A stretch of 64,000 nt of DNA from Acidimicrobiia bacterium (GCA_026985095.1 JALSQW010000008.1:50470-114469), one strand, 5' to 3'; shown: positions 1 through 64,000, counted from the first letter of the stretch. The notes: generated by a model not told the origin, from the sequence alone. A program made the numbers and translations.

Positions 1-643
1 ACCGCTGCCACGAGAACCCGAGAACGACCCGAGCGAGGGTTCCCAGGAGCGCCAGCCCGAGCACGAGATGCACGATCGCCGCAGACCAGATGAAGCGGGC
101 GGTGGAGCGGACCGATGGGAGGACCAGATCGTCGCGGGCTTCCCCGTAGTAGAGGGTCATCGCTCCGCCACCGGCGAACATCACCAGGGCGGCGATGATG
201 ATCCCCTGGCCGCCGAGGAAGTGAAGGAGATGACGCCAGAAGTTGAGCGACGGCGCCAGGTGGTCGAGGTCCTGAACGAGGGTGAGACCGGTGGTGGTGA
301 TCCCGGACATCGCGTCGAAGTAGGCGTCGAGGGGGCTCACGAAGTGACCCGAGAGCACGAACGGGATCGCTCCGATGAGCGGGACCAGCAGCCAGGTCGT
401 CGCCACCACCACCATGCCGTGGCCCCAGTCGAGCCGCTGTTCTTCCGGACAGACCCGGACCATCGCCGCCCCGAGGATCCCGTAGACCCCGATCATGAGG
501 AGGAACGACGAGAACGGGCCCCACTCCCGCCCGAGGGCCGCCCAGCCGAGGGGCAGGATCCCGGCGACGGCGACGACGAGGAAGATGCGACCGAGGTAGA
601 AGGCGATGGCCCGGAAGTCGTCGGCGTCGGGCCGCATCAACAC
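1..643 (-). CDS. trkH: TrkH-family potassium uptake membrane protein (N-terminal part; runs off window start)
   Basis: Manual minus-strand translation MRPDADDFRAIAFYLG...DAYFDAMSGITTTGLT...FWRHLLHFLGGQGII shows TrkH pore motifs; downstream of two trkA genes; not in supplied ORF track. Confidence 0.85.
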   Translation of the reverse strand, partial: MLMRPDADDFRAIAFYLGRIFLVVAVAGILPLGWAALGREWGPFSSFLLMIGVYGILGAAMVRVCPEEQRLDWGHGMVVVATTWLLVPLIGAIPFVLSGHFVSPLDAYFDAMSGITTTGLTLVQDLDHLAPSLNFWRHLLHFLGGQGIIIAALVMFAGGGAMTLYYGEARDDLVLPSVRSTARFIWSAAIVHLVLGLALLGTLARVVLGFSWQR

Positions 644-644
644 G

Positions 645-803
645 TCAGACCACCCAGATCACGACGAGCCCGACGAGGACCGCGAAACCGAACAGCACCG
701 CGACGATCAGCGCCTCGATGACGAACGAGATCAGCCCGCCACGAAGATCGATCAGCCAGCCGGATCGCACCTTCCGAACCGGTCGGCGCAGCTCGTCGCT
801 CAT
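645..803 (-). CDS. small membrane protein (52 aa)
   Basis: MSDELRRPVRKVRSGWLIDLRGGLISFVIEALIVAVLFGFAVLVGLVVIWVV; ATG overlaps trkA stop; one hydrophobic helix. Confidence 0.65.
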   Translation of the reverse strand: MSDELRRPVRKVRSGWLIDLRGGLISFVIEALIVAVLFGFAVLVGLVVIWVV

Positions 804-1459
804 CGCCCGTTGGCTTCCACGTCGAACGCCTCCTTCAACGCGGCGACCTGCTCGACGTTGCACGCGACCAGGATCCGATCGCCCGTCCGGATGACCGTGT
901 CGCCACGTGGGAACACGAGCTTGTCGCCACGGGCGACGATGACGATGACCGATTCGTCGGGGAGTTCGAGGTCGGTGACCCGGCGCGGCACGAAACCTTC
1001 GGGCAGCTCCAGCTCGATGACCTCGACCCGCCCGCCGGCGAACAGCTCGTGGCTCTCCAGACCGGGCACGGCCACCTCCCGCGAGATGACCTGCACCATC
1101 AGATCGGTCACCGCGATGACCTGGATCCCGAGGGCTTCGAAGGTCGCCTTGTTGGTCGGGTCGTTCATGCGGGCGAGGACCCTCCCGGCGCCGAGCGTCT
1201 TGGCGAGCTGAGCGGCGACGAGGTTGTTCTCGTCGCGTCCGGTCACCGCCACCACCCAGTCGGCCCGGTGGACGTTGGCGGCCCGGAGCAGCTCGATGTC
1301 GGTGCCGTCCCCTTCGAAGACGAGCACCTTCACCTCTTCGACGACCTGCCGGGCGTGGTCGGGGTTCTCTTCGATGACCGTCACGGTGTGGCCCGCCTTG
1401 GCGAGACGTCGGGCGAGATAGGACCCGACCCGGCCGCCTCCGACGACGAGGATCCTCAT
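800..1459 (-). CDS. trkA: TrkA-family K+ uptake NAD-binding subunit
   Basis: MRILVVGGGRVG Rossmann motif, VTGRDENN, C-terminal TrkA-C (PRGDTVIRTGD). Confidence 0.9.
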   Translation of the reverse strand: MRILVVGGGRVGSYLARRLAKAGHTVTVIEENPDHARQVVEEVKVLVFEGDGTDIELLRAANVHRADWVVAVTGRDENNLVAAQLAKTLGAGRVLARMNDPTNKATFEALGIQVIAVTDLMVQVISREVAVPGLESHELFAGGRVEVIELELPEGFVPRRVTDLELPDESVIVIVARGDKLVFPRGDTVIRTGDRILVACNVEQVAALKEAFDVEANGR

Positions 1460-2118
1460 GACCCCTCCTCGGCCTGGAGATAGCGGCGGATCCGGGAGCG
1501 GGTGCCGTGACGGGCGGCGGCGACCAGGAGGTCCCCGACATGGAGCTCGAAGTCGGGATCGGGGATGATCGTGCGCGATCGCCGCCGTACGGCGGCGATC
1601 CGCAGCGCGTTGGAGATCTCGAGATCCGCCACGGTGAGGCCGTCGGCCTCCGGTCCGAGGGTCATGTCGACGATCTCGACGTCGCCGGTGCCGGGGAACG
1701 TCACGTGGTAGTCGAACTCGATCTCGACGATCTGCTCGTGGATCACCCGCGAGGTGAGCTGGGCGGCGGGGACGTAGCGGATGTCGAGCGCCCGGTACGC
1801 TTCGGCCCTGGCCGGGTCGTCGAGACGAGCCAGGGTGCGGGGGACACCGAAGACCGAACGAGCCACCTGCACCGCCATGAGGTTGGCGTTGTCGGAGCTG
1901 GTGACGGCGACGAACACGTCGGCGAATTCGATCCCGGCGTCGCGCAACACCCGCACGTCGTAGGCGAGACCGGTGTGCGTGGTGCCGTTGAACGTGCCGC
2001 CGAGACGTGCGAAGGTGCGCTCGTCCTTGTCGATGATCGACGCGTCGTGACCTTCCTCCCCGAGGGTGATGGCGATATCGCTCCCGACCCTGCCGCAACC
2101 GGCGATGACGATGCGCAT
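1456..2118 (-). CDS. trkA: TrkA-family K+ uptake NAD-binding subunit
   Basis: MRIVIAGCGRVG, AVTSSDNAN; CeoB/CeoC-like tandem pair. Confidence 0.9.
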   Translation of the reverse strand: MRIVIAGCGRVGSDIAITLGEEGHDASIIDKDERTFARLGGTFNGTTHTGLAYDVRVLRDAGIEFADVFVAVTSSDNANLMAVQVARSVFGVPRTLARLDDPARAEAYRALDIRYVPAAQLTSRVIHEQIVEIEFDYHVTFPGTGDVEIVDMTLGPEADGLTVADLEISNALRIAAVRRRSRTIIPDPDFELHVGDLLVAAARHGTRSRIRRYLQAEEGS

Positions 2119-2202
2119 CCGGGCAGGCTACCGCCTTCGAGATCCGCCGAGGTGCCTCGTTCGAGACCGCATGTGCCGGACTCGCCGGTAGCATCGCCGC
2201 CG

Positions 2203-3420
2203 ATGCCCCGTCGATCTCTCCTCGTCGTCTCGGTCGTGATCGCCCTCGCCGCCACGGCATGCAGCCCGTCGGCCTCCCCGACGCCGACCACGTCGACCTC
2301 GACGGCGGCGCCGACGACCACATCGACCACGGCACCGCCGACGACCACCAGCACGTCTCCGCTCGAGACGACCGTCTCGGGGACGGACATCGATCCTGAC
2401 GCCCTGATGCTCCTCACCGCGCTGTACCGGCGACTGGCCGATCCGTCGGCGCCGATGCCGAAGGTGACCCCGGGAGCGCTCCCCGACCCGTTGCCGGTCG
2501 TGGAGCGCCCCGCGACGTTGGCGGCCACCGCCTCGACGGCCGTCCTCGCCGACGGTGTGGAGCTGTCGGTGGTGCACGTGGGCGACGACCTGATCCTTCT
2601 CGTCGGCAACGACGCCGGGTGGAGGATCGTCGGTGCCGACCTCGCCGATCAGCCTCCCTGGCTCGGACCCGAGCCGGCCATGGTCCTCGTGATCGGTTCG
2701 GACGCCAGGGTCGGTGAGGCGCAGACGACGTTCCGTGCCGATTCGCTGCATGTTCTGACGGCGGTGCCGAGCGCCGGGACCGGCGCCATCGTCGGGTTCC
2801 CCCGAGACTCGTACGTGACCACGCCGTTCGGGAAGATGAAGATCAGCTCCCTGATGGCCGGACGCGGCCCCGAGGTGATGGCCGACGAGATGCGGGCCGA
2901 GTTCGACATCCCGATCGAGGGCTACGTCGTGACGGGGTTCAAGGGGTTCGAAGAGCTCATGTGGGAGCTGGGGCCGCTCCCGATCGAGATCCCCTTCGAC
3001 ATCCCCACCCAGAAGTACTGGGCCGGATGGAACGCCGGCGAGCAGACCCTGTCTCCGCAGCGGGTCCTCGAGTTCGCGCGGACGCGCAAGAAGATCCCGG
3101 GCGGGGATTTCGGTCGCTCCGTCAACCAGGGACGGGTGATGCTGGCCGTGCTGCGCATGTTCCAACTCGGCACCGTCGACGACGCCCCTGCCCTCGTCGC
3201 CGCGCTCGAACGCCACACGTGGACGGACCTGTCGCGGGATCGTCTCTTGCAGCTCGCCGTCGCCGCCTACACCCTGGACCCCGAGACGATCGCCAACGTC
3301 GTGCTTCCCGGCAAGCTCGGGCGCGACCCCAACGGCGCCTCGGTGGTGTACCTGCAGCCCGAGGCGCGCGACATCGTGGCCGACCTCGTCGACGACGGTG
3401 TGTTGACGCCACCGTCGTGA
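2203..3420 (+). CDS. LytR-CpsA-Psr (LCP) family lipoprotein
   Basis: Lipoprotein signal (LAATAC), Thr-rich linker, LVIGSDAR, RADS, FPRD, FARTR, GDFGRSVNQ. Confidence 0.85.
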   Translation: MPRRSLLVVSVVIALAATACSPSASPTPTTSTSTAAPTTTSTTAPPTTTSTSPLETTVSGTDIDPDALMLLTALYRRLADPSAPMPKVTPGALPDPLPVVERPATLAATASTAVLADGVELSVVHVGDDLILLVGNDAGWRIVGADLADQPPWLGPEPAMVLVIGSDARVGEAQTTFRADSLHVLTAVPSAGTGAIVGFPRDSYVTTPFGKMKISSLMAGRGPEVMADEMRAEFDIPIEGYVVTGFKGFEELMWELGPLPIEIPFDIPTQKYWAGWNAGEQTLSPQRVLEFARTRKKIPGGDFGRSVNQGRVMLAVLRMFQLGTVDDAPALVAALERHTWTDLSRDRLLQLAVAAYTLDPETIANVVLPGKLGRDPNGASVVYLQPEARDIVADLVDDGVLTPPS

Positions 3421-5684
3421 CGACCTTCACGTCGGTCGTCGACGCTTGGTACGACGATCCCGAGGCGGCGGAATGCATCGTCGGCGTGCACGTCGTCGAC
3501 GCCCGCGTTGCGACCTTCGGGGACCTCCGCCGGCCGCTCCCACCGTCGATCGTCGCCGCCTCGAGGGATCACGGCATCGATCGTCTCTTCCGGCATCAAG
3601 CCGAGGCCATCGACCTGGTGCGGGAGCGGACCCACACGGTCGTCGTCGCCGGGACCGCGGCGGGGAAGTCCCTCACCTACCGGATCCCGATCGTCGAAGC
3701 GATCGAGCAGGATCCCCAGGCGACGGCGCTGCTCCTGTTCCCCACCAAGGCGCTGGGACGTGACCAGCTCGGCGGGTTCGGCCCGTTCCTGTCCTGCGGC
3801 GTGACCCCCGCGGTGTACGACGGCGACACACCCGCCGACGAACGGAGATGGGTCCGATCGAACGCCAACGTCGTGTTGACGAACCCCGACATGCTGCATG
3901 TGGGGATCCTGCCCAATCATCCGAACTGGGCCCGGTTCCTCTCCGGTCTCCGCTACGTCGTCCTCGACGAGATGCACGTGCTGCGCGGCGCCTTCGGCAC
4001 CCATGCCGCACTGATCCTTCGCAGGCTCCGTCGTCTCGCCGCCCGCTACGGAGCCGACCCGACGTTCGTGTCGACCTCGGCGACGATCGGCAACGCCGGC
4101 GAACTGGCCTCGCGGTTGATCGGGGCGCCGGTGACGACGGTCGCTCGCGACGACGCCCCCCGGGGCGAACGCACCTTCGTGGTGTGGAACCCCGAGCTCC
4201 TCGACCCCGATGCCGGCGCCCGGGCGTCGGCGCTCGCCGACGCCTCCCGCATCTTCGCGTCGCTGGTGGACGCCGACGTGGCGACGATCCTGTTCGCCCG
4301 CAGCCGGAGGGGCACGGAACTGGCCTACACGTGGGCGGCAGAGCGCCTCGGCCCAGACACGGCCGCGACGGTCGCTGCCTATCGGGGGGGCTACCGGGCC
4401 GACGACCGGCGGACCGTCGAGCGACGTCTGTTCTCCGGAGAGCTTCGGGGCATCGTGACCACCAACGCCCTCGAGCTGGGGATCGACGTCGGGGAGTTCG
4501 ATGCATCGATCCTGGCGACGTTCCCCGGCACGATCGCCTCGTTCCACCAGCAGGCCGGGAGGGCAGGTCGGGGCGACGATCCCGCGTTGACGGTGCTGGT
4601 CTGCGGCGCGGACGCCCTCGACCAGTACTACGCCACCCACCCCGACGAGCTGTTCTCGCGTCCCCCGGAGGCCGCGGTCGTCAACCCGGACAATCCGGTG
4701 ATCCTCGGCGCCCATCTGCGCTGCGCGGCCCATGAGGCCGACCTGTCACCCGACGACCGGCGCTGGTTCGGCGAGACCTTCGAGGAGCGGGTGACCGACC
4801 TCGTCGCCGAGGGATCGCTGGGGATCCGGGAAGGCAGGGTGTTCTCACCGACGGGCCGGTCTCCCGCCTCCAGCATCGACATCCGGGGTTCGGGGGGCCG
4901 CGAGTACGTGATCGTGGACGACGCCGGGACGATGCTGGGCACCGCCGACGAGGGTCGGGCGTTCTCCCAGTGCCATGTCGGCGCCGTGTACCTCCATCAG
5001 GGCGACACCTACCTCGTCGACGTCCTCGACATCGCCCACCGGGAGGTCCGCGTGCGGGCGGCGAAGGTGCCGTGGTACACACGGGCCCACGTCGACAAGG
5101 ATCTCGAGATCCTCGCCGAGGGGAGCCGGAAGCCGCTGGACCGCCTGACGGTGCATCTCGGCACGGTCGAGGTCACGACCAGGGTGACCGGTTACCAGCG
5201 GCTCGATCTCCGCACCCAGGCGGTTCTGGACACGAGCCCGCTCGACCTCCCGGAGCGGTCGTTCGTGACCGACGCCATCTGGTTCACGTTCCCTCCCGAC
5301 GTCCTCGACGACGCCGCCGTGGGGCCCGAGGCCCTTCCGGGAGCGATCCACGCCGCCGAGCACACGGCCATCGGCGTGCTTCCCCTGTTCGCGGTGTGCG
5401 ACCGCTGGGATGTCGGCGGCTTGTCCACCCCGCATCATCCGACCACGGGCACGACGACGTTCTTCATCTACGACGGGGTCGCCGGAGGGACCGGCATCGC
5501 CCAGATCGCCTATGCCCGAGCGGCCGAGCACCTGAACGCGACGACCGACATCTTGGAACGCTGCCCCTGCGCAGCCGGGTGCCCTTCGTGCGTGCAATCA
5601 CCCAAGTGCGGCAACGAGAACGATCCCCTCGACCGGTTCGGGGCTCTGGCGCTGCTGCGGACCGGCATGGGTCGTCGAGCCTGA
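3417..5684 (+). CDS. DEAD/DEAH-box helicase with DUF1998 (SftH/Hrq1/MrfA type)
   Basis: GTAAGKS, DEMH, TSAT, ALELGID, QQAGRAGR, C-terminal CPC..GCPSC..SPKC. Confidence 0.92.
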   Translation: MTTFTSVVDAWYDDPEAAECIVGVHVVDARVATFGDLRRPLPPSIVAASRDHGIDRLFRHQAEAIDLVRERTHTVVVAGTAAGKSLTYRIPIVEAIEQDPQATALLLFPTKALGRDQLGGFGPFLSCGVTPAVYDGDTPADERRWVRSNANVVLTNPDMLHVGILPNHPNWARFLSGLRYVVLDEMHVLRGAFGTHAALILRRLRRLAARYGADPTFVSTSATIGNAGELASRLIGAPVTTVARDDAPRGERTFVVWNPELLDPDAGARASALADASRIFASLVDADVATILFARSRRGTELAYTWAAERLGPDTAATVAAYRGGYRADDRRTVERRLFSGELRGIVTTNALELGIDVGEFDASILATFPGTIASFHQQAGRAGRGDDPALTVLVCGADALDQYYATHPDELFSRPPEAAVVNPDNPVILGAHLRCAAHEADLSPDDRRWFGETFEERVTDLVAEGSLGIREGRVFSPTGRSPASSIDIRGSGGREYVIVDDAGTMLGTADEGRAFSQCHVGAVYLHQGDTYLVDVLDIAHREVRVRAAKVPWYTRAHVDKDLEILAEGSRKPLDRLTVHLGTVEVTTRVTGYQRLDLRTQAVLDTSPLDLPERSFVTDAIWFTFPPDVLDDAAVGPEALPGAIHAAEHTAIGVLPLFAVCDRWDVGGLSTPHHPTTGTTTFFIYDGVAGGTGIAQIAYARAAEHLNATTDILERCPCAAGCPSCVQSPKCGNENDPLDRFGALALLRTGMGRRA

Positions 5685-5702
5685 CGCGTCCTGGCGGAGA
5701 CC

Positions 5703-6092
5703 TCAGGAGCCGACGACGAGCGCGGCGGGATCGAACCGGGCTCGCGCCTCCACGGTGACGACGAGATCGGGCAGGCCCACGAGTCGGGCCACACGGCGCA
5801 CGACCACCACGACCGTCCGGGGCTCCCACGACGGATCGACCGGGCAGACGCACCCGACGAGCTCGGCGCCGTTGGCGGCGGCGAATCGGGCCGCCTCCCG
5901 GCGGGGACCGGCCGTGGCCCCGAAGGGCAGGAACGTGACGGGAGCGGCCGCCAAGGCGGCAGCGTCGGCTGCCACCGAGGCGCGCTGGCGAGCGGCGAGG
6001 AGAATGCCGACGTCGGCGAGGCCGATGGTGAGGACCACCACCACGGCGATCTGCGCCAACAGGAGGGGCGCGGCCGACCCGCGTTCGGTCAC
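5703..6092 (-). CDS. TadE/TadG-like pseudopilin (Rv3654c-like)
   Basis: ERGSA prepilin start, AADAAALAAA motif, Tad locus. Confidence 0.8.
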   Translation of the reverse strand: MTERGSAAPLLLAQIAVVVVLTIGLADVGILLAARQRASVAADAAALAAAPVTFLPFGATAGPRREAARFAAANGAELVGCVCPVDPSWEPRTVVVVVRRVARLVGLPDLVVTVEARARFDPAALVVGS

Positions 6093-6445
6093 CGCTCGAC
6101 CCGCATCGTCGCCGTGGACGACACCTCGACGGACAGGTCGCCGAGCAGGCCACGGGCGATCCGATGCCGCAGCGACACCTCGACGGAGGCCATCTCGCCG
6201 ACCACGTGGGGTCGGCGCACGCCGATCCGGGCCTCAGGACCGGCGTCGCCGAGTGCTGCCCTGGCGACGCGGACCGCGGTGGACGGATCCGGGGACGTGG
6301 CCGCCTCCCTGGCCCCCTCCCTGGCGGCGTGGATGACCTGGAGTTGGGTGCGCGCGACGACCGCCACCTCCACGAGGCCGAGGAGGAGGGCGAGCACGAG
6401 CGGCACGACGATGGCGAACTCGATGGCGGCGCTTCCTCGCATCAC
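6089..6445 (-). CDS. tadE: TadE-like minor pilin
   Basis: RGSAAIEFA prepilin motif, AAREGAR. Confidence 0.85.
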   Translation of the reverse strand: MMRGSAAIEFAIVVPLVLALLLGLVEVAVVARTQLQVIHAAREGAREAATSPDPSTAVRVARAALGDAGPEARIGVRRPHVVGEMASVEVSLRHRIARGLLGDLSVEVSSTATMRVER

Positions 6446-6618
6446 GTGCCCGCCATCGACGAGACCTTCGCCATGACCGCGTCGAAGAACCGGGGAAGCG
6501 CGTCGGTGGACGTGGCCCAGGCGATCAGGGCGAGCGCCACCGCGGCTGCGGCGATGAGGACGAGAGCGTATTCGGCGGTAGCTTGGCCGCGCTGGTCGGT
6601 GTGGAGATGAGCGATCAT
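6442..6618 (-). CDS. flp: Flp-type pilin (DUF4244-like)
   Basis: MIAHLHTDQRGQATAEYALV; G|xxxxEY motif; AAGGAG RBS. Confidence 0.85.
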   Translation of the reverse strand: MIAHLHTDQRGQATAEYALVLIAAAAVALALIAWATSTDALPRFFDAVMAKVSSMAGT

Positions 6619-6653
6619 CTTCGGCTCCTTGGTCGGATGGGGAAGGCGGGTTC

Positions 6654-7190
6654 TCATGGCACGAGGCGACGGAGTCCGTCGACGACCGTCGGGCCCAGCG
6701 TCATCAGCAGGAAGCCCGGCAGGATGAGCAGGGCGAGCGGGAACAGCAGCTTGACGGGGAGGCGACGGGCGGCGGCGACCGCGCGGGCGCGACGGGCGTC
6801 GTGGAGTTCGTCCACCAGATGGGCGACGGCAGGGCCCATGGGTGCTCCGGTGGTGGCCGCACGACCGATGGCCACGAACAACGGCCGGCTCGGCCCGGCG
6901 GCGTCGACGAAGCCCTCGGCACCGCCGACCGTCGACCGACGGAGCACGTCGAGGGCGTCGGCGGACACCGGTCCGGGGAGTTCGGCGGCCGCGGCCCGGA
7001 TCGCCCCGGGAAGGGTCGATCCTGCGCCGAGGCCGAGCAGCACGAGGCGGCTGAGGAGGAGGAGATCGCCGTCGATGTCGGTGCGCTCGGATGGGGCAGC
7101 GAGCCGGCGGATGGTGGCGACCAGGGGCGACCGGCGGGTCGGCTCGACGGTGACGAGCGCGACAGCGACGACGGCGCCCGCGACGATCAC
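6654..7190 (-). CDS. tadC: TadC-like T2SS-F protein
   Basis: C-terminal LPVKLLFPLALLILPGF; position in Tad locus. Confidence 0.8.
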   Translation of the reverse strand: MIVAGAVVAVALVTVEPTRRSPLVATIRRLAAPSERTDIDGDLLLLSRLVLLGLGAGSTLPGAIRAAAAELPGPVSADALDVLRRSTVGGAEGFVDAAGPSRPLFVAIGRAATTGAPMGPAVAHLVDELHDARRARAVAAARRLPVKLLFPLALLILPGFLLMTLGPTVVDGLRRLVP

Positions 7191-7852
7191 GCCGTCGCCC
7201 GCCGCAGCATGAGGGCGATGATGGCCGCGCCGAGGATCTCGAGGACGGCGCCGGCCGCGACGAGCCCGAGGGCCACCGGATCCGCGAACACCTCCCGGGA
7301 GACGGCGACCACGAGAGCACCGAACACCAGCGGCGCCAATCCGACGACCGCAGCCGACAGACGGGCTTGGGCGGTGTGCGCGCGAAGCTCCCTGTGGAGC
7401 TCCCTCCGCTCGTCCGCCTGCGCGGCGAGCGCATCGAAGACGGCCGCGGCCTTGGCCCCACTGCGTCCCGACATGCGCACCGCGACCGCCAGCGACGCTC
7501 CGTCTTCGGGCAGGCACCCGGAGAGCTCCGTGGCGACCCGGCTCAGGGGCACGCCGGCGATCGCCATCCGCACCGGTCGGTCCAGCGCGAGCTCGGGGGC
7601 CCGGTCCGCGGCGTGCGCCAGCGCCACCCGGAGGGAGGCGCCTGCCCGGAGCTCGGCGGCGATCGCGGCGCAGTACCGAGCCTCGGCATCGTCGGCGCGG
7701 CCGGGGCGCCCTCGGAGACGGACGACGACCGCCCACGTCGCGACGGCGGCGAGCGCCAGCCGCGGATCGGCGACGCCGAGCGCACCCAGCGCCACGACGG
7801 GTAGCGGAACGCCGGCGACGATGGCCACCGCGAGCCCGACCGCTCTCAACAC
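7187..7852 (-). CDS. tadB: TadB-like T2SS-F protein
   Basis: AAELRAG, AQARLSAAVVGLAP motifs. Confidence 0.8.
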   Translation of the reverse strand: MLRAVGLAVAIVAGVPLPVVALGALGVADPRLALAAVATWAVVVRLRGRPGRADDAEARYCAAIAAELRAGASLRVALAHAADRAPELALDRPVRMAIAGVPLSRVATELSGCLPEDGASLAVAVRMSGRSGAKAAAVFDALAAQADERRELHRELRAHTAQARLSAAVVGLAPLVFGALVVAVSREVFADPVALGLVAAGAVLEILGAAIIALMLRRATA

Positions 7853-8907
7853 GGGTACACCTCGTCGAGCCCGTCCACGTCGACCTCCACGATCGACCGG
7901 ACCCGACGGGTCCCTTCGTCGCGGACCATGAACACGACGACATCGACGATCGTCCGGATCTGGCGGCGGAGCACGTCGGCGTCGACTGGCCGCTCGGCCG
8001 ACGATGCCAGCATCTCGAGCCGGGCCAGGGCCGTGGCGGGTCCCGAGGCGTGGATGGTCGACATCGAGCCCCGGTGCCCGGTGCCGAGGGCTTGGACCAT
8101 GTCGAGCGCTTCGGCACCGCGGACCTCACCGACGACGATCCGGTCCGGCCGAAGGCGCAGCGCATGGCGCAGCAGGGTGCGCATCGTGACCTCACCGAAG
8201 CCTTCGGCGTTCTTCGCTCGGGCTTCGAGACGGATGACGTGACCGGGGAAGGCCAGCTCGGCGGCGTCTTCGACCGTGACGACCCGCTGGTCGGCGGGCA
8301 CGGCGCGGGCCAGCACGTTGAGGAGCGTCGTCTTGCCCGATCCGGTCTGTCCGGCGACCAGGACGTTGCGCCGTTCGCCGACGACCTCGGCCAGCAGACG
8401 TGCCCCCTGCGGCTCGATCCCGCCTCGTGCGACCAGTTCGTCGAGATCGCCCACGGCGTCGGTGAAGCGGCGGATCGCGACGACGGGGCCGTCGACGGCG
8501 ACCGGCGGGATGATGGCGTGCAGACGCGATCCGTCGGGGAGGCGGGCGTCGACCGCCGGGCTGGCCCGATCGAGGCGGAGACCCAGGGGGGCGATCATCC
8601 GCTCCACCGCGGCGACGACGGCCGCCGCGTCGGGGAACGTGACCTCGGTGGGCACGAGGACACCGTCGCGTTCGACCCACACGTCGTCGAACCGGTTGAC
8701 GAGGACGTCCGAGACGGACGGGTCACGCAGCAGCGGCTCGAGGGGGCCGAGGCCGACGAGGGCATCGACCGCGGCGAGGAGCTCGTCGGGCTTCGCGAGG
8801 GGGGCCTCGACGGCTGCTACCTCGCGGACGGCGGTCTCCAGCGCACCCCGCTCGAGGGGGACGTCGGCGGCGAGGAGCGCCTCGACGAGACGGTCGATCA
8901 CCGCCAC
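7846..8907 (-). CDS. tadA: TadA/CpaF pilus assembly ATPase
   Basis: GLGPLEPLL..DVLVN, GQTGSGKTT, EDAAEL, ALRLRPDRIVVGEVRG, GHxGSMSTIHA; start approximate. Confidence 0.92.
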   Translation of the reverse strand: MAVIDRLVEALLAADVPLERGALETAVREVAAVEAPLAKPDELLAAVDALVGLGPLEPLLRDPSVSDVLVNRFDDVWVERDGVLVPTEVTFPDAAAVVAAVERMIAPLGLRLDRASPAVDARLPDGSRLHAIIPPVAVDGPVVAIRRFTDAVGDLDELVARGGIEPQGARLLAEVVGERRNVLVAGQTGSGKTTLLNVLARAVPADQRVVTVEDAAELAFPGHVIRLEARAKNAEGFGEVTMRTLLRHALRLRPDRIVVGEVRGAEALDMVQALGTGHRGSMSTIHASGPATALARLEMLASSAERPVDADVLRRQIRTIVDVVVFMVRDEGTRRVRSIVEVDVDGLDEVYPC

Positions 8908-9443
8908 GGGTACGACCAGACCCTCCGCCACGAACGAACCCATCGCCCCCAGACGGGACGCTGCATCCGGGCCAGACGACCCAGCTCGCCCGGGAGCGGC
9001 CGAGCGAGGACGACACCGTCGGGACGTTCGGGGCTCCGCCATGCGGTCGGCTGGTACACGGCGGGCCCGTCCACGGCGGTCCGGAGCCCGGGAGGGACCA
9101 AGGGCAGGACCGGGACGGTGCGGAAACCCGGCGGAACGTCGCGCCCGGGTGCGTGGACGACGAGGGCCGGCCACCCGACGGCAAGGGCGTCGAGGAGCTC
9201 GGCGGCCTCACCGGCGGTGGCGTCCCCTCCGGGGAGGTAGGCGACTCCCGAACGCGCCGGCTGGAGCTGGGCGGCGGTCGGACCGTCGGCGACGATGGTC
9301 GCCACGGTGGGACCGCGGGGCTCGGCGGCGGGGTCGGGGGCGAGGTCCACGACCAGGCAGGTTCCGGCGGCGGCGCCCAACGCCAACGCCCCCAGGGACC
9401 CGAGGGCCCGATCATCGGGCGACCACAGGTGGAGGGCGGGCAT
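8898..9443 (-). CDS. Ssd/CpaE-like MinD-related protein (degenerate, short)
   Basis: LVVDL motif; syntenic position between TadA and divergent HAD gene as for Rv3660c. Confidence 0.5.
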   Translation of the reverse strand: MPALHLWSPDDRALGSLGALALGAAAGTCLVVDLAPDPAAEPRGPTVATIVADGPTAAQLQPARSGVAYLPGGDATAGEAAELLDALAVGWPALVVHAPGRDVPPGFRTVPVLPLVPPGLRTAVDGPAVYQPTAWRSPERPDGVVLARPLPGELGRLARMQRPVWGRWVRSWRRVWSYPWR

Positions 9444-9574
9444 CGGGCTTCCTCGGTTCGGCGGACGGGGAAGCCGGACCAACGTACGTCGCGGGAAGGG
9501 CCGGTTCAAGGGGTCCGTCGACACGCCCCGAGATGCTCCAGAGGAGCTCGGTGTTCGCCGATACACTCTCCACC

Positions 9575-10354
9575 ATGCAACAGGCCGCGTTCTTCGACCT
9601 CGACAAGACCGTCATCGCCCGGTCGTCGACCCTCGCCTTCGGCAAGCCCCTCTACAAGGCGGGGCTGGTCGGCCGGGGGGCGCTGATGAAGATGGCCCTG
9701 GGGCAGATCTTCTACCTCGTGTTCGGCGCCGACGAGGACACGATGGAGCGCGCCCGCGATGCGTTGTTGACCACGATCAGCGGCTGGAAGCGATCCGACA
9801 TCGAACGGCTCGTGGAAGAGACCCTCGAAACGATCGCCGACCCGATGGTGTACGCCGAGGCGCTGTTCCTCATCGACGAGCACAAACGGCAGGGCCGGCG
9901 GGTGTTCATCATCTCGGCCAGCCCGGAGGAGATCGTCCGGCCGATCTCCCGCCACATCGGCGTCGACGAGGTGATCGCCACGAAGGTGAAGGTCGACGCC
10001 GATGGCCGCTACCTGCCCGAGCTGGAGCGCTACGCCATGGGCGAGGGCAAGGCGGAGGCGATCCGTGATGTCGCGGCCGCCGAAGGCCTCGACCTGGAAG
10101 GCTCCTACGCGTATTCCGATTCGATCACCGATCTTCCGATGCTCGAAGCCGTGGGCCATCCGGTGGCGGTCAACCCCGAACGCGACCTCCGGAAGGTCGC
10201 CGAGGAGCGGGGCTGGCCCATCCTGGAGTTCCAGCGACCCGTCACCTTGGGGCCTCGTCTCCCTCGACCGTCGGCGCTGGCGGGAGTGGTGGTCGCCGCC
10301 GCGGTGGGCGCTGCGGTCACGGCGGTGGTGCTGATGAAGCGCAGGAGCCGCTGA
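9575..10354 (+). CDS. HAD-IB family hydrolase (Rv3661-like)
   Basis: AAFFDLDKT, ISAS, YSDSITDLPML, C-terminal TM; TACACT -10 element 7 nt upstream. Confidence 0.9.
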   Translation: MQQAAFFDLDKTVIARSSTLAFGKPLYKAGLVGRGALMKMALGQIFYLVFGADEDTMERARDALLTTISGWKRSDIERLVEETLETIADPMVYAEALFLIDEHKRQGRRVFIISASPEEIVRPISRHIGVDEVIATKVKVDADGRYLPELERYAMGEGKAEAIRDVAAAEGLDLEGSYAYSDSITDLPMLEAVGHPVAVNPERDLRKVAEERGWPILEFQRPVTLGPRLPRPSALAGVVVAAAVGAAVTAVVLMKRRSR

Positions 10355-10363
10355 CCGACGACG

Positions 10364-11725
10364 TCAGCCGGTCGGAGGCTCGGCTTCGCCGTCATCGAAC
10401 GTTGCCTCCCGCGCCTGTGTGGTGGCGACGGCCTCGGCCCGGGCGGTCTCGATCTTGGCGCTCGTCAGGCGAGGAGCGGCGTAGGCGAACACGGCGACGT
10501 AGGCGGCGGCGACCACGAAGTACGGCAGCCGAAGGGCGAGCTCCCGAGAGCCGGTCGTGGCTTCGGCGATCGAGACGAGGATCCCTCCGGTCAGGAGACC
10601 GATCGGCATCATCCCCCACCCGAAGAAGCGGTAGACGCTGTTGACCCGACCGAGGAGACGGTCGGGGATGATCGTCTGGCGGAGCGAGACGGTGATGACG
10701 TTCCACAGGATCCCGACGAAGCTGGAGATGACGAACATGGCGAAGACGACCGCCCAGTGGCTGGCCAAGCCGACGACGATCGTGGTGGCCGCCGAGGCGA
10801 TGAGCGTCAGGGAGAGCGAAGGGCCACTCCCGAGCCGTGCCGATACCCGCGGCGCCAGGACGCTGCCGAGGACTCCGCCGATGGCGCCGGCCATGCCCAA
10901 GACGGCGAAAACGAGGGCGTCGACCTCGAGGATCTCCTGGACGAACAGGATGAACGTGGCTCCGGCGACCATGAACAGGCCGTTGAGCAGCCCCAGGACG
11001 ATGGCGAGGGGCCTGAGGAGGGGGTGACGCCACAGCCACCGAACCCCTTCGGCCAGCTCGGCCCGCCAGTGGGCTCGGTCCCGATCGTCGGAACGCTCCG
11101 CGGTGTAGGAGCCGGCGAGCAGGAAGATCAACGCGGCCGCGACCGCGAACGACCCGAGGTCGAACACGAACGGGACGAAGAAGGCGACACCGATCAGCAG
11201 CGAACCCAGCGGAGGCCCGAGGAAGCTGTTGGCGACCATCTCGGCGCCCCACAGGGTCCCGTTGGCGCGCTCGAGACCATCGGGTTCGACGATGGCCGGC
11301 AGGATCGTCTGGGCCGAGTTGTCGTAGAGCACCTCGGCGAACCCGAACAGCAGCGAGGCCACCAGCAGCGTCGTGTAGACCGGCCAGTTCGTGGGAACCG
11401 ACGTCGCTCCGGCGACGGCGGCCGGATCGGGGAGCACGCCGGCGTTGACGAACACGACGGCGGCGACGACCCCCGTGAGGACGGTCCGGAAGGCGTTCAT
11501 GGTCCACATGATCCGACGGCGGTCGAGCCGGTCGGTGATCACGCCGGCGGGAAGCGTGAAGACGAGCCACGGCAGTCGCTGGGAGACGGCGATGAGGGCG
11601 ATGAGGATCGGGTCGCGGGTCACCGCCGACGCCAACCACGGATAGGCGATCTGCGCGACCCCGTCTCCGAGGTTGGAGATCGCCGACGCCGACCACAACC
11701 GCCAGTAGTTGCGGCCGAGCCTCAT
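10364..11725 (-). CDS. MFS transporter (MFS_3 type)
   Basis: SNLGDG, GVITDRLDRRRIM motif A, many TM helices. Confidence 0.9.
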   Translation of the reverse strand: MRLGRNYWRLWSASAISNLGDGVAQIAYPWLASAVTRDPILIALIAVSQRLPWLVFTLPAGVITDRLDRRRIMWTMNAFRTVLTGVVAAVVFVNAGVLPDPAAVAGATSVPTNWPVYTTLLVASLLFGFAEVLYDNSAQTILPAIVEPDGLERANGTLWGAEMVANSFLGPPLGSLLIGVAFFVPFVFDLGSFAVAAALIFLLAGSYTAERSDDRDRAHWRAELAEGVRWLWRHPLLRPLAIVLGLLNGLFMVAGATFILFVQEILEVDALVFAVLGMAGAIGGVLGSVLAPRVSARLGSGPSLSLTLIASAATTIVVGLASHWAVVFAMFVISSFVGILWNVITVSLRQTIIPDRLLGRVNSVYRFFGWGMMPIGLLTGGILVSIAEATTGSRELALRLPYFVVAAAYVAVFAYAAPRLTSAKIETARAEAVATTQAREATFDDGEAEPPTG

Positions 11726-12207
11726 GGGAGCGCCGTCGGATGCCGGGCCGACCACACGGCGAGCGCCAGCAGCGCGGCGACGCCGAAGACGACGGCGAGC
11801 GCCAGCCAGCGGAGCGCGGCGACGTCGTCGGCCGGGGCGGGTTCCGGCGGCGTCGGCGATCGGGCCAGGTCGAACACGACCGGATCGACCCCGAGATCGG
11901 TCAACCGGGCGCCGTCGGAGATGATCGATCCACCTTCGGGGAGGAGGGCCTCGAAGGCGATCGTGAGGTCTTCGGGTTCGGAGAGCTCCACGATCCCCGC
12001 CCATCGACCCGGCTCGATCTCCGACAGCGCCACCGGATCGAGTTCGCCGCCGAGACCGACGCCGCGCACGACCACGGCGTTCGCCGAACGGGAGAGGCCG
12101 ACCGAGATCTCGATCGTGAGCGGATCGAGCCCGACCGCCCGCGCCTCGGCGGCACCGAAGGGTGCGGCGAGCTGCACGATCGCGAGGAGGAGGGAGAGCC
12201 ACGCCAT
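11722..12207 (-). CDS. hypothetical exported protein with C-terminal membrane anchor
   Basis: N-terminal signal-like segment, C-terminal TM; overlaps MFS start. Confidence 0.6.
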
Positions 12208-12284
12208 GGGGATCGTCCATCCTACGACCGATCTCGACAGCAGAGGCTCCGCTCTATGCTTGCCGACTCCGAGATGGACGCACG

Positions 12285-13694
12285 ATGAACCAGCCCAGGA
12301 CGCTCTTCGACAAGGTGTGGGACGACCACGTCGTCCATCGCGCCGACGACGAGCCGGACCTGCTGTTCGTCGACCTGCACCTCGTCCACGAGGTCACGTC
12401 ACCGCAGGCCTTCGAGTCGCTCGCCCTGACGGGCCGGTCGGTGCGGCGCCCGGATCTGACGCTGGCGACGATCGACCACGGGGTGCCGACCGTCGGTCGC
12501 GAGCTCGGCATCCGAGATCCGCTGTCGCGGCGCCAGATCGAGACCCTGGTCGCCAACTGCCGCCGCCACGGCATCACGCTGTTCGGTCTCGACGATCCCC
12601 GCCAGGGCATCGTCCACGTCATCGGTCCCGAGCAGGGGGTCACCCAGCCGGGGATGACGATCGTCTGCGGCGACTCCCACACCGCCACCCACGGTGCCTT
12701 CGGTGCTTTGGCTTTCGGGATCGGCACGTCGGAGGTGGAGCATGTCCTCGCCACCCAGACGTTGCCTCAGGAACGTCCACGGTCGATGGCGATCGAGGTC
12801 GACGGCGCGCTTCCGGTGGGGGTGTCGGCGAAGGACGTCATCCTGGCGATCATCGCCGAGATCGGTACCGCCGGTGCCACCGGCCACGTCATCGAGTACC
12901 GGGGCTCGGCCATCGAGGCGCTGTCGATGGAGGGGCGCATGACGATCTGCAACATGTCGATCGAGGCCGGCGCCCGGGCCGGGATGGTCGCACCCGACGA
13001 GACGACGTTCGCGTACCTGAAGGGTCGCCCGTTCGCCCCGACCGGCGCCGACTGGGACGAGGCGGTGGCGTCCTGGCGGATGCTGCACACCGATGAGGGC
13101 GCGTCGTTCGACACGCGGTTGTCGATCGACGCCTCGACACTGGAGCCGCACGTGTCGTGGGGAACGAACCCCGGCCAGACGCTGCCGGTGACGGGCACGG
13201 TACCGGACCCGGCGACGATCGACGACCCCGCCGAGCGTGCGCAGGTGGAGCGGGCGCTCGAGTACATGGCGTTGCAGCCGAACACGCCGATCACCGACAT
13301 CCGCATCGACCGGGTGTTCCTGGGGTCGTGCACCAACGCCCGGATCGAGGACCTGCGGGAAGCCGCGCATCTGTTGGAGGGTCGGAGCGTCCACCCCGAC
13401 GTCCAGGCGATGGTGGTTCCCGGCTCGGGTCTGGTGAAGCTCCAGGCCGAGGAGGAGGGCTTGCACGAGGTGTTCCTGGCCGCCGGATTCGAGTGGCGCG
13501 ACGCGGGGTGTTCGATGTGCCTGGGGATGAACCCGGACATCCTGATGCCCGGGGAGCGTTCGGCGTCGACGTCGAACCGGAACTTCGAGGGCCGGCAGGG
13601 CCGCGGTGGGCGGACCCATCTGGTGTCCCCGGCGATGGCGGTGGCCGCCGCGGTGGAGGGCCGGTTCGTGGACGTGCGGGAGTGGGGGCGATGA
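12285..13694 (+). CDS. leuC: 3-isopropylmalate dehydratase large subunit
   Basis: [41 protein letters not shown]. Confidence 0.97.
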
Positions 13695-14296
13695 AGGCGG
13701 TCTCGCGGATCGAGGGCACGATGGCGCCGCTCCCTCGCGCCAACGTCGACACCGACCAGATCATCCCCAAGCAGTTCCTCAAACGGGTGGAACGGAGCGG
13801 ATTCGGGCCGTACCTCTTCTACGACTGGGCGCGCGACGCCGAAGGAGAGCTCGATCCGGCGTTCGTGCTCAACCGCCCCGAGTACGCCGATGCGACGGTG
13901 TTGGTGACGGGACCGAACTTCGGCTCGGGCTCGTCCCGGGAGCATGCTCCCTGGGCGCTGGAGGACCGCGGGTTCGAAGCGATCATCGCCCCGTCGTTCG
14001 CCGACATCTTCTACAACAACTGCATCAACATCGGCCTGCTGCCGGTGGTCCTCCCCGCCGGCGACGTGGACGCGCTGACGGCGGCGGCGGAGCGTTCCGG
14101 CACACGGGTGGTGATCGATCTGGCGGACCAGACCGTCGTCGTCGACGGCCGGACGTTCCGGTTCGAGATCGACGCGTTCGCCAAGCACCGCCTGCTGCAC
14201 GGTCTCGACGCCATCGACCTGACCCTCCGCCACGTCGACGCCATCGACCGGTACGAGTCGTCGCGCCCTCGCTGGCGCCCGTCCCTGACCCCCTGA
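13691..14296 (+). CDS. leuD: 3-isopropylmalate dehydratase small subunit
   Basis: [28 protein letters not shown]. Confidence 0.97.
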
Positions 14297-14328
14297 CACC
14301 CTCCGCTCCGAACCGTGGGCCGGCCACC

Positions 14329-14439
14329 CCCCTCGAGGGGGTTCCCGAACCCAGGGTTGGCGACACCCCTCGAGGGGGTTCCCGAACCCAGGGTTGGCGA
14401 CACCCCTCTGGGGGTGTGGCGAACCCTGGGTTGGCGGCG
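14329..14439. repeat. 37-bp tandem repeat (2 exact + 1 degenerate unit) with internal palindromes, REP-like
   Basis: Unit CCCCTCGAGGGGGTTCCCGAACCCAGGGTTGGCGACA at 14329 and 14366, degenerate copy at 14403; no spacers. Confidence 0.85.
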
Positions 14440-14461
14440 AGGGGCTGGGTACGCTGGGAGG

Positions 14462-15217
14462 ATGGACATCGTCGACGGGTACCTGGCGCGGATCGGGGTG
14501 ACGGCATGCCCGAAGATCGACCGGAACGGGTTGGCGACGCTCCAGGCCGCACACCTCATCGCCGTGCCCTTCGAGAACCTCGACGTGCACGCCGGACGCG
14601 ACGTGTCCTGCGACGCGGAACGAGCCGTCGCCAAGGTCGTCGAACGTCGGCGCGGCGGATGGTGCTTCGAGCTCAATGGCGCCTTCGCCGTCCTCCTCGA
14701 ACACCTCGGTTTCACGGTACGGCGCCTGGCGGCGACGGTGCTGCTGGGGGAGCCGACTCCGATCCCCGACCACCTCACCCTGGTCGTCACCGTGGATCGC
14801 CCCTACCTCGTCGACGTCGGGTTCGGCAGCGGCACCCCCCGACGGCCACTCCCCCTCGACGACCCCGGTCCCCACCATGGCGGATCTGGTCTCTACCGCT
14901 TCACGACCGACGGCGGCCAGAGGGTCCTCGAGCGCCGCCGCCGCCGGGACGGGACCTGGGAACGATGCTTCCGCTTCGACGACGCGCCGGTCACGCTCGC
15001 CGACCTCGAGCCGTCGGCCCGCCACCTGGCCACCACCGACAACCGGTTCACCGCCTCCCCCTTCGCCACCCGAGCCCTCGACGACGCGGCGGGACGAGTC
15101 ACCTGGAACGACGGGCGGCTCCTCATCCGGCGGACCGGCAGCGAGCTCGTCACGCCGACGCCCGACGATCGAGCCACGCTCGAACGCTGGTTCGGGATCG
15201 TCGTGGGCGACGGCTGA
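14462..15217 (+). CDS. nat: arylamine N-acetyltransferase
   Basis: YLARIG, VPFENL, RRGGWCFELN (Cys), DHL (His), VDVGFG (Asp). Confidence 0.92.
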   Translation: MDIVDGYLARIGVTACPKIDRNGLATLQAAHLIAVPFENLDVHAGRDVSCDAERAVAKVVERRRGGWCFELNGAFAVLLEHLGFTVRRLAATVLLGEPTPIPDHLTLVVTVDRPYLVDVGFGSGTPRRPLPLDDPGPHHGGSGLYRFTTDGGQRVLERRRRRDGTWERCFRFDDAPVTLADLEPSARHLATTDNRFTASPFATRALDDAAGRVTWNDGRLLIRRTGSELVTPTPDDRATLERWFGIVVGDG

Positions 15218-15220
15218 CCG

Positions 15221-15424
15221 TCAATCACCGTCGGCTCGGGAGCCCGGACCGGGCTCGTCGGGACCCACTCAACACCCGGGCTCGCCGTGGTTGCCGCAGC
15301 AGTTCGACCGGTTCTTCAGCTTGATGGCGTTGTTCCTCGCCGCCACCAGGATCTTCTCCATCAGCGGCAGCTCGGACCGGGCCCAGTTGGAGCGGACCGC
15401 CTCGAAGCTCGGCTCACCGCACAT
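15221..15424 (-). CDS. small Cys-rich protein ending CCGNHGEPGC; possible Sec readthrough at TGA 15269-15271 (ends at 15269 if not recoded)
   Basis: ATG 15424 with TACGGT -10 element 6 nt upstream; GGTC-loop hairpin 12 nt after TGA; next in-frame stop at 15221. Confidence 0.6.
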
Positions 15425-15449
15425 GGGGCCACCGTACCATGAGGTCGCC

Positions 15450-15815
15450 ATGACGCTGCCCACCCGCCACGAGCAGGCCCAGGCCATCCTCCGCCGACGA
15501 GCCCGGAAGATGGCCAAGGAGATCCTCGGTCGTCAACCGGTCGGCGCCGCCGACTTCGCCTCCGCGTTCACCCTCGAGCGCATCGACCTGATCGCCGAGA
15601 TCCCCGACGTCGACGCCCTCCGGCGCCTCGGCCGGACCGTCGTCGGTCCGGCCAACGATCTGTACATCCTCCACGACCCCGACGGCAGCTTCCGCGTCTA
15701 CGTGCAAGAACGCGGCGAGCCCCGCAACGTCGCCGCCGGCCTCGACTTCGAAGCCGCCAGGGACGCCGTCATCGACCGGCTCATCCTCCTCAACGGCATC
15801 CCCCTGGACCTGTAG
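15450..15815 (+). CDS. hypothetical protein (121 aa)
   Basis: GC3-rich ORF MTLPTRHEQAQ...NGIPLDL, divergent from the small Cys-rich gene. Confidence 0.7.
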   Translation: MTLPTRHEQAQAILRRRARKMAKEILGRQPVGAADFASAFTLERIDLIAEIPDVDALRRLGRTVVGPANDLYILHDPDGSFRVYVQERGEPRNVAAGLDFEAARDAVIDRLILLNGIPLDL

Positions 15816-15818
15816 GGC

Positions 15819-17726
15819 TCAGACACCCTGGTAGATCGCGCGAGCGAGTTCCGCCTCGTCCTCGACCGGAACGTCGGCGAAGCGCACCGCGAACACCCCG
15901 CCCTCCGGATCGTGGCCGGGGACCGGCTCACAGCGGAACACGAGTCGCTCCCCGAGGACCTCGACCTCGAGCTTGGATCCCGCCTGCGGCACCCATCCCG
16001 ACAGGGACCGGAGCCGGGCGCCGCCCAAGGACAGGTCCACGATCTCCACCGGTTCGTCGCCCAGGCTCCCCCGCAGCCGCGTGGGCATGCGGACGCTCGC
16101 CCGCCGCTCACCGGCATATCGAGGCGCGGTGATGCGGACGATGCCGGTCGCGACGAACGCTGCGTTGACGGCAAGGAACACGGCGGCGCCGACCATCGCC
16201 CCGGGTTCGTCGTAGGTCATGGGCGTGAACCCGCCGAGGGTCGCGACGCCCCACCCGAGGGCCAGCACCGCGGCCGCGAACACCCCGGTGAGGACCAACG
16301 GCGGACGGGGGCGACCCCCGACCCTGCGTCCCTTCGGTGTCACCTCGAAGCGCGTCCGCACCGACGGATCGAACAGCATCAGGGTCGCCGACAGGACCGC
16401 CGGCATGCGCAGGAACTCGAACAGGGTCGACAGCAGCGGCGGGTAGTAGCCGCGGGCCAGCCGCCGGAGCGCCACGAACTGCAAGGCGAGCACACCGACG
16501 AACACCGGGCCGTAGACCGCCAGCGGCGCCACGATCGGGACACCGCCGGTCGCCAGGACCACGATCGGCAGGACCAGGTAGCCGAGGATCTTCCACGCAT
16601 CGAACCACGCGAACAGCGTCGACGCGTACGCCAGGCGTTGGGCCACCGTCAGGCCGCGCACCACCAGCGGGTTCTCGAGGCGCAGGAGCTGCATCGCTCC
16701 GGACGCCCAACGATGCCGCTGCAGCAGGTAGGCATCGGCGTCCGACGGGGCCAGCCCGTGGGCGAGGACCTCGTTGTGGGCGACCGTTCTCCATCCCCTG
16801 GCGTGGAGACGCACCGTGGTGTGGATGTCCTCGGTGATCGTCCCGGTGGCGACGCCGCCGACGTCACGCAGCGCCGCCACCCGCACGACCGCGCCGGTCC
16901 CGCACCAGAACGCCGCGTTCCATCGGTTCTTCGCCGGCAAGATCACCCGATAGAACACCGACTCCTCGGTGTAGTACCGACCCGTGCGCAACGGCTCGTG
17001 CTCGAAGGATGTCACGTTGTAGAAATCCTGTGGGGTCTGCACGAGCGCCAACCGGGGATCATCGAAGTAGCCGAGCGTGTGCCGCAGGAAGTCCGGACGG
17101 ACCACGTGGTCGGCGTCGAGAACCCCGATCACGTCGGCGTCGATGTGAGCCAACGCGTGGTTGAGGTTCCCCGCCTTGGCGTCGGCGTTGCTCGGGCGGG
17201 TCAGGTAGCGGGCCCCGAGGCGGCGAGCCAGCGCCGCCACCTCCGGACGGCGCCCGTCGTCGAGCACCCAGGTCTCGTGGGCCGGTTCGATCGCCACCGC
17301 CGCCGCGATCGTCGGAAGCAGCACCTCGGTCGGCTCGTCGTAGGTGGTGATCAGCATCGCCACCTGCAGGTCGGTGTCGTCGACGACCCGCGCCGGTGCC
17401 ACCGCGTCGAGGTCCCACAGTCCGAAGGTGAACAGCGCCAGCCCGATGCCGTTGTGGATCTCGAGCACGACGAGGGGGATCGACACCCACCACGCGGCCG
17501 GGTTCAACGTGAAGGCGGCCCGCCACGTCAGGTAGGCGAGGGTGAACCACACTGCACCGACCGCCAGCCCACGGATCGCCAGCTTCCGTCGCGCCGTCTC
17601 AGGCGGCGGCATCGCTCCCCCCTCGAACGTCGGAAGACCCGAGAACGGATCGATCGTGAGCGCCACCCCGGGGTCGTCGGACGCGGCGCGACCGAGGTCG
17701 GAGAGGTCTTCGGATGGAACCGGCAT
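15819..17726 (-). CDS. cellulose-synthase-like GT2 glycosyltransferase with C-terminal PilZ domain
   Basis: DDG, KAGNLN, DADH, QTPQ, FWCGT, TED, QRHRW; PilZ ERRASVR and DLSLGG. Confidence 0.88.
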   Translation of the reverse strand: MPVPSEDLSDLGRAASDDPGVALTIDPFSGLPTFEGGAMPPPETARRKLAIRGLAVGAVWFTLAYLTWRAAFTLNPAAWWVSIPLVVLEIHNGIGLALFTFGLWDLDAVAPARVVDDTDLQVAMLITTYDEPTEVLLPTIAAAVAIEPAHETWVLDDGRRPEVAALARRLGARYLTRPSNADAKAGNLNHALAHIDADVIGVLDADHVVRPDFLRHTLGYFDDPRLALVQTPQDFYNVTSFEHEPLRTGRYYTEESVFYRVILPAKNRWNAAFWCGTGAVVRVAALRDVGGVATGTITEDIHTTVRLHARGWRTVAHNEVLAHGLAPSDADAYLLQRHRWASGAMQLLRLENPLVVRGLTVAQRLAYASTLFAWFDAWKILGYLVLPIVVLATGGVPIVAPLAVYGPVFVGVLALQFVALRRLARGYYPPLLSTLFEFLRMPAVLSATLMLFDPSVRTRFEVTPKGRRVGGRPRPPLVLTGVFAAAVLALGWGVATLGGFTPMTYDEPGAMVGAAVFLAVNAAFVATGIVRITAPRYAGERRASVRMPTRLRGSLGDEPVEIVDLSLGGARLRSLSGWVPQAGSKLEVEVLGERLVFRCEPVPGHDPEGGVFAVRFADVPVEDEAELARAIYQGV

Positions 17727-17834
17727 CGGGCCCTCCAGCGGTCTACGGACGCCTCCCCTGTCGGCTGCACACCCGCAGCCTTGAGAAGTGCGGCGACGCC
17801 CCGCAGCCGGGCCGACCGATCGGCCGGGCAGAGA

Positions 17835-19085
17835 TCAGGACCGGATCACCGGATCGGGCCCGACCGCCACCACCCGCTCGATGGCCCGGTACACCCGTTC
17901 CTGCATCCCGACCTCGTCCGGTTCGAGCAGGTTCGCCATCACCTTCAACGCCCATTCCATCAGGGGGCGGGACCGCAAGCCGACACGGGTGAGCGCCCGC
18001 ATCAACGTCGGGTTGCCGATGGCGATCACGAACGCTCGCGCCACCCGGTGATAGGCCCCGTACTCGTCCTCGATCGCCCGAGCGTACGCCCGCAGCCTGC
18101 CGGAGCCCGGATCGGCGAGCTCCTCCACCACGTAGGAGGCGGCGAGCCGTCCGGTCTCGTAGGCGTAGTCGATCCCCTCGCCGTTGAACGGGTTGACGGC
18201 GCCGGCCGCGTCGCCGACCAACATCCAGTTCTCCCCCGCCTTCGGGCCCACCGAGAACGCCATCGGGAGCTTGCCGCCGGTGGGAGCGACCAGCTCCGAG
18301 TCCGGGCCGATGGCCCAATGGTCGGGAAGCTGGGCCAGATAGGCGTCCTGGACCTTGGAGGTGTTGACTTCCTTCCAGCCCTTGAACGAGGAGATGACCC
18401 CCACCCCGACGTTCACCGTCCCGTCGCCCATCGGGAACACCCATCCGTACCCGGGCATCGAACGACCTTCGCGGTCGCGGATGTCGAGTTGGCTCTCCAG
18501 GAACCCGTCACGACTGTTGGGGCTGGCGTAGTACCCCCGGACGGCGAGCCCATAGGGGAAGTCGCGGCGCCGATGCGTCCCCAGGGCGCGACCGAACCGG
18601 GACAGCGAGCCGTCGGCGACCACGACCACCCGGGGGGTGATCCGCTCGACGGCGCCGTCGACGACGAGATCGACCCCGACGAGGCGACCATCGGCGACGA
18701 CGGCCCGCGCCTCGACCCCATCATCGACGGTCGCTCCTTGCGCGGCGGCCAACGCGGCGACCTGCATGTCCAGGTCGGCCCGACGCAGCGTCGCACCCCA
18801 CGTGGGATAGATCGTGTGCCGAGGCCACGGGAGCTCGAGGGTCAAGTCACCGGCGTACGCGCGGAGGCCGGAGATCCTGTGCACGTCGTCGGCGTCGAGG
18901 TCGAAGCCCATGTCGATGAGCTGCTTGACGGCCCGCGGCGTCAACCCGTCGCCGCAGGTCTTGTCGCGGGGATACCGCTTCTTCTCGACGAGACGGACAT
19001 CGGCGCCGGCCTTGGCGAGCCAGAACGCGGACGCGGCACCGCCGGGGCCGCCGCCGACCACCAGGACGTCGGGTGAGGAGCTCAT
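17835..19085 (-). CDS. geranylgeranyl reductase family / MenJ-like menaquinone reductase
   Basis: VGGGPGG FAD motif, PRDKTCGDGLTPRAV, GYGWVFP, GDAAG, NGEGI. Confidence 0.85.
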   Translation of the reverse strand: MSSSPDVLVVGGGPGGAASAFWLAKAGADVRLVEKKRYPRDKTCGDGLTPRAVKQLIDMGFDLDADDVHRISGLRAYAGDLTLELPWPRHTIYPTWGATLRRADLDMQVAALAAAQGATVDDGVEARAVVADGRLVGVDLVVDGAVERITPRVVVVADGSLSRFGRALGTHRRRDFPYGLAVRGYYASPNSRDGFLESQLDIRDREGRSMPGYGWVFPMGDGTVNVGVGVISSFKGWKEVNTSKVQDAYLAQLPDHWAIGPDSELVAPTGGKLPMAFSVGPKAGENWMLVGDAAGAVNPFNGEGIDYAYETGRLAASYVVEELADPGSGRLRAYARAIEDEYGAYHRVARAFVIAIGNPTLMRALTRVGLRSRPLMEWALKVMANLLEPDEVGMQERVYRAIERVVAVGPDPVIRS

Positions 19086-19119
19086 GGGCGTCGAGGCTAC
19101 CGGCGGGAACGACCCGCCG

Positions 19120-20166
19120 TCAGCCTGCGGCTTCCACCAAACCGCAGTCGGTCTCCGCGGTCGCCAGGTCCTCGCCCCCGAACGCGACGCGCTCGTACAG
19201 CACCACCTGGGCGATCTGCTGGTCGGTGAGCTGACCACCGAACGGCGGCATGCCCCCCGCCACCGGCTTGCTCGTCGCACCGTAGGTCGGGTCGGGCCAC
19301 CCGGCGGAACCCAGCGTCACCCACTCGACGTGAGACGAACACGAACCCTCCGGGAAGGTCTGGAGCACCGCGCCGCCGGCCATGCCAGGGCCGACCCCGC
19401 CCTCGCCGGCATTGCCGTGGCAGATCGCGCACGACTCGGCGAACAGCATCTCCCCGGCGGTGAAGTTGTCGACCGTGCCCTGACCGTACGGGTTCCCGTC
19501 GCAACCGACGGCCTCGCCCGTCACCGGGTCGATGGCGAGCTGCCCAGCGCTGCCGCACGCCGGCCCGTTGGGGACCGCGGCGATGTAGACGACGGCGAAG
19601 ACCGGGATGATCACGAACAACGCGGCGAGGAGCGCCGGGTAGCGGCTCGCCTTCTTCGGTTCGGGCGCCGGAGCCTCGGCCTCCGCGGCGGGCGCCTCGG
19701 CCGGTTCGATGACCTCGACCGGGGCCTCCGTCGGCGCGACCGGGCCGGGGGCAGCCGCCTCGGCCGGGGCAGGAGCGGGGCCGGCCGGGGCGACCCCTGC
19801 GGCGGGCAGTTCGATGCCCGCCCATTCGGCCAGCACCGCTTCGACGGCGATGCCTTCCTTCTTGGCGCGGGCCCCGGCCGACCGCTCGACCAGCGAGGCA
19901 GGCATCCCCTTGGCCTCGGCGGCCTTGGCGATCAGCTCGTCCTTCGAGATCGCGGCGGGGGCCGGAGCGGGAGGCGCCTCCGCCGGAGCCGGAGCCGGAG
20001 CGGCGGGTGGGGCTGCCTGCGCCGTCGGAACCTCCTCGCCGGCCCACTGCGCCAGGACCTGCTCGACGGGCACCCCGAGCGCCTGGGCCCTGGCCTGGGC
20101 GGAGCGGTCGACCATGTCGGCCGGCACACCGGTCGATGCTGCGATACGTTGGATGAGCTCTTCCAT
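19120..20166 (-). CDS. membrane-anchored monohaem cytochrome c with two N-terminal helical repeats
   Basis: CAICH haem motif, GGMPPFG Met ligand, single TM, Ala/Pro linkers. Confidence 0.88.
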   Translation of the reverse strand: MEELIQRIAASTGVPADMVDRSAQARAQALGVPVEQVLAQWAGEEVPTAQAAPPAAPAPAPAEAPPAPAPAAISKDELIAKAAEAKGMPASLVERSAGARAKKEGIAVEAVLAEWAGIELPAAGVAPAGPAPAPAEAAAPGPVAPTEAPVEVIEPAEAPAAEAEAPAPEPKKASRYPALLAALFVIIPVFAVVYIAAVPNGPACGSAGQLAIDPVTGEAVGCDGNPYGQGTVDNFTAGEMLFAESCAICHGNAGEGGVGPGMAGGAVLQTFPEGSCSSHVEWVTLGSAGWPDPTYGATSKPVAGGMPPFGGQLTDQQIAQVVLYERVAFGGEDLATAETDCGLVEAAG

Positions 20167-20172
20167 GGTCCC

Positions 20173-22116
20173 CTACTTCAGGCTGGTCAGGTAGACGGCG
20201 AGGGCATCGAGATCCGCGTCGGACAGGTACGAGTAGGCCGGCATGAACGACCACGGCCGCTCCACCCGCGGATCGGCCAGATGCGCGAACAGGAACTCGT
20301 AGCTGTTGGATCCCTCCCGCGAACCGAGATGCATCAGGTCGGGTCCAAGGCGCCGGTACCCGCGCTGGATCGGATCCTCGTGCACGTAGTCACCAGCGAC
20401 GCTCACCGGTCCCAAGCCCACGTCGGGAACCACCGCCCGCACCTCCTGGGTGTGGCAGACGGCACACCCCTCCCGAAGGTAGACCGCACGACCACGCGCC
20501 TCGGCGCTCCCCGCCGGGTAGATCCGGCTCTCGTCGGCCAGGATCGTCGACGAGGCGATCGCCGGATCGAGCGACGGGAGGAACCACATCATCGTGCCGA
20601 CGATCAGGAACAGCGACACCGCACCCCACCGCAGCTGGCCCCACCGCACCGTCGCCACGCCCCCCTCGATCTCGAGATCGATCGGCTCGGCGTCGACCGC
20701 CGGCAGCTCGGGTCCGCTCCGGGCGACCGGACTGAACGCACCGACCACGAAGAGCCCCTGTGCCAGGGCGTAGACCGCCATGCCGATCGCCGCGACCCCG
20801 AGGTACGGCTTCAGCCGGGCCGCGGTGTTGAAGAACCCCGCCCCGGTGTCGACGAACAGCCCCGAGTTGGCGCCGCTCGCCCAGGTGAACCCGGCCAGCG
20901 CCGCTCCCAGCCACACCGACACCAGGACCAGTCCGAGGCCGACCATCGTGTAGCGGTAGTGCCACGTCGCGACCTGCTCACGGGCCGGAGACGCGCCCGT
21001 TCCCAGCACGTGATAGGCGAAGGCGAACAACCACATCGACACCGCCCCCAGGAACATCAGGGCGTCGTTGGCGGCCACCCATCCGGTGAACTGGACGATC
21101 GCCGACGAGGTTCGGGTCGTCGCCACGATGTCGGCCAGCGGCACGATCGCCAGCATGGCGCCGCCCGCCACCAGGAACCGCAGGGTCACCCGGTCGGGGA
21201 TCTGGAGCCAGCGACCACGCATCTCGAGCACGAAGTCGGTGACGATCACCGCCACCGGGACGACCAGCGCGATCGACGCCGCCACGCCGAGGGTCTCGAG
21301 CCAGTCGGGACCCGCGCCGTAGATCAGATCCCGCGGCCCGGTCGCCGCCCACACGAACGCCAGCGACCAGAACCCCAGCACGCTGACAGCGCTGGGCTGG
21401 ATCGGATCCGCGCCCGCCAGGCGAGGGATGAGGTAGTACACGACACCGACGCCGGCCGCCGCGAACCACAGGCCGGTGAGGCCGGCGCGGTAGAACGAAC
21501 TCTGGATCTCCCCGGCGTACCCACCGACCCCCGGCAGGGTCCCAACGACCGAGATCAGGACCAGCCACCACGTGGCCGCCACCAGGTACCACTCGGCCGG
21601 GCCCAGCCGATCCCGGCGATGAGCCACGGTGGCGGTCGCCACCCACGCCACCAACACGAAGCCGGCCAGGAGCAAGACGTCGGACCACAGCGGCATCTCC
21701 TGGTACGCCCTGCCCTCGGACGCGCCGAGGTAGATCGAGGCCATCCCCGTCGCCACTCCCACGGTGACCAGGATCAGGGCCACCAGCGCCGCTCCCTCGT
21801 GGCGCAACGGCCCGGAGGTCAGCCGAGGCAAGATGTAATAGATGGCCCCGATCAGCCCGATCGTCAACCATCCGTACAGCAACGCCGCGGTGGCGATCGG
21901 CACCAGGCGCCCGTAGGAGAACAGCACGATCCCCGAGTAGGCGCCGGGGACCGCCAGCTCGATCGAGGCGGCGGCCAGCAGCAAGGTCGCCACCACCAGG
22001 AACACCGACGCGATCACGAGATGGGCTCGCACGAGACCCGACGGACCGTGATCGGTCACCGGCGACGGCGGTACCGCCGGCTCCTGGACGTCGTTGTCGG
22101 CCAGATCGGTCGTCAC
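20173..22116 (-). CDS. cbb3 oxidase subunit I-like (no His ligands) fused to subunit II-like cytochrome c
   Basis: CcoN-like landmarks (YGRLVP, YYLIP, GFW, PDW, LRFLV, FTGW); CcoO-like EGCAVCHTQEVR, RLGPDL, SFMPAY. Confidence 0.85.
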   Translation of the reverse strand: MTTDLADNDVQEPAVPPSPVTDHGPSGLVRAHLVIASVFLVVATLLLAAASIELAVPGAYSGIVLFSYGRLVPIATAALLYGWLTIGLIGAIYYILPRLTSGPLRHEGAALVALILVTVGVATGMASIYLGASEGRAYQEMPLWSDVLLLAGFVLVAWVATATVAHRRDRLGPAEWYLVAATWWLVLISVVGTLPGVGGYAGEIQSSFYRAGLTGLWFAAAGVGVVYYLIPRLAGADPIQPSAVSVLGFWSLAFVWAATGPRDLIYGAGPDWLETLGVAASIALVVPVAVIVTDFVLEMRGRWLQIPDRVTLRFLVAGGAMLAIVPLADIVATTRTSSAIVQFTGWVAANDALMFLGAVSMWLFAFAYHVLGTGASPAREQVATWHYRYTMVGLGLVLVSVWLGAALAGFTWASGANSGLFVDTGAGFFNTAARLKPYLGVAAIGMAVYALAQGLFVVGAFSPVARSGPELPAVDAEPIDLEIEGGVATVRWGQLRWGAVSLFLIVGTMMWFLPSLDPAIASSTILADESRIYPAGSAEARGRAVYLREGCAVCHTQEVRAVVPDVGLGPVSVAGDYVHEDPIQRGYRRLGPDLMHLGSREGSNSYEFLFAHLADPRVERPWSFMPAYSYLSDADLDALAVYLTSLK

Positions 22117-22269
22117 GATCCGCGCATCCTCCTCGGGTCTGTGTTCACGGCCGGCCGGAAGCCTAGCCGCGACGCCGTCGCCGGGATTGTCCTTCGCCGG
22201 GCCGAAGGCGTCAAAGCGAGGCCGGCGGCGGTCTCACCGGAACGGATTCGTTCGCGGCCGCCGGATGCG

Positions 22270-22275
22270 TACAAT
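22270..22275 (+). promoter_or_regulatory. putative -10 element (TACAAT) of the cytochrome bc operon
   Basis: TACAAT ~30 nt upstream of AGGAGG RBS in the divergent intergenic region. Confidence 0.45.
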
Positions 22276-22306
22276 GCGCCCGCCAAGCCAGACCCGTCCC
22301 AGGAGG

Positions 22307-22897
22307 ATGACCCTGAACGACCGAGCCAAACTCGCCGGAGGCCTCACCGCGATCGCCGTCGGGATCGTCGTGGCGCTCGGTGCTGCCTTCGTCGTGCACG
22401 CTGCCGAAGCACCCCGGTTCAACGAGTTCGGACAGGAGATGTTCCCGGCCATCCCCCGAGCGTGGCAGCTCGTCACCCTCGCCCAGATCGTCTCTTTGGG
22501 AGGGGTGTTCCTGGCCATGGGAGGATTGGCCCTCGCCTACATCTACGACCGGCCGCTCACCTGGGCCCGGGCCGCGGTCGGCGCCGCCTTGTTCGTCGCC
22601 ACCACGCTGATCCTGTTCGGGATCGTCCCCAACCAGTACCTCACCCTCGCCCAGGCGACCTGGGAGTGGACCCCGACGAAGACCTTCGTGACGATCCCCC
22701 GATGGCTGGTCCTCAACAACGACCTGTCGATCAGCTACGCCGCGTTGAAGGACATGATCTCGGGTGCGTACGCCGTCGTCGCCCTCGTCGCCGTCGGCCT
22801 GGCCATGGTCAAGTGGCAGGACCGCCAGAAGAAGGCGGCGGCGCCCAAGCCGACGCCGATCTCCGAATACGGCCGACCGCTGAAGGTGGAGGGCTGA
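22307..22897 (+). CDS. hypothetical membrane protein (about 4 TM), first gene of bc operon
   Basis: Hydrophobic helices, C-terminal SEYGRPL; stop overlaps ferredoxin start. Confidence 0.75.
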   Translation: MTLNDRAKLAGGLTAIAVGIVVALGAAFVVHAAEAPRFNEFGQEMFPAIPRAWQLVTLAQIVSLGGVFLAMGGLALAYIYDRPLTWARAAVGAALFVATTLILFGIVPNQYLTLAQATWEWTPTKTFVTIPRWLVLNNDLSISYAALKDMISGAYAVVALVAVGLAMVKWQDRQKKAAAPKPTPISEYGRPLKVEG

Positions 22898-23337
22898 TGG
22901 CCAAGAACGACGTCTGGTTCGAGACCCCGCCGCTGCGGGACGACTATCAGCTCGCCGCGGTCGACGGCGACTACCTGACCAAGGCGGTCAAGCCCAAGCA
23001 GTTCCTGCACATCAACCAAGCCGAATGCATCCTCTGCGAAGGCTGCGTCGACATCTGCCCGTGGAAATGCATCCACTACCTGTCGGTCGACGTCGTCGCC
23101 GAGGCGGTCAACGTCGACGACCCGAAGGCCAACGCCGAGAACCGCGGCGTGTTCATCGTCGACGAGGACGAATGCACCCGCTGCGCCCTGTGCATCGATC
23201 GCTGCCCGACCGGCGTCATCACCCTCGGCAAGTTCGCCGGCTCCCTCGCCGAACAGGCCGAATCGATGGCGCCGTGGGAGTTCGACACGGGCGAACGCGA
23301 CTTCAAGAACGGCTACCTGTATGGCGTGCGGTGGTAG
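22897..23337 (+). CDS. 2x[4Fe-4S] ferredoxin
   Basis: CILCEGCVDICP and CTRCALCIDRCP. Confidence 0.92.
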   Translation: MAKNDVWFETPPLRDDYQLAAVDGDYLTKAVKPKQFLHINQAECILCEGCVDICPWKCIHYLSVDVVAEAVNVDDPKANAENRGVFIVDEDECTRCALCIDRCPTGVITLGKFAGSLAEQAESMAPWEFDTGERDFKNGYLYGVRW

Positions 23338-23418
23338 CCCGAGAGGCGTGACCCGGAATTGGAACCCGGCCTCCCGCGAGGCAAACTGACAAGACCCAGG
23401 ACACGGAGGAACCGACAG

Positions 23419-24183
23419 GTGGCGAACGGCAACAAGGGCGGCGGCATGAGCGGCCTGCTCGACCATGTCCGCGAGAGCCAGGTGTGGAACTCGATCTTCC
23501 GCCCCGGCTCACCGTTCCGGGCCGGCTACTCGGACTCGCCGAGGAACCGGTCGTACGTGATCATGAACAACGTGCTCTATCACCTCCACCCGGTGAAGGT
23601 GAAACGTCACGGCGTCCGGCTGTCGTACACGTTGTGCCTCGGCGGGCTCAGCTTCTTCCTGTTCATCGTGCTGACGATCACCGGCATCTTCCTGATGTTC
23701 TACTACCGGCCGACGTCGCCCCAGGCGTATCTGGACCTCCAGGCGTTGACGACCGACGTGGCCTTCGGCAACCTCGTGCGCAACATGCACCGCTGGGGCG
23801 CCCACCTGATGGTGCTATCGGTGTTCCTCCACATGGCCCGGGTCTTCTATCACGGGGCCTACAAGCCGCCGCGAGAGTTCAACTGGGTCGTCGGTGTCCT
23901 CCTGCTGCTGCTGACGCTGCTCCTGTCGTTCACCGGCTACCTGCTCCCCTGGGACCAGCTGGCCCTGTGGGCCGTGACCGTCGGCTCGACCATGGCCAGC
24001 TACACGCCCGTGTTCGGGAGCCAAGTGAGCTTCGTCCTCATCGGTGGCGTCCAGATCACCCCCGACACGTTGCTGCGCTGGTACGTGCTGCACGTGCTGT
24101 TCCTCCCGTTCATCATCACCATCTTCCTGGCGGTCCACTTCTGGCGGGTCCGCAAGGACGGCGGCATCTCCGGACCGCTCTAA
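23419..24183 (+). CDS. cytochrome b6-like subunit (N-terminal half of split cytochrome b)
   Basis: LCLGG, RNMHRWGAH, FLHMARVF, KPPREFNW, GYLLPWDQ, YVLHVLFLP, AVHF, GISGPL end; GGAGG RBS. Confidence 0.93.
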   Translation: MANGNKGGGMSGLLDHVRESQVWNSIFRPGSPFRAGYSDSPRNRSYVIMNNVLYHLHPVKVKRHGVRLSYTLCLGGLSFFLFIVLTITGIFLMFYYRPTSPQAYLDLQALTTDVAFGNLVRNMHRWGAHLMVLSVFLHMARVFYHGAYKPPREFNWVVGVLLLLLTLLLSFTGYLLPWDQLALWAVTVGSTMASYTPVFGSQVSFVLIGGVQITPDTLLRWYVLHVLFLPFIITIFLAVHFWRVRKDGGISGPL

Positions 24184-24194
24184 GGAGGCGACGA

Positions 24195-25043
24195 GTGGCA
24201 GAGATCCCAGAACACATCCTGCGGCGCTCCGCCGAGGCGCGCGCCAAGGCCGAGGGCCGGAGCGTCGAGGAGGTCCTCGCCGAGCTCAAGGGCGAGGCAC
24301 CGCCACCGCCGACCTCCGCCGCGAGCGGCGCCGCGCCCGCCGGCCGCGACCTGGCCGCCGAAGCCGAATCCTCCGGCGTGCCCCAACACCTCCTGGAACG
24401 GGCCATGCGAGCCCGGGCCAAGGCCGAAGGCAAGCCCGTTCCGGCCGCCGGTGGCGGTGCAGCCACCGCCACCGCCACCGCCACCGCTCCGAAGCCCGCC
24501 GCCGCACCGGCGCCGGCGGTTCCCCCCGGCGTCCGTACCCAGCGACTCCTCACCGTCGTCAAGGCCGGTGCCATCCAGCAGGTCAAACGGGAGCCCCACG
24601 ACAAGGTGAACGTGTGGCCGCATCTGCTGGCCATCGAGTTCGTGGCATTGCTCGCCTGCCTCGCGTTCTTGATCGTCCTGTCGATCTTCCTCGAGGCACC
24701 GCTCCTCGAGTTCGCCAACTTCAACGAACAGCCGAACCCGTCCAAGGCCCCGTGGTACTTCCTCGGCCTGCAGGAGATGCTCGCCTACTTCGACCCGCAG
24801 GTCGCCGGCGTCATCATCCCCGGCTTCGGACTCGCCGCCCTGGCGATGATCCCCTACGTCGACAAGAACCCGTCGGTGCGACCCTCGGACCGCAAGCTGG
24901 CGATCATGATCTTCACGTTCTTCATCATGGCCGCGGCGGTGCTGACGATCTTCGGGTCGTTCTTCCGCGGACCAGGGTTCAACTTCACATATCCTTGGAG
25001 GGACGGAATCTTCTTCGACGACCTGAAAGCGATCCTCGAATGA
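24195..25043 (+). CDS. cytochrome b6 subunit IV-like (PetD-like) with N-terminal repeat extension
   Basis: WPHLL, PNPSKAPWYF (PEWY equivalent), IPYVD; AAGGAGG RBS. Confidence 0.88.
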   Translation: MAEIPEHILRRSAEARAKAEGRSVEEVLAELKGEAPPPPTSAASGAAPAGRDLAAEAESSGVPQHLLERAMRARAKAEGKPVPAAGGGAATATATATAPKPAAAPAPAVPPGVRTQRLLTVVKAGAIQQVKREPHDKVNVWPHLLAIEFVALLACLAFLIVLSIFLEAPLLEFANFNEQPNPSKAPWYFLGLQEMLAYFDPQVAGVIIPGFGLAALAMIPYVDKNPSVRPSDRKLAIMIFTFFIMAAAVLTIFGSFFRGPGFNFTYPWRDGIFFDDLKAILE

Positions 25044-25918
25044 ACCCCACCACCATCTTCGCCGTCGCCCTCATCGCCACCGGCGTCCTCGCCCTCGCCG
25101 GGATCCTCGCCGTCGCCGTGCGACGCGGCAACGAGCCCGGCCCGATGACCGCCGCCGAGCTCGACCGCAAGGCCCTCGAACGCGACCGCAGCCGCCGCGT
25201 CGAGCCGACCGCAGAGGCGCCGAGCGCGGTGGCGACCCTGGAACGGACGGAAACCGAAACGGAGACCGAGGCCGGGCCGGCCGAGCCGCCGGTCGACCCG
25301 ATGCTGCAACGTGTCGAGGTCTCCGAGAACGACTACGGGGTCACCCGCCGCCAGTTCTTCAACCGAGCCCTGCTCGCGGTGTGGGGGCTCTTCCTCGCCC
25401 AGTTCGGCCTGTTCAGCCTCGCGTTCCTGTGGCCCAAGCTGAAGGGCGGCTTCGGCACCAAGGTCAACGCCGGCAAGCTCCTGGACATCAAGGAGCAGCT
25501 CTTCGACGGAGCCACGATCGTGCCGCTGCACAACAACCCGGCCCAGGCGTGGATCGTGCCCTTCGAGCTGAAGCTCCTCGAGGACGTCCCCGGCAACTCC
25601 TTCGAGAACCTTCCGTTCCTCATCGCCGGCGGCGAAGACGACGGCATCGGGATCATGGCCATGTGGCACCGCTGCGTCCACCTCGGCTGCCGGGTGCCCG
25701 AATGCGTACCGTCACAGGGCTTCGAATGCCCATGCCACGGATCGAAGTACAACATCCACGGCGAGTACGAAGCTGGACCGGCCCCCCGCAACCTCGACCG
25801 TTTCGCCGTCGAGGTCAACGACGCCGGCGAGCTGATCATCGACACCGGCAACGTCGTCCAGACGCCCCGAGCGAAGAACAAGACCGCCATGTACCCCCAG
25901 GGTCCGTTCTGCGTGTGA
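25040..25918 (+). CDS. Rieske [2Fe-2S] subunit
   Basis: CVHLGC, CPCHGSKY, GPAPRNL, internal Tat motif TRRQFF. Confidence 0.93.
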   Translation: MNPTTIFAVALIATGVLALAGILAVAVRRGNEPGPMTAAELDRKALERDRSRRVEPTAEAPSAVATLERTETETETEAGPAEPPVDPMLQRVEVSENDYGVTRRQFFNRALLAVWGLFLAQFGLFSLAFLWPKLKGGFGTKVNAGKLLDIKEQLFDGATIVPLHNNPAQAWIVPFELKLLEDVPGNSFENLPFLIAGGEDDGIGIMAMWHRCVHLGCRVPECVPSQGFECPCHGSKYNIHGEYEAGPAPRNLDRFAVEVNDAGELIIDTGNVVQTPRAKNKTAMYPQGPFCV

Positions 25919-25919
25919 G

Positions 25920-27611
25920 GTGATCGCCCTGCTGCAACCGTCCACGATCGTTCTGGCCGCCGTCGAGGAGGCCGCACCGGCTCGCCCCGAGGTCTTCGGC
26001 GTCGGTGCCCTGGCCCTGACCCTGGCCGTCGTCGCCGTTCTCGGCTGGATGACCTACCTGTACGTCAACTCCCGTCGTCGGCGCTCCGCCGAGCTCGAAG
26101 AGGCCCCCGACAACCTGTCGCCGTACCTGTCGGACGACGAACTCGAGAACGTCCGTTCCACCCGGGTGCTGCGAGGCGCGGTGTTCGCCGCCGCGTTCTT
26201 GGCCATCGTCATGACCGTCTACGCTGCCGCCGAACCGAGCCGCCAGGCCAAGGCCGCCGACACCATCTCCGAACAGGCCATCGAACGCGGCGCAGAGCTC
26301 TACCAGCGCTTCGGCTGCGTCGGCTGCCACGGGCCCGACGCCGGCGGAGGGGCGGCGCCGTTCACCGAGGCCCGCAGCAACGTCGACACGGGCTGGGTGG
26401 TGCCCTCCCTCAACGACGTCTTCCTCCGGTACAGCGACGAGGAGATCCGCTTCTGGATCACCTACGGTCGGCCGGGCACGCCGATGCCCGCCAACGGCCT
26501 CGAAGGGGGCGGCGCGATGACGTTCCAGGAGATCGACGAGGTCATGGCCTACCTGCGCTCCATCCAGATCAGCCAGGCCGACACGCTCGCCAAACGCGAC
26601 GGTACCGTCCAGTCGGCGCTGGCCCGCATGGCCAACGGCGACACCACCACCGCCCAGCTCATCGCCCTGCAGGACGCCAAGATCGCCGAGATCGCCGCCG
26701 CACCGGGGAAGGTCGACGCCGCCGGGACCCTCGACACGGAACTCGAGGCGCTCCTCGCCGGAGCCGGCACCTGCACCGTCGAATCGGCCCACGCCGTCGA
26801 GAAACCGTGCGACGACCCAGCCCCCGACACCGACCGCGATGGGTTGTCCGACGCCGCCGAACCGGCGATCACCGAGATCGCCGCCACCGCGCTCGAGCAC
26901 CTGACCGTCCTCAACGAGACCAAGACCACGGACCGACTCGAGCCGACCTTCGATCCGAATCCCGTCTACGACAAGCGGTTCGATCCGGAGAACGCGTTCA
27001 CCAACGTCACCCCCTCGGGTCGCGCCGTGCCGGACCTGGACGCCGCCATCGAGGTCCTCGAGAGCCTGCGCACCGACCTCCTCCTGCTTCGGGTCGCCGC
27101 CGAACGCCAGGACGCGTTCCTCGGTGACCTCCAGCTCGGTCTCGACTACCTCCGACAGGCCGCCGACGAGCGACCGTGGATCATCGACCCCACCGCCGCC
27201 GCCGAGGCGATGACCGACCAGCTCGCCGCCGACATCGCCGCCATGGAAGCCGTCGGCGCCGATCCCGAGGACATCCCCCCGCCACGGGTCATCTCCGTCG
27301 ACGAAGCCGAACGTGCCATCGGTCTGTTCAACGGCTACTGCGCTCGCTGTCACACCGGCGGCTGGTCGGCCGGGCCCACCTTCGAACAGGGCCCCGGCAG
27401 CGGAGCGTGGGGACCGTCGCTGAAGGAAGCCCGCTCGGTCGTTCAGTTCCCGAACTGGACCGACCAGGTCAAGTTCGTCATCAAGGGCACCGACCAGGCC
27501 GCCCACTACGGGGTCAACGGCATCGGTTCGGGTCGGATGCCCGGATTCGGGATGGTGCTGTCGGAGGAGGACATCGAGTTGATCGTCATGTTCGAGAGGT
27601 CGCTGCGATGA
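25920..27611 (+). CDS. membrane-bound dihaem cytochrome c
   Basis: CVGCH and CARCH, MP ligands (GTPMPA, GRMPGFG), two N-terminal TMs. Confidence 0.9.
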   Translation: MIALLQPSTIVLAAVEEAAPARPEVFGVGALALTLAVVAVLGWMTYLYVNSRRRRSAELEEAPDNLSPYLSDDELENVRSTRVLRGAVFAAAFLAIVMTVYAAAEPSRQAKAADTISEQAIERGAELYQRFGCVGCHGPDAGGGAAPFTEARSNVDTGWVVPSLNDVFLRYSDEEIRFWITYGRPGTPMPANGLEGGGAMTFQEIDEVMAYLRSIQISQADTLAKRDGTVQSALARMANGDTTTAQLIALQDAKIAEIAAAPGKVDAAGTLDTELEALLAGAGTCTVESAHAVEKPCDDPAPDTDRDGLSDAAEPAITEIAATALEHLTVLNETKTTDRLEPTFDPNPVYDKRFDPENAFTNVTPSGRAVPDLDAAIEVLESLRTDLLLLRVAAERQDAFLGDLQLGLDYLRQAADERPWIIDPTAAAEAMTDQLAADIAAMEAVGADPEDIPPPRVISVDEAERAIGLFNGYCARCHTGGWSAGPTFEQGPGSGAWGPSLKEARSVVQFPNWTDQVKFVIKGTDQAAHYGVNGIGSGRMPGFGMVLSEEDIELIVMFERSLR

Positions 27612-28105
27612 CGACCCGGACCCGCCGCCCTCGAGGATCGGGCCTCGGGCTCCTCGAGTGGGCCGGCATCGTGTCGGGGATCATCGTGCTGCTGGCCCTC
27701 ATCCCCGCCGTCCGCGAGGTCATGGCCGACGCCGTCGGGCTCATCTTCAATCAACGTGACCCCGACACCGGCCACGTGACCGCCTTCTCGCAGATGATGC
27801 GAGGGATCGGCATCACCATCGGAGCCGTCGTCGTGTTCATGGGTTCGGGTTGGCTGATCTTGATGACGAACCTCGGCAAGCGTCTCGCCTTCCTCGTCGC
27901 CGGCGCCGCCGTCAGCGGCTGGATGATCATGAGCGGGCTCCTCTTCGTCGTGTTCGCCCCCCGGGGCGTGCGTCCGGCGAACCTCGAAGGCCTCAACGCG
28001 CTCCAGATGCGGATCCCGGCGATCGCCATGACCCTGGGATCGGCCGTCCTGTTCGTGATGTTCGTGCTCGCCCTCGACCGGTACGAGAAGGACGAACCGG
28101 CCTGA
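27608..28105 (+). CDS. hypothetical membrane protein, last gene of bc operon
   Basis: About 4 TM helices; ATGA overlap with cytochrome c stop. Confidence 0.75.
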   Translation: MTTRTRRPRGSGLGLLEWAGIVSGIIVLLALIPAVREVMADAVGLIFNQRDPDTGHVTAFSQMMRGIGITIGAVVVFMGSGWLILMTNLGKRLAFLVAGAAVSGWMIMSGLLFVVFAPRGVRPANLEGLNALQMRIPAIAMTLGSAVLFVMFVLALDRYEKDEPA

Positions 28106-28126
28106 GGAACGCCGGCGCGGGCGTCC

Positions 28127-28486
28127 CTACCCCGACAGGGCCCGCAGCAACTCGCTCAACTGTTCGAGTTCCTGCTCGACCGCCGACAGATCGTCGATCC
28201 CCTCGGTCCCGTGGCTGATCGTGCGGGTCAACTCGAAGTCGCGTACCGGGTTCTGGAACTCCATGCCGAACCCGACGTACCCGCTGCGTTCCCCCGAACG
28301 CAACGCCTTCAGCCGAGCCGACAGGCTCGAGATCCGGCGCGACAGCTCCTCCTCGCCGATGACCGCCGCCCGCATCCGCAGGGCGGCTCGGCGAGCGACG
28401 CGTTCGAGCCGTTCGCGCCGCTCTCCGTCGGCCTGCTCGATCGCCTTGGCCAGTTCTCGGGCGGTGGACACCAGATCGTCGACCAT
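28127..28486 (-). CDS. hypothetical helical protein
   Basis: GAGG RBS, MVDDLVSTARELAKAIE..., coiled-coil-like. Confidence 0.6.
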   Translation of the reverse strand: MVDDLVSTARELAKAIEQADGERRERLERVARRAALRMRAAVIGEEELSRRISSLSARLKALRSGERSGYVGFGMEFQNPVRDFELTRTISHGTEGIDDLSAVEQELEQLSELLRALSG

Positions 28487-28549
28487 CGCTCTCACCTCTC
28501 CCCCCAATCGTTAGCAGACCGGACACCTCCGTCGGAGGGCCATTCGGCC

Positions 28550-29185
28550 CTACGACGTGGCCCGGGCCCGGTTGTGGAGATGGAAGGTGAGGATCTGCAG
28601 CTCGGTGGACAGGTCCACCCGCCGCACCTCCACGGATTCGTCGACCTGTAGAACCGTCGGCGCGAAGTTGAGGATCGACCGGATCCCGGCCGTGCAGAGC
28701 CGGTCGGCGACGTCCTGGGCGCCGGACGCCGGAACGGCGATGATCCCGATCGACACGTCCTCGTCGACGACGACCCGCTCCAGCTCGGTGAGTGGCAGCA
28801 CCGGGACGCCGTCGGGGCCTTCGCCCACCTTGGCTGGATCGACGTCGAGGAGTGCGGCGATCCGGAACCCTGCGTCGGTGAAACCGTCGTAGTGGGCGAG
28901 CGCCCGCCCGAGGTTCCCGGCCCCCACGATCACCGCCGCGTACTCCCGTTCGAGGCCGAGGACCCGCCGGATCTGAGCTTCGAGGTCGGCGATGTCGTAC
29001 CCGACGCCGCGCACACCGTAGGACCCGAGGTACGACAGATCCTTGCGCACCTGCGCCGAGTTGACACCGGCCACCTGGGCGAGCTGCTCGGACGAGCACG
29101 TCGTCCGACCCGCCTTGCCCGACGACAGGCAGCGCAGGTAGATCGGCAGTCGAGAGATGGTGGCGTGCGGGATCTGACCCTTCAT
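28550..29185 (-). CDS. rex: redox-sensing transcriptional repressor Rex
   Basis: IPHATISRLPIY, QVRKDLSYLGSYGVRGVGY, VGAGNLG, ILNFAP. Confidence 0.96.
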   Translation of the reverse strand: MKGQIPHATISRLPIYLRCLSSGKAGRTTCSSEQLAQVAGVNSAQVRKDLSYLGSYGVRGVGYDIADLEAQIRRVLGLEREYAAVIVGAGNLGRALAHYDGFTDAGFRIAALLDVDPAKVGEGPDGVPVLPLTELERVVVDEDVSIGIIAVPASGAQDVADRLCTAGIRSILNFAPTVLQVDESVEVRRVDLSTELQILTFHLHNRARATS

Positions 29186-29300
29186 CGGACCGCAGATTAG
29201 GTGTGCTCGTCGTCGAGGTCGTCTCCGGTGACGCCCATGGGGACCGCTTGCCTCGAACGATCCGCAGGACCAGCACCGGCGACCCGGCGGGGCGTCGCCA

Positions 29301-29591
29301 TCAGCGACGTTCGGGAGGTCCCGATCCTCGTCGCACCGCGGCCACGGCGTCGCGGACCTCGCGCGTGCCGATCCGTCCCTCGGCGAGCACCGCGCCCTCG
29401 CCGTCCCGCAGGACCGGGATCCGCGTCCCGAACTCGTCGAGCAGCTCCGGGGACTCCTCGACGTCGCGAACCACGACCTGCACACCCCGTCTGCGGGCCC
29501 TCGGGCCGAGCATCGCCATCACCTCCTCGCACAGGTGACAGCCGGATCGGCTCAGGACCTCGATGGTGGGACGGATACGGCTCACGGGCAT
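29301..29591 (-). CDS. glutaredoxin-like protein (DUF836 type)
   Basis: GCHLCE motif, RIPVL; upstream of rex as in other actinobacteria. Confidence 0.8.
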   Translation of the reverse strand: MPVSRIRPTIEVLSRSGCHLCEEVMAMLGPRARRRGVQVVVRDVEESPELLDEFGTRIPVLRDGEGAVLAEGRIGTREVRDAVAAVRRGSGPPERR

Positions 29592-29618
29592 CTCACCGTC
29601 GCTATCGTCAACGGTCCC

Positions 29619-29714
29619 ATGCGCCCCGTCACCTCGATCGTCCTCGTCGTCCTGCTCGCCCTGATCGTCGGGGCGTTCCTCGTCAAGCTCCTCACCTCCG
29701 GTTTCACGCCGTAG
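29619..29714 (+). CDS. small membrane peptide (31 aa)
   Basis: MRPVTSIVLVVLLALIVGAFLVKLLTSGFTP; high GC3; fills an intergenic gap; below ORF-track cutoff. Confidence 0.5.
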   Translation: MRPVTSIVLVVLLALIVGAFLVKLLTSGFTP

Positions 29715-30585
29715 AGGGCGGTTCCCCCGGTTCGGCACCGGCCGGAGCGGCCGGGCTCAGGTCGATCCGCCGGATCCTCGGGCGCCGGAACGTCACCGCG
29801 ACCCGCTCTGCCACCGGGAACCGGTCCTCCGCCCGACCTCCGTTCACGGCGATCGCCATCTGCCCGACCGAGTCCACATGGACGAGGCCCTCGCCGGAAG
29901 GCACCGCTCCGTAGGCGCTCGACCAACGCACCGAGTGGGACGTCCCCCCGATCTCGATCTCGACGTCGTCGCCGGGCCCGAGACCCAACGCCGCCAGGTC
30001 GGCCGGCGACACGTTCGTCTGGGCGTTGCCGAAGGCGTCGACCCACAGGACCTCCCCGAGGATGCCGCCCCGGCCGTCGGGTTCCGCCAGGGGGATCATC
30101 AACGGCACGACCGTCTCGGGATCGATCACCGGGCCCAGATCACCGATGTCGGCCTCGCCCGAGGCGAGCACGGCGGCCGCCGGGGCGAAGACGTCCCGGC
30201 CGGCGAACGTGGCGCCCTCGGCCGGGATCTGGAACCGGGGATCCTCGATGGACACCATCAAGTCGGCGCCTCCCACCATGGCCACCGCCGGCGCCAACAG
30301 GCCGTTGTCGGGACCGACGAAACAGCCCCACGGGGTACGGGCCGCCAGGGCCCGGCGCTCCGTGCCCACACCGGGGTCGACCACCGCCAGGGCCACGCCC
30401 TCGGGCAGGTACTGGATGGCCCGGACGAGGGCGAGGGCAGCCGCCCTCACGTTGCCACGCGGGAAGCGGTGACCCACGTCGATGACCCTGACGTCGGGGG
30501 CGACCTTGGCGATCACCCCATGCACGACACCGACGAACTCGTCGTCGAGACCGAAGTCGGACAGGAACGAGATGGGGACCGTCAC
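29704..30585 (-). CDS. SAM hydroxide adenosyltransferase (DUF62, chlorinase/fluorinase family)
   Basis: LSDFG, AVVDPGVGTERR, GPDNG, TFAGRDVFAP, VDAFGN. Confidence 0.9.
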   Translation of the reverse strand: MTVPISFLSDFGLDDEFVGVVHGVIAKVAPDVRVIDVGHRFPRGNVRAAALALVRAIQYLPEGVALAVVDPGVGTERRALAARTPWGCFVGPDNGLLAPAVAMVGGADLMVSIEDPRFQIPAEGATFAGRDVFAPAAAVLASGEADIGDLGPVIDPETVVPLMIPLAEPDGRGGILGEVLWVDAFGNAQTNVSPADLAALGLGPGDDVEIEIGGTSHSVRWSSAYGAVPSGEGLVHVDSVGQMAIAVNGGRAEDRFPVAERVAVTFRRPRIRRIDLSPAAPAGAEPGEPPSTA

Positions 30586-31526
30586 CGGGCAGCTCCACGC
30601 TCGTCACGGCCAGGGAACCAGCCGGCACGCCCCACCGCCGAAGGGAGCGGCTTGCCGAGGCGAGCACCGAGCCAGTGCCCGGTCTCGATGATCGCCGCCG
30701 GATCGAAGCCCGTCGCCACGTTGGATCGGCGCAGCAGGTACAAGAGGTCCTCCGTGGCCACGTTGCCCGTGGCGTTCGGAGCGAACGGACATCCGCCGGC
30801 GCCACCGACGGACGCGTCGAGCACCTCCACGCCGAACTCGACCGCCGCCATCGCGTTGGCGATCCCGGTGTTCCGCGTGTCGTGGAAATGGCACCGCAAC
30901 GTCGCATGCCCGATCGACCCGTCGACGGCCGCCAGGCGACGCCGAACGTCCATCGGGACGGCGACACCGATCGTGTCGGCAAGGGCGATCTCGTCGGCAC
31001 CGACGACCGCCGCCCGACGAGCCAGATCGACCACCCGGTTCGGGTCGACCTCGCCTTCGTACGGGCAACCGAACGACACCGAGATCGTCACCGTCGTCCG
31101 GCGACCCGCATCCGAAGCGAGCGGGACCATCGCTTCGATGTCGGCCATCGTGTCCTCCGGCGACACGCCGGCGTTCGCCCGGTTGAACCCGTCGGTCGCG
31201 CCGACGACGAAGTTGATCTCGTCGACGGAGGTGGCCAGTGCCCGCTCCAGGCCGCGCCGGTTGAGGACCAGCCCGATGAACGACACGCCCTCCGGGCTGG
31301 AACCGAGCGCCTCGAGCACCGCCTCGGCGTCGGCCATCTGCGGCACCCGGCGAGGATGCACGAAACTGGCGACCTCGAGACGTTTGGCCCCGGCGGCCAT
31401 CAGTCTGCGGATCAGCTCGACCTTGTCGGCGGTCGCCAGGACCGCGTCTTCGTTCTGGAGCCCGTCCCTGGCCCCGACCTCCACGATCTGGACGTGCTCG
31501 GGGAGCGCCCGACCGGCTCCGGTCAC
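30582..31526 (-). CDS. hydroxymethylglutaryl-CoA lyase
   Basis: EVGARDGLQNE, HFHDTR, GGCPFAPNATGNVATED. Confidence 0.92.
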   Translation of the reverse strand: MTGAGRALPEHVQIVEVGARDGLQNEDAVLATADKVELIRRLMAAGAKRLEVASFVHPRRVPQMADAEAVLEALGSSPEGVSFIGLVLNRRGLERALATSVDEINFVVGATDGFNRANAGVSPEDTMADIEAMVPLASDAGRRTTVTISVSFGCPYEGEVDPNRVVDLARRAAVVGADEIALADTIGVAVPMDVRRRLAAVDGSIGHATLRCHFHDTRNTGIANAMAAVEFGVEVLDASVGGAGGCPFAPNATGNVATEDLLYLLRRSNVATGFDPAAIIETGHWLGARLGKPLPSAVGRAGWFPGRDERGAAR

Positions 31527-32638
31527 AGGTTCCCTCGCTTCGCCTGCTCCCGTTCGATCGCCTCGAACAACGCCTTGAAGTTCCCGGCGCCGAACCCGAC
31601 CGCCCCGCGCCGTTCGATGAACTCGAAGAACACCGTCGGACGGTCCTGGAGCATCCGGGTGAAGACCTGGAGCAGGTGACCGCCCTCGTCCTCGTCGACG
31701 AGGAGCCGCAGGCGTCGGATCCGGTCCCAGTCGACGTCCAGATCCGGCATCCGTTCGCGGGCCTGCGGGTAGTACTCGTCGGGAACGTAGATGGTCTCGA
31801 GCCCACGACGATGGACGGTCTCCATCGTCGCCTGCAGGTCATCGGTCGCCATCGCCACGTGCTGGACGCCCGGCGACCGGTAGAACATGAGGTACTCCTC
31901 GATCTGGGAACGGCGGCGACCGTCGGCGGGCTCGTTGATGGGTAGCTTGACGATGCCGTCGCCGTCCCACATGACCTTCGACATCAGCGCCGAGTACTCC
32001 GTCGAGATGGCGTCGTCGTCGAAGTGCTTCAGCATCGTGAACCCGAAGACGCGCTCGTAGAACTCGACCCATTCGTTCATCTTCCCGAGTTCGACGTTGG
32101 CGACGACATGGTCGATCGTGTGCAGGCCGGTCGGTTCGGCGATCGTGTCCTCGCGAGGTTCGAACCCGGGCATGGCGCCGTCGAGCTGCACGAGCGAGTG
32201 GACCGTGTCGCCGTAGGCGCGGATACCGGCGGCCACCATCAGGCCCCGGTCGTCTTCGATCACCGCCGGTTTCGAGGCGGCCTCCGCCCCGCGCTCGACG
32301 GCGAGTTCGAACGCGGCTTCGGCGTCGGGCACCGCGAACGCCACGTCGTGCACCCCCGGGCCGTGCAGACGAACGTGATCGGCGACCGGGTGATCGGGTC
32401 CCAGCGCCCCGGTGATCACGAACCGGATGTCGCCCGACTCCAGCAGGTACGACGCCGTCTCGGGAACTCCCGTCTCGGGGCCGCGGTATCCGACGATCCG
32501 GAAACCCAAGGCGAGCCGATGGAACATGGCCGTCTGGTAGGCGTTGGCGACCCACCATTCGAGATGGGAGAAGCCCTCGATCGGGAACGGATCCTTGGCG
32601 GCGTGCGCCCTGGCGCGGGCGCGCAGTCCATCGTCCAT
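31523..32638 (-). CDS. hppD: 4-hydroxyphenylpyruvate dioxygenase
   Basis: IDHVVAN, PINEP, SQIEEY, GVQHVA, LLQVFT, FFEFIER, GFGAGNFKALFE. Confidence 0.95.
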   Translation of the reverse strand: MDDGLRARARAHAAKDPFPIEGFSHLEWWVANAYQTAMFHRLALGFRIVGYRGPETGVPETASYLLESGDIRFVITGALGPDHPVADHVRLHGPGVHDVAFAVPDAEAAFELAVERGAEAASKPAVIEDDRGLMVAAGIRAYGDTVHSLVQLDGAMPGFEPREDTIAEPTGLHTIDHVVANVELGKMNEWVEFYERVFGFTMLKHFDDDAISTEYSALMSKVMWDGDGIVKLPINEPADGRRRSQIEEYLMFYRSPGVQHVAMATDDLQATMETVHRRGLETIYVPDEYYPQARERMPDLDVDWDRIRRLRLLVDEDEGGHLLQVFTRMLQDRPTVFFEFIERRGAVGFGAGNFKALFEAIEREQAKRGNL

Positions 32639-32756
32639 GCGGGAACCCTCCGGCTCGTGGTTCGGTGTGGTCAGATTATCGCAGTCACCGCCGGCGAACG
32701 GGACGGCGCAGCGTCCGGTCCTGCCGTAGCATGAGCCCCGACGAACGAGGAGTCCC

Positions 32757-33923
32757 ATGCCGTACTACCGCTCGGTGGGCGACGTCCCACCCAAGCGCCA
32801 CACCCGATTCGTCCGCCCCGACGGCGGCCTGCACGCTGAGGAGCTCATGGGAGAGGAGGGGTTCTCGTTCGACTCCGCGCTCCTGTACCACCGCCGACCT
32901 CCGACCGCCCTCCGGGCCATCGAGGCGGTCGACTCCGAAGAACAGGAACGCACCCCCAACCATCCCCTCGCTCCACGCCACTTCCGGACCCACGAGCTCA
33001 AGGTCGGAGGCGACGTCGTGACGGGACGGCATCTGCTGCTCGCCAACGACGACGTCCGCATCTCGTACGTCGCCGCCGGCGACAGCTCGACCCTGTACAA
33101 GAACGCCACCGGCGACGAGCTGGTGTTCATCGAGGAGGGCGCCGGCACGCTCGAGACGGTCTTCGGAGCCCTGCCGTTCGGCCCCGGCGACTACGTGGTC
33201 ATCCCCGCCTCGACCATCCACCGCTGGGTCGTCGACGACGGCACGGTCCCGGTCCGTGCCCTGGTGGTCGAGACCTCCGGCCACGTCGGACCGCCCAGGC
33301 GCTACCTGTCCCGCAACGGCCAGTTCCTCGAGCACGCCCCCTACTGCGAGCGGGACCTGCACGGGCCCCACGAGCCGCTCCTCGTCGACGGCGAGGACGT
33401 CGACGTCCTCGTCCGCCATCGGGGAGGCTGGACCCGCTTCCGGTACGCCACGCATCCGTTCGACGTCGTGGGATGGGACGGTTGCCTGTACCCGTACACG
33501 CTGTCGATCCACGATTTCGAACCCATCACCGGCCGCATCCATCAACCCCCTCCGGTCCATCAGACCTTCGAAGCTCCCAACGTGGTCGTGTGCTCCTTCG
33601 TGCCCCGGTTGTTCGACTATCACCCCGACGCCATCCCGGCGCCGTACAACCACTCGAACGTCGACTCCGACGAGGTCCTCTTCTACGTCGAGGGCAACTT
33701 CATGTCCCGCAAGGGCTCCGGCATCGAGGCGGGGTCGGTGTCGCTCCATCCGGCGGGTCACACTCACGGGCCGCAGCCCGGTTCGGTCGAAGCCAGCATC
33801 GGGCAGGCCGGCACCGAGGAGGTCGCGGTGATGATCGACACCTTCCGGCCCCTCGACCTCGGGCCCGGAGCACGCGACAGCGAAGACGACCGGTACGCCT
33901 GGACCTGGCTCGAGGGCAGGTGA
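32757..33923 (+). CDS. hmgA: homogentisate 1,2-dioxygenase
   Basis: PPKRHT, HQPPPVH, PYNHSNVDSDE, HPAGHTHGPQPG. Confidence 0.93.
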   Translation: MPYYRSVGDVPPKRHTRFVRPDGGLHAEELMGEEGFSFDSALLYHRRPPTALRAIEAVDSEEQERTPNHPLAPRHFRTHELKVGGDVVTGRHLLLANDDVRISYVAAGDSSTLYKNATGDELVFIEEGAGTLETVFGALPFGPGDYVVIPASTIHRWVVDDGTVPVRALVVETSGHVGPPRRYLSRNGQFLEHAPYCERDLHGPHEPLLVDGEDVDVLVRHRGGWTRFRYATHPFDVVGWDGCLYPYTLSIHDFEPITGRIHQPPPVHQTFEAPNVVVCSFVPRLFDYHPDAIPAPYNHSNVDSDEVLFYVEGNFMSRKGSGIEAGSVSLHPAGHTHGPQPGSVEASIGQAGTEEVAVMIDTFRPLDLGPGARDSEDDRYAWTWLEGR

Positions 33924-34864
33924 CCGCACCGCTGATGATCGACCCCGGCGCGACCCTCTTCGGGCGCCTCGTCGATCATGCCGGGCTCCTCCCGCCGGCG
34001 CCGCTGGACATGCAGACCGCGGTCGCCGCGTACCGGCATGCCCGCACCGGGCCGGGCTCGTGGATCGTCGGACGTTTCCTCGTCCCCGCCACCAAGCTGG
34101 AGGAACTCGCGACGGTCCTGGTCACGACCATGACCGCCCGAGAACGCCCATGGGAGGTCGGTGTCGTCGTCGACACCGACCTCGGGTCGGCCGTCGCGAC
34201 TGCGGCCGCGTTCCACCGCGAGCTCCACCCCGGGGCGTCGATCGTCACCGCCGAAGCCCGCCTCGACGGCGGCGCCGACGGCGCCGCCGTCGAGCGGATC
34301 CATCGCGCCCTGGGAGCGATCGCCGACGACGTCGCCGCCTTCGTGGAGGTCGACGTCACCGGGCCGGCAGCCCGCGTCGCACACGACGTGACGACGGCCG
34401 CCGAGACGATCACGCGATCCCATCGGCCCGGTGGGGTGGCGTTGCGCGGGGAAGGCCCGACGCCCGACCAGAACCCGGCACCCGACGCCGTCGCCGCCTT
34501 CGTGACCTCGGCCACCGCCGCCGGGGTCCCGTTCAAGGCCACCGCCGGGCTAGACCATCCCATCCGATGCGACGACGCCTCCCGCGGCGCGACCCACCAC
34601 GGCTTCGTCAACCTGCTCGTCGCCGCCGCCCTCGCCATCGACGACGCCCCCTCCGACGTCGTCACGGCGGCGGTCGCCGACACCGATCGCTCCGCCTTCG
34701 GCCTCAGCCTCGGCGGGTTCCGCTGGCGCGACCGGCGGTTCACCTCGACGACGTTGCAGCGAACGCGGTCACGAGGCCTGATCGGGTACGGCTCGCGGGA
34801 CCTCGCCTCACCCGTCGCCGAGCTCGCGGCCATGGGCCTCATCGCGGCCGAGGGGATGCGATGA
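33920..34864 (+). CDS. hypothetical protein between hmgA and fahA
   Basis: LVDHAGLLPPA, PFKATAGL, HGFVNLL; translationally coupled on both sides. Confidence 0.75.
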   Translation: MTAPLMIDPGATLFGRLVDHAGLLPPAPLDMQTAVAAYRHARTGPGSWIVGRFLVPATKLEELATVLVTTMTARERPWEVGVVVDTDLGSAVATAAAFHRELHPGASIVTAEARLDGGADGAAVERIHRALGAIADDVAAFVEVDVTGPAARVAHDVTTAAETITRSHRPGGVALRGEGPTPDQNPAPDAVAAFVTSATAAGVPFKATAGLDHPIRCDDASRGATHHGFVNLLVAAALAIDDAPSDVVTAAVADTDRSAFGLSLGGFRWRDRRFTSTTLQRTRSRGLIGYGSRDLASPVAELAAMGLIAAEGMR

Positions 34865-36105
34865 CGAGCTGGCTCGAGATCCCCGAGGGAACCGACTTCC
34901 CCATCCAGAACCTCCCGTACGGGGTGGCCGAGCACCGCGGGCGGACCGGTGTCGTGGTGGCCATCGGGGACCAGGTCGTGGATCTGGCCGCGCTCGCCGC
35001 CGCCGGGACGTTCCCTGACGTCCCACCCGGCACCTTCGACCGGGATTCCCTCGATCGTTTCATGGCGCTCGGCCGTCCCGTCTGGCGGTCGGTCCGTTCC
35101 CGGCTCACCGACCTCCTCGCCACCGGCAACGACCCGCGTCGACGGCGCCAGGTGGAGGCAGCGCTCATCCCCATGGACGACGTCACCATGCGCCGGCCCA
35201 TCCAGGTCGGCGACTACGTCGACTTCTTCTCGTCCATCCATCACGCCACGAACGTGGGGCGCCTCTTCCGGCCCGACGCCGAGCCGCTCCTCCCCAACTG
35301 GCGCCACCTCCCGGTCGGGTACCACGGACGGTCCGGCACCATCGTGGTGGACGGCACGCCGATCGGCCGGCCCTCCGGGCAACGCCTCGATCCGACCACG
35401 GGACGACCCACCTTCGGCCCCACCGACGCCCTCGACTTCGAGCTCGAGGTCGGGTTCGTCACCGGAACCGGCAACGTCGCAGGTCGACCGATCCCGGTCG
35501 ACGAGGCGGAACGTCACATCTTCGGGCTCGTTCTCGTCAACGACTGGTCGGCCCGCGATCTCCAGGCGTGGGAGTCCCGCCCCCTCGGCCCCTTCCTCGG
35601 CAAGTCGTTCGCCACGACCATCTCACCGTGGATCGTTCCGCTCGACGCGCTCGCTCCGTTCCGGGTTCCGGCACCTCCCCAGGACCCCGAACCGCTCCCC
35701 CATCTCCGTCCGCGGCAGCGCCTCGCGCTCGACATCCGACTCGAAGTCGAGATCGTCCCGGCCGGAGCCGCCGCCGGGACCGTCGTCACCCGCACCGGCT
35801 TCGCCGACATGTACTGGACGATGGACCAACAACTGGCCCATGCGACATCCAATGGCGCCACGGTACGGCCCGGCGACCTGTTCGCCTCCGGAACCGTGTC
35901 CGGCCCGACACCCGACAGCCTCGGATGCCTCCTCGAGCTCACCGAGGCGGGTCGCCGGCCCCTCCGCCTCGCCGACGGGACCGAACGGCGCTATCTCCAC
36001 GACGGCGACACGGTCGTGATGCGGGGATGGTGTGGCCGAGGCTCGTCCCGCATCGGCTTCGGATCGTGTCGCGGCACCGTCGTGGCGTCCTCCAGCCGGA
36101 CGTGA
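34861..36105 (+). CDS. fahA: fumarylacetoacetase
   Basis: FPIQNLPYG, GDYVDFFSSIHHA, LDFELE, NDWSARD, PLGPFLGKSF, SGTVSG. Confidence 0.95.
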   Translation: MTSWLEIPEGTDFPIQNLPYGVAEHRGRTGVVVAIGDQVVDLAALAAAGTFPDVPPGTFDRDSLDRFMALGRPVWRSVRSRLTDLLATGNDPRRRRQVEAALIPMDDVTMRRPIQVGDYVDFFSSIHHATNVGRLFRPDAEPLLPNWRHLPVGYHGRSGTIVVDGTPIGRPSGQRLDPTTGRPTFGPTDALDFELEVGFVTGTGNVAGRPIPVDEAERHIFGLVLVNDWSARDLQAWESRPLGPFLGKSFATTISPWIVPLDALAPFRVPAPPQDPEPLPHLRPRQRLALDIRLEVEIVPAGAAAGTVVTRTGFADMYWTMDQQLAHATSNGATVRPGDLFASGTVSGPTPDSLGCLLELTEAGRRPLRLADGTERRYLHDGDTVVMRGWCGRGSSRIGFGSCRGTVVASSSRT

Positions 36106-36143
36106 CGACGAGCCTCGACGCCACTCGGCTAGCCTCGCCTCCA

Positions 36144-37130
36144 ATGGCCATCCTCAGACTGTTCGCCAACCTCCGCGAGGCAGCCGGGACCTCGAACATC
36201 GAGATCCCCGGCGAAACCGTCGGCGACGTGCTCGCCGAGGCGGAACGGCGATTCGGAGATCGCTTCGCCGCCGGCCTGACGACCGCCCGGGTCTGGGTCA
36301 ACGGCGAGCAGGCCGACCCGACGACCTCGGTGTCCGACCGGGACGAGGTCGCCCTCATCCCGCCGGTCTCGGGCGGCGCCACCGCCACCCGCCTCGGCGC
36401 CGACCCCAACGTGCTCCCCCTCGTGCTCCTCACGGCGTTGATCATCGCGGCGTGGATCCCCCCACGGTGGTTCGTCATCGTGGCCGCCGGCGCGGTGCTC
36501 GCCTGGGCGTGGGACCTCCACGACACCGCCGCCGTTCGAGGAACCGCCCTACCCCTCTACCCCCTGATGGTGGCGCCCGTCGCGGGGGCGGTCGCCGCCT
36601 ACGCCTGGGGTCTGCCCGGATACGCCGGTGGTGTCGCCTTCGCCATCCTCCTCTCCGCCGCGTGGCCGGTCTTCGACGCCGCCGCCCGCCCCGTCCCGAC
36701 GATGGCCGTCACGATGACGGTGACGACGATCGGCGCCATCGCCTCGGGTGCCCTCGTGCTGCTCAAGCTCACGTCGACCACCGCCGTCGTGGCCTTCGTG
36801 ATCGTCACCGTCGTCGGCGTCGTCGCCGCCGCCCTCGCCCAGGTGTACGGGACGACGATCCAGTCGATCGACCCGAACGTCGGCGCGCTGCTCGGCGCCC
36901 TCGTCGCGGGGGTCGTCGTCGGATCGGTCGTCTCCGGGATCGAACTGGCCGCCGCCATGCTCGCCGCGGTGTTCGGCGCCGCCGGGTTGATCGCCGGGCG
37001 TGCCTTCGGATCGATCCTCCGCCTTGGAGCGGTCGTCCACACCGTGCGGCCCCCCGGGCGACTCAGCGTCGTCGACGGGATCATGGTCGCCGCGCCGTTG
37101 TTCTGGCTGGCCTTGTGGGTCTTCGGCTGA
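36144..37130 (+). CDS. MoaD/ThiS ubiquitin-like domain fused to a multi-TM membrane domain
   Basis: LRLFANLREAAG...DEVALIPPVSGG continues in frame into ~240 aa of TM helices. Confidence 0.8.
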   Translation: MAILRLFANLREAAGTSNIEIPGETVGDVLAEAERRFGDRFAAGLTTARVWVNGEQADPTTSVSDRDEVALIPPVSGGATATRLGADPNVLPLVLLTALIIAAWIPPRWFVIVAAGAVLAWAWDLHDTAAVRGTALPLYPLMVAPVAGAVAAYAWGLPGYAGGVAFAILLSAAWPVFDAAARPVPTMAVTMTVTTIGAIASGALVLLKLTSTTAVVAFVIVTVVGVVAAALAQVYGTTIQSIDPNVGALLGALVAGVVVGSVVSGIELAAAMLAAVFGAAGLIAGRAFGSILRLGAVVHTVRPPGRLSVVDGIMVAAPLFWLALWVFG

Positions 37131-37180
37131 GGACCGCAACGACCGGCGTTCTCTCCGAACCCCGCTAGCCTCGGCGTCAC

Positions 37181-38335
37181 ATGTCGCGTTCTCGGTTCGT
37201 CCGAAGCCTCATCCCCGTGCTCTCGATCGCCTTGCTGTCGGTCGTGCCGATCGGCGCGTCCGCACAGACCAAGAGCGACGTCGACCGCGCCGAACGGGGG
37301 CTCGAACAGGCCCAGGAGCAGAAGGCAGCCGCCTACCGGCGCTACATCGCGGCACAGAACGACCTCGAGGTGGCCGTCAGCCGCTACGAGGAGATCAACG
37401 AGCAGCTCGAGGACCTGACCTACCGGATCGCCCAGCTCTACGACCGCATCACGGCCTACGAGACCGAGGCCGGTGACCTCCGCGACCAAGCCCGCGAGCT
37501 CGTCCTCGAGGCCTACACGAGCGGCGGCACCGGACTGATGACCGTGGCCTTCGAAGCCGGCTCCATCCAGGACCTGCTCACCTCCCAGGTACTCATCGAT
37601 CGGGCCACCACCCGCGACCTGGCCGACCTCGATCGCCTCGATGCCGTCCGCCGGGACATGGACCGTCAACGGGCCGAGCTCGCCGACAAGGAAGCGGAGG
37701 TGAAGGTCCTCGAGGAGGAGGCCAACGCCCTGGTCGAGCAGATGGCCGAACTGTTCGACGCCGCGGAGCACGCCTATCAGGACGCGTCGGCCGCCGAACG
37801 CAAGGCGATCGACAAGCTGCGCAAGGAGAAGGCCGAGTTCAAGGCCGCCGAGGCTCGACGCAAGGCCCAGCAGGCGGCACGGGCCCGCATGAACGCCAGC
37901 GGTGCCGCGGCCGGCCTTCCGCCCGAAGCGACGCCCGGGTTCAAATGCCCCGTCCAAGGACGGACGTCGTTCATCAACTCGTGGGGTTTCCCCCGCTCGG
38001 GAGGCCGGAAGCACAAGGGGACCGACATGTTCGCCGCCCGGGGCACGCCGGTGCAGGCGGTCGTCGACGGCACCGTCAAGTTCCGCACCGTCAACCTGGG
38101 CGGCACCGTGGCCTACGTCTACGGCGACGACGGCAACAAGTACTACTACGCCCACCTGGACGGGTACGTGTCGGGGATCGCCGACGGTCAGCGAGTCAGG
38201 GCCGGGACGGCGATCGGCTACGTCGGGAACTCCGGCAACGCCCGGTACACCTCCCCCCACCTCCATTTCGAGATCCGCGTCGACCGCACCAAGTCGGTGA
38301 ACCCCTACCCGACCGTGCGCTACTACTGTCCGTGA
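37181..38335 (+). CDS. coiled-coil M23 family peptidoglycan endopeptidase
   Basis: Signal peptide, coiled coil, HKGTD, YAHL, PHLHFE. Confidence 0.92.
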   Translation: MSRSRFVRSLIPVLSIALLSVVPIGASAQTKSDVDRAERGLEQAQEQKAAAYRRYIAAQNDLEVAVSRYEEINEQLEDLTYRIAQLYDRITAYETEAGDLRDQARELVLEAYTSGGTGLMTVAFEAGSIQDLLTSQVLIDRATTRDLADLDRLDAVRRDMDRQRAELADKEAEVKVLEEEANALVEQMAELFDAAEHAYQDASAAERKAIDKLRKEKAEFKAAEARRKAQQAARARMNASGAAAGLPPEATPGFKCPVQGRTSFINSWGFPRSGGRKHKGTDMFAARGTPVQAVVDGTVKFRTVNLGGTVAYVYGDDGNKYYYAHLDGYVSGIADGQRVRAGTAIGYVGNSGNARYTSPHLHFEIRVDRTKSVNPYPTVRYYCP

Positions 38336-38357
38336 TCAGCGCATCGAGGACGGGACC

Positions 38358-38900
38358 GTGGATCTGAACCGTAGACGCATCGACCAGGTGGCCGACCCGG
38401 ACTTCCTCGCCGAGCTCGGCTCGGTGTCTCTCGACGAGCTGCGGGAACGGCGCCGGGTCCTCGGCGACCTCGACACCGAACTGTCCTACTACCGTCGGCT
38501 CCTGCACGGCCGCATGGATCTGTTGGCGTTCGAGATGCGCCGCCGGCGGGGCGAAGAACAGCGAAGCCTGATCGAGGCACTCCCCGACATCCTCGCCGAT
38601 CACGATGGACCGGACGCCGCGAGCAGCCTCCCCAAGGAGCTCCCGATCGAAGCGCCGAGCATCCCGGAGACCGGTCGCCGGGCCGTCGATCGCGCCCTTG
38701 CCGACGACTTCCTGGCCCGCCTCCCGTCCTTGGCCGACGCCGAACTGGAGGAGATCCAGGCCGGCCTGACCGAGGTGGAACGCGACATCTCCGCGCAACG
38801 CAACGTCGTGTACACCGCTCACGAAGCGATCCTCACGGAGCTCACGCGCCGCTACCGGGAGGGTCTCGCCGACGTCGACGGCCTCCTGTCGAGCCCCTGA
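38358..38900 (+). CDS. RsiG/AmfC-like anti-sigma factor
   Basis: LSYYRRLLHGRMDLL and ERDISAQR motifs, ELTRRYREG end. Confidence 0.75.
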   Translation: MDLNRRRIDQVADPDFLAELGSVSLDELRERRRVLGDLDTELSYYRRLLHGRMDLLAFEMRRRRGEEQRSLIEALPDILADHDGPDAASSLPKELPIEAPSIPETGRRAVDRALADDFLARLPSLADAELEEIQAGLTEVERDISAQRNVVYTAHEAILTELTRRYREGLADVDGLLSSP

Positions 38901-38903
38901 GCC

Positions 38904-39839
38904 GTGCAGGTCCGTACGGTCCGTTCGGACCTGACCGAGATCGTCCATGAGGTCGACGCTGTCGTCGTGGCACGCGACGGCTCCGAACTGTTCGTCTCCG
39001 GAGATGCCGACCGCGCCCTGTTCTATCGCTCGGCCATCAAGCCGTTCCAGGCGACCGTCGCGCTCGAGGCCGGCGCCGACCTCGCCCCCGAGCACCTCGC
39101 CCTCGCCTGCGCCAGCCACGGCGGGTTCCCGGCCCACCTGGCCATCGTCGAACGGATCCTCGCCGGCGGCGGCTTCACCGAGGACGATCTCGGATGCCCT
39201 CCGGCCTGGCCCCTCGCCGCATCCGCACGCGACCTGGCGGTCGCCGGCGGCCAGCGACACCCTCGACGTCTGTTCCACAACTGCTCGGGCAAGCACGCCG
39301 CGTGGCTCCGCGCCTGCCGCGCCGCGGGCTGGCCGATCGGCGGCTACCTGGAGCCGGGCCATCCGCTGCAGAGACGGATCGTCGAGGTCGTTCGCGACGC
39401 CACGGGCGTCGATCCTGAACCCGTCGGTGTCGACGGGTGCGGCGCTCCGACCCTGCGCGGCACGGTTCGAGGTCTCGCCCGGGCGTTCTCTTCCCTGACG
39501 ACCGACGACCGGTTCACCGCCGCCGCACGAGCCGTCGACCGGTTCCCTGCCCTCGTCGCCGACGACCTGCGACCCGACGGCCGGTTCGCCATGTGGTGGG
39601 GTGGGCCGGTGAAGGTCGGGGCGGCCGGCCTCGTCGGCGCCGGCCGTAACGGCCTCGGATTGGCCGCCCGCAGTCGATCCGGCGACCCCGCCGCCGCGGT
39701 GGCGGGCCTCGTGGAGGCGGCCCGACGGGTGGGGCTCCTCACCCCGGCGATGGCGCAGGCCCTCGCCGACGTCGCCGCACCGCCCGTGGTGGGCGGGGGA
39801 CGGGTCGTCGGCGGAACGTCGATCGACGAACGGCCATGA
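38904..39839 (+). CDS. L-asparaginase II family protein
   Basis: RSAIKPFQA, CASHGG, HNCSGKH, VDGCGAP. Confidence 0.88.
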   Translation: MQVRTVRSDLTEIVHEVDAVVVARDGSELFVSGDADRALFYRSAIKPFQATVALEAGADLAPEHLALACASHGGFPAHLAIVERILAGGGFTEDDLGCPPAWPLAASARDLAVAGGQRHPRRLFHNCSGKHAAWLRACRAAGWPIGGYLEPGHPLQRRIVEVVRDATGVDPEPVGVDGCGAPTLRGTVRGLARAFSSLTTDDRFTAAARAVDRFPALVADDLRPDGRFAMWWGGPVKVGAAGLVGAGRNGLGLAARSRSGDPAAAVAGLVEAARRVGLLTPAMAQALADVAAPPVVGGGRVVGGTSIDERP

Positions 39840-40738
39840 GCCCGGAGACCGACTGGTCCTCACCGGCCCTGGATCTGCCCGCGGTGGCGGACCACACCGG
39901 ACCGTTCCCCCATCGAGCCTTCCTCCGAACCTGGTCCGAGGTGCGCGCCCCTCAGGTCCCCATTCACGTCATGGCGAAGGACGACGCCGCCATGGTCCTG
40001 ATCGAACGCGACGGGATCCTCGAGCTCGCCGGGGAGTCCGAGCTCACCGACTACCACTCACCGTTGGGGGCGGGCACATCGGCGTTGGCGGGGGAGATCG
40101 CCGAACGGTTCCGAGGCCGTCGCTTCCGGTTCGATTCCCTCCCCGAGGAGGCCGCCATCGCCCTGGCCAAGGGGTTGCGCCGGGCCGGGGCGGACGTCGA
40201 TTCCGAACAGCACCACGTCACCGCCGTCATCGACCTTCCCGGGTCGTACGATGAGTGGCTGGCCGACATCGGCAAGAAGTACCGACACGAGGTCCGACGC
40301 AAGCGCCGCCGGTTCGCCGAGGAGATCGGTGAACCACGGATCGAACGCCGCGACGAAGAGGCCGCCTTGGATGCGTTCTTCGCCATGCATCGCCGATCGG
40401 CAGGTGCCAAGGGTCACTTCATGACCCCGGCCATGGAAGGGTTCTTCCAGGCCCTCCACGCCTCGGTCGGCGCCGTCGTGGACCTGCTCGTCGTCGATGG
40501 CGAGCCCCTCGCCGGGACGTTCTCGTTCGAGGAGGGCGACGGCTTCTACGTGTACAACTCCGCCTACGAGCCCGCCGCGCGGCACGCGTCGCCGGGGATC
40601 GTCATGCTGTCGCTGCTCATCGAGGACAGGATCGGCCGCGGTACCCGGGTCTTCGACCTCCTCAAGGGCGACGAACACTACAAGTTCCAACATGGCGCCG
40701 TCCCCCGGCCGCTGTTCGCCCTGTGGGGCACGCTGTGA
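39836..40738 (+). CDS. GNAT family acetyltransferase (Acetyltransf_6 type)
   Basis: DY, RHEVRRKRRR, SPGIVML, FDLLKGDEHYK. Confidence 0.8.
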   Translation: MSPETDWSSPALDLPAVADHTGPFPHRAFLRTWSEVRAPQVPIHVMAKDDAAMVLIERDGILELAGESELTDYHSPLGAGTSALAGEIAERFRGRRFRFDSLPEEAAIALAKGLRRAGADVDSEQHHVTAVIDLPGSYDEWLADIGKKYRHEVRRKRRRFAEEIGEPRIERRDEEAALDAFFAMHRRSAGAKGHFMTPAMEGFFQALHASVGAVVDLLVVDGEPLAGTFSFEEGDGFYVYNSAYEPAARHASPGIVMLSLLIEDRIGRGTRVFDLLKGDEHYKFQHGAVPRPLFALWGTL

Positions 40739-41952
40739 TCGACCAAGTGGCCTACGTCGCGATGCACACGTCCCCGTTGGCGCTGCCTGGGACCGGCAAC
40801 GCCGGGGGGATGAACGTCTACCTCGACGAACTGGCCCGGACGATGGCCGGCCGCGGGATCGAGGTCACGATCTTCACCAGGAGCGTGGACGAGGATACGC
40901 CCGAGCTCGTCGAGGTCGTCCCCGGCTACCGGCTGGCCACCCTGAGAGCCGGTCCGCCCGCCGAGATCCCCACCGACTGCCTGGCTCCGTTCGTGGGCGA
41001 GTTCGCCGATGAGCTCGTGAAGTGGGCATCGATCCACGGGGCCGACTTCGACGTCGTCCACAGCCACTACTGGCTGTCCGGCCAGGTCGGCGTCATCGTC
41101 AAGAAGGAACTCGGCATCCCCCTGGCGAACTCGTTCCACACGCTCGGCCGCGTCAAGGACGCCGCCCGCCACCCCGACGAGGCATCGTCCAGCCCGGTGC
41201 GGTTGCTCGCCGAGGAGGATGTCATCGCGGCCTCCGACTGCGTGATCGCGTCGACCCCCTACGAGTTCGACGACCTGCTGACCCACTACCGGGCACGGCC
41301 GGAGCGGCTGTGCGTCTCGCCACCGGGGATCGACCACGACGTGTTCTTCCCCGGCGACCGCGGCGAGGCTCGCCGCCGACTCGGGATCGACGGGGCGCCG
41401 ATCGTGCTGTTCGTCGGCCGCCTACAACGCCACAAAGGCCCCGATGTGGCCGTCGATGCGCATGCCCTCCTCGTCGAACGGGTCGCCGACGCCGAACTCG
41501 TCCTCGTCGGTGGACCCAGTGGGAGGGACGGCGACGCCACGCTGGAGCTTCTGGAAGAACGGATCGCCGCGCACGGCACCGGGGAGCAGGTCCGGTTCGT
41601 CCCCGCCCAGCCGCACCCTGCCATCGCCGATTGGTTCCGAGCCGCCGACGTGCTGATCATGCCGTCGCGATCGGAGAGTTTCGGCCTCGTGGCGGCCGAG
41701 GCGCAGGCATGCGGTCTCCCGGTGGTGGCATCGCGGGTCGGCGGGATCCCCCACATCGTCAAGGACGCCGAATCCGGGATCCTCGTCGACGATCATCGAC
41801 CCGACGACCTGGCCGCGGCCCTCGAAGCGGTGATCACGAGCCCGTCGTTCCGGGCGGATCTGTCGGCCGGAGCGGTGCGATTCGCCCGGCGCTTCTCGTG
41901 GTCCGCCACCGCCGACCGCCTCCTCGAGCTGTACGCCGGCATCGTCGGCTGA
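40735..41952 (+). CDS. mshA: D-inositol-3-phosphate glycosyltransferase (mycothiol synthesis)
   Basis: MHTSPL..PGTGNAGGMNVY, HSHYWLSG, FHTLG, VGRLQRHKG, ESFGLVAAEAQACG. Confidence 0.9.
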   Translation: MIDQVAYVAMHTSPLALPGTGNAGGMNVYLDELARTMAGRGIEVTIFTRSVDEDTPELVEVVPGYRLATLRAGPPAEIPTDCLAPFVGEFADELVKWASIHGADFDVVHSHYWLSGQVGVIVKKELGIPLANSFHTLGRVKDAARHPDEASSSPVRLLAEEDVIAASDCVIASTPYEFDDLLTHYRARPERLCVSPPGIDHDVFFPGDRGEARRRLGIDGAPIVLFVGRLQRHKGPDVAVDAHALLVERVADAELVLVGGPSGRDGDATLELLEERIAAHGTGEQVRFVPAQPHPAIADWFRAADVLIMPSRSESFGLVAAEAQACGLPVVASRVGGIPHIVKDAESGILVDDHRPDDLAAALEAVITSPSFRADLSAGAVRFARRFSWSATADRLLELYAGIVG

Positions 41953-42012
41953 GGACCCATCGCGGTCCCCAGGTCGCGAAAGATTCGGATGACGAAAGTT
42001 GCCGACACCGGG

Positions 42013-42054
42013 TTGTGCACAAACCCCTGTGGATCGATGGGGATATGTGGACAT
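42013..42054. promoter_or_regulatory. cluster of DnaA-box-like 9-mers
   Basis: TTGTGCACA(A) 42013, TGTGGATCG 42028, TGTGGACAT 42046 versus TT(A/G)TCCACA. Confidence 0.35.
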
Positions 42055-42147
42055 CCTCCTCGTCCGACCGCCAGTTGAACGCGATTGGGCGCGATCTCGT
42101 TGCCGGGGAGGTGCGCGAGACCGCGAAGAACCGGGCCGACGTCGGGG

Positions 42148-42176
42148 TTGCACGGCGTCGGGCCAGGACGTAGGTT
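42148..42176 (+). promoter_or_regulatory. sigma-A-type promoter TTGCAC-N17-TAGGTT
   Basis: Exact 17-nt spacer; predicted TSS falls at the start of a long stem. Confidence 0.6.
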
Positions 42177-42181
42177 CGGAC

Positions 42182-42265
42182 GTGCAAGGCCCGAAGTGCT
42201 GACGCAGCGGAACCTCGTTCGGGGAAGTGCGGGGAGCGGCTGCCGAGGTTCTCCGGGCCTTGCAC
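42182..42265 (+). ncRNA. candidate structured sRNA or 5' leader (family unassigned)
   Basis: 12-bp closing stem GTGCAAGGCCCG/CGGGCCTTGCAC, inner 8-bp stem GAACCTCG/CGAGGTTC, two GGGGA tracts in the loop. Confidence 0.55.
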
Positions 42266-42284
42266 CGTCTCGGAGGGAACCGTC

Positions 42285-42830
42285 ATGTCACGCCTCATCG
42301 CGCTCGACCTTCCGATCCCCTGGGATGCGCTCCGTCCCGCGCTGGGGAGCGCCGATCCGTGGGACGCAGGCGGGGTGGTCCTCGCCCAGGCCGGGACCCC
42401 GGCGTGGGGGTGGGAAGAGGTGCCGCCGGCACTGGCCATCCCCTCGACGCCGCTGCGGGCGGCCACCTCCGTCCCCCGATGGTGGGTGGACCACGTCGTC
42501 GTTCTGGTCCCGGACCTGGCTCGGGCGATCGAGCGGTTCGCCGCCGTGGGCCTCGATCCACGCCTCCGGATGCAGGTCGAGGATCGTCCGGCGGCGTTCT
42601 TCCGGGCCGGCCCGGTCATCGAGGTGATCGAGTCCCCGGTCCGCGGCGACGCCATCTACGGCGTCGCCCTCGCTACCGATGAGCCGCTCGGGGTCGTCGC
42701 GCTGCGGCTCCGGGCGGCGGGGTTCGACGCGTCCGATCCGCGTCCGGCGATCCAACCGCACCGGCGGATCCTCACCATCGGTGGCCTCGGTGCGGGGTTG
42801 GCCATCATGTCCCCCGACGACGCCGCCTGA
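42285..42830 (+). CDS. VOC/glyoxalase-like protein
   Basis: VDHVVVLVPDL, IEVIE; GGAGG RBS. Confidence 0.7.
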   Translation: MSRLIALDLPIPWDALRPALGSADPWDAGGVVLAQAGTPAWGWEEVPPALAIPSTPLRAATSVPRWWVDHVVVLVPDLARAIERFAAVGLDPRLRMQVEDRPAAFFRAGPVIEVIESPVRGDAIYGVALATDEPLGVVALRLRAAGFDASDPRPAIQPHRRILTIGGLGAGLAIMSPDDAA

Positions 42831-42838
42831 CCGCCTCG

Positions 42839-43720
42839 TCAGATCCCGAAGATGAGGTCGCGCAGCCGGACCCGGGTGGTGGCGAAGGTCGACAGGTCGA
42901 TCCGGAGCGACCCCAGCCGGAGGCCCCGCATCGCGTCCCCGTGACGGGTCGCCACCCGAACCGCGCCTTCGGCCGCCTCCAGCGCCCCGAGGCCCAGGCA
43001 GTGCCCGTGGTCGTCCTGGACGCCGACGAGCATGCCGTCGAGCCGGGTGAGGTCGAACCCTTCGGGGAGGGTGGGTGCGAACACGGCCGTCTGGACCCGC
43101 CACCTCGACAGCGGCTCGGCGAAGGCCCGGGCGAAGGCCCGACGCCGGGCGGAGGATCGCTCGACGGGCGACGAAGGCACGAGATCGGCCGGCGGATGGG
43201 CGACGGCGACGCGAGCCGACAGGAACCGGCGGAGCATCCCGATCGTCGGCTCCATCTCGCCGCCGCGCTGCATGGCGATCACCAGGGACGGACGGACCAG
43301 CTCCATCAGGTGGTACTTGAGGGTCTGGCCGACGACACCGGCGACCATGCCGGTCGTGTCCACGACGACGACATCGACGTCGTCGCGGACCGACGCGACC
43401 AGCGACGACACCGCGACCACGTGCGGGAGCACCACCCCGGCGGGCTCGGTCGAACCGACGAACCGCATCTCGTCGGACGTGTGGAGGTCCTGGAGGTCCT
43501 CGTGAGTGCGCACGATGCGCACGCCGGCGCACGCCGGATGCCCGACGGTGTCGGCGGCCACGTCGCCGTCCACGTAGGCGGCCGTCATCCCGGCATCGAT
43601 CGCGTCGACGAGGATCTGGCGTCCCAGCGTCGTCTTGCCGGTGTCGGCGGCGCCGATGAGCATGATGACGCCCTCCATCCCGTGGAGTCGCTCACGCAGG
43701 CTGCGATGCTCCTCGGTCAC
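42839..43720 (-). CDS. Clp1/Grc3-like polynucleotide 5'-OH kinase
   Basis: GAADTGKTT, VDGDV..VGHP, FVGSTEP, VVVDTTG, LK..LVRP, RSSARR lid. Confidence 0.75.
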   Translation of the reverse strand: MTEEHRSLRERLHGMEGVIMLIGAADTGKTTLGRQILVDAIDAGMTAAYVDGDVAADTVGHPACAGVRIVRTHEDLQDLHTSDEMRFVGSTEPAGVVLPHVVAVSSLVASVRDDVDVVVVDTTGMVAGVVGQTLKYHLMELVRPSLVIAMQRGGEMEPTIGMLRRFLSARVAVAHPPADLVPSSPVERSSARRRAFARAFAEPLSRWRVQTAVFAPTLPEGFDLTRLDGMLVGVQDDHGHCLGLGALEAAEGAVRVATRHGDAMRGLRLGSLRIDLSTFATTRVRLRDLIFGI

Positions 43721-43741
43721 CTCGTCCCCACCTCGACTTCC

Positions 43742-44884
43742 TCAGGACTCGTCGTGGTCGGATTGTAGGGATCGCTCCGGAGGAGACCTCCGCCACCACG
43801 GCGTCCACACCCTCGCCAGCGGATGCCGCCGATGATCGGGCGCGGAGCGGTCCGAGGTCCACGGGGCGTAGGGAGCGTGGATCATCTCGGCGATGGCGAG
43901 CAGCACCGTGTCGTAGTTCACCCGCCACCCGGCGAAGTCGCCCCACGCCCGGTCCCGGTCGGCGACCAGGCGCACCCCCACCGCTTCGAGGGCCTCACAG
44001 GCGGCGTCGAACTCCTCGCGGGTGATCGAGATCGGGTCGGTGGGTGCCGGATCGGGGTCGAAGGGGATGCCGAAGAACTCGGCGATGTGTCGAAGCGACA
44101 GCGTGCCGGCCCGGATCATGATGCCGCCCGGTGCGCGGGGGACGTCGGCAACGGCAGCGACCCACAGCGCCGCCGCGTCGAGGACCGCTCCCGCCGCGGT
44201 GATCCACGACATCGCCGGGTCGTGGCTACGGAAGAAGGCCAGCACCGGGTACGTCGTGTGGCTCTCTTCGATGTCGACGAACCATTCCTCCCAGGCGAGC
44301 CACTCGCCGGGCAGCCGCTCCATCCAATCGATCCGCCGGTAGCGCTCGAGCAGTTCAGTGGCGCTGGGAGGGGTCCCGGCGCGAACCGCCAACAGCGCGA
44401 CGCGCATCTCGCGACGGGAGAACGCCCCGTAGATGGACGGCAGATAGGTGATGAGCAAGGTGAGCAGCAGCAGACCGAGGCCTGCCTCGACGAAGGCCAA
44501 CGTCCGTTCGGTGGCGCCGTCGGCGGGGGCGAACCCCAAGGTGGTGATCGACGATCCGCTCAGGTGGTAAGCGGCGCCGACGCCTGCGGTCGGGTCGACG
44601 GCCCAGAACAGCGCTCCGAACGCGGCGAGGACGGTCGTCAGCCAGACGAAGACGATCAGGATCAGCCCGATGGGACCGACGACCGCCCGGATCCGGTCCT
44701 GTTCCTCGTAGGTCCGCCGCGTCCTGGCGGCGAGCTCGGCGACGGCGAGGACGAGACGGAAGGCCGTGGCGGTCAACACCGAGCGGGATGGCCGGGGCAG
44801 CACGAGGGTCTTGAGGGCGGACATGAGGACCCCGGCGACCAGCAACAGCCCGAGGGTGAAGACGAGAACCCGGATGACGACCAT
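43742..44884 (-). CDS. membrane protein with ion-channel-like pore segment
   Basis: YHLSGSSITTLGF pore helix, LLITYLPSIY, ESHTTYPVLAFFRS. Confidence 0.7.
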   Translation of the reverse strand: MVVIRVLVFTLGLLLVAGVLMSALKTLVLPRPSRSVLTATAFRLVLAVAELAARTRRTYEEQDRIRAVVGPIGLILIVFVWLTTVLAAFGALFWAVDPTAGVGAAYHLSGSSITTLGFAPADGATERTLAFVEAGLGLLLLTLLITYLPSIYGAFSRREMRVALLAVRAGTPPSATELLERYRRIDWMERLPGEWLAWEEWFVDIEESHTTYPVLAFFRSHDPAMSWITAAGAVLDAAALWVAAVADVPRAPGGIMIRAGTLSLRHIAEFFGIPFDPDPAPTDPISITREEFDAACEALEAVGVRLVADRDRAWGDFAGWRVNYDTVLLAIAEMIHAPYAPWTSDRSAPDHRRHPLARVWTPWWRRSPPERSLQSDHDES

Positions 44885-44926
44885 CGCGACAGCCTAGGGA
44901 CGACGCGATGGGCCTATATTGCCCCC

Positions 44927-45487
44927 ATGCCCCATATCGAGCCGATCCCCCCGGACGAGGCCACCGGCGTCGCCGCCCGCCAGTACGAGGCCGCCATGCG
45001 GCGGGCCGGCCGGATCTGGAACATCGTGGCCATCCAGAGCCAGAACGGTCCGGCCATGCGCGACTCGCTGCGCCTGTACTCGACGTTGATGCTCGGCGAA
45101 TCGCCGCTGTCGAGGGCGCAACGGGAGATGATCGCCGTGGTCACCTCCCAGGTGAACGAGTGCGTGTACTGAACTCGTGCCCATCTCCACGACCTCCGGT
45201 CGGAGGTCGACGACCCCGAGCTGGTGGACCGCTTCGCCCACGACTGGCGTGAGGCGGGGCTCGATCCGGCCACCGAGGCGCTGCTGGGCTTCGCCGAGGC
45301 CCTGACGCGGGACCCGACCGGTGACGCCGCCGGACGCGTCGCCCGGCTCCGCCGAGCCGGCTTCAGCGACCGGGCCATCCACGACGCCACCCAGATCTGC
45401 GCCTACTTCAACTACATCAACCGGATCGCCGAAGGCCTGGGCGTCGAGCCGGAGGACTGGATCGACGAGGTCGGGCGCCGCCGCTGA
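44927..45487 (+). CDS. AhpD/carboxymuconolactone decarboxylase-like peroxidase-related protein; selenoprotein (CxxU, TGA 45170-45172)
   Basis: LSRAQREMIAVVTSQVNECVY-TGA-TRAH continues in frame to YFNYINRIAEGLGV; SECIS-like hairpin 45190-45209; TATATT -10 element 6 nt before ATG. Confidence 0.85.
45190..45209 (+). promoter_or_regulatory. bacterial SECIS element
   Basis: CGACCTCC-GGTC-GGAGGTCG 8-bp stem starting 17 nt after UGA; GGUC as in the E. coli fdhF SECIS loop. Confidence 0.75.
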
Positions 45488-46184
45488 CGGGTCGCGGGTC
45501 CGCAGGCAGACCGGCGAGGAAGCCCCCGAAGAACCGGTCGGCGGTCTCGGCGACATCGTCGTCGGCCACCCGCAGCGCCGCGTCGAGCTGAGCCCGGTCG
45601 GCTCCCGCCCGAGCCACGAGATCGTCGAAGGACGCCGACCGCCAGGTGGCGAAGATCGCCGGGGTGACCTCGGGATGAGGCTGGATCGCCAGGGCCGAGC
45701 CGACCCGGAACGCCTGGAGGTAGCCGCCGCCCGTGGCCAGGATCGTCGCGTGCGGTGGCGCGTCGAACGTATCGGCGTGCACGCGGAGCAGGGAACGGCC
45801 ATGGAGCGTCCCGACGGCGGGGTCCACACGTCCGTGCGGAGTGAGCTCCACGGGGGCGAAGACGGCCTCGGGACGTGGCGCCGGGTAGGCCGCACCGCCG
45901 AGGGCCGAGGCGATGATCTGGCTTCCCAGGCAGATGCCGAGGACCGGCACGCCGGCGTCGACGGCGTCGACGACGAGCCGCCCTTCGGCGACGAGGAAGG
46001 GGTACTCGTCGGTCTCGTATGCGCCCATGGTGCCGCCGAGGAGCACCAACGCCGAGACCTCGCCGATGTCGGGCATCGCCTCGCGGCCGGCGGCGACGAT
46101 CCGCGCCGGGATCCCACGCCGGTCGAGGACGTCGGCCAGTCGGCCGGCCGGCGCCACGGGGTCGTTCTGCACGATCGTGATCAT
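45417..46184 (-). CDS. type 1 glutamine amidotransferase-like protein
   Basis: LLGGTMGAY, LGICLGSQ, QPHPE. Confidence 0.88.
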   Translation of the reverse strand: MITIVQNDPVAPAGRLADVLDRRGIPARIVAAGREAMPDIGEVSALVLLGGTMGAYETDEYPFLVAEGRLVVDAVDAGVPVLGICLGSQIIASALGGAAYPAPRPEAVFAPVELTPHGRVDPAVGTLHGRSLLRVHADTFDAPPHATILATGGGYLQAFRVGSALAIQPHPEVTPAIFATWRSASFDDLVARAGADRAQLDAALRVADDDVAETADRFFGGFLAGLPADPRPVSGGARPRRSSPPARRPGLRRSG

Positions 46185-47980
46185 CGGGAAGAGAGACGAT
46201 CCCGCAGCACCCGCCGCATCACCTTGTGTGACGCCGTCCGGGGGAGCGTGTCGATCAGGTGGACGGCACCGACCTTGAACAGCGGGTTCAGGTCCCGGCG
46301 GATGGCCTGCTGCATCCGGGCCCGGAGGACGTCGGGATCGACGTCGCCGTCGGGTACGGCGAACACGACGAGTTGGTCTGGTCCTCCCCCCCGGGGGGCG
46401 ACGGCGACCGCGGCGGTCTCGGTGACGCCGTCGACGGCGGAGACGACGCGCTCGATCTCGGCCGACGAGACCTTGATCCCACCGAGGTTCATCGTGTCGT
46501 CGATGCGGCCTTCGGCCCGATAGCGCCCGTCCGGGAGGCGCCGCATCCGGTCGCCGTGGCGGCGCAGCGGGACGTCGGCGACGGGGACGCCGGCGAAGTA
46601 GACGCCATGATGGTCGCCGTTGAGGAGCTCGGTGGACATCCCGATCGACGGTGGGACCAGGAACACCTCTCCCTCGTCGGCGGGCCGGCCGGCGTCGTCG
46701 AGGATCCGGATGTCGAGACCGAGGGTGGGCGTGGTGAACGTCGACGGCACCGCCGGCTCGAGGACCGTCCCCGAGATGTAGCCGCCGCCGATCTCGGTTC
46801 CACCGCAGTACTCGATGACCGGGGCGGCGGCGCGTTCCATGAGCCACCGGTAGTCGTCGGGGTTGGAGGCTTCCCCGGTCGACGACAGCACACGGACACG
46901 CGACAGGTCGACCTCGTCGAGCGTGCCGTTCGCTCGCCACGCCGTGACGATGCTGGGCACCACGCCGAGCATCGTGACACCGGACTCGGCGACGAACTCG
47001 CAGAACCCGCGGGTGGTGGGGGCGTCGTCGTACAGGGCGAAGGCGGCGCCGTTGAGGAGCGACGCGTAGATGAGCCATGGCCCCATCATCCAGCCGAGAT
47101 TGGTCGGCCAGGCGACGACGTCGCCGGGGTGGATGTCCTGGTGGTACCGGCCGTCCATGGCGGCCTTGATCGGAGTGGTCTGCGTCCAGGGGATGGCCTT
47201 GGGAACCCCGGTGGTGCCCGACGAGAACAGCACGTTGGTGTGCGCTGCGGGCTCGCGCATCACCGGTGCGGCAGCCAGGTCGGTCCCGGCGGTGGCGGTG
47301 TCCCAGCGGACGTCGCCGGAGCGGAGTCGGGCCTCGCTGCCGACGACGATCGCCGCCGGGGCGTCGGCGGCGACGATCTTGTCGTACATGGGGAGGATCC
47401 GCCCGGCTCGATGGACGACGTCCTGGGTGACGATGGCGACCGGGTCGGTGATGTCGAGGCGGGTCCGGATCTCCTCGGGCGCGAAGGAATCGGCGATGGA
47501 CACCACGACGCCTCCGGCGGCGACGATGCCGAGGTAGGCGACGACGGATTCGAGGTTCATCTCCATGGCGATGGCGACCCGGTCCCCGGGTTGCCATCCG
47601 GCAGCGGCGAAGGCGGCGGCGAATCGGGCGACGGATACTTCCAACTGGCGGTACGTGACGGTCTCGGTCCGGCCGTGGCGGCGGAGGAGGACCGCCGGTG
47701 CGTCGGGGGGCACGGCGGCGAAGACCGACGAGACGATGTTCATCCGGGCACCCGCAAGCCAGCCCGGATGCTCGGGGTCGTCGGAGCCGAGGATCCGCTC
47801 GGGCGGGCGGTCGAAGACGATGCCGAGCTCGTCGATGACGGTCGCCCAGAAGTCGGCTCGATGCTCGGTCGACCACCGATGCAACGAGGAGAGGTCGGGA
47901 ACGTCGCGCCGCCGCATCAACGCGGTCAGGTTGGCGTGGGCGATCACGTCGTCGTCGGGGATCCAGGCGGCGTCGACCAT
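46181..47980 (-). CDS. acyl-CoA synthetase / AMP-binding enzyme
   Basis: FSSGTTGVPK, GWMMGPW, YCGGTEIGG, RHGD, GRIDDTMNLGG, PRTASHK. Confidence 0.9.
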   Translation of the reverse strand: MVDAAWIPDDDVIAHANLTALMRRRDVPDLSSLHRWSTEHRADFWATVIDELGIVFDRPPERILGSDDPEHPGWLAGARMNIVSSVFAAVPPDAPAVLLRRHGRTETVTYRQLEVSVARFAAAFAAAGWQPGDRVAIAMEMNLESVVAYLGIVAAGGVVVSIADSFAPEEIRTRLDITDPVAIVTQDVVHRAGRILPMYDKIVAADAPAAIVVGSEARLRSGDVRWDTATAGTDLAAAPVMREPAAHTNVLFSSGTTGVPKAIPWTQTTPIKAAMDGRYHQDIHPGDVVAWPTNLGWMMGPWLIYASLLNGAAFALYDDAPTTRGFCEFVAESGVTMLGVVPSIVTAWRANGTLDEVDLSRVRVLSSTGEASNPDDYRWLMERAAAPVIEYCGGTEIGGGYISGTVLEPAVPSTFTTPTLGLDIRILDDAGRPADEGEVFLVPPSIGMSTELLNGDHHGVYFAGVPVADVPLRRHGDRMRRLPDGRYRAEGRIDDTMNLGGIKVSSAEIERVVSAVDGVTETAAVAVAPRGGGPDQLVVFAVPDGDVDPDVLRARMQQAIRRDLNPLFKVGAVHLIDTLPRTASHKVMRRVLRDRLSSR

Positions 47981-48053
47981 GGACGCAGGATACCGGCACA
48001 CGTGTCGGGATTCCCGCGTAGGGTGAGTCCCATCGACGAGGGAGGGTGAACCG

Positions 48054-48617
48054 ATGACAAGCGTCCTACGGGGGCGTCCGGCGCTGCTGGCGTCGGTGGC
48101 GGCGGCCATCGTGCTGGTGTGGTCGTTCGCGGCGCCGCCGGCCCATGCGGAGGTGTTCCAGGGGGGCTGCACCGGCAGCGCCACCTTCGAGAAGGCCAAC
48201 GTCACCGTGACCGAGCAGCAGCCTGTAGCCGAGCCGGTCACGATCCTGCCGGAGGATTCGGTGAGGTACGAAGGATCGACCGGCCAGCCCGAGACGAACG
48301 CTCCGGCGCCTTTCGAAGGCGGCATCACGGTCGCCCTGCCGTTGGGGAACTGGACGTTCGTCACCTGGGGAGGCGAGTCCACCAGGACCTCTGCGGACGG
48401 GAACTACGCCTACACCCTGCCGGGCTTCGTGCCTCGCGGTACCGGGCCGGTCGAGGTGACGGCGACCCACACCCAAGGGGGTCAGACCTGTGTGGTGGCG
48501 GCGTCGTTCGCCGTCGAAGGCAGTCCGGGACCGCTCGGGGTCGGCGCAGCAGCCGGAACGGCGTTGTTCGCCGCCGGGACCCTGGCGGCGGGGATGAAGA
48601 AGCGAGGTGTCGCCTGA
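48054..48617 (+). CDS. hypothetical exported protein with C-terminal anchor
   Basis: Signal peptide (AHA), two Cys, C-terminal hydrophobic stretch plus KKR. Confidence 0.7.
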   Translation: MTSVLRGRPALLASVAAAIVLVWSFAAPPAHAEVFQGGCTGSATFEKANVTVTEQQPVAEPVTILPEDSVRYEGSTGQPETNAPAPFEGGITVALPLGNWTFVTWGGESTRTSADGNYAYTLPGFVPRGTGPVEVTATHTQGGQTCVVAASFAVEGSPGPLGVGAAAGTALFAAGTLAAGMKKRGVA

Positions 48618-48832
48618 TGCGTGGTCGTCCCATCCTCGGTGTGCTGTCGGGGTTCATGTTCGGGCTGTTCGCGGCTGCGACGTTGTTCCTGTACGGCGTG
48701 GTGCCGCTGGCGAGCTCGGCCTTGTGGATCCTGCCGATCGCCGGCATCCTGTTCGGTCTGGTGATGGCCTGGTGGGCTCCCTTCGGCGGCTCGCCGGACA
48801 CCGCCGGGGCCGCCGACGTCGACGACGACTGA
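48617..48832 (+). CDS. small membrane protein
   Basis: MRGRPILGVLSGFMFGLF...WWAPF; two TMs; TGATG coupling. Confidence 0.7.
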   Translation: MRGRPILGVLSGFMFGLFAAATLFLYGVVPLASSALWILPIAGILFGLVMAWWAPFGGSPDTAGAADVDDD

Positions 48833-48877
48833 GCCGGGCGGCCCCTCGGCGACGCGACCGCCTGCCAGGATGGGCCC

Positions 48878-50299
48878 ATGATCGGGACGCGCCCGGGGTG
48901 GTGGGGTTCGCGGGGCCACGTGATGTTCACGCTGGTCGTGTTCGTGGTGCTCGCCTCGCTCGACAACGCCGCGCTGGCTCTGCTGCCGTCGATGGTGAAG
49001 CCCCTGGAGGGTGGCCTGGGAACCTCCGAACGGCTGATCGCCTTCATCACCGGCGCGCAGGTGCTCGTCGCGGCGGTCACGGCGGTCGTATGGGGCTATG
49101 CCGGGGATCGTTGGCCCCGTAAGCGTCTGCTGTTGATCGGCACGCTGGGGTGGGCGGCGGCGGAGCTGGCGGCGACGACCGCCACGACGGCGGGGCCGTT
49201 CGCGGCATGGCAGCTCGTCGCCGGCGTCGGGTTGGGGGCCATCGCATCGGTGGGGTTCTCGGTCGTGTCGGATTTCGTGGCCCCTCGGCGTCGAGGACTG
49301 GCGATGAGCTTCTGGGGGCTGTCCCAAGGGATCGGCGGGTGGGTGGGGCTGCTGCTGGCCAGCCAGCTCGGCGCCGGTGACTTCCGTCGCCCCATGGTGG
49401 TGGTGGCCGCCGCCGGGATCGGGTTCGCCGCCCTGTACGCGGTGGCCTTCGACGCCCCGCGGGGGTTCCGTGAGCCGGAGCTCCAGCCGTTGTTCGAGGC
49501 AGGAGGGACGTACGAGGCGCGGATCGCCCGTGATCAGCTCCCGGCGTTGTTCGAGAACCGGACCAACGTGTGGCTCATCGCCCAGGGGTTCACCGCCCAG
49601 ATCGCGTACGGCTCGCTGGTGTGGGTGCCGTTGCTGTACCAGGAGAAGGTGATCGCGGCGGGCTATTCACCCGAGACCGGCACCAAGGTGGGGGGCCTGT
49701 TCGCGGCGTTGTTCCTGACGGGGGCGCTGTTCTCGATCCTGGCAGGTCATCTCGGGGACCGCCTGCAGCGTTCGACGCTGCGGGGCAGGGCGCTGATCTC
49801 GGCGGTGGGGATCTCGGGGGCCATCCCGTTCTTCCTGGCGTTCTTCTGGGTCCCGCTCCGCGGGTTGGAGGTGACCGAGGGCGGATCGACGGTGACGTTG
49901 ACGGGTGAGGTGCTGAGGGAGCTGGTGACGAACCCGTGGGTGGCGCTGGCGTTCGTGACGTCGATCACCGCCTTGGCGTTCACGTCGGCGGATTCGCCGA
50001 ACTGGTTCGCGCTCATCTCCGACGTCAACCTGCCGGAGCACCGTGGGACGGTCTTCGGGTTGGGCAACCTCGTCAACGGGGTCGGTCGGGCCGGGGGGAC
50101 CGCGCTGACGGGGGCGGCGGCGGGGGCGCTGCAGCGGTCGTTCCCGCCGCCGCTGAACTGGGCGATCGGACTGTCGGCGTTCCAGGCGTTCTTCGTGCCC
50201 ACCGGCTGGTGCTATTGGAAGGCGTCGCGGACGTGTCCGGCCGATATCGAGGCCGTGCGCGAGACGATGGCTCGGCGGGCTCGGGAGGGGCGCCGGTAG
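48878..50299 (+). CDS. MFS transporter
   Basis: WGYAGDRWPRKRLL motif A, many TMs. Confidence 0.88.
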   Translation: MIGTRPGWWGSRGHVMFTLVVFVVLASLDNAALALLPSMVKPLEGGLGTSERLIAFITGAQVLVAAVTAVVWGYAGDRWPRKRLLLIGTLGWAAAELAATTATTAGPFAAWQLVAGVGLGAIASVGFSVVSDFVAPRRRGLAMSFWGLSQGIGGWVGLLLASQLGAGDFRRPMVVVAAAGIGFAALYAVAFDAPRGFREPELQPLFEAGGTYEARIARDQLPALFENRTNVWLIAQGFTAQIAYGSLVWVPLLYQEKVIAAGYSPETGTKVGGLFAALFLTGALFSILAGHLGDRLQRSTLRGRALISAVGISGAIPFFLAFFWVPLRGLEVTEGGSTVTLTGEVLRELVTNPWVALAFVTSITALAFTSADSPNWFALISDVNLPEHRGTVFGLGNLVNGVGRAGGTALTGAAAGALQRSFPPPLNWAIGLSAFQAFFVPTGWCYWKASRTCPADIEAVRETMARRAREGRR

Positions 50300-50487
50300 G
50301 CGTCCCGGTCGGTCGCGAAAACCAGATCGCCGGTCGCGAAAAGCCGCCACGGTTCCGCCTTGCCTCGGTCAGGCCCCGGCGGTAGACAGTGCCGACGGTG
50401 CGCCGTCCCGGTCGTTCCGGGGCGCTCCCGCTTCCCCTCTCGAGCGCGTTTGACGGATGACACCGATGTAATTACACTCGTGCAGCC

Positions 50488-50535
50488 ACGCAAGATATTG
50501 GGTTCGATCCGCTTCCCTGCCCCAACATCTTGTAG
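50488..50535. promoter_or_regulatory. tandem NrdR boxes
   Basis: ACGCAAGATATTGGGT (50488) and CCCCAACATCTTGTAG (50520), 32 bp apart, upstream of nrdJ. Confidence 0.8.
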
Positions 50536-50536
50536 C

Positions 50537-50557
50537 TGTGGACAACATTGTGGACAA
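50537..50557 (-). promoter_or_regulatory. two actinobacterial DnaA boxes (TTGTCCACA)
   Basis: TGTGGACAA at 50537 and 50549. Confidence 0.6.
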
Positions 50558-50604
50558 CCTCGGCCGCCGGTAGGGCGGCGCGGGGACGAGGAAGGGCAGA
50601 CGGT

Positions 50605-53600
50605 ATGCAGCAAGGCCTCCGCATCGAACGACGCTTCACCGCCGACGGGACGTCCCCCTACGACACCGTCGAGTGGGTGCGACGGGACTCCCGGATCTCC
50701 AACCCCGACGGTTCGGTCGTCTTCGAGATGACCGACGCCGAGGTGCCCGCCGGCTGGTCCCAGGTGGCCGCCGACATCATGGTGTCGAAGTACTTCCGCA
50801 AGGCCGGGGTCCCCCAGTTCGACACCGATGGCGAACCGATCCTCGACGACGACGGGAACCCGGTGTTGGGCCCGGAACGCTCGGCCCGTCAGGTCATCGA
50901 CCGATTGACGTCGACGTGGCGGTGGTGGGGCGAGACCAACGGCTACTTCGCGTCGGCCGACGACGCGCAGGCCTTCGAGGACGAGCTGGCCTTCATGCTG
51001 CTGCACCAGATGGCCGCCCCCAACTCGCCGCAGTGGTTCAACACCGGCCTCCACCACCGCTATGGGATCGAGGGCCCCGCCCAGGGCTTCTGGTACGTCG
51101 ACCCCGAGACCGACGAGCTCGTCGAGTCCCCCGACTCGTACTCACGCCCCGCCCCTCACGCATGTTTCATCCAGAGCGTCGAGGACGACCTGGTCAACCC
51201 CGGCGGCATCATGGACCTGTGGGTCCGTGAGGCCCGGTTGTTCAAGTTCGGGTCGGGGACCGGCACGAACTTCTCGAGCCTGCGAGCCGAGGGGGAGCCG
51301 CTGTCGGGCGGGGGCAAGTCGTCGGGCCTGATGAGCTTCCTCAAGGTGGGCGACCGAGCCGCGGGTGCGATCAAGTCGGGGGGCACGACACGCCGGGCCG
51401 CCAAGATGGTGATCCTCGACGTGGACCATCCCGATATCGAGAAGTTCGTCGATTGGAAGGTCGAGGAGGAGAACAAGGTCCGGGCGCTCATCGCGGCGGG
51501 GTACCCGTCGGACTTCAACGGTGAGGCCTACGCCACCGTCAGCGGCCAGAACTCGAACAACTCGGTGCGGCTCACCAACGACTTCGTCCGTGCGGTGCTC
51601 ACCGACGACGACTGGGACCTCACCGCCCGCACGGACGGCTCGGTGATGAAGACGATCAAGGCCAAGGACCTGTGGCGCAAGATCGCCGAGGCGGCGTGGG
51701 CATGCGCCGACCCGGGCGTGCAGTTCCACACCACCATCAACCAGTGGCACACGTCGCCGGCCGGAGGCGAGATCCGGGCCTCCAACCCGTGCAGCGAGTA
51801 CATGTTCCTGGACAACACGGCCTGCAACCTGGCGTCGCTCAACCTGGGGCGCTTCTACGACGACCGCACCGGGGTCTTCGATCTCGACGCCTACCGCCAC
51901 GCCATCCGCCTGTGGACGATCGTCCTCGAGATCTCGGTGACGATGGCCCATTTCCCCTCCAAGGAGATCGCCCGCGGCTCGTTCGACTACCGGACCTTGG
52001 GGCTCGGCTACGCCAACCTGGGTTCGCTGCTGATGCGCATGGGCGTCCCCTACGACTCGGATCGGGGGCGAGCCATCGCCGGGGCGTTGACGGCGATCCT
52101 GACCGGCTACGCCTACGCCACGTCGGCCGAGATGGCCGAGGTGCTCGGCCCGTTCCCCAAGTACCCGGAGAACACCGAGGCGATGCTGCGGGTCATCCGT
52201 AACCATCGGCGGGCCGCCTTCGACGCCAAGGCCGACGACTACGAGGGCATCGACCACACGGTGATGGGCATCGATCCTCACGAGTGCCCCGCCGACATGC
52301 TCCTGGAGGCGCAGAACGCCTGGAACACCGCGGTGAAGCTGGGCGAGATGCACGGCTACCGCAACGCACAGGTGTCGGTGCTGGCGCCGACGGGGACGAT
52401 CGGCCTGCTGATGGACTGCGACACGACCGGGGTGGAACCCGACTTCGCGCTGGTGAAGTTCAAGAAGCTCGCCGGCGGCGGGTACTTCAAGATCGCCAAC
52501 CAGTCGATCGAACCGGCGCTGCGGAACCTCGGCTACAGCGAGGAGCAGATCCACCGGATCATCGAGTACGTGGTGGGCACCATGAGCCTGCATCGGGCTC
52601 CGCACGTGAACTCGGCAGCGTTGATCGCCAAGGGCTTCACGTTCGAGGACATCGACAAGTTGGAGGCGACCCTGCCGGGGGTCTTCGAGCTGGGTTTCGC
52701 CTTCAACCGTTGGGTGCTGGGCGACGAGACGATGCAGCGCCTCGGGTTCACGCCCGAACAGTACGAGGACCCATCCTTCGACATGCTGTCCGCCCTCGGC
52801 TTCACTCCCGAGGAGATCGGGGCCGCCAACGACTACGTCTGTGGTCGCCAGACGATCGAGGGCGCCCCTCAGCTCGACGACGAGCACCTGGCGGTGTTCG
52901 ACACGGCGAACCGCAACGGCAAGTACGGGACGCGGTTCATCCACCACACCGGGCACATCCGGATGATGGCGGCGGCCCAGCCGTTCATCTCGGGGGCGAT
53001 CTCGAAGACGATCAACATGCCCAACGAGGCGACGGTGGAGGAGATCGAGGAGTCGTACCACCTGTCGTGGGAGCTCGGGTTGAAGGCGATGGCCTTGTAC
53101 CGGGACGGTTCGAAGGCCTCCCAGCCGCTGTCGGCGACCACCGACGACGGGGTGTCCGAGGAGGAAGAGGAGGGCCTCGAGGAGGCGCTCGCCGAGGAAC
53201 GGGCGCTGGTGTCGCAGGGCAAGTCGCTGGTCCACGCGGGGATGTTCCGGCCGGGGATCTCCCCGACGGAGGCCTACAACGACCTGCCGCGGCCGCGGTT
53301 CTTGCTGCCCGGGCGGCGTCGTGGCTTCACCCAGGAGGCCCGCATCGGGGGCCACAAGGTGTTCCTCCGCACGGGCGAGTACGACGACGGCACCTTGGGT
53401 GAGGTGTTCATCGACCTGGCCAAGGAGGGGGCGACACTGCGCGGGGTGCTGTCGTGCTTCGCCATCGCGGTGTCCAAGGGCCTCCAGTACGGCGTGCCGC
53501 TCGACGAGTTCGTCGACACGTTCACGTTCCAGACGTTCGAGCCGAGGGGCATGGTGGAGGGCCATCCGAACATCAAGATGGCGAACTCGATCATCGACTA

Positions 53601-54039
53601 CGTGTTCCGGGCCCTCGGGGTCGAGTACCTGCGGAGGGACGAGCTGGCCCAGGTGCCCCCGGATCGTTCATCCGATCTTCCCGAGCCTCCGAAGGGCGCG
53701 GCGGTGGACGCGGGGCTCCAGTTGGACCTGACCGAAGCCGCGATGGAAGCCGACATCGACGCCCAGGTGGAGGCAGCCCGCTTCGCCGATGCTCCTGCCG
53801 GAGCGGCTCCGGCGTCGCCGGGTCCCGGCACGATGGCGGCTCCGGTGGCGTCGTCGAATGGGAACGGTACGAAGACGGCGGTGGCGACCGTGGCCGACGT
53901 CAAGACGGCGGCGGCGGATGCCCTGTTGGGCGAGAAGATGGGTGACGCCCCGGTGTGTTCCAACTGTGGACACATGACCGTCCGCAACGGGAGCTGCTAC
54001 GTGTGCCTGACCTGCGGGGACACGACCGGCTGTAGCTGA
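50605..54039 (+). CDS. nrdJ: vitamin B12-dependent (class II) ribonucleotide reductase
   Basis: PNSPQWFN, ACFI, SNPCSEY, ACNLASLN, APTGTI, GAISKT, C-terminal CSNCG..GSCYVC..CGDTTGCS. Confidence 0.97.
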   Translation: MQQGLRIERRFTADGTSPYDTVEWVRRDSRISNPDGSVVFEMTDAEVPAGWSQVAADIMVSKYFRKAGVPQFDTDGEPILDDDGNPVLGPERSARQVIDRLTSTWRWWGETNGYFASADDAQAFEDELAFMLLHQMAAPNSPQWFNTGLHHRYGIEGPAQGFWYVDPETDELVESPDSYSRPAPHACFIQSVEDDLVNPGGIMDLWVREARLFKFGSGTGTNFSSLRAEGEPLSGGGKSSGLMSFLKVGDRAAGAIKSGGTTRRAAKMVILDVDHPDIEKFVDWKVEEENKVRALIAAGYPSDFNGEAYATVSGQNSNNSVRLTNDFVRAVLTDDDWDLTARTDGSVMKTIKAKDLWRKIAEAAWACADPGVQFHTTINQWHTSPAGGEIRASNPCSEYMFLDNTACNLASLNLGRFYDDRTGVFDLDAYRHAIRLWTIVLEISVTMAHFPSKEIARGSFDYRTLGLGYANLGSLLMRMGVPYDSDRGRAIAGALTAILTGYAYATSAEMAEVLGPFPKYPENTEAMLRVIRNHRRAAFDAKADDYEGIDHTVMGIDPHECPADMLLEAQNAWNTAVKLGEMHGYRNAQVSVLAPTGTIGLLMDCDTTGVEPDFALVKFKKLAGGGYFKIANQSIEPALRNLGYSEEQIHRIIEYVVGTMSLHRAPHVNSAALIAKGFTFEDIDKLEATLPGVFELGFAFNRWVLGDETMQRLGFTPEQYEDPSFDMLSALGFTPEEIGAANDYVCGRQTIEGAPQLDDEHLAVFDTANRNGKYGTRFIHHTGHIRMMAAAQPFISGAISKTINMPNEATVEEIEESYHLSWELGLKAMALYRDGSKASQPLSATTDDGVSEEEEEGLEEALAEERALVSQGKSLVHAGMFRPGISPTEAYNDLPRPRFLLPGRRRGFTQEARIGGHKVFLRTGEYDDGTLGEVFIDLAKEGATLRGVLSCFAIAVSKGLQYGVPLDEFVDTFTFQTFEPRGMVEGHPNIKMANSIIDYVFRALGVEYLRRDELAQVPPDRSSDLPEPPKGAAVDAGLQLDLTEAAMEADIDAQVEAARFADAPAGAAPASPGPGTMAAPVASSNGNGTKTAVATVADVKTAAADALLGEKMGDAPVCSNCGHMTVRNGSCYVCLTCGDTTGCS

Positions 54040-54053
54040 ACGAGTGCGCTCAC

Positions 54054-54085
54054 CTGGAGGGCGGACCGTCGGGTCCGCCCTCCGG
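54054..54085 (+). terminator. GC-rich hairpin after nrdJ
   Basis: GGAGGGCGGACC-GTCG-GGTCCGCCCTCC 12-bp stem; no U-tail. Confidence 0.7.
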
Positions 54086-54119
54086 CGCGCCGGCGGACCA
54101 TCTCGGAACTCGACCAACT

Positions 54120-54157
54120 TGCCTCGACTTTAGCGACTGTCGGCTAAAGTCGAGGCA
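54120..54157. promoter_or_regulatory. perfect 15-bp inverted repeat with 8-bp spacer overlapping -10 element and start codon
   Basis: TGCCTCGACTTTAGC-GACTGTCG-GCTAAAGTCGAGGCA. Confidence 0.7.
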
Positions 54158-55311
54158 TGTCCGGTGAACGCTACGACCCGGTCGCCAACCCCTACGCCCC
54201 CGGCGCGGGCACGCCACCGCCTGCCCTCGTCGGACGGGACGAGACGATCGAGGGGACCGAGATCGCCCTCCGGCGTCTCCGTTCGGCCCGCACCAGCCAG
54301 CATCTCCTCATCACCGGGCTGCGCGGCGTCGGCAAGACGGTGCTGCTCGCCAAGCTCGCCTCCCTCGGTGAGCACGTCGGCTACCGGGTGATCCGTGTGG
54401 AGGCCGTCGGCGGGGACGACACCCTCCGGAGTCTCCTTCGCCAGGCCCGCCGGATCGTCGAGGCGGCAGGCGGCGGCAGCGCCGTCCGACGGGCTCTCCG
54501 GTCGATCGAGTCGGTCTCGCTGACCGTGGCGGGAACGGGCGCGGCGTTGGAGCGCCAGGTGGCCCGACCCGACCGGGACGCCCTCGCCGACGTGCTCGTC
54601 GACGTGGGGAAGGCCGCCGTCGACGCCGACGTCGGCGTCATGCTCGCGATCGACGAGGCCCAACGCCTCGATCGCCACGACCTGCGGCGGATCCTGGCCG
54701 GGATCCACCGCGCCGGCCAGGACGGCGTCCCGCTGTACGCGGTGGTCGCCGGGCTCCCCAACCTCGTCGGGGAGGTCGCCAAGGCGGCCACCTACGCCGA
54801 GCGGCTCTTCACCGTCGCCGACCTGGGGCCGCTCTCCCCCCGCCAGGTCGCCGACGCGGTGACCATCCCCGCCCGGGAGATCGGGGTGGCGTGGTCCCCC
54901 GCCGCGGTGGAGCGCATCGTCGACCGCTCAGACGGCTACCCGTTCTTCGTCCAGACCTGGGCGTTCCACACGTGGAACGCAGCGGTCGACGACCCGATCT
55001 CGGCCGGCGACGTCGACCGGGCCGCTCCCCACGCCGAATCGACCCTCGACGCCTCGTTCTTCGCCGCCCGGATCGCCCGGATCCCCGCCTCGGAGGTGGC
55101 CTACGTCCGGGCGTTGGCGTCCCTCGGCCCGGGACCGCATCGCTCCGGCGACGTCGCCGCGGCGATGGGCAAGACCACCCCGCAGGTGGCAGCGTTCCGG
55201 GATCGTCTCATCTCGGAGGGCGTCATCTACTCGCCTCGCTACGGTTGGGTGGAGTTCGCCATCCCCCACTTCGACCGCCACGTCGCCCGGGAACTCCCCG
55301 ACCGGCCTTGA
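54157..55311 (+). CDS. AAA ATPase (AAA_16/STAND-like) with C-terminal winged helix
   Basis: NPYAPGAG.PP.LVGR, GLRGVGKT, IDEAQ, GYPFFVQ, RDRLISEGVIY. Confidence 0.88.
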   Translation: MSGERYDPVANPYAPGAGTPPPALVGRDETIEGTEIALRRLRSARTSQHLLITGLRGVGKTVLLAKLASLGEHVGYRVIRVEAVGGDDTLRSLLRQARRIVEAAGGGSAVRRALRSIESVSLTVAGTGAALERQVARPDRDALADVLVDVGKAAVDADVGVMLAIDEAQRLDRHDLRRILAGIHRAGQDGVPLYAVVAGLPNLVGEVAKAATYAERLFTVADLGPLSPRQVADAVTIPAREIGVAWSPAAVERIVDRSDGYPFFVQTWAFHTWNAAVDDPISAGDVDRAAPHAESTLDASFFAARIARIPASEVAYVRALASLGPGPHRSGDVAAAMGKTTPQVAAFRDRLISEGVIYSPRYGWVEFAIPHFDRHVARELPDRP

Positions 55312-55408
55312 TGGCCCGGTGGGTCAGCGACCTTTGCGTCGTTGGGCACGAGCTACCCTTCGCGGGCGGGTCGCGCCCGCGTGAAGTCCTGTCATCGAAG
55401 ACCGTCCA

Positions 55409-55981
55409 GTGACACATCGACCGCCCTCGAAGAGAGTCCCGGCGATCCGCCCGTGGCGATGGACCGCAGGGCTGCTCCTCGTGACCGTGGCCGTCACCTC
55501 CTGCGCGCGGGGCGGTACTCTCGAAGCGCGCATCCAACCCGGCTCGGTCGTCACCATCGGCTTCAGGGACTTCTCGGGCACAACGGATGCCGCTGCCGGC
55601 CTATTCGTGTGCGCCACTGGTCCCGGCGTTCTCCTGGAGTCCGTCGAACCCATGATCGTGGAAGGATCCGCGGAGCTCCTCGGAGCCGTCGAGCGGTCGG
55701 GTACCAACCAAGAGGAGCGGTTCATCGGAGCGGCCTACCGATACCCGCCCGGGCGAGGAGAGGACAACGATCCCCTTGGCACGACCGCGGTCTCGGCATG
55801 TGACGAGCCCTCCTCGGCGGTGACCCAGATCGTGGTGGGAGCGCGTCGAACGACCCCGGCCGGAGGCGCCATCCGAGGCATCTCCATCACCTACCGATCG
55901 GGCGAACGCAGGGAAACGCTCGACATCCCGAACTTCCACATCCGCCTCTGCGGCGACCACGACCACGATTGCGAGCCTTGA
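55409..55981 (+). CDS. hypothetical lipoprotein
   Basis: Signal peptide with VTSC lipobox; several Cys. Confidence 0.6.
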   Translation: MTHRPPSKRVPAIRPWRWTAGLLLVTVAVTSCARGGTLEARIQPGSVVTIGFRDFSGTTDAAAGLFVCATGPGVLLESVEPMIVEGSAELLGAVERSGTNQEERFIGAAYRYPPGRGEDNDPLGTTAVSACDEPSSAVTQIVVGARRTTPAGGAIRGISITYRSGERRETLDIPNFHIRLCGDHDHDCEP

Positions 55982-56472
55982 GCGCCGCCGCAGACGAGCG
56001 GTCGTCGATGTCGCGCTGGTCCTCGCGTGTGGTCACCGGTCGGCCGCCACGAAGCCTCCGCCATCGCTCGATCACCGACTCCAGCCGCCGGCTCCGGCGT
56101 CTGGGACGGCCGCCGCCGTGGTCTTCGGCGGCGGCGGTGACACCCACTCGCTGCACCGTTGCGTGCCCAAGGCCTCCATCACCGACCGAGTGGACAGTTG
56201 TTCTTGCCGCGGCACACCGCGTCGAGCATCGTCCTCCCGAGCGCCAGCCCGCGGCCCTCGACCGGGCAGGCTCGTCCCCCGACACGCCGTGAACGGCGGG
56301 CATACGCCACCCTGGTCGATCCGGTCGGTGTCGCGTGGGGAGCAGAGCCGGTTCCGCACGGAACGATGGAGCGCCTCCCCGGGCGTCGGGATGAGATCGA
56401 TGGCCGGCACCGATGATCCGAGGAGCGTCGAAGGTCGGAGGCTGGGCTGGTGGAGACCCTGGGCATCTCGTC

Positions 56473-56659
56473 GAGACCCGACGGATCTCCACTGCTGGAC
56501 CGAAGCCAGCGGCTGACCGTCGACCCCGGCAGACATCGGCCCGACCCCGACCGCGAACACGACCCCCTTGACACACACACCATCCGCATACTGTTCGTAG
56601 TGACGGGGACACCCACCGTGTCAGGGGGGATGAGGAAGGAGACGGATCGCCATGATCCG
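56473..56659 (+). repeat. 187-bp direct repeat copy 1 (promoter-like element, RBS and first codons)
   Basis: Identical to 60970-61156 except one mismatch; contains TTGACA, TACTGT, AGGAAGGAG, ATGATCCG. Confidence 0.92.
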
Positions 56660-57209
56660 GACGCGACCGACAGCGGCGCGCGCTGCAGCGATCGTTCTCG
56701 TAGTCGCCGCCATGACGACGGCCGGGGTAGCACTCGCGGAAGAGCCAGCCGGGCCCACCGCGCGGATCGGGACAAGAGTCTTCGGAGCCGACGACGGTCT
56801 TACCTCGGAACGCGGAGAAGTCGTCCTAGGTCCTGTTCGCAACTCTCTGACTCCCAACAAGCGAGGTGCAACCCCACAAGGGTGGACGTTCAGCAAGACC
56901 GCGACATTTCGGCGCGGAACAAGCTACGCCAAGACGACGGAGACGGTGCAGCTCAAGTACACAGGCAGGTCGCGCGCAATGGCCAACGTGTACACCAGCA
57001 CCAAGCGAGTGATCCGGGCCTCGTTCAAGTACTCTCGCGGCGGAAGGAACCTCATTTCCTGGCGGCACTCGAATGCGAACCTGTCTGGAGCATGCTCCTG
57101 GACCGCGGGATCAGAAGTATCGAAATCCGTTTGGGACTCCCTGAATCCTTTCGCCGACCCGACGAAGTTCCACTTCGACTTCCTCTACCTCCATCCGGAC
57201 GCTTGCTAG
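56652..57209 (+). CDS. secreted basic protein, candidate bacteriocin-like precursor
   Basis: Sec signal ending ALA; R/K/T/S-rich mature part with two Cys; upstream of ABC cassette. Confidence 0.7.
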   Translation: MIRTRPTAARAAAIVLVVAAMTTAGVALAEEPAGPTARIGTRVFGADDGLTSERGEVVLGPVRNSLTPNKRGATPQGWTFSKTATFRRGTSYAKTTETVQLKYTGRSRAMANVYTSTKRVIRASFKYSRGGRNLISWRHSNANLSGACSWTAGSEVSKSVWDSLNPFADPTKFHFDFLYLHPDAC

Positions 57210-57455
57210 CCGTGACCTCGGCCAAAGGGGCCAGCAGAGGTATCCTGCCCCTTGCGCTGAGTTGGAGAGTGGACTCATTCGGCCGCTCGATGCTGAACAA
57301 GCGAGGGGCAGACAGAGCCGCGGCCCGCGTTCCTCGGACAGGACATGCATGAGGTCCTCGGAGAAGCGCCTGTCGTTGGTGGCGTGCATCCGCCGCGCGA
57401 CGACCGACTTGTCACCACGACGGTCGTCCAACGCCGTCACTTCAATGGAGCCCGC

Positions 57456-58502
57456 ATGATGTCGATCTCCGAGTCGATCAGAATCTGGAAGATCACCCTC
57501 GCGATCAGCAGTGCGCTTGTCGTCATCGTGTGGAGCTTGTTCTGCTCCATCGTGCTAGAAACCGTGGAACGGCAGGCAGCCTCTCACCTCGGGTACCGAG
57601 GAGCAGCGATCCGTCTTGTCGCCATTCCTACCGAGATCTCTGCGCCGGCCACGCTGTCGGCCGCCCTCAGCGCCTTCGCCAGGGACCACGGCGCATCCAT
57701 CGCACACTCCCGGTCCTCCGAGTCGGCTCTCGTCACGATCCTGGACGACGGACACACATTCTTCGACGGAGAGAGGGACATGTCCAGCATGATCGGCGAC
57801 GCGACATCGGGGAAGACCGCGGCGGTATCGATCGATGCGGTGAACCCTACGACTGGACAGCTGGCGATCCAACTGCCAGACGACACGACAGTCACGGGAT
57901 TCTTCGACGCCCACGTCACCTTCGAGGACCGCTACCCGGCCGCCATCTTCTCACCGGAAGCTCTCCCGTTCACTGAAGGCATCTACCTGATCACAGCCGA
58001 TGGAGGATCACCGAGTCCTGGGCTGCAGAACGCTACGGTGGAGGTCTTCCAGTCCAACGGCATGGACATCGTCGAACTCTCCGCGATCGATTCTGCGACG
58101 GTACCACGGCTCTTCATCGACCTGTTCGGGACACCCTTCGGCGTCGTCTTCCTCTTGTTCGCCGGATTCGTTGTAGTCAGTCAGATCCTGGTGACGGCAA
58201 TCCACGCCCGCCTGCTTCGGGGCCGACTCGTGGTAGCTGCGACCCTCGGCGCACCACGGAGAGCGCTCCGGTGGTTCAGCCGGAGGAGCCTGTTGACGCT
58301 CGTCCTCCCCGGTCTCGCCACCGGAACGGCGATCGGTTTCGCGATGGCTCTCGGAGGCGGTCGCCTCTCGTTGGTGGACATCGACACGAGACTCCTCGGC
58401 GCTACCGTCGCGTCGCTTGCCGCCGCCGGAGTCTCGATGCTCACCTGCTGGTTGGTTGCGTGGCTGGAGACGAGGAGGGTCGCAAGCATTGTCGTCTGTT
58501 AG
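57456..58502 (+). CDS. FtsX/MacB-like permease subunit
   Basis: 1 N-terminal TM, extracellular domain, 3 C-terminal TMs with LGA motif. Confidence 0.7.
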   Translation: MMSISESIRIWKITLAISSALVVIVWSLFCSIVLETVERQAASHLGYRGAAIRLVAIPTEISAPATLSAALSAFARDHGASIAHSRSSESALVTILDDGHTFFDGERDMSSMIGDATSGKTAAVSIDAVNPTTGQLAIQLPDDTTVTGFFDAHVTFEDRYPAAIFSPEALPFTEGIYLITADGGSPSPGLQNATVEVFQSNGMDIVELSAIDSATVPRLFIDLFGTPFGVVFLLFAGFVVVSQILVTAIHARLLRGRLVVAATLGAPRRALRWFSRRSLLTLVLPGLATGTAIGFAMALGGGRLSLVDIDTRLLGATVASLAAAGVSMLTCWLVAWLETRRVASIVVC

Positions 58503-59679
58503 GCGGTTCGCCAAGGATCTACGCCACACCAGAGGATGGGTGTTCTGGATCGGTGCAGCGTCGCTTCTGATCACGATCCTCACCACGTACATGGCGGTCT
58601 TCGGTGCGGCGCAAGGATGGAGCGGCACCTTGTCGGCCGAGCCGCCGCAAGAGCCACTCAGCTTCCTTCGGGTCGTCGATCCACGCGAGTCGATTGTGAC
58701 GGTGGCCGAGTCCGTCGGCAACATCGACCGCTCGGTGTTGGACGAGCCGGGGTTGGTCGTGCTCTTCCAACACCTGCGGGACGATGCTCGAATGTTCCTC
58801 ACCATGCCACTGGTAGCGTTCACTGATCGATGGGGTATGGAAGTAGCCGAATCGTCCGATGCCCTGGCGGTTGTCGGCACAGCGCCGCCTTTCGTTCCGC
58901 GAGTGAACACGAGCCGCGATGTGCTGCTCTGGGGTTCGATTGCGTCCGACTATGCAGATGTGCCACAGGTGGACGATGAGGAGATCTTCGGTCACATCGT
59001 CCAGAAGGTCGAATCGACACCGCTGGATGCTGAGTACATCACGGGGAGCGGCTTTCGTGCCACAACACGGAACGCCGCACTGGTCGTGATGTCGACGGCG
59101 GCCGCGCGAGACATCGGGATCCGTAGTCCTTACAGCGTCATCGACGTGGTCGATGGCATCGTATGCTATTGCGAGCGCGAGGAGTTGGTGAGACTCGCTG
59201 AGCGTATGTCCGAAGCCGAAGCTTTGGCCGGCACTGGCAGGAGCTATTTCGCCGTCGGCTACGACCGCGTCGTCGGTCCGGTTCACCGATCATCGGCGTT
59301 GGTGGAATCGCTCAGCGCTGGACTCGCGATCGGTGTCTTCCTGAGCGTATGGTGCCTTGCCGTGATGGCTGCCCAGGTCTTCTGGCAACGGCGATCACAT
59401 GTCTATCGGGTGGAGTCGATGTGCGGGGCTACCGAGACGACCGTTCACCTCCGAGCGCAGATGCTCATTGCGCTGAGTCTCTCCTTACCGGCGTTGGCTG
59501 GTTTCGCACTGGTGAGTGCCGCCTTGCGCGAGTCCCTGTGGCCGCCACCTCTGCCTCCCGCGTCGCGGCTGATTGCGGTCGCGGTCGTCGCTGCGCTCCA
59601 CATGATGGCTGGAGGAATCAACGCGTGGCGTGTGCACCGTCTGTACCGGTTCACCGATCATGCGGTGGTGTATGACTGA
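58489..59679 (+). CDS. FtsX/MacB-like permease subunit
   Basis: TTG start after GAGGAGG; 1+3 TM topology, MCGAT motif. Confidence 0.7.
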   Translation: MSSVRRFAKDLRHTRGWVFWIGAASLLITILTTYMAVFGAAQGWSGTLSAEPPQEPLSFLRVVDPRESIVTVAESVGNIDRSVLDEPGLVVLFQHLRDDARMFLTMPLVAFTDRWGMEVAESSDALAVVGTAPPFVPRVNTSRDVLLWGSIASDYADVPQVDDEEIFGHIVQKVESTPLDAEYITGSGFRATTRNAALVVMSTAAARDIGIRSPYSVIDVVDGIVCYCEREELVRLAERMSEAEALAGTGRSYFAVGYDRVVGPVHRSSALVESLSAGLAIGVFLSVWCLAVMAAQVFWQRRSHVYRVESMCGATETTVHLRAQMLIALSLSLPALAGFALVSAALRESLWPPPLPPASRLIAVAVVAALHMMAGGINAWRVHRLYRFTDHAVVYD

Positions 59680-60367
59680 GCTCGTCGCCATCGTCGATCG
59701 CGTAGCCAAGACGTACCGAGACGGAGACACCGATCGGCAAGTCCTCGCTGGCGTGTCATTGGAGGTCGAGCCCAGGAGAATCGTCGGGATAGAAGGACCG
59801 TCCGGATCAGGAAAAACGACCTTGCTGAGTATCGTGGCCGGTCTCCTACCACACGATGCCGGTCGCGTCGTTGTGGACGGTAAGGAGATCGACTACAGAA
59901 AACCACGGGAAGTGTCCCGAACCCGGTGGCAACGAATCGGATTCATCTCCCAGACCTACGGGCTCATCGAGGAAGAGAGCGTCTTCGAGAACGTCTCGTT
60001 GCCGCTGATCTTCAACCGACCGCGGCCTTCCCGCCAAGCACGTAGGACGAAGGTCGAACGAGCGTTGAGGTGGGCGGCGTTGGACGTGAACCCGCGGATG
60101 AAAGTCTCGAAGCTCTCCCGGGGAGAACGGCAGCGGGTCGCTCTCGCCAGAGCCCTCATCCAAGAGCCTCGTCTTCTTGTAGCCGATGAACCTACGGCGG
60201 CGCTTGACTCGGTAACTGGTGCCAAGATCGTCGCACATCTCCGCTTGGTAGCCGATCAGGGTATCGGTGTGTTGGTCGCGACCCACGACTCATCCGTGAC
60301 CAACATCTGTGATGTCGTGTACACGCTCAGGGACGCTCGCCTATCGTTGCGCTCCCACGACCCATGA
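59672..60367 (+). CDS. ABC transporter ATP-binding protein (LolD/MacB type)
   Basis: GPSGSGKT, LSRGERQRVALARAL, LVADEPT, VATHD. Confidence 0.92.
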   Translation: MTELVAIVDRVAKTYRDGDTDRQVLAGVSLEVEPRRIVGIEGPSGSGKTTLLSIVAGLLPHDAGRVVVDGKEIDYRKPREVSRTRWQRIGFISQTYGLIEEESVFENVSLPLIFNRPRPSRQARRTKVERALRWAALDVNPRMKVSKLSRGERQRVALARALIQEPRLLVADEPTAALDSVTGAKIVAHLRLVADQGIGVLVATHDSSVTNICDVVYTLRDARLSLRSHDP

Positions 60368-60405
60368 TGAGTCTCGCCCGCAGATGGACCGCGAGGGCAG
60401 CGCGG

Positions 60406-60990
60406 TGAACCGCCCGGGGGTTCATAGAGGCTGGTTGGTTTGAGTCGCGGCCTGGGGCGTTGACTCGTGTTGACGGTCGTAGGCGGCTTCGTGGGCTGCC
60501 GGGGTGGTGGAGCCGGGTCCGGGGGTGATCTCGCCGTGGACCCTGCCAGGGTCCCCTGCGGTAGATCAGTTCCCACGTGTACAGCCCGTTGAACGATTCG
60601 GCCATGGCCTTGTCGAACGAGTCGCCCCTGGAGCCGACCGAAGCGACGATGTCGTGGTGGGCGAGGCGCTGCAAGTCGCGGATCGACAGGTGCTGCTTAG
60701 GTTCAAGGGGTCGTCGCAACGCCGTCTTGTCGAGCCGACTGTAGAAGTTCGTTGGGGGCTTCGGCCGAAAGTCCCGTTCGACCAGATCCGCAGGCCGGTC
60801 CGCTCGGTCGTCCCCGACGGTGGTCCGTACCCAGCGACGGCCCCGCCGACAGCCCTGCAGACCCATGCGGCGCATCAGCCGCTCCACGGTGCAGCGGGCC
60901 ACCTCGATGCCCTCGGCGTTGAGCTGATCCCACACCTTGTCGGCGCCGTACACCGACAGGTTCTCCTCGGAGACCCGACGGATCTCCACT
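60406..60990 (-). mobile_element. degenerate IS3-family (IS6110-like) remnant
   Basis: Terminal TGAACCGCCCGG resembles IS6110 IR; OrfB fragments VYGADKVW..VARCTVERLMR and SVGSRGDSFDKAMAESFNGLY with internal deletions; no OrfA. Confidence 0.85.
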
Positions 60991-61156
60991 GCTGGACCGA
61001 AGCCAGCGGCTGACCGTCGACCCCGGCAGACATCGGCCCGACCCCGACCGCGAACACGGCCCCCTTGACACACACACCATCCGCATACTGTTCGTAGTGA
61101 CGGGGACACCCACCGTGTCAGGGGGGATGAGGAAGGAGACGGATCGCCATGATCCG
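60970..61156 (+). repeat. 187-bp direct repeat copy 2
   Basis: See copy 1; offset 4497 bp. Confidence 0.92.
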
Positions 61157-61510
61157 ACGCACCCTGGCCCTGTTGGTGATGGCCCCTTGTCGGTCGTGAT
61201 CCCCGCCGCGCCGGTGGTCGCGGGCTGGATGACCCAGAGGCACGCGACCTATGATGGCTGCGAGTATCGGTTCCTGTACGGCACCTGGTTCGCGGACTAC
61301 CCGGCAGCGAAGACCGAAGACGAGAACGGCGGTTGCCGGTACCAATACGTCAGAGGCTGGGACAGCGATGAACTCCACATCCACGGCTACACGTCCAGGA
61401 ATCCCGCCATCATCTGCTTCAACGACCACGACACACCCAAGACCGTCCCGTGGAAGGTCAAGACATGGGAGCATGGCTGGTACGCCCGACTCCAGAAGAC
61501 GTTCTCCTGA
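61149..61510 (+). pseudogene. small secreted protein with 1-nt frameshift in the signal peptide
   Basis: MIRRTLALLVMA / LSVVIPAAPVVAG-WMTQRH...; frame change at C-run 61183-61186. Confidence 0.65.
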
Positions 61511-61513
61511 CTG

Positions 61514-62062
61514 ATGACCCGCCGTGGCCCGTGCGAATGGATCATCGCCGGTGCCGTCGCGTGGTTGATCGCGGGATGCAGCCCGAGAACGGGGGCTCCT
61601 CCCGATGCGCCTCCGGGATCGACGCCCGGCCGGTCGCAGATCGAACGCGAGGTCCTCGCCGACGGTCAGGTCACGTTCGCCGAACTGGAACGAGCCGCGT
61701 TCTCCTTCGTCGAATGCATGGAACGCGAGCTCGGGATCGAAGGGAACGCCACCTACCGGGACGATGCCGCCTCGTTCGTGTTCGACTTCCACGACCCCAC
61801 GAACCAGATGGAAGAACGCCTGGCCGGGACCGCCGACGAGGCATGCGAGGCCGAGATCGACGACATCACCTCGACGTGGACCGACCAGCAGGAGCGAGCC
61901 ACCCCGGAGCGAGACCGGTACCAATTGGTGGTCGAGTGCCTCCGCGCCAGAGGGCACCAGGTGGCGTCGGCCGACCCGGCGGAACTGAGTCGAGCCAACG
62001 CGGCGTACCCGGAGGACTACCGGGAATGCTTCGATGTGGCGTTCCCGACGCCCCGCCCATGA
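61514..62062 (+). CDS. Cys-patterned lipoprotein
   Basis: Lipobox LIAGC; two VEC(M/L)xxxxG...C repeats; acidic. Confidence 0.75.
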   Translation: MTRRGPCEWIIAGAVAWLIAGCSPRTGAPPDAPPGSTPGRSQIEREVLADGQVTFAELERAAFSFVECMERELGIEGNATYRDDAASFVFDFHDPTNQMEERLAGTADEACEAEIDDITSTWTDQQERATPERDRYQLVVECLRARGHQVASADPAELSRANAAYPEDYRECFDVAFPTPRP

Positions 62063-62084
62063 CCGGCCACCGAACGGCGCCACG

Positions 62085-62267
62085 ATGAGGACCGCGGTAG
62101 CCGCAACGGTGGCCGGGATCGTCACCATCGCGCTCTGGGGCGTCGTCGTCCTCGGAGCGTTCCTCCGGCCCGATCCTCTCGCCATGGCGTTGGGGATCTC
62201 GATCGCGCTCAACGTGGCGCTGGTCGTCGGTATCGTCGTCGACCGCAAGACGCGGTCCGTCGAGTAG
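62085..62267 (+). CDS. small 2-TM membrane protein
   Basis: MRTAVAATVAGIVTIALWG...VGIVVDRKTRSVE. Confidence 0.55.
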   Translation: MRTAVAATVAGIVTIALWGVVVLGAFLRPDPLAMALGISIALNVALVVGIVVDRKTRSVE

Positions 62268-62314
62268 GTCGCCACTCGGCCCGCCGGATACCGCAGTCGG
62301 CGGGCGGGACACCG

Positions 62315-63874
62315 TCAGGCCACGTCGGAGATGGCGGTCGGGCGGGCCGGGGCCAGCGTCACCTCGAAGCGTGTCCATCCGGCGTGACGCCGGTAGGTGA
62401 CGTCGCCACCCATCCGGCGGGCCAGCTCCCTCGCCACCGACAGGCCGATGCCGACTCCCGTGGGGCCCTCGCGGTGGCGCGCCAGGCCCCCGAACGGCGC
62501 GAACACGGCGTCGACGAGACCGTCGGGGATGCCGTCTCCATCGTCGGCCACCACCACCCCCGGCCGGGCGCCGCCCCGCACCTCGACCCGCAGACTCGGC
62601 CCCCCGTGGACACGAGCGTTGTCGATCAGGTTGTGCAGGATCTGACGGAGCCGGTGGGCATCGGCCGACGCCACCGCCGACGGATCGGCGACCACCAGCG
62701 CCGCAGGTCCCTGCCGCATCGCGGCCAGAACCCCCTCGACGAGGGTCACGAGACGAACCGGCTCCAGCACGATCGGGATCTGGGCGGAGTCGCTGCGGCC
62801 CGCCACGAGGAGATCGTCGAGCATGTGGGTCATCTCCGCGCTCTGCTCGGTGATGATCTTCGCCATCTCGGCCAGGTCCTCCCCGGCGGCCTCCAGGACC
62901 GCGGAGAGCTCGGCCGCGAAGCCGTGGACCGCCGTCAACGGCGTGCGGAGCTCGTGGCTCACCGACGCCACCAGCCGGTTGTTGGACGCGATGTGCTCCT
63001 CGGCCAGGCGCACCCGCTCCCGCTCGTGGGCACGACGCTTGCGGTCGACGACACCCATCGCCGCCAGCAGACCCGCCACGATCGATCCGAACACGACCAC
63101 CATCGCCACCGCCGGCCCCACCCCGGACCGTGGATAGGCGGCCCCGGGCCGCAGGACCACCACCCAGGTCCGGCCCAGGACGTCGAGTTCGTAGCGCTCC
63201 GATGGCGAAACAACCGCCGGCGGGGTGTCGACCAGGACCAGGTTCCCCTCGGCGGTCGTATCGACGACGGTCGCCGCCAGGTAGCCGTCACCGACCGAGC
63301 CCAGCGCCATCTCGATGAGCTCGACCGGATCGAACATGACCACCACCGTTCCCACGGGGGCGTCGACACCACGGATGGGGAACATCGCCTGGTACACCAG
63401 CGACGTCGTCCCCGCCTCCTCGAACATGGCCGGGACCATCGCCGCTCGACGCGCCGGTCGGATCTCGGGCACCGGCAGCCCTTCGGGGATCGTCACCGAC
63501 GGCTCGTTCGTTCCCGCCGGAACGAAGGCGATGCCCCGGAACACGCGGCCGCCGATCAGTCCACTGCCCGGCCCGCTCGTGCTCGACAGGGACACGAGGA
63601 ACCGGATCGCCTCGTCCGAGTGCGACCCCAGCGACGAGACGACCGCCCCGAAGGCGGTCATCTGGAACCCGAGCTCCTCGACGGTGCCCTCCAGGTTGTC
63701 GGCGAACGAATCGGCGGTCAACCCCAAGTTGTCTCGCTCGGCGCCGCCGATCGTCGACGCCGTCACCCAGGCCACCAGCGCCGACACCACCAGGGCCCCG
63801 GCGGCGGCCAGGATCCAGCCCTTCGAGGGCCAACGCGGCTCGTTGAACGGCATGACGCCCACCCCTGTCGGCAC
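62315..63874 (-). CDS. sensor histidine kinase
   Basis: Two TMs, SHELRTPL H-box, NLIDNA, DDGDG, GVGIGL; start uncertain. Confidence 0.9.
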   Translation of the reverse strand: MPTGVGVMPFNEPRWPSKGWILAAAGALVVSALVAWVTASTIGGAERDNLGLTADSFADNLEGTVEELGFQMTAFGAVVSSLGSHSDEAIRFLVSLSSTSGPGSGLIGGRVFRGIAFVPAGTNEPSVTIPEGLPVPEIRPARRAAMVPAMFEEAGTTSLVYQAMFPIRGVDAPVGTVVVMFDPVELIEMALGSVGDGYLAATVVDTTAEGNLVLVDTPPAVVSPSERYELDVLGRTWVVVLRPGAAYPRSGVGPAVAMVVVFGSIVAGLLAAMGVVDRKRRAHERERVRLAEEHIASNNRLVASVSHELRTPLTAVHGFAAELSAVLEAAGEDLAEMAKIITEQSAEMTHMLDDLLVAGRSDSAQIPIVLEPVRLVTLVEGVLAAMRQGPAALVVADPSAVASADAHRLRQILHNLIDNARVHGGPSLRVEVRGGARPGVVVADDGDGIPDGLVDAVFAPFGGLARHREGPTGVGIGLSVARELARRMGGDVTYRRHAGWTRFEVTLAPARPTAISDVA

Positions 63875-63913
63875 ATCCGCCGCGGGTCATAGGATCCGAC
63901 CACCCCGACCGTG

Positions 63914-64000
63914 TCAGGGCCGACCCGATCCCTCGGGCCGCGGTCCGAGGATCCGGGTCAGTTCCTCGCGATGCACCGTCTCGTGGTCGAGGAGCGCCTC
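63914..64000 (-). CDS. C-terminus of a gene entering from the right, FtsH-like
   Basis: EALLDHETVHREELTRILGPRPEGSGRP* resembles the FtsH/M41 terminal helix; only 28 aa visible. Confidence 0.45.
   Translation of the reverse strand, partial: EALLDHETVHREELTRILGPRPEGSGRP

Follow-up and report, generated by a model that had tools for sequence, protein, structure and literature searches.

The AhpD-like selenoprotein family (COG2128/TIGR01926, redox motif CxxU) was described by Zhang, Fomenko and Gladyshev (2005) and by Zhang and Gladyshev (2008). The 2005 Sargasso Sea survey lists 27 sequences of the CxxU type under COG2128 (PMC1088965); in the GOS survey of 2008 the AhpD-like family is the fourth most abundant, with 299 Sec and 902 Cys sequences (PMC2398784). 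A 2006 account gives an AhpD-like selenoprotein in two complete genomes and names Actinobacteria as one of the three phyla with the most selenoprotein families (PMC1794560). The family is entered as 'AhpD-like protein, TIGR01926, CxxU' in the table of a 2026 review (PMC13188914) and is browsable in BSepDB (PMC13326102). For another lineage of Acidimicrobiia, a 2026 preprint describes the Sec machinery as universal, with about 5 selenoproteins in each genome (10.64898/2026.04.03.716425).

In Mycobacterium tuberculosis AhpD, the exposed second Cys of the motif (Cys133) cross-links AhpC Cys61, and Cys130 is partly buried (PMC6626918). Glu36, Cys48, Tyr50, Cys51 and His55 of PA0269 correspond to Glu118, Cys130, His132, Cys133 and His137 of M. 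tuberculosis AhpD; the same source describes members of the gamma-carboxymuconolactone decarboxylase (gamma-CMD) family as having neither the CxxC motif nor the relay residues (PMC3141380). Deletion of DR_1765 (PDB 6k40) results in sensitivity to H2O2, and the CxxC motif is required (PMC8945050).

The window (the whole stretch of DNA analysed, 64,000 nucleotides from an Acidimicrobiia bacterium) contains at 44927-45487 what is very probably a selenoprotein gene of the AhpD-like family. It represents no new kind of system, as family, motif and SECIS geometry are all in print; the gene belongs to a catalogued family, of which it is an ordinary representative, and its lineage is one in which genes of this sort are under-annotated. 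A preliminary description of this DNA was right that AhpD/CMD-like selenoproteins and this SECIS geometry are known. It also presented selenocysteine use outside formate dehydrogenases as little characterised in actinobacteria; this claim to novelty is weaker, since the AhpD-like CxxU family is not obscure in published surveys and has been catalogued since 2005. Literature searches combining selenocysteine with Acidimicrobiia, or AhpD-like with selenoprotein, returned no description of the gene in this lineage, which does not prove absence.

The gene, its family and its active site

The table-11 ORF list cuts the gene in two, a routine outcome of gene calling for this kind of selenoprotein, and includes an 87-aa GTG-started ORF at 45224-45487. 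As had been claimed earlier, both halves lie in one frame (Table 1). Codon 82 is the sole in-frame TGA of the ORF, and the read-through product of 186 aa carries the motif N-E-C79-V-Y-U82-T-R-A-H86. The ATG start is supported by the near invariance of M1 among 43 aligned sequences. The divergent upstream gene (43742-44884, minus strand) is separated from the start by a gap with no Shine-Dalgarno-like purine run anywhere in its 42 nt; a TATATT lies at 44915-44920, 6 nt ahead of the ATG. This arrangement could reflect a leaderless start, to which a consensus scan of 44700-45700 lends no support, as it gave no site resembling a promoter and none resembling a terminator.

Table 1. Features of the locus, in window coordinates
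Feature	Position	Strand	Details
Predicted AhpD-like (TIGR01926) selenoprotein gene	44927..45487	+	ATG start, 186 codons incl. predicted Sec82, terminal TGA 45485-45487
In-frame TGA, predicted U82	45170..45172	+	second position of redox motif C79-x-x-U82
Active-site segment with pentad E67, C79, Y81, U82, H86	45125..45184	+	invariant in 43 sequences
Putative bacterial SECIS core hairpin	45190..45209	+	8-bp stem, GGUC apical loop; also encodes H88-D-L-R-S-E-V94
Upstream gap, 42 nt, before divergent gene	44885..44926	.	read from sequence

The assignment to the AhpD/CMD family proposed in the preliminary description holds. The product matches the Pfam CMD domain (PF02627) at 48 bits against a cut-off of 23, and the NCBIfam model TIGR01926 ('peroxidase-related enzyme') at 138.9 bits against 81.8. 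The latter match is nearly end to end (residues 9-177 of 187, profile positions 8-177 of 178). Two related models score below their cut-offs: the canonical AhpD model TIGR00777 (19.6 bits, cut-off 191.95) and NF041238 AhpD_rel_CFYUT (68.1 bits, cut-off 175; a partial match over residues 58-180).

The solved relatives 3c1l, 2pfx, 2oyo, 6k40 and 2prr match at E = 5e-28 to 4e-18. The first four (E = 5e-28 to 1e-24) have Cys opposite U82, and in the printed alignments the CxxC of the PDB chains aligns with C79 and U82. The nearest characterised homologue is DR_1765 (6k40; E = 1.1e-24). Seven columns are invariant in the 43-sequence alignment: R66, E67, C79, Y81, U/C82, H86 and R166. This alignment leaves out 11 of 53 loci: L020 is the window itself, L040, L050 and L072 have coordinates past the stop, L069 has a second TGA, L049 is too distant, L061 is a near-duplicate, and L038, L042, L044 and L045 were thinned out. 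The spacing of the pentad E67/C79/Y81/U82/H86 is identical to that of Glu36/Cys48/Tyr50/Cys51/His55 in PA0269 as given in PMC3141380.

Conservation of the TGA and of the downstream hairpin

Conservation of the TGA was followed in 41 genomes: the window's own, and 1, 23 and 16 others from its genus, family and order, respectively. A match is present in 34 of them (one, G038, is unpublished). All 16 places at 60-99% identity, spread over 15 genomes, contain exactly one in-frame TGA. Of 32 loci with tblastn hits, 31 were read; L049 was dropped (24% identity), and a second copy in G023 has no locus. The U falls in the same motif column in 15/15 orthologue loci (the window's own and 14 relatives). 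A paralogue type of ~40% identity (…C-H-Y-U-x-x-H-H-R-R-G-L-R-R-L-L) has U in 12/12 loci, one of which is in the window's own genome (C12:65044-65592) and another, L042, in unpublished G038. In a further type of ~32% identity the position is Cys (C-L-Y-C) in all four loci, one of them on C64 of the window's own genome.

A pattern scan of species-representative genomes gave 65 loci. Among the best 24, which were examined, 22 align across residue 82 and carry TGA (20) or TGT (2) there; L021 and the scan locus L052 appear to represent a single contig. According to database records, TGA forms occur in Actinomycetota (Acidimicrobiia), Planctomycetota, Acidobacteriota, Chloroflexota, Gemmatimonadota, Pseudomonadota and Bacteroidota. 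U82 stands opposite Cys in L046, L047, L048, L051, L070, L071 and P0052 as well as in the PDB chains. The claim that the TGA occupies the second Cys of the family motif is thus borne out in solved homologues and Cys-type relatives alike.

Coding continues past the TGA, as both codon-position patterns and protein conservation are alike on its two sides. Upstream of the TGA, the pairwise differences at codon positions 1/2/3 amount to 0.263/0.189/0.457; downstream of it the values are 0.250/0.240/0.456, and conserved residues reach the C-terminus. Ten of the 15 orthologues, among them the gene in the window, end in TGA; this indicates that TGA is still a stop and that the code is not reassigned.

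A sequencing error at 45170-45172 can be ruled out. Three sequencing runs, all of them consisting of contigs, were compared. A 304-nt contig from run X2 (another study, record 9) covers 44911-45214 with 0 differences, so that TGA and hairpin appear unchanged in an independent source. Run X1 has one 10,540-nt contig spanning 44700-45700, also with 0 differences; the window's DNA may itself derive from X1, which is not independent. X3 does not cover the TGA. At 45191, X1 also has a loose end in which another organism's C-H-Y-TGA gene is joined at the shared hairpin.

The hairpin downstream of the TGA is formed by the arms CGACCTCC (45190-45197) and GGAGGTCG (45202-45209), which make 8 perfect pairs around the loop GGTC (45198-45201). 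The stem starts 17 nt after the TGA, where the preliminary description had placed it, and the loop 25 nt after the TGA (spacer 45173-45197). Published criteria for bacterial SECIS elements are a loop of 3-9 nt with GG at loop positions 1-2, a stem of 4-16 bp, a distance from UGA to loop of 16-37 nt and a free energy of ≤ -7.5 kcal/mol (PMC13188914, Fig. 2 legend). The hairpin agrees with all four: it has a 4-nt loop on an 8-bp stem, GG, a distance of 25 nt and, taken alone, -14.0 kcal/mol.

Thermodynamics alone does not lift the combination of TGA and hairpin above chance. The stability of the 61-nt stretch is not unusual (z = -1.29), being equalled or exceeded by 16 of 200 shuffles. In the window's own 61-nt context the minimum free energy structure is another, non-conserved fold (-24.3 vs -15.1 kcal/mol), and the pair probability of the hairpin in this sequence is 0.009.

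Comparison clearly does lift it. The hairpin recurs in 15/15 orthologue loci and is present in 14/15 of their minimum free energy folds (63 nt after the TGA), the exception being the window's own sequence. Paired cells amount to 95.8% across the 15 orthologues, against 30-52% when the 3' partner is slid. In orthologue alignment A1, loop G29 is invariant and G30 nearly so. Six of the eight stem pairs never vary and one covaries (CG 10, UG 3, UA 2); this covariation is not significant, as 60 of 500 shuffles reach the observed score. The arms GAyCUC…GAGrUC are kept in 19 of the 20 TGA-bearing loci of the pattern scan, and L072 has a different hairpin. In the paralogue clade the stem differs: it has 7 bp and lies 14 nt beyond the TGA, and the loop is again GGUCU. 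Covariation is better there than in the orthologue stem, with two pairs changing on both sides (3 of 500 shuffles reach the score); 10 of the 12 loci were used, L042 and L045 having been left out before the count for their other downstream sequences.

Codon usage points the same way. Mean codon entropy is 0.27 in the 6 hairpin columns vs 1.05 in 78 other conserved columns (Mann-Whitney p = 0.002; relatedness among the sequences bears equally on all columns). CTC encodes Leu90 in 15/15 and CGG encodes Arg91 in 13/15, and other Leu and Arg columns vary freely. Part of the stem conservation is due to protein constraint, since the stem overlaps the conserved peptide HDLRSEV. An Rfam scan of 44800-45600 at E ≤ 10 returned no SECIS family and three chance-level hits (NLPC-P60, P10 and P4; E = 1.2-6.7). 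Bacterial SECIS elements are poorly represented in Rfam; consequently, this null is uninformative. Taken together, the data support reading 45190-45209 as a SECIS-type element. This support is comparative and geometric rather than energetic, because the hairpin is conserved across loci yet not favoured thermodynamically.

Selenocysteine machinery, decoding and function

The host genome (2.93 Mb in 70 contigs, rated 100% complete) contains the selenocysteine genes that the preliminary description had predicted to lie elsewhere in it. Adjacent on C23 are selA (401.6 bits) and selB (294.3 bits), both above curated cut-offs; selD is on C32 (396 bits, above cut-off) and tRNA-Sec, on C19, scores 73.6 bits against a cut-off of 47, with an ARAGORN anticodon of tca (UCA). 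The selD gene has one in-frame TGA followed by a strong hairpin, and the SelD motif reads GAGUACK, which suggests that SelD is itself a selenoprotein. No selenocysteine formate dehydrogenase was found above cut-off in a TIGR01553 search of the genome; a weak place at C56:1561-2007 (83 bits) has a TGA.

Decoding would follow the established bacterial selenocysteine pathway. With UGA82 in the A site, SelB carrying Sec-tRNA(Sec) would bind the hairpin and its GGUC loop, which lie 17-37 nt further on, and selenocysteine would be delivered in competition with release factor. The hairpin would then be unwound and translated as HDLRSEV. The terminal TGA of the same gene is followed by no such hairpin.

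Going by its homologues, the product is predicted to be a 186-aa thiol/selenol oxidoreductase of the AhpD fold. Its redox centre, C79-V-Y-U82, would be backed by a proton relay of Glu67, Tyr81 and His86. The selenolate may react directly with a peroxide, or with an oxidised partner in the form of a disulfide or sulfenate of the peroxiredoxin type. Resolution of the intermediate by Cys79 would then yield a selenenylsulfide, to be recycled by a cellular reductant. The attacking role is given to Sec and the resolving role to Cys79 because in M. tuberculosis AhpD, in the account of PMC6626918, the second Cys is the exposed one that cross-links AhpC. Genes for AhpC-TSA (PF00578) occur at 14 places in the genome, 13 of them above cut-off and all on contigs other than C8; accordingly, there is no ahpC linkage on C8 and no peroxiredoxin gene adjoining. 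The proposed partner and physiological role rest on distant Cys homologues, because no peroxiredoxin adjoins the gene and its neighbours are kept only among close kin.

The missing peroxiredoxin neighbour also bears on an alternative function. Selenocysteine may be inserted into a protein that is instead a gamma-carboxymuconolactone-decarboxylase-type enzyme, a redox sensor or a metal- or metalloid-handling protein. Pfam places the protein in the CMD family, which is broad, and the literature covered shows no assayed TIGR01926 member of this clade. Such a function is nevertheless unlikely. The full AhpD proton-relay pentad is invariant, with the CxxU relay in place, whereas gamma-CMD members are described without CxxC and relay residues (PMC3141380). 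There is no decarboxylase model among the NCBIfam hits at E ≤ 0.01; only the broad Pfam CMD domain matches. DR_1765, whose CxxC is needed, protects against H2O2 as judged from its deletion (PMC8945050).

Public entries raise the question of how the TGA is read. The protein database has 183 clusters with a match at E ≤ 1e-10, of which the closest, at 60-71% identity, are C-terminal fragments of ~104 aa named 'peroxidase' or 'uncharacterized peroxidase-related enzyme'. Ten entries were fetched: four print W at the Sec position (P0050, P0051, P0070 and P0079, the P0070 cluster having 655 members), one has CxxC, two have TxxC, two are C-terminal fragments and one (P0090) is missing the motif region. 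The printed W, and the open frame that an alternative code gives, would agree with UGA82 being read through as Trp, Cys or Gly, by near-cognate or suppressor decoding or in a reassigned code. This is very unlikely. TGA terminates the same gene and most of its orthologues; Trp or Gly would abolish activity at this position, which in the invariant CxxC centre is occupied by the catalytic Cys; and a dedicated tRNA-Sec with anticodon UCA is present together with selA, selB and selD. The simplest account of the W entries is that they are artefacts of gene calling. Under selenium shortage Cys may occasionally be inserted at UGA82, which would be a minor variant of the reading adopted here.

That the TGA is a true stop in a split or decaying gene, with an 81-aa N-terminal piece, a separately started C-terminal piece and a hairpin that is incidental, regulatory or an attenuator, is most improbable: gene callers treat the locus in this way, the GTG-started ORF and the C-terminal database fragments look like such a piece and the window's sequence energetically prefers another fold to the hairpin, but a pseudogene would not hold one TGA column, an open frame and third-position bias across 15 loci and seven phyla, neither piece alone carries the active site since Cys79 and Glu67 fall upstream of the TGA and His86 and R166 downstream, and the full selenocysteine machinery is present. 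Pseudogene and code reassignment were both rejected on the conservation of TGA and frame and on the use of TGA as terminal stop.

A selenoprotein gene of the AhpD-like family (TIGR01926/COG2128) is the reading retained with high confidence. The TGA and its conservation, the hairpin, the selenocysteine machinery and membership of the family are observed directly; from these data we infer selenocysteine insertion, the catalytic roles, the partner and the reductant. The gene is a clean and comparatively well-supported case of selenocysteine use outside formate dehydrogenases in Actinomycetota. Among the relatives returned from the public protein database the gene is mis-annotated, being cut to a ~104-aa fragment or given a Trp in place of Sec; as a result, redox inventories of Acidimicrobiia MAGs will miss the gene. 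Since the SECIS is so conserved, it could be used as a search pattern.

Distribution and relation to described systems

Of 200 further Actinomycetota genomes, sampled evenly, 10 give a match at E ≤ 1e-25 (two of these, G086 and G211, are unpublished). TGA is present in 14/14 places listed, 12 in those 10 genomes and 2 in the window's own. An orthologue at ≥60% identity was found in only one genome of the sample, G026, which belongs to the same order. The main claims do not depend on the unpublished genomes.

A maximum likelihood tree of 50 sequences places all 17 Actinomycetota orthologues in one clade (98/93), the class of which is taken from database records only; this clade also holds three database entries printed with W. 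The tree is rooted at midpoint only, so it shows no directions of change. The Cys/TxxC trio P0052, P0054 and P0056 is nested beside L034 (96/86) within the Actinomycetota clade, which fits replacement of Sec by Cys if the root lies outside the clade. The non-actinobacterial clade mixes phyla (e.g. Bacteroidota with Chloroflexota, 100/96), a pattern that fits horizontal transfer.

Gene neighbourhood was rejected as functional evidence; neighbours are kept only among close kin. The divergent upstream membrane protein, which has no family hit, is adjacent in 5 of 14 relatives' loci and a downstream GATase in 4 of 14. Among the 21 loci L053-L073, none has either gene next to it within flanks of 1.5-3 kb; these misses are no proof of absence, because the flanks are this short and several contigs are short.

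A second candidate noted earlier, at 15.2 kb of the window, gains support from the AhpD-like gene. It is a conserved small ORF (...CCGNHGEPGCU...) with its own GGUC-loop hairpin and no family match; its homologues include one each from the unpublished genomes G038 and G027. As a side lead it is more novel than the AhpD-like gene.

The near-identical SECIS core (GAyCUCC, a 4-6 nt loop starting with G, GAGrUC) at a fixed offset in seven phyla may tentatively be read as that of a horizontally mobile selenoprotein gene. Its SECIS would work with very different SelB proteins and would in effect be a portable minimal SelB-binding element. Here the gene would belong to an under-annotated aerobic selenoproteome serving oxidative-stress defence, not formate metabolism; this would comprise two AhpD-like paralogues, Sec-SelD and the unnamed small ...GCU protein. 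Such a reading, which is possible though doubtful, draws support from the phylum-mixing topology and from the occurrence of a GGUC-type loop on three unrelated stems in the genome (the AhpD-like gene, the C12 paralogue and the 15.2 kb small ORF).

Compared with M. tuberculosis AhpD (TIGR00777), an AhpC reductase fed by lipoamide, the present protein shares the CxxC/His/Glu proton relay. It belongs to a different subfamily, as the TIGR00777 score shows, and has no adjacent ahpC. It has Tyr instead of His132, and its motif helices are N-terminal, as in PA0269, not C-terminal. DR_1765 (6k40), 3c1l, 2pfx, 2oyo and 2prr belong to the same subfamily by sequence and have the same relay residues; DR_1765 and its structural-genomics relatives differ in having Cys at the second position, where Sec is predicted here. 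NF041238 ('hypothetical protein 1' of the Sargasso Sea) is also AhpD-related with a CxxU motif, and is a different, larger protein, since the model is 357 positions long.

The hairpin satisfies all four constraints of the bSECISearch consensus, which is of the E. coli fdhF type, and the fdhF SECIS loop is also of the GGUC type. In contrast to that model, the stem here is a perfect 8-bp helix without the bulged U, and it is almost nucleotide-identical across seven phyla. With the AhpD-like selenoprotein family the locus has in common the HMM TIGR01926, the CxxU motif, a downstream SECIS with G in the apical loop and widespread Cys homologues. Nothing in it is different in kind; this copy comes from an Acidimicrobiia MAG.

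Surroundings and SECIS core of the AhpD-like gene

The AhpD-like selenoprotein gene lies between a divergent membrane-protein gene and a convergent glutamine-amidotransferase gene. The membrane protein has no family match, and only 42 nt (window 44885-44926) separate its gene from the selenoprotein ATG. TATATT is found 6 nt upstream of this ATG and the 42-nt gap contains no Shine-Dalgarno-like run; the selenoprotein mRNA may therefore be leaderless. A consensus promoter scan of window 44700-45700 found no promoter. At the 3' end, the glutamine-amidotransferase ORF as called overlaps the selenoprotein gene by 71 nt (window 45417-45487).

In sequencing run X1, a possible source of this DNA, the loose end at window position 45191 is a 3552-nt contig from another organism, which matches the 20-nt hairpin only. 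Upstream of the hairpin this contig reads ...C-H-Y-TGA-V-Q-A-H-A.... The SECIS core is thus common at the nucleotide level to different organisms of one community.

Locations of features in the window and in the rest of the genome (G000; C12, C32 and C64 are its contigs)
Feature	Location	Strand	Remarks
Glutamine-amidotransferase gene	window 45417-46148	minus	convergent; PF00117, NF005458-like
Membrane-protein gene	window 43742-44884	minus	divergent; 380 aa
selD (L010)	G000:C32:14580-15503		reads H-G-A-G-U-A-C-K
Second AhpD-like CxxU gene (L050)	G000:C12:65044-65592		~40% identical to main selenoprotein
Third AhpD-like homologue (L051)	G000:C64:17157-17645		Cys form; ~31% identical to main selenoprotein
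Small intergenic ORF	window 15224-15424, possibly from 15451	minus	
In-frame TGA of small ORF	window 15269-15271	minus	
Hairpin of small ORF	window ~15240-15256	minus	

AhpD-like homologues and other predicted selenoprotein genes

The genome contains two further AhpD-like genes. The second CxxU gene, L050, encodes the motif N-D-C-H-Y-U-T-V-H-H-R-R-G-L-R-R-L-L; its predicted SECIS has a 7-bp stem (CCGGCGC/GCGCCGG) and a GGUCU loop, 14 nt 3' of the TGA. The clade of L050-type paralogues is widespread in the order, and the SECIS stem covaries. The third homologue, L051, has Cys at the Sec position (N-D-C-L-Y-C-V-V-A-H-G); within this one genome the AhpD-like fold thus exists in a Cys version as well as a Sec version.

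SelD is itself a predicted selenoprotein in this genome, and its TGA is followed by a strong hairpin (folding energy of -33.4 kcal/mol for a 60-nt stretch). Two weak matches, each with one in-frame TGA, are possible further selenoproteins: one to formate dehydrogenase alpha (G000:C56:1561-2007, 83 bits) and one to AhpC-TSA (G000:C56:67236-67556, 27 bits).

Among the database matches returned, AhpD-like Sec members (clusters P0050, P0051, P0070, P0079 and P0091-P0169) occur in two faulty forms: as C-terminal fragments of ~104 aa, or as sequences that show W in place of Sec, as would result from a gene call that takes TGA for Trp. P0070 alone comprises 655 members. Three other clusters, P0052, P0054 and P0056, are nested within the actinobacterial Sec clade (ML tree of 50 sequences, midpoint root). 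Their motif is S-T-R-Y-C, in which the first Cys is lost and Cys occupies the second position, or A-C-R-Y-C. All three seem to derive from Sec forms by Sec-to-Cys replacement, with a one-Cys centre in two of them.

A candidate small selenoprotein family

The small ORF at 15.2 kb, named in the preliminary description as a second candidate, represents a candidate small selenoprotein family without family assignment. Its 46-aa form has no Pfam or NCBIfam match at E ≤ 10, and its 76-aa form has none in Pfam (E ≤ 0.001) or NCBIfam (E ≤ 0.01). Translated across its TGA, the ORF would give ...NW..SELPL.EK...KN.AIKLKN.S.CCGNHGEPGC-U-VGPDEPGPGS.... In protein databases the ORF matches 46 clusters, named only 'hypothetical protein' and 50-53 aa long in 41 cases; in all nine clusters retrieved, ...GEPGC is the very end of the protein, and a Cys form was not observed.

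Homologues at E ≤ 0.01 were found in 10 of the 40 relatives searched (including two unpublished genomes, G038 and G027), with one TGA in each. Tails after the U are often His/Asp-rich, and the spacer from TGA to hairpin is 12 or 15 nt, a multiple of three in every case. The hairpin of the ORF in the window, GAGCCC-GGUCC-GGGCUC, begins 12 nt 3' of the TGA; its loop is of the GGUC type, as in the hairpin of the main AhpD-like gene.
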